A stretch of DNA of 64,000 nt from Mustelus asterias (lineage: Eukaryota): assembly GCF_964213995.1 (NCBI RefSeq), contig NC_135814.1, positions 57,784,001 to 57,848,000 of the forward strand. Direction: 5' to 3'. The notes beneath the pieces were generated by a model, which was not told the origin of the DNA, did no database searches, and saw only the letters and a program-made list of their open reading frames with translations. Below, one piece after another: positions 1 to 64,000 of the stretch (the first letter of the stretch is position 1; each line of letters begins with the position of its first letter). The translations under genes were made by a program, and so were the position numbers.

Positions 1-421
1 CAGTAAATGATACCAGAAGGAAGAGCTAGAGTACAGTAACATTTTTAAAGGTCGGATCTACCCAAGTGGAATGGTCTTAAACATTCCTATGCAATCAATT
101 TAAATCAATGTCTCTTCTCGGCAACACTAGCATTTCAAAGGTGCCACAGATAATTGTTGATGATTCAGATGGTAATATTTTAATTTATTTAAATAGGCTA
201 TTCAGTTCACACAATCTAGAAAAGAAGATCTTGACTGTCATTTAATTCACAAAATGAGCTCTTTGATTATTAAGTATTCACTTATGTGGGCTACAGTATT
301 AGCATGATATATACTTCTTCGGTAACCATAAATCTGATAAGTCACACCAATAAAAACAAAACTGGACTATAAAGATGTCTTTTTCAAAGTGATCCAAAAG
401 GATAATAACAAGATTACTTAC

Positions 422-609
422 AGTAAAGGAAATAAAAACCCTGGAAGTGCCAAGGTTAGTCGTGCAGTCCATTCTTCCGGAAAGCACCACAAGTACACAA
501 TTATAAAGGTTATGATATAAAGAGTGGATGAATAGAGAACCAGTCTTCCGACCCAGATCTTTTGCAGTCTCTGATTTTTTTCCTTGAATTCTTCCAATGC
601 ATTTATTTC
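422..609 (-). CDS. lnpk: Lunapark (ER junction factor) exon 4, containing the two transmembrane segments
   Basis: Reverse complement reads tttag|EINALEEFKEKNQRLQKIWVGRLVLYSSTLYIITFIIVYLWCFPEEWTARLTLALPGFLFPL|gtaagt. 188 nt, closely matching vertebrate LNPK (EIQALEEFREKNQRLQKLWVGRL...). Gene continues left of the window. Confidence 0.95.
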
Positions 610-1499
610 CTAAAAATAAAAGCAATCAATTGAATTCAGTCTATTTTATTCTCCGTAATTTGAAGTACCTAAGGGTGAGATTTAGACAACTGGATCAGAC
701 TATTAATTTACGTGAGGGAGACAGGAATGTTGGTTTTGAAATGTTCCACAAGTCTCAAACAGCAGCACCACTTCCATACTATACTCAAGTTTTTTAAACA
801 TTTTATTTGGAAAATAACCCAGTGAAGTGTTACCATTTTGCAATGCGAACTTAAAATAAATGTCACAACAGCTGCCGGTGGTCTTGCTTCTCAAAAATAA
901 ATTTACAGATTTGATCTGATTAGAACCTACTAAATTACAAAGGAAATGGGAATAACATAATAAAATATTTAATGCATCCTGTTATGAAGGAAAACATAAT
1001 CGCAAATAGAGATGCTTCTAAACTAAGTTATTCAGCTCTAAAGGGAAGTTGCTGAAAAAACTATTTTCTATCGGTTACAAGACCTTCCAAACTCATGAAT
1101 TGGAGGTTCCATATAGACCTCCAGAAGAAAAAACACTTAAAGCATACCACATGAAGGAGGAGGCATTACAAATGGACTTCAACTACTAGAAGGGTTGCAA
1201 ATCCACTATTTAACTCATCCTTCTGGATCCATCTCCATTCTGAAATGCTGCTTAAATCTCTTCCACTTTCCACCTTTCGTTCTGTAATTCTTATGCTTTT
1301 CTTCTTGTTCTCAAACAACTTTATTCTTTTCCTTCCCATTATTAAAAACAGATTTCTTTCAATCCATTGCAAAGATGCTGGGAAAACGTAATCCAATAAG
1401 GTTCAGAATTAATTCAACCAAAAGGTCCTCTGTTGTTATAATATTTTGTTATATTATTGACTGCCAAGTCAAGGTGGCAGCAGAGAGGTGAAAATGCAA

Positions 1500-3880
1500 G
1501 TGGATTTTTTTTGTTTGTTTTCCGATGAATATATTTTTAAAAAACTGAGTTATTATATCAAGATTAGGACTTACATTACTTCTCTTTGGGAAAGGTGTCG
1601 AGGGCAAGCTATACTGAACTGTCTACAAATTGTGGTAAGTAATATTCCGAATTTAGAAAGGATAGACAAACAGGAAAAGGAGGTGGAGCTGCATTGCTGG
1701 TTGCAATCGTGAGGAAGGATATTAGCTCTGATGACATGAAATATGTATGGGTAGAGCTGAGAAATACCATGGGGAAATAAACATTTGCGGGGATTGCATA
1801 TGGACCCCCCAAACTATAGTGGTGACATTGGGGGTGGCATTAAACATTAAGTTAAGAGACACATGCAATAAAGGAATATTTGTAATTATGGGTGATTTTA
1901 ATCTGCATATAGATTGGGCAAATCAAATTAGTAATGATGCCATAGAGGAGGAATTGCTGGAGTGTGTACGGGATGATTTTCTGAACCAACATGCTGGAGG
2001 AACTAAAGAACAGGCCATCCTAGACTGGGCATTGTGTAATGAGAAAGGAATAATTGGCAATCTAGTTGTGCGAGGCCTCCTTGGGGATGAGCAAACATAA
2101 TATGATAGAACTTCATCAAAGTGGCGAGTGAAGGAGCGGATTCTGAGACTAGGGTCCTGAATCCAAATAAAGGAAACTACGATGTTATGAGGTGCGAGGA
2201 GGCTATGATAGATTAGGGAATGTTATTTCAAGGGATGTCAATGGATAAGCAGTGGCAAACATTCAAAGAATGCATGGTGAACTGCAACAATTGTTCATTC
2301 CTGTTTAGCGCAAAAATGAAACAGGAAAGGTGGCCAAACTATGGCGTACAAGGGAACTATTTGATCCAAAGAGGAGGCTTACAAATCGGCCAGAAAAAAA
2401 ACCAGCAGACTTGATTGGGAGCAGTTTTGAATTTAGCAAAGGAGGACAAAAGGATTAAGAAGGGAAAATTGAGTACGAGAGTAAGCTTGTGGGGAACAGA
2501 AAAACTGACTGTAAAAGCTTCTATAGGTTTGAGAAGAGAAAAAGATAGATGAAGACAAATGTAGGTCCCTTGCAGTCAAAAACAGGGACTTTATACTGGG
2601 GAACAAAGAAATTGCTGACCAACTAAATACAAACTTTGGTTCTGTCTTCACAAAAGCAGAGACAAATAATGTTCCAGAAATGGGGAACAGAGTTTAGTGA
2701 GGGGGAGGAACTGAAGGAAATCAGTATTAGTAGGGAAATGGTGTTGGGGAAATTGATGGGATTGAAGGCCAATAAATCCCCGGGGCCTGACAATCTACAT
2801 CCCAGAGTACTTAGGGAAATGACCTAGAAAGAGTGGATGCATTGGTGGTCATCTTCCAAGATTCTATGGACTCTGGATTCTTAGTTCCTAAAGATTGGAG
2901 GGTAGCAAATATAACCCCACTATTTAAAAGGAAGGTAGAGAGAAAACAGGGAATTATAGACCAGTCAGCTTGACATCAGTAGTGGGGAAAATGCTGGAGT
3001 CCATTATAAAAGATTTTATAGCAGAGCACTTAGAAAACAGTGGCTGAATTGGACAGAATCAGCATGGATTTACAAAAGGGAAATGACGCTTGACAAATCT
3101 ACTGGAATTCTTTGAGTGTGTAACTAGCAGAGTTGATGAGGGGGAGCCATTGGACGTGGTTTATTTGAACTTTCAGAAGGCTTTTGACAAGGTCCCTGAT
3201 AAGAGATTAGCGTGTAAAATTAAAGCACATGGGATTGGGAGTAGTGCATTGAGATGGATAGACAGGAAACAGAGTAGGACTAAACAGGTCTTTTTTTCCA
3301 AATAGCAGGCAGTGACTCGTGGGGTATTGCAAGGATCAATGCTAGGACCAGAGCTATTCACAATGCATATTAATTATTTAGAATAGGGAACTAAATGTGT
3401 CTCCAAATTTTCAAGTGACACAAAGCTGGTTGGGAGAGCGAGCTGACGTATGAGGAGAGATCGAGACGGTTAGGATTATATTCACTGGAGTTTAGAAGAA
3501 TGGGGGGGGGGGTGGATATAAAAGAAACCTATAAAAGTTTAACAGGACTAGACAGGGTAGATGCAGGGGGGGGGGGGGGGGGGGGGGGGGGTCCAGAACC
3601 AGCGGTCACAGTTTGGGGATATGGAGCAAACTATTAAGGATTGAGAGAAATTTCTTCACCTAGAGAGTGGTGAGCCCGTGGAATTCTCGACTACAGAAAG
3701 CAGTTGAGGCCAAAACATTGAATGTTTTCAAGGAGTTAGATATAGCACTTGGGGCTAAATGGATCAAAGGATATGGGGGAAAGCGGGAACAGGTTACTGA
3801 GTTGATCAGTCATGATTATAATGAATGGCGGAACAGGCTTGAAGGGCCAAATGGCCTACTCCTATCCTCTATATTTCTAA
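1500..3880 (+). mobile_element. Decayed CR1-clade LINE (HER1-like): endonuclease, RT and 3' tail
   Basis: ORF fragments IMGDFNLHIDW (APE endonuclease), KSPGPDNLHPRVLRE and VVYLNFQKAFDKVP (RT), with many frameshifts. 3' end GGGCCAAATGGCCTACTCCT resembles the HE1 SINE tails. Boundaries approximate. Confidence 0.85.
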
Positions 3881-3939
3881 ATAAAGCCTGAGGGCTGCAG
3901 ATTTCAATGTATACAGCATTTAATTTCCTCAGTCATTCA

Positions 3940-6900
3940 CCCATCCAACACTACCATGCCTTACTTTCTCCTTCTGAAGCTGCCAACTACTCAAGGATTA
4001 TCCTGGAATGCAAATACACAGGTTCTTTTCTGTAATACCAACAGTCTCCTCAAACCCCTCTCCCCCTGCTACTCCCACACCTTCAAAAAGTGTAAGCAGC
4101 TCATTTTTTTGCCACTATGCTGGAGACCATCCATTCAGCTGCCTTTGCCACATACTCTTTAATAAGCTTCCAACAGAGTCCTCTCTTGCCCACCCTCTGA
4201 ACTCACATCTTTCTTTAATTTCTTTTCCATCCCTCCTCATGCCCTTTCCAAGCTCACGTTGTCAGCAAATCTCTGCTCCCTTGACCCTATTCCCACTGAA
4301 CTGCTAACCATCTAAATTTCTTTCAAGTCTCCTCAGGTATCGTTTCCTTCCCTATCAAAACTGCCACCTTCATCTCTCCCCTCAGAAACAAAACATTGTT
4401 GTACTTATTATCTGCACAAACGACCTGGCCTTCTCAAATATCACTTTCTTCAAAGTGCTTGAATAACCTTTCTGACCATAGAGCACTCATCTTCTTCAAC
4501 CTTCTTGGCCTCCCTGTACCCTCTGACACAATTATCGACACTATTCTCCGCCAATGTTTTCTGTTGTCTAGCTGAGTGATACTGTCTTTACCTGCTTCCA
4601 TTTTTTCCCTACCCACCTTAACCAAAGGATCTCCTTCCATGGCTTATCTTTTTGGTCACACACTATTAAGTCTGGAGTCCTCAAAAAATCTATTATTGGT
4701 CCACTCCTACACATCCATACTCTGCCTCCAGCAACATCTGAAGACATGACAACACGTCCCACAAGTACGCTGATCCCTCCAAATCCTCACTATTGCCATC
4801 GGATCACTTGCCCACTTTTCAGAGCTGGGTTAGACACGATTGCAACAACATGAATTTATATATAGTAGTGCCTTTAATGTAATAAAAATGTCCAATGGCA
4901 TGTCATGGGAGCATCATAAACAAAAAAAAACCTATGGAGTTACAATGGCAGAAGACCAAAACGTTGGTTAAATTAGGTTTTAGGAAGAAAAGAGAGATAG
5001 AGAGGTGCGAGGTTTAGGAGGGGAATTCCAGAGCTAAAGGTCCAGGCAGCTAAAGGCATGAGTACTAATGGTGGAGCAATAAAAATGGGGATCTCAATAG
5101 GCTAGAACTAAAGAAACACATATCTCAGTTGTAGAACTGGAGGAGATGACAGAGATAGGGAGGGGTGAGACCATGGAGGGATTTGAAAGTAAGGCTAAGA
5201 GTATTAAAATTGAGGCACCATTTAATCGGGAGCTAGTGTAGATCAATGGGCACAGGGGTAACGGGTGAATGGGACTGGGTGTGAGTTAACATGCAGGCAG
5301 CAGTATTTTGGATAACCTAAAGTTTACAGAGTGTAGAATGGGATAGGCTGGCCAAGACCACGTTGAAGGTTACCCAACAGCATGGATGAGGTTTCAGCAG
5401 CAAATTACCTGAGGCAGGGGCAGCATCAGGCAATCTTATGGAGATGGAAGCAGGCACACTTTGTGATGGCATGGATTTTAGGTTGAAAGCCCATCTCAAG
5501 ATCAAGTAAGGAAGCAAGGTTGCAAACTTTCCAGTTCAGTTGCCAGAGAGTTGAATAGAGTCGGTGTGCTGGGGAGCAGAGTTTGTGGATGGGACAGAAG
5601 ACAATGGATTATTTCAAAATATTTTTATAAATGTAAATATTTCCAACATTTAATTGGAGCAAATTTCTGCTCATCCAGTACTAAAGATCAGTCAAACTGT
5701 CTGACAATTCAAAAACAGTTCAAGGGTCAAGAGAGAAGGTGGTTATGTAGAGCTGGATATCATCAGTGTACATGTGGGAACTGGTGTGTTTTCAGATGAT
5801 GCATTTGAGAGACATGTAGATGAGAAATAAGAGAAAGCCACGGATAGATCTTTGGAGACACCAGAGATAGCAAAGTGGGAAAAAGAAAAGAAACATTGCA
5901 GATCATTCACTGGCAACAATTAGACAAGTAAGGATGGAGTCAGGCAAGTGAAGTCCCACCCAACTAGACAAAGGTGAAATAGTGTTCACAGAATCCCTAC
6001 AGTTCAGAAGGCCATTCAGCCCATCGTGCCTGCACTAGAGGAGGAGGCCGTTTGGCTCATCAAGCTTGCACCGACAACAATCCCACCCAGACCCTATCCC
6101 CGCAACCCCACGCATTCACCCTGCTAATCCCCCTGACACCAAGAGTCAATTTAGTATGGCCAATCAACCTAACCCGCACATCTTTGGAGTGTGGGAGGAA
6201 ACTGGAGCACCCAGAAGAAATCCACGCAGACACGGGGTGAACGTGCAAACTCCACACAGTCACTTGAGGCCAGAATTGAACCCGGGACCCTGAGAGAAGA
6301 ATGAGGAGGAATAGCTTATCTTTATCATAGTCACATAAGCAACTTATTCAAGGATTTTGGAGAAGAAAGGAAGGTTGGTATTGACAGTGAGTCAAGAGTT
6401 GGGATTCTAGAGGCAAAAAGTGACAAAGACAAATTTGAAGGATAATGGGTTAGTGCAAGAGGAAAGTGCGAACATCAGCAGCTAACTTTCAGTCAGAAAG
6501 AGAAATTTGATGGTAAGCAGGTTAATGGAAATAAGGTGAAAAGAGCAGAAGGTCAGCCTGACTAACAAATGAGTTCAGAAGGGACATATGGGGAGATAGT
6601 AGGAAAAGCCAAGAAACATAAAAGTTCAGGGCACCTTTACAGATGTGACCAAGCAGGCTAGAGGAAGGAAGGGAAGTGGCAGAGACAGCTGATTGGATGG
6701 TCTCAGTTCGAGTCACAAAGAGGTCCATGAACCTCTCGCATTTATTTAAAGTGAGGGTAGAAGAGACGGGAAGAGGAATTTAAATCAGGTTGCAGTAAAG
6801 AAACCAGGAGTTATATCTACATTCCACGATGATCTCAGAAGACAAACAAAAAGACCCAATAATGCATTACATGGTCCATCCAAATCTGGTTGTGAACAAC

Positions 6901-7700
6901 TAAGCCAGCTGATTGCCATAACTATCTAAGTCTGCATCTCTTGGACTTAACTGAGTACTGTACCTGGGGAATGACCAGATGAAAGAGAATAATAGTTTTA
7001 ATGTGGACTATGACATCAAAAGGTGGCTGTGAGGATGTGGTTGAACAGATTGGTAGCTACAGAAATGTTGTAGTAAACAAGGTCCAAAGCCCAGACAAAT
7101 GGGATTTTGAAAGTGCAACTGGGATGGAATCTTTTCCCTGGGGTAGACACAGTGGGACTTGGGGTTGGGAGAAAGAAGGATATTGGTGGACAGCAATACG
7201 CTGAAATCAAAGATGACCTTATCTGCAATTGATACAATGGGAGTACCAATGCCTGAGATGGCATGGTCAAGGTAGCCGTTAATACCCGTTGGAGAGTGTA
7301 CATGGAGTGAGAGAAAAAGGAAGGATTAGAGGGCAGTTAACTCAGAAGAGAGTGAACACAATAAATTGAGAAGGAAATTGAAATTATAGATGAGAAGTTA
7401 CTTGGTACAGAGGATAAGGGAGTAAAACAGCTGAAGATAACTATGAGAAAACTGGGCATGGTGTTTGAATGGGCAATAGAGAACAAGGATTTCAAATAAG
7501 AAGTCAGAAGGGTGCGACAAAGTGAGATGCTCAAAAAGGAAGAGGAAGTGTCACATACGTAAGCGGGCAGATCAAGGTGTGACTTTGATAAGAGGCACAT
7601 TTCCCACCACAATGGCCGAGGCAGGACAAGCAGTCAGGTGGGGAGGCATCATTTAGGGTGAAGACATCATCACCCCAGGTTTACATCAAGGTTAGGATGA
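3940..7700. mobile_element. Highly decayed L2-type LINE fragments in both orientations, interrupted by an HE1 SINE
   Basis: Pyrimidine-rich RT-like remnants on + (about 3940-4830). Purine-rich antisense copy from about 4840 beginning with an L2-type tail (caacaac...tttatatatagtagtgcctttaatgt). Recognised by eye only. Confidence 0.5.
5987..6292 (-). mobile_element. HE1-type SINE, 5'-truncated
   Basis: Reverse complement of the copy at 9585-9900 (tgtgtggagtttgcacgttc...gggtgctccagtttcctcccac) with a CR1-like tail. Confidence 0.85.
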
Positions 7701-8093
7701 TGGTGCACTCAATTAAAAACTGAAAAAGCCAAATTCACCATCTTCAACCCCAGCAAAAGCTTCATTCCCTTGCCACCAATTCCTCCCCTGCCCACTCTAG
7801 CTGAATCCCATTGTTCCCAACCTCAGAGTCCTATAAACCTGAACTTATCTAAAATGCTGCTGCCCACACCCTAACGTTCACCATGTCCCATTACTCCTGT
7901 GCTTGCAAGCTTACATTACCTCCAACTTCACAACTGTAAAATTAATCCCTCACCTCTTCCTGCCCTACAACTACCAAAAACTTTACATTTCTCCAAATCT
8001 GTATCCGCTGCCATCCTCTACCACTGCCTGCACCTCCCCCAACATCCCCAACTTACTGCACTCCACCGTCAATGGTTGTGCCTTCAATCATCT

Positions 8094-8308
8094 TTGATGT
8101 GGAGATGCCGGCATTGGACTGGGGTGGGCACAGTAAGAAGTCTCACAACACCAGGTTAAAGTCCAACAGGTTTATTTGGAATCACAAGCTTTTGGAGCAC
8201 TGCTGCTCCATTAGATGAGTGAATCACTCACCTAATGAAGGAGCAGTGCTCCAAAAGTTCGTGATTCCAAATAAACTTGATGGACTTTAACCTGGTATTG
8301 AGAGGCTT
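8094..8308. mobile_element. Penelope-terminus hairpin insertion A, with decayed hammerhead cores
   Basis: Inverted-repeat arms. 12-bp TSD CTTCAATCATCT at 8082-8093 and 8309-8320. Right arm CTAATGAAGGAGCAGTGCTCCAAAAG is a mutated CTGATGA...GAAA core. Confidence 0.8.
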
Positions 8309-9584
8309 CTTCAATCATCTATGCTTGAAGCTCTAGAATTTCCACCCATTCCTCCTTTAAGATCCTTTTTAAAACCTAACATTTTATCACCCAGCCTAAT
8401 AGCTTCTTTGGTTCAATGTCAATTTATGTCTAATTATGCTCCTGCGAAACACCTTCTGATATTGAATTTCTGTAATGCTTTCAATGTACTGTAGTTGTCA
8501 CATCATAAATTTCTTTTTTGAAAAATCTCAATTACCACAGCTTAGATAATCACAGGGCAAAGCAAAATTACAAATGTCTCAAATATTCAACTTTAATGCT
8601 ATATTAATTTGCTAAGCAGCTCAAATATCAATTAATTGATGGGCATTAATCAAAAATCAATTCATTTCGCAAGACCAGTAGTAAAAACTTCCAATCAACA
8701 TCCAGTATTTCAATCAACATCCAGTAATCACTAAACCAACCAAAACGCACTAGTTTTCAAGTCCAGAATGTTTTCTTTGCCTGCAGACTTTTCTAGTTTC
8801 TGTCGAGCCCGGATCTGGAGTTTCGTTTGGCTTGCAGCGCTTAGTGTTTACTTAGGCTTTTCTCCCAACATTTCCCAGGATCTGGACATGCTCGACCTCA
8901 ATTTTATGACCCATGACAATTAAAAAGCAACCATTTTTATGTCTGGTAAATTTCATTCTCTGCTGTTGTAATAAATATCAGAAATTTCTGCAACCCAAAT
9001 TTAACTCCATATGCCTGAATTAAGCCAAGTGACTCCAAAATACCCCCTTGCAAGTTAAACTTCTGAGCTTAGCCAAAGTGTACTATTGTAGCTTTATGTT
9101 TGAAGAACTAAGGGTGCCCGCCTCTCTAGTTCCCTCGGTTCAAGGGCAGGCCTCCCAAACCACCCCAGGTGAGCATTTGTGATTTAAAACTTCCCAGCGC
9201 ATTGGATTTGAAGTGCCTACTGACTGCTGAGACAGGCTAAATCAATAAGTACAAGCGGCTAAAATATGAAAGCTTAGCTCATTAACATTTAAAAGAAAAC
9301 TTCTGTGAAAACAATTTGCTTGAAAACCTAGCATGTAATTTTTTCTCTCTGTTCTTTTGTGGAAGATTGGTGAAAAGCCTAATTATGACAACAATATTGG
9401 GAGAAATAAATTTGCAACCTTAACAGTTACACATGCAAGGACTGTCTCCAAACTCAAAAACTGGAGATGCAAGTACTTTCTTTGCTACACTCCAAATAGG
9501 TGGAAAAGAAAGTGAAGTTAAAAAGAAACACAGATGTGTATCAGTAGCCAGCTGGCAGTTTGGCTCATAACTAATTTATCATAA

Positions 9585-9900
9585 AGGGTGACACGTTGAC
9601 ACAGTGGTTAGCACTGCTGCCTCATAGCGCCAGGAACCTAGGTTCAATTCCCGGCTTGGGTCACTGTCTGTGTGGAGTTTGCACGTTCTCCCATGTCTGT
9701 GTGGGTTTCCTCCGAGTGCTCCGGTTTCCTCCCACAGTCCAAAGATGTGCGGGTTAGGTGGATTGGCCATGCTAAGTTGCCCTTAGTGTCAGGGGAACTA
9801 GCTATGGTAAATGCATGGGGATAGGGCCTGGGTGAGATTGTGGTCGGTGCAGACTCGACGGGCCGAATGGCCTTCTTCTACACTGTATGATTCTATGATA
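9585..9900 (+). mobile_element. HE1-type tRNA-derived SINE, near full length
   Basis: A-box-like CAGTGGTTAGCACTG, B-box GGTTCAATTCC at 9641-9651, conserved core and CR1-like tail GGGCCGAATGGCC...ATTCTATGAT. Confidence 0.9.
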
Positions 9901-10582
9901 ACTAGAAATATTTTAATAAAACAAATGGCTGGTATGGGGGAGATAGACTGTATTGAAACTGAATAGGAACAAACTGCAAAGAATATTGAGGTAGCAATTG
10001 AGAAATATTTAAACTCGATACGCTGGGGAAGAGTAGATGGGGTGCACAGGAAACAATCTCAGATGAGACAAGCCACAGGGTAGTCAACAGGTAGGTACGG
10101 ACAAGAATACTTCGAATGACATACAAGAGCAAAAACAAAGAAGGATTGGCAGGCATTAGGGAGTATGGAAGGAAGCATCTACAGAACTGTTGAAAGCACT
10201 AAAAGTAAGATTCCAGAACTCAAGGTTACAGTGGTGGGAGTCACCAAAGCATGGTTAAACCTGGAGGATTGAAATGAATTGAAATTCAAGGGTACTGAAT
10301 GTTCCAAAAATACACCAACAGAAAAGGAAGTGATGTGGCCTTATACAGCAGGGATATATATTAAGTACATGAAGTTGTTCCTGTGGGAAAAGGAAAAGTA
10401 AAGAGTCTTCAGCTTTGTGCATGGCTTTGATGAGTCAAGTGGTAAGACACATGACACAAAGTACCCAGATCTTGACCCTATCATTGTAGTCAGTGTTCAT
10501 GTAGCTGGTCTGGTAATGATTCGAGTCAATGGTCTACACGCAATTTTGACAGTGGGAGACAGCAATGGTGGTACTGTTGTAG

Positions 10583-10749
10583 TCATGATGTGGAGATGCC
10601 GGTGTTGGACTGGGGTAAACACAGTAAGAGTTTTAACAACACCAGGTTAAAGTCCAACAGGTTTATTTGGTAGCAAATGCCATTAACTGAAGCTAATGGC
10701 ATTTGCTACCAAATAAACCTGTTGGACTTTAACCTGGTGTTGTTAAAAC
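10583..10749. mobile_element. Penelope-terminus hairpin insertion B
   Basis: Perfect 57-bp inverted repeat (10629-10685 / 10694-10750). 14-bp TSD TGGTACTGTTGTAG at 10569-10582 and 10750-10763. Nested in a decayed LINE. Confidence 0.85.
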
Positions 10750-13424
10750 TGGTACTGTTGTAGATCAGAGGTGTGGTTCTGTTTCTTGTTGATGCTTCCA
10801 TGGCTTGCAAGATACCTGGGACTTGTCAGCCCAAGCCTGGCAATGAGCTGCTTCATCTCCAGATGGTTTGTAAATGGAGTGGAACCCCATGTAATCATCA
10901 GAAATATGCCCCAATCCTGGCCTCACAATGGAGGGAAGGTTGGGCCAAAGAAGATTCCCTAAGGATCTCTTTCATCAATGCCCTAGTCCTGCAACAATTA
11001 CCTTTGGACAACCTCAAAAATCTTCCTGGGCATCAAAAGTGACTCCAACCCCGAGAGAATTTTTCTCATGCCTCTAATTAGACTCCTTGTATCCACATTC
11101 AGCAAAATGCTGCTTGATGTAGAGTTCAGTTGTTCTCACTAACATGGATATTTGGTTTGGATCTATGCTGTGATGAGGTCCAGGGCAGAGTGGATTTGGT
11201 GGAACCTGAACTGAGTAGTGAATAGGTGTCGCTTGCTGGCACTTTTGATGCAGTCTTTCAACACCTTACTTATGATTGGAAGGTGTTTAATAAGGCAGCA
11301 ACTGATCAGGGTTGATGCATCTCATTTGTTTTATTGAGAAGAGGATATGGAGTGATTCTCCGCGCTGAGGCTGGGGCTGCGCAGGGTCGGAGAATTGTGG
11401 AGGAGGGGTTTAGCATGTTTAATACCAGGGAGAACCCTTTATGGGATTCTCCAAGACCACCGTGCCCCAATATAATCCGATTCTAGCCCACGAGGGCAAG
11501 ACCCAGAGTAGCATATTTAAATATGATTAAATATGATTCTTAGACCCTCTGACACAGCGGGAACCTGGCACGAATCACTACTGGTCTCCACAAACATATA
11601 CCAGCGGCTCAGAAGCCATTAAAGTCTACAGGTAGTCAGGGACATGGCTGGACAGTGCCCTCTCCATCTTCTACTAGGGTGCCAGGGGGCAAAGCATTGG
11701 GGATCTTTATTTGGGGGGAGGGGGTGCCCTTTAAAAATGGTGCCAATCTCTTTGAAGCCTGGCAATCGCATCGGGCATGCCGGTGCAAATCACACTGGTT
11801 TTCTCACCCAAAATGACACAGTAATTTTTTAGAAAAGTTCCTCCTTGCATCTGAAAACACGTCCACATTGTCTGGTGGTTGCCTATGTCATAACTGTAAT
11901 GGAACAGCCAAGTCTCAGGCATTGGTTCTCAGCTTCAAAAGCTACAAGAGTGCAAAGCTTTCCCTGTGCCCGCTGGATCGAGCAACTGTTTAATGCCACA
12001 TGGAATTAACTGAATTTGTTGGGCATGGACACCAACGATGGTAAGAGACACTAACTGAAAGGACAGAGTTTGCAAAACTACTCTGCAATCTCTTAAAGAC
12101 ATTTGCACATATCTCAGCTTTTATCTTTTCCACTCACAAATTGAACACTATCATGCTGAGAAAGGAAATGCTCATGGAGTCACTTTCTCTCACCATTCTG
12201 GACTGCAGGCAGCAGATACCAAGTTTTTTGCTCTGATTTATTGACTGGGGCATGTTTAACTCTGTCTATAGCCCATTGATTTTCAGCATACAGGTTGGTT
12301 CATATACAGTAGCTCATTTCAAGATGTGCCCTTCTACACATCCCACTGAACCAGAGTTAACCTTCCAGTCTGACGGTTATTAAGGAGCAAGGCATGTGCC
12401 AAAGGATGTTATAGATTGTACTGGTATGCAATTCTACTGATGTTAATAAACGCAGCAGATTAAGTATGCCCTTAATCTGCATCACTGAGTTATAGTAGTC
12501 CCACAGTACACAACAGAGGATGATCTGTACGGGGAGCCAGAACTTTGTCTTCACAAGGAATGTGCAAGAGTCACCCCTATCAACGCTACCATGGAGACAT
12601 TTCTGGTCAGTCTGTTCCAATGATGGGACAGAACATTATCTCAGGATAGTAACAAAGAAATCTGAGTTATTAGCTGAAAATCAAACTCAGAACCCAATCT
12701 ATATTAGGTTGTTGCTCAACGAATTTATTTGGACAATTGTCCCAACTTAGTTGTTGATACTAGGAAGAAAACTTTTGCAGGGCCCACTGGGCTGAACTTG
12801 TCGAATTCTTGTCCTGATCCAATAACTAGTTCATTGCAATCGGCTGATCTGATTTTTTTTCCCTTAATTTTGAACTTTATTGAGACTGTATTACAATTGA
12901 ATGATTTGCTAGATTACTTTAGTGGACCTGGAGGACAAGGTGGATTTTTAAAACAATAGCACCTTTCATGACTACAATCTCGCAAGGTTTCTGATTTATT
13001 AAATTTTAATTTAATAACTCAGCATGGGGGGTTACGACCTGATGGCCATTGTTTAGGGTGCAAGTCCAATATTTCAACTGCTATACCACTCTATCCCTAT
13101 TCCTGCCACAGCTATTACACAGCCCCTTCCAAATGATAAAGTCTTGGTGCCTGGCAAAAATCTCTTTACACCTCTGCTTCTTCCCCCAGCATTAAGCCAA
13201 GAAGCATCTCTTTACTCTTTAAAAGACCCAACAGTTGACATTCACTGCAAGTACAATCTGCTTTTCGAAGAATAAATTTTGGTTTTTTTCTAAACAGGGT
13301 TGTGTAAACAGTTTTAAATGAACATGGTATAGGAGTGGGACAAGAGATGGCAAGGGGAAATATGGACAAGGAGCAGTGTTAGACAGCAAGCATGAAACTA
13401 ATTGCTTCTCCAAATGTCTCTTTT

Positions 13425-13957
13425 TAAAGAATTTATTCATGGGATGTGGGAGTTGTTGGCAGGGCCAGCATTTATTGACCATCCCTATTTGCTCTTGAAC
13501 CGAGTGGTTTTCCAGACACTGAGGGCATTTTAAGGGTCAACATTGCTGGTGTGTGGAGTTTTCACATTCTCCCTGTGTCTCCGTGGGTTTCCTCCGGGTA
13601 CTCCAGTGTCCTCTCTCAGTCCAAAGATGTGTAGGTTAGGTGGATTGGCCATTACAAATGCATGGGGTTATGGGGATAGGGCGAAGGGCAGGTTGGGTGG
13701 GATCCTGTTTTGGAGGGTCGGTGCAGACTCAATGGCTGAATGGCCTCTTTCTGCACTGCAGGAGTTCTATGGTGCTATAGTGAACCAGATGGGTTTTTAC
13801 AACAGTTGACAATGGTTTCATGGTCATTAGACTTTACATTCCAGATTTTTATTGAATGTCAATTGCATCATCTGGAATCAAACCCTGGTCCCCAGAGCAT
13901 TATCCTGGGTCTCGGGATTACTAGCTCAGTTACATTACCGCTATGCCAGTGCCTCCC
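13425..13957 (-). mobile_element. Second tRNA-derived SINE family, with an HE1 fragment (+, about 13547-13770) in its middle
   Basis: Flanks match the 14200-14533 copy. Central part matches HE1 core and tail. Confidence 0.7.
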
Positions 13958-14199
13958 CTTTACTCACTATTGATCTTCCTTTGCAACCGACTGTTAGAGG
14001 CCCAGTTTCAGTTGCATCTGCTATTACCATGACACAGTTATGTACCACTTACTGTCCACCAATCTACTGGAAGCCTGCACTAGCGAGTAGTGTGGAACAA
14101 AGAATGGGAGACTGGAGAGAGAGAGGGGAAATGAGACTGGAGAGAGGTTATAAGTTTAACAATAGCAGATTGAGAGGGTACCTCAGAAATAGGTTTTTT

Positions 14200-14533
14200 T
14201 TTTGCTTGTTCATAAAATGCCAGCATCACTGGCAAAGCCAGCATTATAGCCCATCTCCAATTTCCTTTGAACTGAATGGCTGTGAGAACATTTACGAGTC
14301 AACTACATTGCTGTGAATCTGGACTCATGTATGCCAGATCAGATGAGGATGTCAGATTTCCTTCCCTAAAAGGACATTAGTGAACCAGCTGGGGTTTTAT
14401 GACAATCAACGATGGGTTTGTGGTTGTCAGACCTTTGCAGATTTCACCATCTGCCATGGTGGGATTTGAATCCGGGTCCTCAGAGCATTACCCTGGGTCT
14501 TTGAATTACTAGTCTAGCGACAATACCACTATG
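14200..14533 (-). mobile_element. tRNA-derived SINE (second family)
   Basis: Minus-strand head TAGTGGTATTGTCGCTAGACTAGTAATTC...GGATTCAAATCCCACC (A/B boxes). Homologous to 13425-13957 and 24878-25785. Confidence 0.7.
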
Positions 14534-15506
14534 TGGGATCGAGAGAGCTAGAGATATTCTGTGGGAGAGTTGACAGACCTAGGAATTCAGCTAGCCAATT
14601 TTGGCTCCAGAACATACCCAATTCTAATATTCCTAAGGAGCCAAACCGCAAGTTGTGAATCGCAGTTATGGTGAAGATCAGACATTTTTCTCAGGTGTCG
14701 CAAACTCCAAGGCTACTCATGAGCCATTTACAAACTCCAGAACTCCTCCCCAAGGCTACCAAAGCACAGGATTCCTACTCCAATGCTGCAAATGCCTGGG
14801 ATTTGCGGCAAAAATTCTAAATCCTCAGCCCAGATTCGCGAAAATCTATGACTTCACCAATGTCAATTTATCTATCTCACAATTGGTGTATTACTCTTAC
14901 CAACAATGCTAATATCCAAATTTAAGTAGATACATAAAGGGAACTAGTGGATGATCACCATGCGCAATTCACAAAGAGACCCACAAGGTGATTATCTATT
15001 AATTTTGAAACACTGCTGTCACATTGCAGCGATGATGCATGCAAATTTCTATGATACTTCAAAAGGCAAGCTGGTTATTCCCAGTGTTTCTACTAACTTC
15101 AAGAGTCGTGCTTTCTTTAAAAAAAAAGAAACTGGGAAGTTTTTCCTGTAGCAAGGTGAAAGTCAGCTTGAGTTCAGCACAGTGCAGCATTTTTAATTGA
15201 AAGGGCCACATCTAGATGCACACAACCATCCTTTAGCAGCAGAGTAACACCTTGTATGTTATATGGTTTAACATCCGTTTTTGTACAGTAATGCATCCTC
15301 AGACCTGCTATAACTAGCGTTATGGGAGGCCCAGTAGAACAATAATAAACAAATTACATCTTGCACACATCCATCCTATTGCAATATTATACCTACACAT
15401 TTGAAACTATGTGTCACATCCATAAGAGACCAGTTTGGATACTAGTTTCACCAACAAATTACAACCACTTCAGGCCTTTGGAGAGAGTGGGGAAATTAGG
15501 CTTAAG

Positions 15507-15818
15507 GGGGGTGGTACAGTAGTTAGCACTGCTGCCTCACAGTGCCTGGGGCCCAGGTTCGATTCCTGGCTTGGGTCACTGCCTGTGTGGAGTTTGCACG
15601 TTCTCTCCGTGTCTGCGTGGGTTTCCTCCGGGTGCTCCAGTTTCCTGCAAAGATGTGCAGGTTAGGTGGATTGACCATGCTAAATTGCCCCTTGGTGTCA
15701 AGGGGACTAGCAGGGTAAATATGTGGGGTTACCGGATAGGGTTTGGGTGGGATGGTTGTCAGTGCCGGCTAGATGGGCCAAATGACCTCCTTCTGCACTG
15801 TCGGCATGCTATGATTCT
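15507..15818 (+). mobile_element. HE1-type SINE
   Basis: AGTTAGCACTGCTGCCTCACAG...GGTTCGATTCC B-box. Same core and tail as 9585-9900. Confidence 0.9.
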
Positions 15819-16129
15819 TTGGTATTTCAGTAGGCCACTGGGTGATTAACCTGTTTTGGAGGTTCAAATACTCATTATTGCAAGTGCAATGTGATTTTTT
15901 TTATGTCAGTTATGCTAAAATGGCTTTCTCCCAGTTTGCATGCTTAAAAGTTTACACATTGCCACAATTTCTTGATGCTTTACTAAAACTTCATTGGTGT
16001 ATTGTGATGAAATCTTTAGACAATCCTGGGGATGGAACACTACAGAGCTGCAAATAGAATAACATGTAAAACCAAATAAAAATAACTTGCATACTATTTA
16101 TATAATGTAAGATTGAAGAAAAATGGTAC

Positions 16130-16171
16130 CTTGTCAATTTTCTCTAATACGTCTATCGTGGAAGGTTTTGC
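16130..16171 (-). CDS. lnpk: Lunapark exon 3 (42-nt microexon)
   Basis: Reverse complement: gcag|AKPSTIDVLEKIDK|gtacc, matching LNPK TKPSTVEVLESIDK. Phase 0 on both sides. Confidence 0.93.
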
Positions 16172-17606
16172 CTGCATTAAAAGAAAAATAGGTGTTAAAA
16201 AATCCAATTAAATATATATTGATATAACTTCAAGTGTCCAAATAAATTGCACTTAGCATCAGTATGAACTGAATTTACTGGCCTTTTTTTAAAAAAGGTG
16301 TGGCTTCTCAACAGATGAGGAATATTTGAAGGTGAGATACATTTCCAATGCAAGCCCATTTTAAGTTATTTGAGTGTCAGTAGCGTAAGCAAACATGAAA
16401 TATGTCAAATGATGACACCAATCTGATGGCATGCTGCTTTATAAAATGAAAATATTACCACATGACCTCACCACATCCTCATCAAAATGTTAGCACATCT
16501 AGAAATAGCAAGGACTGCTAACTGACAGTAAATCTCGATCTATATCCTATATTCCCCCCCCTGCAAAAACTGCAGATTTACTTTTGATTCAAGTACAGAA
16601 AGGTGAAAAACACTGCAGTTGATATCACCTTTTATACTGTACAGCACTCAACAATCGCCATGCTTCCACAAAAGTGCCAAATCAATGCTCTAGTAAAACA
16701 AAGGATTCATAAAATTATAAATGTCTTCACAAAGCAGGGTGCCTTCGCTCCCCCCTTCCCACGAGAGAGGTCTGTGCAAGGAACAGCAAAAAAGAGGAGT
16801 GTGGTCACGTAAAAAAGGAAAAGGAACATAGAAACAGGAGGCAGCCATTCAACCCCTCAAGCCTGTTATACCATCCAAATATAGAGCATGGCCAATCTGT
16901 AGCATAACTCCATTATGGCTCCCTTTATTGGATTGCATGATTCGAGGAAACAACTCACTGCATATACTTGGTCAAACGACAACAAAATAAGGAATAAGGT
17001 AAAGAGTAGGGCAAGGAACAAGGAGGAAGTATTAGACCATCTCAAAAAATTACAAACAGTATTGCATTCTGCAAATATATCTGGAAAGAGAACTGTCAAA
17101 CAGGAGATGGGGCCCCTGAGAGAACTTAGTGAGTTGCTAAAGGATAAATGGAAATTTGCACTGATATTTAACAGGTACTTTGCAAGTGTTTACAAAAAGG
17201 GAAGGATATTAGTGGCGCACGGGGGGGGGGGCAGATAAATCTGAGGTGGTCAAAAGTGGGATGAGAAAATTAAACCAAAATTAAGCATTGAAGAAGTTAT
17301 TTAAGTAAAAGGACAAAGTGCTAGTGCCTGACACTGTACCTCCAAAGAAAAGAATGGAGGAAGGAGGCCCTGAAAAATTATGGCCCCAATTTAAACTATC
17401 CCCACTAAGCAAAAGCCAGGTGTTGGGGGCAGCTAAAATAGTGAGTCACTGTCATTTCTTGCCTGATTATGCTTCCCAAAATGCTTTGGTATTTTTCTAT
17501 ATTAAAAGCACCAGAGAAATCTAAATGATTGCTGTTATATCCATGATTTTGATGTAAATTAGCAATTGAACCCTGGGGCACCTCAATCACTGGTACCCCT
17601 TTTGAA

Positions 17607-17761
17607 GTCATGATGTGGAGATGCCAGCGTTGGACTGGGGTAAACACAGTAAGAAGTTTAACAACACCAGGTTAAAGTCCAACAGGTTTATTTGGTAAAA
17701 GTTTGCTACCAAATAAACCTGTTGGACTTTAACCTGGTGTTGTTAAACTTCTTACTGTGTT
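17607..17761. mobile_element. Penelope-terminus hairpin insertion C
   Basis: Perfect 61-bp inverted repeat (17637-17697 / 17707-17767). 13-bp TSD TACCCCTTTTGAA at 17594-17606 and 17762-17774. Confidence 0.85.
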
Positions 17762-18221
17762 TACCCCTTTTGAATGCAGCATTGCACGCTACCTGCTGTT
17801 CTCAATCAGACAATTCTTTTCTGTACCCAAATTTTTGTCTGCAACATAATTTTTTATTTTCAAAACCGACTCATAGGGTTTTCTGCAGCTGAAAGAAGCA
17901 TCCGGCAACAACTTCTTCCTCTCTACATCTTCACAGTATTGAAAAGACGTCACTGGACAGTTGCCTATTCTAACTCCATTCACTTTTTTTCCCTGGGAGT
18001 TCAAAATTGTGAACTTCTCCCTCACTTAATTCCTTATTCTTAGAATCAGCAGGTTTTGTAAAGCCAAGTTCAGCATCAGAATCATTCTTCTGCATTATTG
18101 GGTCAATAACCTTAACACCTTTAGGGAAACAACATCGACACACGTAAGCACATCATACAGGCAGTTTCTAACCACATTTGCAGGGAAAAGAGAGCTGAGA
18201 AAGAAATACAGCCTTGCCAAT

Positions 18222-19033
18222 AGAGAAAATGCTGGAAAATCTCAGCAGCACCTGTAGGGAGAGAAAAGAGCTGACGTTGAGTCTAGATTTCTCTTTGTCA
18301 AAGCTAAAAGGCATAGAAAGTGGGAGATATTTATACTGCAGGGTGAAGGAATGAAAGATGAATCATAGCCACAAAAACCAGGGGAATAGGCTGCTAATGG
18401 CAGTCCATAGAGAGAATAAAGGGTGTGAATGGCCAAACAGCAAAGAAGCTGAAATCAGAAGGCAAGTTGTGACAGATGAAGATGTGGGGGGATGGTGGGG
18501 AAAGTGGATGGGACAGGGGAAGCAAAGGGGGAGTAAAGGTAAGGGAAAGGGGGACAAAGTAAGGGGAAAGAGTGGGGGGGGGGAAAGAAGAAAAATGAAG
18601 AAAGACAATAAAGAAATAAAAAGGTGGAGAAAAGTAAAAAATTAAATAAAATGAAAACAAAGGGGTTGAGGCGGGGTAGGGCTAATCATCTGAAATTGTT
18701 GAATTCGATGTTGAGACCGGAAGGCTGTAAAGTGCCCAGCTGGAAGATGAGATGCTGTTCGTTCAGTTTGCGCTGAGCTTCACTGGAACATTGCAACAGG
18801 CCAAGGACAGACATATGGGCATAGGAACAGGATCGTGGGTTAAAATGGCAAGCAACCGGAAGGTCAGGGTCCTGATTGCTGAGCACCTTCGGTCTGTGCG
18901 CAAAGCGATCACCCAGTCTACACTTGATGTCTCTGATATAGAGAGACCACATTGGGAGCAGCGAATGCAATAGACCAAATTGAAAAAGGTGCAAGTGAAA
19001 CGCTGCTTAACCTTTTTAACTCACCTCTAACTC
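18222..19033 (-). mobile_element. Truncated Penelope-like retroelement: GIY-YIG endonuclease remnant and 3' terminal repeat
   Basis: Frameshifted VYCIRCSQCGL..., LYIRDIKCRLGDRFAH, LPVACHFN, RKLNEQHLIFQLGTLQPSGLNIEF. Flanked by 14-bp direct repeat ACAGCCTTGCCAAT (18208-18221, 19034-19047). Confidence 0.85.
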
Positions 19034-19254
19034 ACAGCCTTGCCAATGTCCCTCCAACTCTAGAGGAAGTTAGAAACATATATAGCAACTTCCTGGTTGA
19101 TCTTTTGATTACATTCAGGCTCTGAATGTCACTCTGCATCTCCCTGTGCCCAAAGGGACAAGCAGGTTAGAAACTGCATCCCTGCTCACCTCACATACTC
19201 AATTGTGGCTTGTTCGTTATTTGTTCACAGGATGTGGGCGTCACGATCTAAGAT

Positions 19255-19440
19255 GGGGCGGCATGGTGGCACAGTTCGAAAGATGTGTGGGTTCAGTGGA
19301 TTGGCCAGGCTAAATTGCCCCTTGGTGTCAGGGGGACTAGCTAGGCATGGGGTTATGGGGATAGGGCCTGGGTGGGATTGTGGTCGGTTCAGACTTGATG
19401 GGCCGAATGGCCTTCTTCTGTACTGTCAGATTCTATGATC
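19255..19440 (+). mobile_element. Internally deleted HE1-type SINE
   Basis: GGGGCGGCATGGTGGCACAG head joined directly to AAAGATGTG...GGGCCGAATGGCC...ATTCTATGAT tail. Confidence 0.75.
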
Positions 19441-21646
19441 TTTTCCCTTACTGAATTCTGTTACTTGCCTGCACTGTGCGCATTGGTCCTGCACCTTCAG
19501 TCCTCAGTTTAAAAAGTTCACTGCTAAATTCAAGAGACGTAGATTTCTTTTTTTAAAAAATAAAGACTGACATCAGAATACAATACCGAACCAGACAAAA
19601 GCTATTCCACTGAACAATAGAATATTTAAATACCTCTGAAGAGTTGTCAGAAACAAGGGGAACCAGGAGAATAAAGCCATATGTAAACTAAAAGGGAGCC
19701 CAAAAAAGCAGCAACTGCAGACATCATAGGATTCCGCCAACACTGGTTTCACAGGAATTGCAGACAGTGAACCAGAAAGCCAAGAAGTTTCTATAATTTA
19801 CATAATAATGAACAACACAATCTCTAAATGAAACGCGTTATAAAATACTGACTTGTAGAGAAATCATCTATAATGTGTTTTTTATTTTTTCAGTTTTTAA
19901 ATTGAGAAACTATGATGAAGAGTCACATGAGATTAGGCTATGTTCCAGATTTAAAGAGAGTGTAAAAGAGAAAACTAAGTAATTCAATAAGTGATTAGTT
20001 GGCTTTAAGAGATCAAAGAGGTGGTGTACTGCTTTTCAAGAGGAGACTGTGTTCTCATTTAGAGCTTCTTTACTCAATGCATTAAAAAATGTTACTACTT
20101 CTTCCGTTAATGAAAAATTTAATTTGATTGCAGAATCCATAAGTGCTTGTCTGGTCATTAATGTCATATCTAATTTATGTTGAGTATCAATTACTTTTAT
20201 GTATCCGTCAAACTCTATTTGACATTTTTGGGTTACTGAGATTGCGTGCATCAAGTGACTGATTTGCTGGACTCCCATTCCAATGAAAACAAAACTAGGA
20301 CCTCGGCTGATTCACAAATTATGCAAACTGAATTTAAATATAATTAGATAATAAGGCACCAAAATGCATTAGATTTGTTGTTAGGACATTAACTGTACTT
20401 GTATCTCTAGAATTTCCCAATTAATTTAAATAAAGTTTTATCATTAAGTCACAAGGTAAATTACCCTAATTTCCATGCGAATAGAAAGCACTGTGAATGC
20501 ATATAGGGCTCCCTGAAAGCTCACCAAGTTGATCATAAAGGACTAAGTCAAAGGAACTAGGGAAGTGTCAACTTGATTTTGATGTGTTGGGCTAACCAAT
20601 GCCAGCCAGGGCAGCAATAAGGATGCCACATCTGGCCTTATTGCCCCAAGTTATGGAGTAGAGAGAAAAAAAAGGAAAAAACAATTCCTGCTGGAGTACA
20701 TGTCCATAGCCATCATGAGAGATGAGGTCAAGTTCAGCAATCAGGCTGCCTGCTAAAACCAATCAAGGCTCAAATATAAGCAGCAGTTACTTGGGTTAAA
20801 GATTGGATAGCCACCATTGCCTGCGGAATTGCACCCAACGACAAGTCCATGCTTTTGGGGAGGGGGAAATAAATAAACTGCCAAGGACGCAAATTAAGGA
20901 AAACAAATATTTTAGGGTGGAATTGAAACAAAGCTAACAGGTTGAGATAAATGTGACAATGTAACAGTAGCCTTAAACCTTATTCTTCTAAAAATTGAGT
21001 TCCAAGCTGTGACTAGCACAAAATCTGCCTGAATTACTTTGAAAATTATATTTAAATTATAGAACACAAGAGCCAAAAAAGCATGAGCTGAAAAATCTTT
21101 TTGTTCTCTGGGGCAAATCAAACTAAATTGGTTTCTCCCCTCCTTCATGTCTAACCATAACCATTTTTAACCAAAATGGAGATGGGTAATCCCAAAATCA
21201 CTCTGTAGCAGCTAAGTTGCCCTCCAGTTTTTCATTCTTATTGGAAGAAAGTGATTTATTCTGGCGCCCAGAATTGAACACAATAATTCAGCTGAAACCT
21301 AACAAGTGATTTATGCCATGTCACTTGTTAGGCCTCAACTGGATTATTATGCCGATTGCTGGCCATCACACTTTAGGATAGATGTCAAGGCATTTGGAGA
21401 AGGCGCAAAAAGGGATTTATCAGAGTGGTACCAGGACGAAGGACTTCAGCTATGTAGATAGACCTTAGAGGGTGGGATTGATCTTGGGATGGACTTGACA
21501 GTAACCAAGATTTTCCCTAAACATAAAATTTAAAATATTAGAATTCAGATAAAACTCCTCATTGTTACAGCGCCTATTCCCAATACATTGCCTTTCTACG
21601 CCCGTGCCCCTGCCTCACCAACAACAAAAACCTCACGCCATGCCTT

Positions 21647-22850
21647 CACAGAATCACAGAATTGTTACACCACAGGAGGCCATTCAGCCTGTGTCTGCAC
21701 TGGCTCTTGGAATGCACAATTCGCTGAGTGCCACTCCAGGACCTTCTCCCAGTAATCATGTACATTCTTCCTTTTTTGATAATAATCCAATTTCTTTACT
21801 AAAATGTCACAATTGAATCAGTCTCCACCACACACTCAGGCAGTATATTCCAGATCAAATCACTCACTACATGAAAAAGGTTTCATGCCACCATTGCTTC
21901 TTCTGCCAAATCCCTTAAATCTGTGTCCCTTAAATTCTTGATCTTTCCACCAGTGGCCACAGTGTTTCCCTACCTACTCTGTCCAGACCTCTCATGATTT
22001 TGAATACCTCTACTAAATTCCCTTTCTGCCTTTTCTTCTCTAAGGAAAACGGTTCAAACTTCTCCAATCTATCTTTAGAAATGAAGCTCCTCATCCCTGA
22101 ACCATTCCTGTGAATACTTACTGCATTCTTTCCAATGCCTTCACGGTGCCCGAACTGGAAACCAACTGGAAACAATCCTCCAGTTGAGGCCAAACCAGTG
22201 TTTGAAACAAGTTTAACATAACCTCTAAGCTCTTGTACTTTATGTCCCTATTAACAAAGCCCAATATACTAGTACTTTATTAACCATTCTTGCAATCTGT
22301 CCTGCCACTTTCAATTCACTTATGCAAATATACACCAGGTCCCTCTGCTGCTGATCCCCCTTTTGAATAGTACCCTTTGTTTTATCTTGTCTGCCCATTT
22401 CCTTCCTACCAAAATTAAACATTTCACATTTCTCTGCATTCACCATTTGCCTGCCCATTCCATCCGCTTGTCTATGTCCTTCTGATGTTCTACACTATTC
22501 GCCTCAGTTCATAATGCTGTCAAAGTTTTGTTTCATCCTCTAATTTTGAAATTGTGTTTTGTGACTACTAATCTTCTCCCAAATTATTGTTTCCAGAATC
22601 TTCCCCAAAGTAAAACTGACTGGTCTGCAATTGCTGGGTTTATCCTTACTCCATTTTCTGAACAAGGAGTTAATATTTGCAATTCTCCAGCCCTCTAGCA
22701 CCACCCCCAAATCGAAGGAAGAATGGAAAATTATGGCCAGTGCGTCCTCAATTTCCATTCTTCCTTGGATGCATCGCATCCAATCCTGGTGTCTTATCAA
22801 CAAGTACAGACAGCCTATCCAATACCTCCTTACCAATTTTAAATCCATCC
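21647..22850 (-). mobile_element. Decayed CR1-clade LINE, 3' portion
   Basis: Minus ORF fragments FSLEKKRQKGNLVEVFKIMRGLDRV and GWRIANINSLFRK..DKPSNCRPVS. Confidence 0.8.
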
Positions 22851-22859
22851 AGTGTATTT

Positions 22860-24440
22860 TTTTTTTAAATTTGTTCATGGGATATAGGCATCACTGGCTA
22901 TATATGCTTTGTAGATGGACAGACTTCAGGGAGTCAGGTGGTAAATTACCTGTCATAGAATTCCCAGCTCTGGTAGCCACAGCATTTATATGACAAGTCC
23001 AGTTCAGTTCCTGGTTAATGTAAGCCCCAGGATGATGATAGTTGGTTATTCAGCAATGGTAATGGCACAGAATGTTAAGGGGCGATGGTTATATTCTCTC
23101 TTGCTGAAGATGATCTTTGCCTGGCACTTGTGTTGCAGAATTTTATTTACCATTTTTATTAGCCCAAACCCAAATGTTGTCCAGGTCTTACTGCCCATGG
23201 ACACAAACTGCTTCAGTATCGGAGAAGTGAATGGTGCTGAACAGTGCACAATCATCGAACATCCCCACTTCTGTTATTGAGGAAGCAGCCTTAAATGGTT
23301 AGGCCTAAAACACTACCGTGAGGAAATCTTGCAGCATTGTCTTGGGACAGGTGATTGACCTCCAATAACTAAAACCATCTTCCTTTGTGCTAGTATGTCA
23401 CCAGTGGAGTTTTCTCCTGCTTCCCATCGACTTCAGATTTAATGGGGCTCCTTGGTGCCACACTGGGTCAAATATCGCCTTAACGTCAAGAGCAGTCACT
23501 CTCATCTCACCTCTTCACTTCAGCACTTTTATCCATTTTTGGACTACGGTTGTAATGAGGGGTTTTAAGTTCAGTGGCCCTGGCAGAACCCAAACTGAGC
23601 ATCAGTGAGCGGGCGATTACTTTGTAAATGCCATTTGAAAGCACTGTACAACACTTGGGGTGGCAATTCAATGGGTTGGATTTGTCCTGCATTTTGGGGA
23701 CAGAACATACCTGAGTAATTTGTCAGGTAGATGACAGTGCTGGACCTGGACTGAAGCAGTTTGGCAAGATGCACAGCAAGTTCTGGAGCACAAGTCTTCA
23801 GTGCTATTGTTGGAATGTTGTCAGGGTCCATAGCCTTTGCAGCATTCAGTGCCATCAGCCATTTCCTGAAATCACATTGAATGAATTGAACTGGCTGAAG
23901 ACTGGCATCTATGATGCTGGGGACCTCCAGAGGAGGCCAACATGGACCATCCACTTGGCACTTCTGGCTGAACACTGTCGTAAATGCTTCAGTCTTATCT
24001 TGGTGCTGATGTGCTAGACATCTCCCATCATTGAGAATGAGGACATTTGTGGAGCATCCTCCTCTTGTTGTTTAATTCTCCATCAGCATTCATGACTGAT
24101 GTGGCCGGACTGCAGAGCTTAGATGTGATCCATTGGTTGTGGGATCATTTAGCTCTGTTTATCACGTGCTGTTTCTGCTAACTGGCATGCAAGTAGTCCT
24201 GTGGTGTAGTTTCACCAAGTTTAACACCTCATTTTTTGGCATATCTGGTGCTGCTCCTGGCATGCACTCCTGAGTAAAGCAGGGTTGGTTCCTCGGCTTG
24301 ATGGCAATGGTAAGGGTGAGGAAAACTGGTCCATGAGGTTACAGATTGTGGCTGAGTACAATTCTGCTGCTGCTGAGGCCCCATAGCACCTCGTGGATGG
24401 CCAGTTTTGAGCAGCTAGACCTGTTCTGAATCTATCCCGT
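22860..24440 (-). mobile_element. Decayed CR1-group LINE of a second family
   Basis: Minus ORF fragment ALNAAKAMDPDNIPTIALKTCAPELAVHLAKL...QFGFCQGH. Its 3' tail resembles the tail of the second SINE family. Confidence 0.75.
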
Positions 24441-24877
24441 TTATTTATTCAATTCTGTCAACCTGCTCAGGTACAGACAAGCAAGGTCAAGTGATGTCTG
24501 AATTTTATGGGAAAATGACAGCTCTATTTATGTACAATTGATAATCAATAAATGGCAAATAATCAATTGTCATTATGAAAGGTAACGTTCTCCCCAAAGT
24601 CCTTGGTTCCAACATATTAAGGCAGTCTGTAGCTAGCAAAAATAAATTTCACCATGAGTAACTGAATTTCAAAAATGAATTTTGTGTTGCAAGAAGTAGA
24701 AAAGCAATTTATTCTTTCGGCATTGAAGGTATGAAGTTTTTGTTTATATTGAATGTTGGTTATTTATCTGTTCAGCATTAATTTTTTTTTGGTTTACAAT
24801 TTAATCAGATGTGCATTCTTGAGCTCACCAAAAATGCCTATCTCATCACTGTGTTTTATATCCCCATTACATTCCCA

Positions 24878-25785
24878 GGAGGATATGGTAGTGTAGTGAT
24901 AGTAATCCAAGGCCCTGGGGAATAGGTTAATAACTTTGGAATATAAACATAGCCTCAGTAATGGCGACCGTGAAATTTATCAGCAATTTCTGAAAAAATC
25001 TATCTGGTTCACAAATGGAAATCTGCCATCTTTATCCCGTCTGGCCTACATGTGACTCCAGACCCACAGTATTGTGGTTGATTCTTAACTACCGTGGAAG
25101 TTAAAATGCTCAGATTGAAGTTTCATAGTTCGGAAGCTAAATTGTGCAGAAGCTAAAATGTTCAAAATTAAAGTTTCATGCCTTCTCTGTACAGTTTCTA
25201 CAATGTTTATCAGCTTGCAGACCTTCAAAGGAGTCAGTGTCTGCTATTTCAGCATGAACAGGCTAATCTTCATCTGCGTAGGCCCCATAACATTCTGCTT
25301 TTCGGCCTTCACCAGAGGGTGAGCAAGACCAGATTTTTCCATAACAAATACCAAAGGCAAGATATGGGGATATGCTATGCAAATGAAGGATTAGCAGAAA
25401 TCAGTTTTTCACCAAATGAGAAAGGATGAAAAGCCAGGATTTAACTGGTGAATGTATGCAAATGAAGGATTAAAAAAATTGCTAGTTTCTGATGTGCTGT
25501 AATTGACTATAATCGCTAAGTTGTTTTTCTGTAGCTTCAGAAACACTTGCAGGACAACTGCAAGGTGGTTCTCCTTGTGCACAAGTCATTAAAGGCCTTG
25601 TATCGGATTATGCATGATGTCTGGCACTGTTTGTACTCAAGTCGACCAAGAGTGCCTAAGGTTGCTGGTACCCAGGATCTCTAACGCTACCCTCTGAAAT
25701 GGCTGAGCCACTCAGCTCAAGGGAAATTAGGGATGGGTAATAAACGATGGCCTTGCCAGTGACACCCACGTCCCATGAAAGAATA
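24878..25785 (+). mobile_element. Second-family SINE split by a ~590-bp unidentified insertion
   Basis: SINE body 24878-25093 resumes at about 25687 (CTACCCTCTGAAATGGC...GTCCCATGAAAGAAT). CTACC is present at both junctions. Confidence 0.6.
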
Positions 25786-25999
25786 GAACAAGTAAGATAA
25801 ATACAGTGGTGAGAGTTTCCCATTCAACTCCTGTGTCTTGATACATACGGCTAGATATTGTGCAGGTACATCAATTCATTAAAAACGCGTGCAAGGTCCA
25901 CTTACTGGAGTGGGCAGTGATGCTGAACCCAAGGAAAAATGTATAGCAAAAAAAGCCATAAATTGTAATATGTACAAAAGGTAAATTTAACTACACAAA

Positions 26000-26650
26000 T
26001 AATTGAGGTCGAAAAGCTAGGTATTCAAATCATGGCAGCATCTTTTAATATCAGGACATAAATAGAGACATGAAGAACAAAAGCCAAGAAGTTAAGTTAA
26101 ACCAATAGAAAACATTAGTTCAGCCCCAGCTGCAGTACTCTGGCATCACACTTTCGGAAGAACGTGAAGGTTTCAGAAAGGGAACAGGAGAGATTTACTG
26201 GAATGATTCCAGAGATGAAGAAGTAGGTACATGGATATACGGGACAAGATGGTATTTTTTACCTTCAAGCAGAGAAAGCCAAGAGAAGATTTGACAAAGG
26301 TATTTAAAACCTTGAAGATTTAGACAGAGTAAATAAAAAGAATCGGTTTCCAATCACAGAAGAGTTGAAAGTCAAGGGGCACAGATTTAAAGTGATTGGC
26401 AAAAGAACCAGAGGTGACATAAGGAAAATCGTTTTTACACATTTACGGTTAAGAGTTGAAATGCACTGCCCGATCAAGCAGTGGATAGAGATTCAATAGT
26501 AGCCTTCAAGAAGAATTGGATAAATCCATGAAGGTGAAAAAAAAGTGTAGTGATACAGTGAAAGTGCAAGATTAACTGGATTTCTCTTCAAGAGCCAGCA
26601 CAGACTCAATGGGCCAAATGGCTTCCATGCATGCTGCACTCTTTATGATT
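26000..26650 (+). mobile_element. CR1-clade LINE 3' end
   Basis: AAAACATTAGTTCAGCCCCAGCTGCAGTAC...GGGGCACAGATTTAAAGTGATTGG...GGGCCAAATGGCTTCC tail. Confidence 0.75.
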
Positions 26651-27976
26651 AACTGACAACATTTGCACAGAAGTAATAATTATAACTTCAAAATTTTAAG
26701 TTCTGAGTTAAAAGAATATTTTAGATGCAATGGGGAAATCACTGCATTTTAATTATATCAAATATGTCAAGTCAATATCCAGAGATAAGCTCATAGGCTC
26801 CAAACTCCTGAGACAGGTTGCAAGTTGCAACAAGCTATCATTAGGCTTTAGCAATTAACCTTCAACTAGCCTACTTATTAAAATAGCACAAGGTCACACT
26901 GAATCAATGTTGTTGCTACTAGGGGAAATAAAGCATAAAATAACATTGAACTTTATCGGAAATACTACTTTGTAGGTAACATACAAGACACTATCATTCT
27001 GCAGGACAAATTTCATTTTGACCTGTATCACAGAAAACTTGGAGAATTTACCATATTTCTGAGATTTAAATCAATTTTGTTTATACAAGTAGTCTTTACG
27101 AAAGAATACCTTACTCTTGTGCCCTTACAACTGTGGCCCCTTGCAACACTGCATGTTTTTCTCAAAATCTAAAGTTTAGGTCAACATTTCCCTCCAAGAG
27201 TCAAATGTATGCCCCCAATTCTCTAAACAAAAATGCCCATCTTTTAGCCAGTAATTTGAACAGCTTCAATCCATCACCAGGCACCAATATTAAAAGTCTA
27301 GAATTCAACTTACAGAACAAGAATCTATTTAGAATTCCCAAAATCATTTTCTCTCCTCTCATACATTTGAATTAAAAAGCTAGCACAAAAATGAAACAAA
27401 TTATAATTTATTTATTCCCAGTCCCCAACAATCAGATTCCTATTCAGCCACAGTATGTTGTTTAATTCATTAACATTTTTAGGGCAAGATTGGTACTAAC
27501 AACAACACAGCCATGCTCAACACCATTCTTCAAATTTCAGAGTCAATCAGAAAGCTATGGAGCATTGCGCGTTAAAATTTTATACCCCAACTTACTTAAA
27601 AAACAAATAAAGCTGGAAATAGTATTCCCAGAAACATTTTGAACAGTCCATAGTAAAATGCAGTCTATAAATAAACAGGCTTATCACTGTGTTTTCTCTC
27701 TATATATAAAATAACAAGACAAAACCTGAAACTCCCTTTTTCAGTGTGTACCTATTCCACATGCAGCAATTCATCACCCCCATCTCAAAGGCAATTAGCG
27801 AAGGGCAAAGGCTGGCCTTGCCACCAATGCTCACATTGCACGAAAATTGTCTCCTTTAAATTCACTGCAGTTCCGTTGCATTTAAAGACTTGCTATTGTA
27901 CTCACATTTCAAAACAGCTATTTAGACTGCTAGTTGTTATTACATAATTTGAATTGAAGTGCAATTGATCACTTAC

Positions 27977-28003
27977 CCTCCAGCAAGAAAGCATCAATCC
28001 CAT
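27977..28003 (-). CDS. lnpk: Lunapark exon 2, coding part with start codon (whole exon about 27977-28080)
   Basis: Reverse complement: aaacaaaATG-MGLMLSCWR|gtaagt (human MGGLFSRWR), retaining the MGxxxS myristoylation motif. Upstream acceptor tgtttattctacag|28080. Confidence 0.88.
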
Positions 28004-40830: not shown

Positions 40831-43800
40831 ACAGGCGAATACATCCAGGTAGAGAAGAATCTGAGGACAGCCCCTGTCCTCAGCCGATCATCGTATGCCC
40901 GGATGCTCTGGGTTTTGGCCTCTGGGGTGGAATTGACAGTCTGATTAATAAAATGAACATTACAGCATTTCCCTGTACATTTAGCCAGATCATTATGTTC
41001 TGATTTTGCTTTGCTGTTCTTATCGGCTTCTGATAATAGCATCTTTCTCATCACACTTTTGCGTGAACGTGGGCGAGCATTGTAGGTAAATAGAAGCACT
41101 AAGTTTAACGGTTTGTTCTTTCAGAGCAGATGACTATATTTGCTGTATTTAGTCAGTCGGATTTGGAAACGCCATCATACGTTTTGTTGACAATGCGAAG
41201 TCGGATTTTTTGCAATCGCAATTTAATATTCCGACTTTTCCATATTTGTGTCTCTCTGTCTGCTGACCACCTCCGCCCAGCCTCTTGTCTGGTCATTGCT
41301 CATGTTATCTCTATTTACATACACCAATGCCGATAACTGGGGTGTCCAGTTTTAATTGCTGCCTTTCTCTGTCTCTCACTCCTGTTTAATCTGCACATAT
41401 TCGGATAACCTGAATGGAGTTTCTTTAGCATATCGTCCATTGGTTTATGTACTGAGTATTTCTGACGTTTAAGCACTGGAATGTATCTTTGACTTGTACA
41501 TCATCACAATTCTAATCAAGGACAATGCCATTTTCGCTAATATGTGTTGTATATGAGAATAAAGTTTTTTTTTAATGTTTTAAACTTTTTCACCAATTGA
41601 ATGATGTCTTTTGCGCGATCATCATTACTTGTAGATGATAACTTGATCTGGTTTTGAGGCAGTTTGGCTCTATGAGTGTGCATCTACCTCTGTCTCCCAC
41701 TCTCTCCAAGTGCATTACGCATTTATATGGTCCTTTTAATTTCCCGTAAAATATCCTATTTGCGTTTGTGTTGTGCGTTACGCAGGATACTTCCGTCAAA
41801 AAGTTATAAAAGCACGTTTTTCCTCAATCCTGTTTTCCTTCCAAACCAAATCATTGGCATATAGTCTTCAAAGTGATTTGCTAAGATTTATTTTAACCTC
41901 AATTTGAACTCCACACGGCAGGCATTTAGCTCGAAACAAGAGACTGCTAAAGGTTAATCCTTTACCTGTAGCTATTACCAATTTATCCCATGTCCACGGG
42001 CAGATATGAAGGCTAAGCAACATTTGCGGTTGGAAGTGTAATATTCCAGGGAGGATTTGGAAGATGGAGAATGTGTGTGGACCAGCTACTCTCGCTGTTA
42101 ATAGTGGTAGTAATGATGACGCTGATAGCCGTGATGATAATGATGATGAATTTGCTGTTGTTGTCATCATCGCCGTAGTTACTTTGGTTTTCGAAATCAA
42201 TGTTTACCGAGGAGAAGCGAAAGCCATGACCTAAGTTGCGAAATACACGCGTGAAATGTTAATTTAAGGCGTAACTGATCTGCAGTGTGACTATCACAGG
42301 ATAGTTTCTACCGAGATCCCCTTATGGGAAATGACAATGTAGCAAAAGCGTCCGAGATGCATAATTTATATTAAATAATGCATAAGCGGAACCTATATCA
42401 CTGCTGCTAAATGTTTTAATTAGTGCCGTGTCCCCTATGCCAATGGAATAAAAGCTGCAAGGCCCTTATCTTATATATCTGTATATATATATATATATAT
42501 TCGCATTTTTTTTTCCCAGATTATAATCGAAAATCCGTTTTCATATTCGTACCGCTTGCATTTACGCTCATTTTTGCATTTAAGCAAAACATCACCGGAC
42601 AATAAATGTCTAAAACAAGGGCAATGGAAAAGGGCAATAATATTGCAACGATTTATGGAAAGACATAAGAGACTAATTCTAATTATGGTTAAGAAAATGC
42701 ATTCAATATTATATTAAAACTTGCAATGTAAAAATTATGTTTTCTTCCCTAAGGGTTTCGTGTAACAACGGCGGATTCTGTAAAGTGCTGGAGACACCAT
42801 TTTAATGTTATTGTTTCCTAATAAAAAATTAATACAAGTTGGAAGAGATCATAAATAGCGTATTTAAATTGCTGGCGTAGGCGAAGAACGTTTTTTTACA
42901 ACGTGGGAAATGATTTGAGCACAAGTTAGCAAATGTGTCTTCTCGGTTGGCAAACATAATCAACCTTTTCGCGTTCTCGAAACAGCTCGTATGTTCGGAT
43001 CGTTACCTCAAAAACATACTAAAAAACAACTGGTGTATCTGGTACGAAATAAAGCACAACATTTCTGCAAAACAAGCATTTTTCAGAGATTGATGCTAAG
43101 ATGTTATTCATGCTTTATTTTGAACCTTGTTTGATAATATTATCTGCAGCCCGCCAATCAAAATGAATGAATGTTACGACGAATTAATTGCGAAGCTTTG
43201 CAGTAATCTTTGAGTGGAGTTGTTAGATAAACAAAGATGAACGGACTCGAAATTAAATGCACTCGCTCGAAATATCTGTCCTCTGGCGCCCTCATCTGTT
43301 TGCTTTGATTTTAACAGTCGCATTACTTTCAGAGAGGCTCCGAAAAGTTAATTTCTCTAAGAGCCAGCGGCTTTTGGATATACTGCACTACTTTAGAAAC
43401 CAAATTAAAACATTTGCTGTTCATATGAGTTACCTTTTTTTATTGATCACCGATTTTACGTCGACATAATTTGAAAAGTCTGCTCTAAGAGCAAAATTAA
43501 TATATTTACTGTTTTGTATTTACTTTCCGAATAAAACTGAACCTCTGGAATTTTGTTTTCCTATTTTATGGGTGAGAAGTTAGCTGGCTAACTAACAATT
43601 GACTTCTTGTGCCATTGTCAAAACAGGTGTACATGCATATCTTGAAATCTTCATTTTTATAAAGGGCAAGTGATGAGACAAAAATGGCGATTGGATGTAA
43701 CATTTTCATCAGATTTATCTCATAAGCTATAGTCTGCTGAAATTTCATTGTCGGTCCTGAACGCAAAATCTTTGTATGCCTGGTTGATGGTTAACTGGCG

Positions 43801-44809
43801 ACAGAATGCAGGATTATGTCAATTCTCTTTGACATTGGTATAATACTGATTAATGAATCTGAGCAAGAGTATTAAACACAATACAAAGAAAAGATAATGG
43901 CAAGGGCATTCTCTTGAAAAAATAGTTTGCATGATATCAAAATCCATGATCCCCGTCATTTACATTTTAATTGCCTTTAACACTGTGTGAAGGGAAAGTT
44001 TCAATCAGTCAGCAAAGCTGGTTAAAATTAATAAGTATGGTGCACCAGATTTCTGGACGCAGCGGTAGTCCACTTTAGCTAGCTCAAAGAAGGTTCACCG
44101 CAACAGACTAAATATTTGTTCGATCGTCTAATGCAGGTACCTCGAGGTGTAATTCTAGAGCGTTAAGGGTTATAGCAGGCAATAAAATGTCCTTAAATGC
44201 TTTTTGCCTGACGCAAGTTGCAATGTCACGAAAGAGGTTTATTCCAGATCACAGCTCACGATTCTACTAAACGATTGTTCAATTGTGTTGCTTGAGTTTT
44301 TTTTTTAAAACGGCACGTTTTTAAGTCTAAATGCCCCAAAATCAAATAGTGTCACCTGAGATCACCGGGGGAACGTCAGGCAAAGAAAAACCGAAAGAGT
44401 AAGGTGACACAAAATGATCGCAGAAACTCAACATTGACCTTGAGTCAACAGTACAATAACTACAGTCCAAGTGTGTCACTCTGTAACGCAACCCTGTCCT
44501 TGACGTTTGCTCACAAAGTTTAATTTGCAAAGAGTCCACACTGCGTTTTATTTACCAACTGCAGTAGAGTTACAGCAATAAAAAGATCAGGTAGTTTGGA
44601 CCAGGGTGTAGTTTGTGCACTTAATGGATCGTTTAGTTCCATTTCTGGGAGGTGGTAGTTAAAGTATTTGCTCAGTGCCTGCCACGCATATCATTCTCAA
44701 CGTTTGGAACAAAGAGAAATTTACGCTGGCAAGTAACGACAGAAAAATTGCAGAGGGATTATATTTGCAGGTGGCTGGATTGAACACAATCATTTAGTGA
44801 AGTTATAAG

Positions 44810-45332
44810 ATGGATGCGACTTCCCTGCAGTACAAACTGACGTTAGAGACATCTAGCGATAAAACAGGAATACTGCAAGATGAAGTGCGGCCTACGGAAA
44901 TGGCACCAGTACTTCCCACTAACTGTGGCATTTCTTCTGCTATCGTCCCACCGTATTTGAAAACCACTTCAAGTGGAAAGTGCCATGGTTTGTACTCCGA
45001 AGATATTTCGACTTGTGGATCGTTCGGAAGCGCAGATCGGGAGACAGTTGCTATGTCACCTGCGGCAGGACAATTCCCAACAAACCAGTTTCGAAATGAC
45101 AGTCATATATCTTCGTTTACTAGCTACCGGCACAACCTGTGCACCAGAAGTGAATACCCTACAAACTGCCCAATTTACCAACATTGGCCTTTAGAATATC
45201 CCCGGGCTGCACCTGGCCAGACAGATCCCAACAATCAGGGCATGGCTGCTTTTAGCCATTCTCAGTACTGCGAGGCACCGTTTACAGGAGGAGCGCTCAA
45301 CCCTACAATAGCCGGTGTCCCAAGGCATTTAG
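44810..45332 (+). CDS. hoxd14: HoxD14 exon 1
   Basis: ATG preceded by an in-frame TAG. Open for 523 nt to donor TTAG|GTCAGT. Phase 1 joins exon 2 in frame. Confidence 0.85.
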
Positions 45333-46074
45333 GTCAGTCTGACAGCACATTCTCATACACTGTATACCTGTCTTTCCGTGTTAGATAAGTTAAGAATTGC
45401 GATATATGTTTTAAAATATTGTCTTTCCCTGTCTCTTAGTAACACCAGGTGCTCTGTATTTTACTTTCGACTGTTGCACTTACTGTGAACTGGGCATTCC
45501 ATCTTCAAATGCCATTTTGGAAAAATATGCCCATTAAACTTTAGGAGATCTAAAATAGTCCGTTTTCCCTTAGGGCGGTTATAAATCTCAGGATATATCT
45601 TCAACACGAGAAATATATAAAAGGGAGTGGTTAGTTTATGTTAGTCCGACTTAATTCAATTGCTCGATCTTTATTTCTCAATGAAACATTTCAGAGATCA
45701 AAGCAAAAAATGTGCTTCGTGCATAAAATATCCAAATGCAGCAAAAAGATCAACTGAAAATGATTTACTTTGGAAAAATGTGAATTATTCATTCAAATGA
45801 ACAAGGGGAGGGTTGAGAACCCAAAATGTGTAAATTATTACGAATATGTTTGATATTAATTCTCGTCACTGGACAATACATTTATTTGAGGATAAATTAA
45901 CGAACATCAATTAAAATAAGCGATGGTGAATGACACTGTTGTACGCTTTGTTAACATGGGGTTCGTGTAGACAGGAAAACGATATAAGAAGGTAAAGACA
46001 TATACGCTGCTGAGAATGTCAGTTATTGTGTTCGTGCTAATTCAACACGTTGACGGATCTGTGTGTTTCCCCAG

Positions 46075-46256
46075 CTTTGGGATATGCATCTCAATGGTCC
46101 ACATCACAAAACCCGATACATAGACAAAGGAAAAAACGAATTCCTTACAGCAAACAGCAAATCGCTGAACTGGAAATGGCCTTTGAAAATAATCGCTTCC
46201 TCACTCCTGAAGTTCGATTAAACATATCGTTCAAGTTAGGATTAACAGAAAGGCAG
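46075..46256 (+). CDS. hoxd14: HoxD14 exon 2 (homeodomain residues up to 44)
   Basis: ttccccag|(A)LGYASQWST...[45 protein letters not shown]|gtaaga. Confidence 0.95.
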
Positions 46257-46411
46257 GTAAGAGAATCCCCTTCCATTTTCTACAGGACACACCTGTCCCC
46301 GCAACGCCGTCTCTCTTACTAGTCAACAGGTGGGCGCAGCTTCTCCGCTGGAATATTAAAGGGGTTATTGTTAACCACCTGCCATTTTCAAATGATCTGT
46401 CTGTTTTTCAG

Positions 46412-46501
46412 GTCAAAATATGGTTTCAGAACCAGCGGCAGAAAGAGAAAAAGCTTCTCCGCGTTCAACAATCGGTAAAGTCAGGTTATCCCGGACTGTG
46501 A
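46412..46501 (+). CDS. hoxd14: HoxD14 exon 3 (recognition helix and C-terminus)
   Basis: tttttcag|VKIWFQNQRQKEKKLLRVQQSVKSGYPGL*. WFQNQR plus a split homeobox between evx2 and hoxd13 indicates paralog group 14. Total 264 aa. AATAAA at 46961. Confidence 0.95.
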   Translation, partial: VKIWFQNQRQKEKKLLRVQQSVKSGYPGL

Positions 46502-47256
46502 AACCCGAACCTTTTCTCAAAGGAAGACTGGTTACAGAAACGTATATTCAGATGTGTAACGGCAAAGTCACGTCTCGTCAAATATCCATTCACGTCCATT
46601 ATTAGGCGTTTTTTCTTTCAATGTTTTTCGTTTAGAGCGGCACAAGAGCGAAAAGTTTTATGTAACATTGGTGTGAATTTTCTGTGCGAAACAGTACTAA
46701 AGGCGAGGAACAAGAAATATTTATACTTTGAGCCAAATTCGATTCTTAAAGAAAATGCGCAGCTTGATGTTCTAAAATAATGACTACCATTCATTATATA
46801 ATATGAATGCTTTTCTAAAGGTTTCCTTTAATGCTTAAATAATGATAACAATGATCTTGATTGCCAGGGAGATTGTTTCTTGGATAGTAAACAATGTTGT
46901 TGAAATTTGGAATGATTTGGAATGCATATAATCGTACAAAGTAATTGCGTGCTATATTCGAATAAATTTCTCAACTTTATGAAGGCCCTCCTTCAGTAAC
47001 ATTGAATTCAAAATTGCTTTAAAACATTTTTCTTATCTTCTGCTTCAAAAATGTATTAATTCACAGGCTTTAATCAAAGCACATAGTGGGATTCAATTGG
47101 AATAGACCAGCATTGGTTAGTTGGAGACAGCAATGTATTGATGTAAAAATATTAATATTCATGGCAATATTTAGCTTATGAAATAGAACGGATTTTAATC
47201 TGTCTAGACCATTTCCTCAATGGCTCATAATGCATTTGCTATTCTCCTCTTAGGTG

Positions 47257-47369
47257 CAGTTTTAAAAGCTGTACAGTTTAAAGGTTCTACAGTTTAAAAG
47301 TTATACAAATTAAAAGTTATACAGTTTAAAAGCTATTAAAATTAAAACTTAAACAGCTTAAAAGTTATA
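47257..47369. repeat. Minisatellite, about 7 copies of a 16-bp unit (CAGTTTAAAAGTTATA)
   Basis: Degenerate tandem units read directly. Confidence 0.85.
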
Positions 47370-48704
47370 TATTTTTCCTGTTGATTTGGGGATAACCACA
47401 GATCGGTTTTCGGAAAGAAATAGAACAATTGAAATTATGTTTCATTGCGGTGGTTACGGAGGCGGAGTACTTTGCTATGGATTATTGAGCTCAAAAGAAT
47501 AAATACTTTTGTTTAATACCACAGTGAGCTATAATGGAACAGAGTGCTTTGTTTAACTGTAGAGGTAACTGGAACATCGGTCAGCCAAACCGATCCATGC
47601 TGTCCAAGTGCAATGTACTGATATTTCAGGGTATATTCTGAGTGTAATATCTGCTTACTTCTGATTTGTTCCCAATCGTCCCAGCATATTTATCCGCCCA
47701 ATTTATTTACCTGTGTAAATGGCAATATATTTATCGTTGCTTCAGAGCTGGAATCAGCTCGTGGGCTTGGAATGAAAACTTCACGAGGAAAGGAAAATAC
47801 TTCCAAATGGCCTCTTTCTGCACTGGAGGGATTGTATTGACTCCAGACCCATCGGCCCATTTTCTGCTGTGGTGGTCATATTGTTTAATTGCAAAGGGCG
47901 TATACCAGAGATGTGTTTTTCAAACCAGACAGCATAAAGCCAAGACCCGTCTCTGGTACATCTTCAATATAAATAACTGAAAACAAAAGTCACAGGTGAC
48001 CAAGAAAACAAGCCATCACTTATAGCCCACCACATTCTCCCAATACAGGAAATAAAATCATGCTGCCGTTCACGTGCCTGAAAAGCGATTACCCAATGAT
48101 TAGAGAAGTTGCAAGGAAGAAATATATTTTGAGCGATTGTCGGTCACAATTTCTTAACTCGTAATTTGACCAAAAGTCTGATTTGAATTTCAAAAGCCAC
48201 ACTCTGATATCTATTGTACATGTCCAAAGAAATGTTTTAAAAGTATAGCAAGCCCCACAGTAATTGGAGTAAAATTATTGTAATTAGTGATTTACAATTA
48301 GTCAGTCGAATCAATTATTTCTCAGATGTTTCAGTTTTCAAGCTCCTGACTGAATATTTAAAAAGGCTGTTAAGTATCACATTTGCTTTTGAAAACCTTG
48401 AATTTTGTCACTTTCAAAATTATTCTCCACGAAAAATGAAAAATGGTTTGAAGCACAATTATTTTTATGTAGGGAAACAGCAGTTAATTTGGGAAAAGCA
48501 ATGCCCTACAAGATGCAAAGTAATGAATGACTAGCTAATCTGCATTCGGTGATATTGGTTGAACAATGCCAGAACAGCAACTTGCTTTGTTCAAACAAAG
48601 CCACGGCTTTCTCTCCCTCATTATAATTCTATGTAGGACTATGTAGGATTTCTGAAACAGAAATCTTTAAGACTTATATTCTTCAAGCAGCTATGGAATA
48701 TAAT

Positions 48705-49005
48705 CAGCATGATAACCAGAGAGTCATACTGCAGAGGAACAGACCCTTCGGCCGACCATTTACATGCCTACCATCAAATACCAATCTATACTAATCCCAT
48801 TTACCAGCACTTGCAATTTAAGTGCTCCTCCAGATGCTTCTTAAATGTTGCGAGAGTTCTCGCTCCACCACCCTCCCAGGCAGCGTGTTCCATATTTCCA
48901 TCACCCTCTGGATGATTGTTTCCCCCTCAGATCCCCCTAAACTACTTACTCCTCACGTTAAACCTATACCCTTTGGTCTTAGACAACTCTGCCATGGGGA
49001 AAATA
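48705..49005 (-). mobile_element. CR1-clade LINE 3' fragment inside the Hox cluster
   Basis: GACCCTTCGGCCGACC...CTCCACCACCCTCCCAGGCAGCGTGTTCCATATTTCCATCACCCTCTGG, similar to 21650-21960. Confidence 0.7.
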
Positions 49006-49404
49006 CATAATAATTGCTGTCTAATTCTCCTGACAGACAGACACTGGCGGAATAACAGTTAATGCCTTTAGATTCAAAATCTTATGTCTATGTTTGCTCC
49101 CTTTCAACGTTCCCATTGCAAATCCCTATGTCTACCTTTATAATAGAAACTGCCAATGCAAACTTACCAACTTGGAATCAGCCTCCCGCCGGGTGCGCAG
49201 GTAGCGCCATCATTGGTGGGAAATGATAACTGCAGCGTGACAGGTTTACATCTTTTGTTTCCAAATGATGAGGTGGGAATTTAAAATTTGTCACTTTAAA
49301 ACCAGGGTTTAGTTAGGTCTCCACCCCCTGTCCGTTTTTTTTTTCAACTGCCCTTCAATAAGGTTTCACTAGTTATCGACTTTGGCTGTGCGATAGTCTT
49401 GTAG

Positions 49405-49604
49405 TAAGAAGTCTCACAACACCAGGTTAAAGTCCAACAGGTTTATTTGGTAGCAAATACCATAAGCTTTCGGAGCGCTGCTCCTTCGTCAGATGGAGTG
49501 GAAATGTGCTCTCAAAGAGTGCACAGAGACACAAAATCAAGTTACAGAATACTAATTAGAATGCGAATCCCTACAGCCAGCCAGGTCTTAAAGGTACAGA
49601 CATA
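49405..49604 (-). mobile_element. Penelope terminal-repeat fragment E (non-hairpin) inside the Hox cluster
   Basis: Same family as A-D. Perfect 13-bp TSD GATAGTCTTGTAG at 49392-49404 and 49605-49617. Confidence 0.85.
49460..49496 (-). ncRNA. Minimal type I hammerhead ribozyme motif
   Basis: Minus strand: CCAU-CUGACGA-A-GGAGC(AGC)GCUCC-GAAA-GCU-U-AUGG, giving stem I, core, stem II and a palindromic AGCU stem III. Confidence 0.7.
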
Positions 49605-52600
49605 GATAGTCTTGTAGACATTTGCGTCAAATTGTATTCAAGACCATTGCAAATCGTGGGGAAATAGCTATTTCAGCAGTGAAAGGTTTAACAGACACAC
49701 GATTGTATAACATATTGTTCAATTTGTTTGTGCATCAGACAAATGTATAAATAGTAAGGAGCACGAGAATGGCATGCGGTCCAAACAATTGAAATTGGCG
49801 GTGGTTAATTTTACAAACCAAGCTGTCGAATTGATTTATTTTCTATATCAATCTAGAGCAAAACAAGACACTGGGATGAGTATATCTTCAACACTTCCTT
49901 TAACATCACTCTCCAGACTGGGATTTCTGCTTGAAAAAATTATGAAATTCTTTTGAATGCATTATGGAAGCACGTTTACGTCAATGCCACTCTAATTCGT
50001 TGGCAGAGGCATAGATTTTGTCATTGGGACTATATTTGAATTCCAGACACCCTATCAGCATACTGTTTTCCCGCTCATTGATAGATTATGTGCCTTGCCA
50101 GTGAAATACATTTTAGGTGACGGTTTGGGCTGCTACAGTTAAAGTCATTTCGTATAGAATATATAGTCCAAGGGAAAATGAACGTCTATCAGACCCCAGA
50201 TAGATTCTGTGGTACCTTTATAGAAGAGCTGGCTTCAGAAACTAACATTTTCTTTCAAAATGCAATAGTTTTTACCTGACGAAGTTTCACACAAACTTGT
50301 TGCTCCGTGTACTGTCAACCCAGCAGACAATAAGACGCATTCAGTTATATTTATCGCTCAAAGGAACGTGACACTATTTTAATAACACATAACACCCGCT
50401 TTTGAATTAAGCAAATATTTTATTTCTAAATATGATTATATTCTCTTCAGATACGCAGAACTTCAAAACTGTTGAAATATTTGTATTGAGTTCACTCTAA
50501 GATGCTTAGACCGTGTGATGACCGTGTGCTGCAATATATTTATATTGCAATAAATTATTTTTGTAGGTTCAACTGAAACATACGTGCAAAAGGTGAGGGA
50601 GGAGACTTTCACAACATCAAGTGATTAATTGGTTGCGAGCAATGTCAGATTAAAAATATATTTCGTCACCCTGATTATTGGTGACAGACTAAACCCATTT
50701 TATGTAGGTGCATTTTAACTGCAAGGGTAATTTTTCTGTATGTCTGAAACATCTCAAGCAAATTTCGATCTAGTTTTAGCAACTGTTTAGGATTTAATTT
50801 CAAAAACGTATGGTAAGTAATATGGTTGGAACTGTGACAGCTAGGGACAGTTCATACTTATTTTCCAATTGGGAAGAAAAAATATGGTGAACATTTTGTG
50901 GCGTGTAATCTGGTTTCATTCATGTATTAATATCAACCATTACGTTTGACTAAAAAGACATGTTTACGATATTGTGCTTTCAAACGGGACTCATATGACC
51001 TGTAACATAGTCAGTCTCACTTTAATAAATATTGCTAGCTGGATATATAAATTATCAACTTTTTTAAAACATCTATTATCGTTAACTAATTTTAGAGAAA
51101 ATCCCCTTAAGTACATACTTCCGCATTCTGAATTTCAAATTTAACATGCTTGCAGCTCAAGTTTCAGCGAGTAATTTTGCACGTACTATATTGTGTGGTC
51201 CCCTGCTCCACGAATTCAGGGTGCAAATAATCCAACAGTGGTTAGGATTCAGAAAAGCTTGTTTTCTAATAGTTACAATTAGAAAAATATGTAACAGGTT
51301 GTGTAAAAGAAAATAATCACTAATAATTCATAGCGATTGTTGACAATTATTTTTAAAATGGCAAGGTATAAAAAAAGAATTATCCATATAATCAGTTTCG
51401 AGCTTAAACCAGAAATTTTATTATTGTTTTATGGTAACAAATGGCTTGATGCGCCAAAGATCATTCAGAATAACACCTTACAAATATGTTAAACAATAAA
51501 TGCTATTTTCAATAACGCAAGTACCGGTTTGAATAGATCAAGTAAATCGCAGCAATGGAAAGAATATCAATTTTAATGATCAAAGAAGCATAAAGGACGT
51601 TTTATATTTCGGAGGAAGATTCCCCAGTCACGGCTGTCCACAGAATTCACAAAGCGACAGTGAAAAGTTGATGTTGAACTTCGCCGGGAATGGGGGCGGG
51701 GGGGGGGGGGGGGGGGTGGAGAGAGGAGTAGAGAATTGCTCGGAAGCAACATAATGTTCCAATAAATTCCCCCTTCTTTAAAAATGAAAATGTTGCAATT
51801 CTGTGAAGTGAATGATATCAGCACATGATAGTAAATAACATTGAGAAGAAGCAACATTCAAACAGCAACATTTTCTGTCACCCTTTGTCAACAACATGCG
51901 GATTGTTAATATTTACAACAACTGGCTCCCTCCTTTTGTTTTGTTCTGGGATACAAGCGAAGACGGCAAGGTCACATCTACTGCCCATCCCTAGCTTGGC
52001 TCGAAAATTGGTATCGGGCCTTCGCCATTAGCCTCTTGAATCTTGTTCCATTTTCGAGTGTCTTATTTGCCAAATGATTCAGAATCAGAAAGTTAACGCA
52101 CGTTCCTATATGTAAATTAGTGTTTAACTTTATATGGCACCACAGGTATTACTAACCTGACATGGTTTAGCAAGAGCATACAATTTTGCAAAGCTATGTT
52201 ATAATTCACAGCTAACTTCAATCTTTTGAAATGTTCACATAAATCCAACGGAGCTGTTGAGTTCTTTAAACCGCTATTTACCATCTTTCTTTTCCTCTCC
52301 CTCGCCCCCTCCCTCTCTCTCCACCTTGACCTTGGACTTCATCTACTTCCGGCAAGAACCCCTTTGTCTACATTGCCATTGATGCGACCAACTTGAGACA
52401 GCGACATACTTTTAAATCCGATCCTGCGCTTTGGCCGGAATTCTAAATAAAAGTAGCCATCCGAAATAAGTCGCTAGCACGTTTCTGCTTTCCTCTCACT
52501 GAAAATGGGAACTGCTCACTTGCTATTTGTTTTCGTTTTCTGACGAAAGACACGGCCCGCATGCTCTTAAATAAAGACGCTGCACCTATTCAAATTAGAT

Positions 52601-54589
52601 ACTCAAATAGGAAGGATCAGCATTGACTTTGCTGATTTCAAATCCTTTTTCTTCGTCTTTTTTTTAAAGGCTGTGGGAACGACTTCACTAAATATAAACG
52701 AAGCGCATCAAGTCAGTGCAGAATATCTTTTCAAAGAAAATAAAGCAATGGATTCGCAGGAAGGGATGAATGTAATTTAGTGCAAAAAATGGGCTCATTA
52801 ATTTCTCCACCTCACGGACGCTTGTAGATAGAATCTGCTTTCTCTGTGAAATAACGGCACATATCCTCCCTCTGATATTCGGGGGGCGGAGGGGAAGAAT
52901 TAAGACAAGATTAAAAATGCTTCCTTTGAAAATGCCATAATTCTTATTTTGCTGGTGCTCAGAATCCCGTTGACTAATTGTTTGGAGTTTTTCAATTACT
53001 CTTTGTCGAAGCATTCTGATAAGTTTATTTGAAATGTTCATTTCGTCATGGAATTGACCGGCTCTGCAGGCTTGAGGAAGATGTGGAAATATGTGCAGTG
53101 GAAGAATAAGATGAACGCTCAGTTTTCCGTAATATTACCTATTGAAAACCAAGTCACAGTTAGCCAAACTCTTCCTCTTTCCGTTCAACATCTGTGAAAT
53201 GTCCCTGAGACTTCTGTTATAATATCTAACTGCAATACATAATTTCATCAAATATCTTCCGAGAATCGGATTTCTTCGTTTTTAATTAATCACACACACA
53301 AGGCAATATTTGTACCGCACATAATGAACCGTTTATTCTAAGGTAGGTTGCAAAGTATCATTTGATTTGTGTCAAAAACGCGATTTCGCAACTTTGGGAA
53401 TGTGTGTATTGGAAATGCGTTTTGGTGGAAAATGTAAATATTTTTCTACATCTCATCTTATTGTTAAAATGGAATCAAACAAGCCCTAGTTCCAGTAGCA
53501 CAGTTATATTGCTGAATATTTATGTTTATCTCCTACGGTTTTTGATATCAATGGGGAGAATTCAATCATACACTGGAACTTTCCCACAAAGTCCAAATTT
53601 ACAGATTTCAGACAACCAAAACAAGGCCTGCAGAAAAAAATGCGGCGCTCCCTTAGTTGAGAGAATGCGGCCTTCCCCGATATCATATCTTTATTTTTTT
53701 GCCACAAATATGTTTCGATAGTTGACCATTTGGAGTCATTTGGCGAATTGGATGTAAAATACAAACTAATCCCAAAATGTGAAAATGATGCGATGCAAAA
53801 GGGCAATGGGGTAATACAAAATAGAGAATATCGCATGTACATCAAAATTAAATATCAGACATCCGCAATCTCCATACCTCCTACTTAAAGAAGCCGAATT
53901 TAAGGGAAGTAATGAATAAAATCGTCTTTTTTTTACAGATCGAATATCAGAGCGAAAAGTAAATATCGACCAGATTAATTTCCCCTCGAGCTTTTGAAGA
54001 TTTAGTATATGTAGGATTTGAGCGGAAATGAAATGGGCGTCTTAGAGTTGGTTAGAAAAAAAATGGATGATTTTTGCAATCTATTTCACATTTGTATGCA
54101 GAATCATGCATGCAGCGTCGATTTATATCTGGAATATTTATAGACTATCTTCAACGACACATGTTGATGCTAAGCAGGTCATTGCCGAGTGTCTTCGTTA
54201 TCATATCCGAAAATGCAAACAATTGTCATCACTGTGCATTGATAAAAAGCTATGATTCAGTGCCAGTTTGAAATTGTTATTTCGCAAAAGATATCCCAAA
54301 CTTTGTTTGAAATAGAAAGCATGCCGAATAGAAAATCGACTCAAAGAATATCTCATGTATGCTATACGTATAATTTACTGATCCTGCAAAGTGTACATCG
54401 TGCAAGGTATCAATAATAAATCTCAGTGAACACCGTAAGAATAGAGCCTTGGAAAGCACCTTCACGTTTTCTCTTTCCAATGCACAACAGATCAAGTAGT
54501 CAATTACAATGAATTAATTCAGGAAAAATTAAATGGTTTTAACATCGGGAAGGGATTGCAATGACTGCTGAAGCCAGCTCCAGTTGCTG

Positions 54590-54723
54590 TGTGTCACGTG
54601 GGCAGAACCGACCTATCAGGTTTCACTCGGCCAGTGCACACTCTAATCAGTGAAAATAAGCACCTCTTCTCACTCCCGGGGCTGCTTTTATAAAGCAGTA
54701 CTTAGTTTCCAGTGGGTCGTGAT
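54590..54723 (+). promoter_or_regulatory. hoxd13 proximal promoter
   Basis: E-box GTCACGTG at about 54593-54600 and TATA-like TTTATAAA at 54687-54694. Confidence 0.55.
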
Positions 54724-55411
54724 ATGACAGCTTCTTTTCTTTCAGCCCCTTGGAGGACTGATACAATCAGGTACCTACACAACAGAAACAACACAGCTAA
54801 CTCGGACATGGAAGGACTGGGAGGGAACGTCCCTTCAAATCAATGCAGGAATTTTCTGTCTCCCTCTGCATTTGGAGCTCATCACAACTCGTTATCTTCG
54901 GGTCCCGCTTACTCCGTCGGAGATCGAACGCATTCTGTCATTTCTGAATCTGCTAAGCAATGCAGCCCATGCCCAGCTCCGACAAGCCCTCCAAACCCAG
55001 CGATCAGTTACGGCTATCATTTTGGAAGCAGCTATTACAGTTGTCGTAATGTTGGCATTCAGCAAACTGGACTGAAACCTGGTGCGCATGCATCTCTAGC
55101 CGGTTACCCAGTGGACAAATACATGGACGTTTCGGGTTTGACTAATACCCCTGTCCCCCCTGACGAGGTGTCATCCAGGGCAAAAGAATTTGCATTTTAT
55201 CAGAGCTACCCCAATCCATACCAACGGGTCTCTGGTTATTTGGACGTTCCAGTTGTCCCCACAATAAGCGGCCACGGAGAGCCAAGGCATGAAGCCTTAA
55301 TTTCCATGGAGGGCTATCAGCCCTGGTCATTTGCTAATGGCTGGAACGGGCAAGTGTATTGTCCTAAAGATCAGACACAGACTCCACATTTTTGGAAATC
55401 TCCTCTCTCAG
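54724..55411 (+). CDS. hoxd13: HoxD13 exon 1 (alternative start ATG at 54808)
   Basis: [65 protein letters not shown]. Donor TCAG|GTATTA. Confidence 0.95.
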
Positions 55412-55752
55412 GTATTATGAAATAATTTTCACTGAAAAAAATTACAATTATTTTAAATTCAAAGGAAATAACATAATTCCAATTGGTTTGGTTTTTAATA
55501 TTGTCAGGAATTCGCTAGTTTTTAACAATTAATATATTTCGGATGAGTAACACCTGGAACACAGAATAACCATATGTGTGAATTAATGCGCTGGAATATG
55601 GGATTGGCCATATGACTAAATATCTCCGAGTTACTTAAAGTACGTTTCAAAACTCAAAAATGTGGGATAGGAATATTCTTTTTTTATAACATTCTTTGAA
55701 GTGCTACTGCTTTGAAGTTAAACGTTCTTCTAACTTGCATTTTCCCTCTCAG

Positions 55753-56003
55753 GAGACATGATGCACAATCAGACTGATATAAACATTTACAGGCGAGGGA
55801 GGAAAAAAAGGGTCCCTTACACGAAAACCCAGCTCAAAGAACTGGAGCGAGAGTACGCCACAAACAAATTCATAACCAAGGAAAAACGACGCAGGATATC
55901 AACAGCCACCAACCTGACCGAGAGACAAGTTACCATCTGGTTTCAGAACAGGAGAGTCAAAGAGAAGAAAGTGGTTTCCAAAGTCAAAGAAAATATACCT
56001 TGA
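55753..56003 (+). CDS. hoxd13: HoxD13 exon 2 (homeodomain)
   Basis: ctctcag|..[60 protein letters not shown]. Confidence 0.97.
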
Positions 56004-58665
56004 TACGGCAGAGATCAGTAGCCAGTATTGGCCCATTGTAAATTACATGTGATGGTTTTCCTGTTAGCAAAGGGAACCAAATGAATGTGGGAGGCGTTGA
56101 AGACACATCTTCGGATTTACAAAAAAAAATCTTAAACTGACAATTTCCACAAAATGTTTTGTGCGAATCTTTGCTTTAAAAAAAGATACTTGATCTGACT
56201 TCATTTACCACCTTCAAAGAAATAAGGCAATCTTAAAAGGGTGAGCAGCTCCACGTTCACACCCTTGTATTGTGTTACCGTGCTGGATTATTTTCACGAG
56301 TGACATTGCAAATACTGCTGCAAAGTAATGCTTCGTTCAGTTTTAAGTAAATGTTTCGAGGGTTCAGTTGAGCTACTGGAGGGTTTGCAATATACAGATA
56401 AAATGGCGACGACAACTGATAACACATTTAAACACAAACGTTGACATTAAATGGAACGTATTTATAACTTTCTTAATGCAAAGCCATCCTTATTTAACAT
56501 ATAGGTTTTCAGCCATACTTTGCAAGATGTACAATGGCTGCATTGCGAGTGGGTTCAAATGCTAATCATATATACTAGCAACAAAATCCACTCTCTTGTA
56601 AATGATTGAAAATATATTGCAAAAATACCATTTTAAATCAGTGCCAGTTAGAAATTAAATATAAGTGGGATAGTTACGGATCAACTGCGGTACAATCTCA
56701 TAAGATGTTCTATCATATTAATCGGCAGCGAATTTACAATCATTTTCATAATAAATTATTTAGCCTAGATACTGAAAGGATTTTCCTTTTATTCACTGCA
56801 GAATGTTCTATGTTGTCCTCAGTAAATGTAAACATTAAACTTAAATTCAGTCTCAAGTGAAATGCTCGTCGAATCTGAAATGTCCTTAAAAGTTATGCGT
56901 TAAAGAATGAAAATCTATGTTTCTGCATTTTGAATCTTTTGTCCCTTTAACTCTGTTATTTTCAAAAGAAACGCTAATATATTTGAAAGCCCCTTGGTCG
57001 TTTTGAATGCGGTGCCTTTTACATCTGTTTTCTCATTAGTAACTTGTTGCGCTCTATAGTTAAATTACTACATTATTGTAATCATGATAACTATACGAGT
57101 AAATTAGCGGATACGTTCGGCGTTATTTCTATGTTTTATGTACATTTTTAACGCAAGCATTTGTTCATTTTGTCCATCATTTTCTTTACCCAGGATGAGT
57201 TAAATATGAACTCGCATGGTTTTCTTTGATTTATGCCGTGTACAATATTAAAACAAATCACACTTTGACTGTCTTCAAGTTTTATCTTTCCTGTAAATGA
57301 ATCCAACATTTTTGGTTTTATCACATCGCCATATTTTCTATTAAGTTCAGCAATATTCACATTCTTGCATTTACACATGTTCATAAGTCACCAAATTACC
57401 TTGTACAGCGGAATTTTGGCGGGGCGGGGGGGGGGGGGGGTGTACAAACTTCCAAACGACATCAGCATAAAGAGGGACTACTGTATTAACAAACCATAAG
57501 AGCTGAACATGAGTGTGTTGAAATCCACCACTTTATAATAATAATGATACCTTATGTTGACATTTTTCCCTAGTATTCACTTGCTGCGCATCTTGTAAAT
57601 ATAAAATTAAACTATTTGAAACATGTGCTGTTTCCTGGTTGTTGCGCTTTGAAACAACTTACGAGTAGGGCCAAATTGAAAGCAGAAAATGGCTCGTGTG
57701 GCGAGTTCCATTTTAAATATGGTCTTAGCCACTAGAATCTGGTGGCTAAAGAAAATACCAGGTCTCACGCCATTAGCTCATTGCCTATGTAGCGGTTAAT
57801 TCAAGATGGGGGCTGTACTCATTTCACATTACAATCCCAATCATTTGTAAGGTTTCCCATGAAGGATTATTAGGTAAATAAACCGTGTGGCAGTTAGTTA
57901 TCCGAGCCAACAACTTTGAAGAGAGTCACGGCAAAATGTGTGATTTCAAACATATTGTTTGATTCTTAAACGCAATTGAACGTGTAACTAATCGAACTAA
58001 TGCTTATTTTAAATCTTAAGCTTAAAATGAATCATTTAGTGAGCAGTCTTGTAATCTCGGCGCAGATGTTTAAACACCGGTTGTATCATTCCTGTCGGCC
58101 TCGCTGTGTAAATTAAAACAAAACATGATGATGTGAATAACATGTTCGTAAGAGAGTGAATGTAGCCTTTTGAAGGAAAATTGGTGTCGGGATAAGCAAG
58201 TGAGGAGAGCCATCAGCCCCCCTGTTTAAAATAGAAATATTAAGTGATGAAGTTTAGAATTAAGCTAAGTGCGATTGGCGGCATTTATATGAGCGTGACC
58301 TTAGTAGGTGATAATTCTCCTGACCCCGGCATCTATATTTACCATCTGCTAACACTTTCTAACCATATTCCTGTGCATCGGGATAGGTTCTCTTCGTCAA
58401 CCTCAGAACGAAATTGAAACGCCTCGTGGTTTATTAAGTTAAATAAAACTTCGTATTCTGTCATATTTAACATGTGCGTGCAGATTGCCTGATTTTCTCT
58501 CCTTGAATTTGTCGGAGTTCCGTGATTTCAAGATGCATTTTTTGAAGGATGTTCAGCGATCTGACGTCAAATTTCTATTTACCATTGACCTTGACTATCG
58601 TTATGGTCTTTGACCTTGACTTTATTTAGCATCATGAATAATAAGGACTACCCTGATCGCAGAGC

Positions 58666-58685
58666 CAGTTCGCCATCTACTGGAC
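58666..58685 (-). promoter_or_regulatory. CTCF motif between hoxd13 and hoxd12
   Basis: Reverse complement GTCCAGTAGATGGCGAACTG matches core CCASYAGRKGGCR at 13/13 positions. Confidence 0.7.
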
Positions 58686-61469
58686 AATCCGCCGTAAAAC
58701 ACGATGCAACATAATCGTTAGTGCCACTGAAACGCGGGCCACAAGATGGTCGTTCGTATTTTACGCTGCAAACCAGTGTCAGAAGTACTAATTAGGCCAA
58801 CATTTGTTTCTTTCAAGATCTTAATTGAAAGGCTGCATTAGCGACTTAGGTAGCAGCATTGCGTGTTTTTCAAGAAAAGCGCGCTGAAAGTAAGTATTTC
58901 AACTCCAGCTACGTAAAGTTTGCAAATACCGGGTGTTCAATTTTGTTAATTATCTGGAGTTTAACATTTTGCATCCACTAAATTTAGTGTACCTTCCCGA
59001 GTTTGTGCAACAAGTTGTATTTTCCACATGTTAGCCAGTTTGGCGTTCACATCCCGGATGACAAAGCACCAGCCCGGCATTGATGTTATATTGTAAACAA
59101 AAGAATGAAGGTGAATTAGCCTTGCTCCTAGTTTCTGTGAAATATATAACACAGAAATTGTGCGATTGTGGTTTTCTTCAGCATATTCTTATCTAAGTTA
59201 CGATAGATACTCACAAACTGTATTGAAATTACGATGGTTTTGGAATGAGAGCTTTGAGAAAACATCACGAACAATAAAGCAGCGTTTGTCCTGGTAGCTG
59301 GAAAGTGTGGATTCTTCTCCCCATTCGCTTCCTTGGTTACAATAGTTCTAATGAAAACCTCATTTTTTTTCCTGGTAGGGTACTCATTTTCTACCTGAGG
59401 TGATTTTTCATTCGAAAGCACATTTTGCACTAAAACGAAGTTTAACAACATTTCTTTGAAAAAACATGGCGATTTGATCCCCATTCGACATTGACCTTGA
59501 ACTGAGGAGTTTCATTTTTCTGGAGTTATTCCGAGGGTGTTTTTTTGTGCATTAAGTGTTAGGTGTAGACGCGCCTTCGGTTAAGCGCCCCTTGTTCGCA
59601 ATTACGCTTCGATTTTGAAGTTTTACTAAAGAAACTGGTTCGGCTTTTTTAGGGCATCGTGAGATCATAAAAGGGACAGAGATCGACCGGTGGTTTTCCT
59701 TTCCGGTGAGGATCTGGTGGCGGTGTCTGCTTTGATTTTAAAGCACATGATTTTAACAGAAAGGGTCAATTCGTGTCAAATTGTAAATAGATAAATATAT
59801 ACATTAGCGGAAAAAAGTCAATTCTTAACTTACAGACCAAGAATTATTAATTGTGGAAATAAAAATATTTAAAATATCATATTCCTGTCGTTGATGCAAT
59901 GTTAGAAATAAAATTGTGTTGTTACCTTAGGAACTGCGCCTCAGACTGAATTATCTAAAGTCATATTTGTCCCCAGAATTAGTTACATAGTTCAACAAGG
60001 TAGACGCAATATATTTACTGCTTTATTTAATTTGGTTTGCTATCGATATATTTTGATATTATTGTTATTGTTAAATGTTAAATCAGTAGCAGCCGCCTTA
60101 ATGTTTTCATTATTGAGAAATGTGATGCATTGAGAAAAACAAATCGGCCTAAAATAAGTTGCTAATAATTCTAAAAGAGGAGCCGATGCAAAAGAGAAGT
60201 GTGTTATTTTGGCTTGGACACTAGCGTTGCAAATGTTGGTATTTACTCCACAACCTGAGTTCAACATTTTCATTCTCTAAAGATAAAATGAGGCTTCGCC
60301 GTTCTCTCATAGCGGGCAGCGTTCTTGGGAAATGTAAAACGTTGCAGTATAATGTTAAGGGAGGCCACTACCAATTTACTGGATATTACCGAAACGCGAG
60401 TATTGTAAACACAGACTCACAGCAGAATTTAACCTCAACATTTTTACTTGAAGCCGCACATTGTCAAACACAATAGGACCGTGCAATATTATTCAACTCA
60501 ATTGTGGCCGCACCAAGAACCGGCCCATTTTCCTTTCCGCCTAATAATGCATGCACATTTTAATATAATCAACTTGCTGTTTTTCTAAAAATCAAAACTG
60601 TCTTAGGTAATTGAATTCAACGGCGAGAATTAAAAAGATGTCCATTGTTTATACCACATTGGACGCTATGCTGATGTGGGGCTTTGTTCAGTTGGAAAAG
60701 TCGAATGAGTCTTATCGCGCTATATTTGGTGCGTTAGTTGATTATTCGAATGGTAAAATATGCGTTAACTGGTTAGGCGCAGAATACATTTTCTAAAATC
60801 TACAGATAATTTGCACTAATGTCCATGTGTTTAATTTTGAAACATTGTCATTGCTTATCGTCATATTCGTTGTTTATTTTAAACAAAAATAATCAGAATA
60901 AGACAATAAAAACATGGCTGGTTTAAACACAGATGACCTTCGCATAGCGATTGATATTACCTACCCGTTAATAAATAGCTAAAAATAACGGGTTAATATA
61001 TAAAACGTCTGTGGCATTTTAAACGAACGCTTTATTTTTATTCCACGCAGATGGATGATACCAGTTAAAATAAAGCATGATCGGATAAACCATACTACTA
61101 ATTTTAGCTATGAAGTTTACAGGAATTACTGATATTGATTTGATAGATTCACGAGAACGCTTGAGCATTTCGGATATTCAAAGCTTACTTATTTTTAAAA
61201 AGTCATGGGGTTAATAAAGCGTTAATCCGTTTAGGGCATGTGAAATACTCAGAGATCTGTTTAATCAGCGTGTCCAATTTATTAAATTGGAAGATGTTTT
61301 TCTGAATTGTGTATGCATCCTGTTGACTTCAGCGAATTTGCGTCGGACTAAAGAGACATTGAGTGTGATGAAGGTGCACATGGACGTGTACTTGGGCATT
61401 TCAGATGTGAGTTGAAGTGGGATGGAGGCGGTTCCAGAAAAAAAAGCTGTTTCCGCTTGTCTTGTGACC

Positions 61470-61558
61470 ACTAAGGAGCCAATCAGCGAGCGTCTTTCGT
61501 TTATCTCTGTCTGGAAGCTAAATAGGGGACAGAGAGGGTCTGATCGCGTTCCTCGGAA
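61470..61558 (+). promoter_or_regulatory. hoxd12 proximal promoter
   Basis: AGCCAATCAG (CCAAT box) at about 61477-61486 and TAAATA at about 61520, just upstream of the ATG. Confidence 0.55.
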
Positions 61559-62138
61559 ATGTGCGATCACAATCTGCTAAATTCAGGCTATGTCGGCTCC
61601 CTGTTAAATTTTACCAGTCCGGAGCCATTCTATTTCGCCAACCTGCGTCCGAATGGGACTCAACTGGCAACTCTGTCGCCAGCACTCTCCTACACCCGCA
61701 GGGAGGTGTGCTCGCTCCCGTGGACTTCGAGTCCATGCGCATCGCCGCCGCAGAGCCGCGCCTTTAGCGGCTACTCTCAATCCTACCTCAACAACTCAGT
61801 CTCCATCAGCATCAATAAGCATGGATCAGACAAGACAGCGGCCGGCGAAGAGCCTAACAAATACTACTTCCAAGACAGCAGCCGGAAACTGGAGGAGAGA
61901 TGCAGACACAATCAGTCTTATCCCAGTGATAGCAGCATCCCCTCTTCAGTCAACATCAATCCTGCCAAGTACGAATACCCAAACGTGGAAACATCTCTGC
62001 ATGGCTCGTCATTACATAACCAAGGCTTTGAATTGAATTCCAACTCTCCCACTGTAAACGATGGCATCAAGCAAAGTGTGAGCCTCAGTGTGTCATTACA
62101 GTCACCAGTAACGCCAGTGTGCAACAGATCCTCCGACG
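61559..62138 (+). CDS. hoxd12: HoxD12 exon 1
   Basis: MCDHNLLNSGYVGSLLNF...FYFANLRPNG PG12 N-terminus. Donor GACG|GTATAG, phase 1. Confidence 0.95.
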
Positions 62139-62920
62139 GTATAGTATCAGTGCAATATTCAAGCGATCATCCTTTGAAAACTGCAGTATCCCGACTTCTC
62201 AAAAGTACTACCTGTCACCCTCACCTGAATTTCATGGACTGAATATCAAACAGCGAGCCTGAAAACCTTGCGCTTATTGTATTCAGAAAAAGCGGGGAAA
62301 TGATTCTCGCAATTACAAAAAAATGATTAGGACGTGATAATAAACACAATGAAACTGAAGGCATGGCAGCGGTACATGAATGATAGGTCAAAATATTTGA
62401 AATTGAATTAAAATTAAAATGTTACATGTTGCAGTTTGGGTTCTAACTAACATTTAAATTGTGAGGGAATCGTAACTTTACTGAATTTGTCGCCATTTTA
62501 TTATGAAGCCAATTTTTCAGGGTGATTCCTTTGTTAGAATTGGCGAGTTTCTACTGCAGTGACTATAGAATATTAAGATGCTTGAATGCTGAAATAATGC
62601 ATCTGTGCCATTTGACCAGCTTGTTGGGTAAAATAATAATTTACTAGTGATGCTTTTTTTCCTAAATCATCAAGACCAAGTACCACAAATAGAGAATGCT
62701 ATATCTTTTGATCGAAGTTTCAACGTCATTTCAAAAAAGCGCAATAATATAAATCCGGCAACGTTAAAAATGTTACTGTCTGAAGGAACAACCCGTACTG
62801 AAAAAGTCAATTATTCTCGAATTGGGGGTGAAGGGGTGTGTTTGGGGGGGAGGGAGGGTGGTGGGTGGTGAAATGTTTCGATTGCTTCAGCCTTTTTTTC
62901 TTCTCTATGCCTATCAGCAG

Positions 62921-63159
62921 GTCTGCCCTGGTGTCCAACCCAAGTGAGGTCAAGGAGGAAGCGCAAGCCGTACACCAAGCAGCAAATAGCTGAACTTGAG
63001 AATGAATTTCTCGCCAACGAGTTTATCAACCGACAGAAGAGGAAAGAGTTGTCCGATAGACTGAATCTGAGCGACCAACAAGTCAAAATCTGGTTTCAAA
63101 ACCGACGCATGAAAAAGAAAAGGCTTGTAATGCGCGAACAAACGCTCTCACTTTTTTAG
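62921..63159 (+). CDS. hoxd12: HoxD12 exon 2 (homeodomain)
   Basis: cagcag|(G)[67 protein letters not shown]. Total 272 aa. AATAAA at 63716. Confidence 0.97.
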
Positions 63160-64000
63160 GCCAAAGTAAAGTTCAAATGTGAGTTTCAAGGTCGTGAATT
63201 GAACTTTTTATGGTAATTAAGCTTGCTTGCAGAAAGCATGTAGATCAAGAATATCCATTGTTTTAATGGATAGGTGCTCCTTTGATGTGCTGTCATATAA
63301 AACAGCAATCTAACATTACATCGCCACTGCCACTAGTCCATGGCGTGTTGGCTTAGTTAAACATCAGCAACATACAGGGACTGAGATGCAAACTACGGAT
63401 ACCTCGTGAACATTTGCTATAGCAGGACACTGATCGCAAGGCACAAATTTGACTTGTTGTGGCCTGTACTTTGCTGTCCGTGAATAACGTGCCGGCGTCT
63501 TCTCATCATCATGTATTAGTTTCAAAGACATTTGTAATGGTTTTGTTTCCTCATTTTTTAAAAAAAATTGCCACATGACTGTCCAGACGAGTAACAAGCA
63601 GATATTCTGCATTTTGAGAATGTAAGTACAACAGGTAATTAGAATGGAACATTCGAATTTAAATCTTAAATATATAAATATTATGCATGCACTCTACCTA
63701 TGTAAATTGAGTTCTAATAAAATGAAGGACGAAGCAATTTTTCATTTGTATGTAAAATCATGTTTTGTAAACGTGCTGTGAAGCCGGAGGCGGACAATTG
63801 ATTAATACAGAGGTGTGTGGAAATCTGATAAAGATGCATACCCATTCGGGCTATTGCATTTGCTTTCCGCTAACAATGCGGGTCCACAATAGGTGTTCGT
63901 GGTCTGTGTGAATGGGAAGGTGCTGATATTATTGACGTTCTGTGACTGCCCAGTATAGTGGGTGTTTTCAAAGCAGCAAGAACTTCGGCTTCCGAATTCA

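What the first reader, a model, noticed from the sequence alone, without database searches (positions are those of the whole stretch)
49392..49617. Apparently intact minimal hammerhead ribozyme inserted inside the HoxD cluster, between hoxd14 and hoxd13
Seen: a 200-bp insertion with a perfect 13-bp TSD. Its minus strand reads CCAU CUGACGA A GGAGC AGC GCUCC GAAA GCU U AUGG: all core nucleotides, a 4-bp stem I, a 5-bp stem II, an extra A after A9, and a loopless palindromic AGCU stem III. Established: Penelope-like elements carry minimal type I hammerheads thought to cleave as dimers, and gnathostome Hox clusters largely exclude transposons. Inference: any antisense transcript running from hoxd13 towards hoxd14/evx2 would carry a potential self-cleaving motif. 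The homologous cores in copy A have decayed while this one has not, which could mean either youth or constraint.
Basis: partly seen in the sequence, partly recalled or inferred. Interest (0 to 1): 0.7.

Follow-up and report, generated by a model that had tools for sequence, protein, structure and literature searches.

The report
Young Penelope stub in HoxD spacer
This is a 200-base end-fragment of a very common jumping gene that landed, likely recently, between two Hox genes; it carries that element's usual small hammerhead ribozyme motif, found letter for letter in about 3,600 places in the same genome, and is likely an inert passenger.

Summary
Observation confirmed: a 200-bp insert (49405-49604) between 13-nt direct repeats carries a complete minimal type I hammerhead motif on the minus strand (49496-49460). 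It is the 5'-truncated, tail-less 3' end of a Penelope-like retroelement: paralogs run on into RT and GIY-YIG frames. Youth, not constraint, explains the intact core. The 37-nt motif occurs exactly 3,596 times in this genome; 22 of 30 copies picked without regard to the core keep it; this copy has no private base against 29 paralogs; 4 of 4 other-organism runs with flanks 3-6% diverged lack it at this site. They also show that the 'perfect TSD' came with loss of about 10 target bases. It is the only copy of the family in the 111-kb cluster (about 4.7 expected) and has no same-strand partner for dimer cleavage nearer than 123 kb. Cleavage and transcription were not testable. The scan noted the same family before on other DNA, including this genome. 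Ordinary; new member of a known kind.

The parts
49405..49604 (-). 5'-truncated, tail-less 3' end (pseudo-LTR piece) of an endonuclease-positive Penelope-like retroelement; element sense is the minus strand
   Evidence: 40 best-scored genomic matches 94-100% identical over nearly the whole length, self included; paralogs L003, L008, L014, L022 continue upstream into the end of the RT/GIY-YIG frame, whose stop lies about 95-115 nt before this piece
49460..49496 (-). Minimal type I hammerhead motif; predicted cut between 49464 and 49463 (C-U-U triplet)
   Evidence: sequence; descriptor scan; pair counts on family alignment A2; 3,596 exact copies
49392..49404 (.). Original target bases, duplicated on the other side; last two bases also match the element end
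   Evidence: present once in organism B's empty site
49605..49617 (.). Second copy of the 13 target bases; about 10 ancestral bases that followed them are missing in the window
   Evidence: X3 contig joins 49404 to 49618 with 10 other letters between; loose ends of X3, X12, X16, X18 show flank plus 9-10 extra letters
49442..49447 (-). AAUAAA hexamer inside the element, 16 nt after the predicted cut; part of the 35-nt stretch shared by 154,065 copies
44811..46501 (+). Upstream neighbour: Hox14-type gene (recalled name hoxd14), homeobox split by a 155-nt intron at 46257-46411
54724..55966 (+). Downstream neighbour: Hox13 gene (recalled name hoxd13); end coordinate is the end of the homeobox helix-3 match, not the stop
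   Evidence: Pfam HoxA13_N; homeodomain at 55935
48716..49003 (.). Second, older interspersed repeat in the same spacer (not part of the insertion; shows the spacer tolerates insertions)
   Evidence: 39 other places among the 40 scored candidates, 74-86% identical, 1,949 first-look candidates

Best explanation
The insert is the last 200 bases of a high-copy Penelope-like retroelement (likely Neptune-type) that likely inserted recently, in this lineage only, into the spacer between the Hox14 and Hox13 genes, and its hammerhead motif is the element's stock ribozyme, likely inert here. Mechanism: (shown) full elements of the family encode RT plus C-terminal GIY-YIG and end in a repeat that carries the hammerhead; (shown) this copy stops at the tail-less end used by 17 of 30 sampled copies; (inferred from the anole element's biochemistry) the endonuclease nicked the target and RT started at the inner of two start sites on the RNA, then stopped after 200 nt; (inferred) repair of the other junction copied 13 target bases and lost about 10; (shown) the core is intact because the copy has no private change at all; (inferred) as a single loopless motif without the coding region that binds the element's protein and without a tandem partner, it would cleave little or not at all even if transcribed.
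For: 3,596 exact copies of the 37-mer, control 0; 154,065 exact copies of the neighbouring 35-mer. Paralogs continue into RVT_1 (E 7e-10, 1e-9) and GIY-YIG (E 3e-4 to 4e-4) frames, with CX4CX2C linker and CCHH residues. 22 of 30 copies sampled by a pattern outside the ribozyme keep the core. Every one of 198 bases is shared with at least 8 of 29 top paralogs; nearest differs at 2 sites. Empty site bridged by a 25.7-kb contig in organism B and flank rather than element before 49618/49622 in 4 of 4 runs from 4 studies, flanks 3.0-5.7% diverged. Only 1 of 3 descriptor hits in 224 kb lies in the cluster; next same-strand one is 123 kb away. Literature: monomeric min-HHR showed no detectable cleavage, dimers low (PMC4209133); anole PLE hammerhead needed the element's protein, which binds the first 172 nt of the ORF, and no RNA-seq reads ended at its cut site (PMC11167929).
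Against: It is the only family copy in a cluster that is strongly depleted of repeats (about 0.5% against 15-33% in the flanks); survival there could mean benefit, though 1 observed against 4.7 expected is unremarkable (P(<=1) 0.054). The filled allele is the only one seen in the own-sample run X1, so it may be fixed. GIY-YIG scores (20.9, 21.5 bits) fall just under Pfam's cut-off of 22.6. Stems I and II do form in silico in a 62-nt and partly in a 400-nt context. No RT tree was built, so 'Neptune-type' rests on one motif. X12, X16 and X18 share most flank changes and may be one close group, so the four runs are at least two, not four, independent lineages.
Confidence: 0.9

Rival explanations
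1. Young insertion with an incidental effect: a minus-strand RNA from the Hox13 side reaches it and is ended there, by cleavage helped in trans (pairing with another element RNA through the AGCU palindrome, or the element's protein) or by the element's AAUAAA; or the pseudo-LTR piece supplies a cryptic promoter pointing at the 3' end of the Hox14 gene.
For: Intact core and stems; thousands of potential trans partners in the genome; AAUAAA at 49447-49442; PLE terminal repeats are reported to hold promoters (passage in PMC6765202); cluster depletion makes any survivor worth a look.
Against: No transcript is shown. Six other minus-strand AATAAA hexamers lie between the Hox13 start codon and the insert. 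A one-core dimer fold scores -18.9 against -24.0 kcal/mol for two monomers (core contacts are not modelled). The stub lacks the coding region that bound protein in the anole element (PMC11167929).
Confidence: 0.07
2. Domesticated, conserved ribozyme regulating the posterior HoxD cluster, like the mammalian Clec2 3' UTR or RECK intron hammerheads.
For: Intact core inside a repeat-poor cluster.
Against: Absent at the orthologous site in 4 of 4 other-organism runs; no sign that the core is better kept than the rest of the insert, since nothing in it has changed; both 13-nt copies share a base that differs from all four relatives, so the duplication post-dates a lineage-specific substitution.
Confidence: 0.01
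3. A self-propagating non-autonomous unit (retrozyme or SINE-like) of about 200 nt rather than a truncated PLE.
For: Several top paralogs end within a few bases of the same 5' point.
Against: That set was ranked by similarity to this 200-mer, which selects such ends; many paralogs continue into the coding frame; no tandem array here, whereas the retrozyme definition asks for two or more consecutive hammerhead units (bioRxiv 10.64898/2026.07.22.740005).
Confidence: 0.02

Closest known systems
Minimal hammerheads (min-HHR) in the pseudo-LTRs of metazoan Penelope-like elements (Cervera and de la Pena 2014, PMC4209133; parts 1-2 of 4 read)
   Same: Type I, 4-bp helix I, unpaired base between 9 and 10.1, G10.1-C11.1, palindromic 15.2-16.2 with no loop 3, thousands of dispersed single copies from truncated elements, compensatory changes between subfamilies.
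   Different: Helix II is 5 bp (7-8 bp in the Schistosoma families); sharks are not named in the parts read; far more copies here (3,596 exact for one variant) than the 4,000-9,000 totals given for coelacanth and Xenopus would suggest per variant.
5'-truncated insertions of EN+ Penelope-like elements, Neptune type (Craig et al. 2021, PMC8557442; passages)
   Same: RT plus C-terminal GIY-YIG with CCHH, CX2-5CxxC linker (absent in Penelope/Poseidon), 5' truncation, adjacent inverted copies, optional 30-40-bp tail.
   Different: Clade not confirmed by an RT tree; this copy is single, without inverted partner or tail, and its junction is a duplication plus deletion.
Poseidon element of the green anole, PAc (Frangieh et al. 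2024, PMC11167929; parts 1-2 of 4 read)
   Same: Two alternative 3' ends separated by the tail (here 13 of 30 with tail, 17 without); hammerhead near the end of the repeat.
   Different: PAc is Penelope/Poseidon clade and its ORF starts inside stem II; no such start is seen here (the only AUG in the motif, at 49463, meets a stop after six codons).
Transposon insertions in vertebrate Hox clusters (lizard data in PMC9498476; passages)
   Same: Penelope is listed among the repeats inside lizard Hox clusters; human clusters hold about 2% repeats, mostly in wide spacers and at the ends.
   Different: This cluster is not invaded: about 0.5% by a partial library, one Penelope copy.

Membership tests
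Metazoan PLE minimal hammerhead (type I) | Conserved core C3-U4-G5-A6-N7-G8-A9, G12-A13-A14, A15.1-U16.1, H17 | tested here: met
   H17 is U, as in 15 of 22 intact sampled copies
Metazoan PLE minimal hammerhead (type I) | Extra base between 9 and 10.1; G10.1-C11.1 pair; palindromic 15.2-16.2 | tested here: met
   (G-C in 33 and G-U in 3 of 36; A-U 36 of 36; G-C 35 of 36)
Metazoan PLE minimal hammerhead (type I) | Helices I and II supported by compensatory change | tested here: met
   95.2% of 395 cells paired, 14 two-sided changes (13 at one pair, so largely one event); rows were chosen for an intact core, 36 of 45 variants used, and relatedness inflates the shuffle control
Metazoan PLE minimal hammerhead (type I) | Second copy in tandem on the same RNA for dimer cleavage | tested here: not met
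   nearest same-strand descriptor hit 123 kb away, beyond the last homeobox
Metazoan PLE minimal hammerhead (type I) | Self-cleavage at the predicted site | not testable with these tools
   needs bench assay
Rfam hammerhead families (canonical) | Score at or above gathering threshold | tested here: not met
   0 hits in the window; no hammerhead family up to E 10 on 49300-49700
EN+ Penelope-like element | RT and C-terminal GIY-YIG encoded upstream of the terminal repeat | tested here: met
   in paralogs, not in this stub: RVT_1 above cut-off in 2 of 2 RT pieces, GIY-YIG just under cut-off in 2 of 2 EN pieces; frames interrupted in the copies seen
EN+ Penelope-like element | CCHH motif with two Cys between GIY and YIG | tested here: met
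   read by eye in L015 translation
EN+ Penelope-like element | 5' truncation, adjacent inverted copies, optional 30-40-bp tail | tested here: met
   inverted partners in L005, L009, L010, L017, L031, L034 and others; tail in 13 of 30
Neptune clade | CX2-5CxxC zinc-finger linker between RT and EN | tested here: met
   the motif also occurs in Naiads, which have the EN at the N-terminus (PMC8557442)
Neptune clade | RT phylogeny groups with Neptune | not tested
Non-LTR retrozyme | Tandem array of two or more hammerhead units | tested here: not met
   single copy
Domesticated genic hammerhead | Present at the orthologous site across species | tested here: not met
   absent in 4 of 4 other-organism runs
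Classical TPRT target-site duplication | Empty site equals filled site minus insert and one repeat copy | tested here: not met
   empty sites hold 9-10 further bases; a prior independent deletion at exactly this boundary is not excluded

The most novel reading that the evidence does not exclude
A brand-new retroelement ribozyme, the only one in the HoxD cluster, cuts a minus-strand RNA running from the Hox13 promoter towards Hox14/evx with help in trans (another element RNA pairing through the palindrome, or the element's protein), giving this one lineage a new RNA boundary at the posterior end of the cluster: exaptation caught at its start.
Probability: 0.03. Interest if true: 0.6.

Novelty: new member of a known kind. 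Interest (0 to 1): 0.12.

Why it matters
As it stands, little: it is one of thousands of identical stubs of a known element class. It is a usable lineage marker (filled here, empty in relatives) and shows that the Hox14-Hox13 spacer, which already holds an older repeat, is one of the places where this repeat-poor cluster tolerates insertions. The junction (13-nt duplication plus about 10-nt loss) is a small data point on how Penelope-like insertions are finished. It would matter more only if a transcript were shown to end at the ribozyme, because that would show a dispersed single PLE hammerhead cutting a host RNA in vivo.

Tried and rejected
Rfam at gathering and E-value thresholds: no hammerhead hit. 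Folding z-score of the 46-nt motif not significant. Expression: no RNA holder listed among 23 runs; this blank is no evidence either way, and all runs laid were contigs, which show neither strand nor ends. Polymorphism within the species: own-study runs X1 and X4 laid; X1 shows only the filled allele but the tool said some joints were not counted, X4 and organism C's X8 do not cover the junction; unresolved. A TSD search in 29 paralogs by longest shared word was too crude to count. The idea that U17 marks this copy as defective was dropped: U is the commonest base there (15 of 22); that U17 cleaves more slowly than C or A is recalled, and the one paper checked (PMC6908138, passages) only confirms the NUH rule and reports suppression at a CUU site. 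Counts on the 30-copy sample used an anchor shifted by one base and misread L072 and L075; one search replaces them. Papers not held: Luense et al. on dimer cleavage (title seen only in a reference list), Di-Poi et al. 2009 and a shark-genome paper. Searches for a published shark PLE hammerhead or one in a Hox cluster listed 1, 2, 3 and 3 papers, none on this; one search listed 0. No supplements were read; those of PMC4209133 may list cartilaginous-fish motifs.

Full report
The observation. The window holds a 13-nt direct repeat at 49392-49404 and 49605-49617 with 200 nt between. RNAfold forms stems I and II in the isolated motif, but the fold is not more stable than shuffles (z -1.13), and Rfam has no hit at gathering level in the window or for a hammerhead family up to E 10 locally. 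The insert lies 2.9 kb after the stop of a homeobox gene whose homeobox is split by an intron and 5.1 kb before a Hox13 gene. Extending the window by 160 kb shows 12 same-strand homeoboxes from 46.4 to 149.1 kb and an opposite-strand evx-like gene at 38 kb. The names hoxd14, hoxd13, evx2 and 'shark' are recalled assignments that fit this layout; one listed run is labelled shark metagenome.

What it is. The 200-mer has at least 39 other near-full-length matches at 94-99% identity among the 40 candidates scored. Several continue upstream into a reading frame whose stop lies about 100 nt before the 200-mer. Two RT pieces hit RVT_1 above cut-off and two C-terminal pieces hit GIY-YIG just under cut-off; the frame carries a CX4CX2C linker and the CCHH residues. 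By the passages read in PMC8557442 that is an endonuclease-positive Penelope-like element, with the linker that Penelope/Poseidon lacks, so probably Neptune-type; no tree was built. The family shows the other listed hallmarks: adjacent inverted copies and two alternative 3' ends about 38 nt apart, with the tail in 13 of 30 sampled copies and without it in 17. The window copy ends at the tail-less point. PMC11167929 (parts 1-2 of 4 read) traces these two ends to two reverse-transcription start sites in the anole element.

The hammerhead is a family trait. The exact 37-nt motif occurs 3,596 times in the 3.68-Gb assembly (1,806 + 1,790; reversed control 0), and a 35-nt stretch next to it 154,065 times. 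Of the first 30 places returned for that 35-mer, a sample blind to the ribozyme though limited to the start of one contig and containing neighbouring pairs, 22 keep the core and 19 also keep AGCU and at least 3 bp of stem I. Across 36 of 45 distinct core-bearing variants, 95.2% of 395 cells pair, slid controls give 32-47%, and the stem I closing pair swaps between U-A (22) and C-G (13); rows were chosen for an intact core and are related, so this supports the fold at family level only. All four features that PMC4209133 (parts 1-2 of 4 read) lists for metazoan PLE min-HHRs are present.

Youth or constraint. Against 29 top paralogs, no base of 198 is private to this copy; the three minority letters are shared by 8, 11 and 14 of 29, and the nearest paralog differs at 2 sites. 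A 25.7-kb contig of organism B bridges the site, joining 49404 to 49618. In one search, 4 of 4 runs from four studies show left-flank sequence, not element, just before 49618 or 49622; their right flanks differ from the window by 3.0% (X3), 5.4% (X12), 5.7% (X16, first contig) and 5.0% (X18). X12, X16 and X18 share most changes and may be one close group; only X3 was shown to bridge both flanks at length. Both 13-nt copies in the window carry a T where all four relatives have A, so the duplication post-dates a lineage-specific substitution. Even at 1.5% neutral change, 37 nt would stay unchanged 57% of the time. Constraint is not needed, and the contrast with the decayed pair at 8.1-8.3 kb is one of subfamily and age.

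The junction. The relatives carry 9-10 bases after the 13-mer that the window lacks on both sides. The simplest reading is that insertion copied 13 target bases and lost about 10, as template-switching repair would (inferred). An earlier, independent deletion ending exactly at the repeat boundary cannot be excluded but is unlikely, since organism B shows only 3 gap letters over 2 kb of flank.

The Hox context. With 63 fetched loci as a partial repeat library, five short intervals totalling about 610 nt (0.5%) match inside the 111-kb cluster, against 15% in the first 30 kb of the window and 33% at 160-220 kb. This insert is the only copy of the family and the only descriptor hit inside; the genome mean predicts 4.7 exact 35-mer matches, so one survivor is unremarkable (P(<=1) 0.054). 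The same spacer holds an older repeat at about 48716-49003 with matches at 74-86%. Penelope copies inside vertebrate Hox clusters are already reported for a lizard (passages in PMC9498476).

Would it work here? A loopless stem III needs a second copy. The nearest same-strand motif is 123 kb away, outside the cluster. PMC4209133 reports no detectable cleavage for a monomeric min-HHR and low activity for dimers; PMC11167929 reports that the anole PLE hammerhead cleaved only with the element's protein, whose binding was mapped to the first 172 nt of the ORF, and that no RNA-seq reads ended at the cut site. In silico, stem I has pairing probability about 0.9 in 62 nt, 0.06 in the 200-nt insert alone and 0.54 in 400 nt of context; a one-core dimer scores -18.9 against -24.0 kcal/mol for two monomers (core contacts unmodelled). 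Six minus-strand AATAAA hexamers lie between the Hox13 start codon and the insert, and a seventh inside it. No transcript could be tested.

Comparison with earlier notes. Nothing was on file near this place. A word search listed 8 notes on shark PLE hammerheads, one from this genome; they agree with the family reading that I had reached beforehand, and I confirmed only the copy-number order.

Verdict. Real, correctly described motif; ordinary origin; young and lineage-specific; most likely inert (0.9). A small chance remains (0.03) that it cuts a host antisense RNA with help in trans. Interest 0.12; new member of a known kind.

Noticed in passing
window 49392-49622: The '13-bp TSD' is accompanied by loss of about 10 target bases present in four relatives; organism B and the window also appear to share about 5 bases at 49617-49621 that the three more distant runs lack.
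   Followed up: partly
window 48716-49003: Older interspersed repeat (74-86% to other copies) 400 nt from the insert, in the same Hox14-Hox13 spacer; family not identified.
   Followed up: partly
window 8090-8323, 10574-10770, 17591-17768, 28530-28679: Four head-to-head fold-back stubs of the same element family outside the cluster, each with the tail on one arm only; only the first retains (changed) hammerhead cores.
   Followed up: partly
window 46257-46411: 155-nt phase-0 intron inside the homeobox of the Hox14-type gene; the three exons read open to a stop at 46501.
   Followed up: partly
window 47262-47373: Degenerate 16-nt tandem repeat (about 7 units) 0.8 kb after the Hox14-type gene's stop.
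   Followed up: no
A2 alignment; L016, L018, L074 versus window 49508-49453: One subfamily can extend stem I by a 7-bp distal helix beyond a one-sided bulge (seen by eye); the window's subfamily has two mismatches in that helix. Position 17 varies among U, A and C between subfamilies.
   Followed up: no
L036 (extended coordinate 83078-83139), L039 (104781-104861), L042 (135419-135536): Three further short repeat-matching pieces inside the Hox cluster (locus ids assigned from the 10-kb tiling; the first may fall in L036, the second in L039, the third in L042).
   Followed up: no
window 49463 (minus strand): The first three bases after the predicted cut are AUG, but the frame closes after six codons.
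   Followed up: yes
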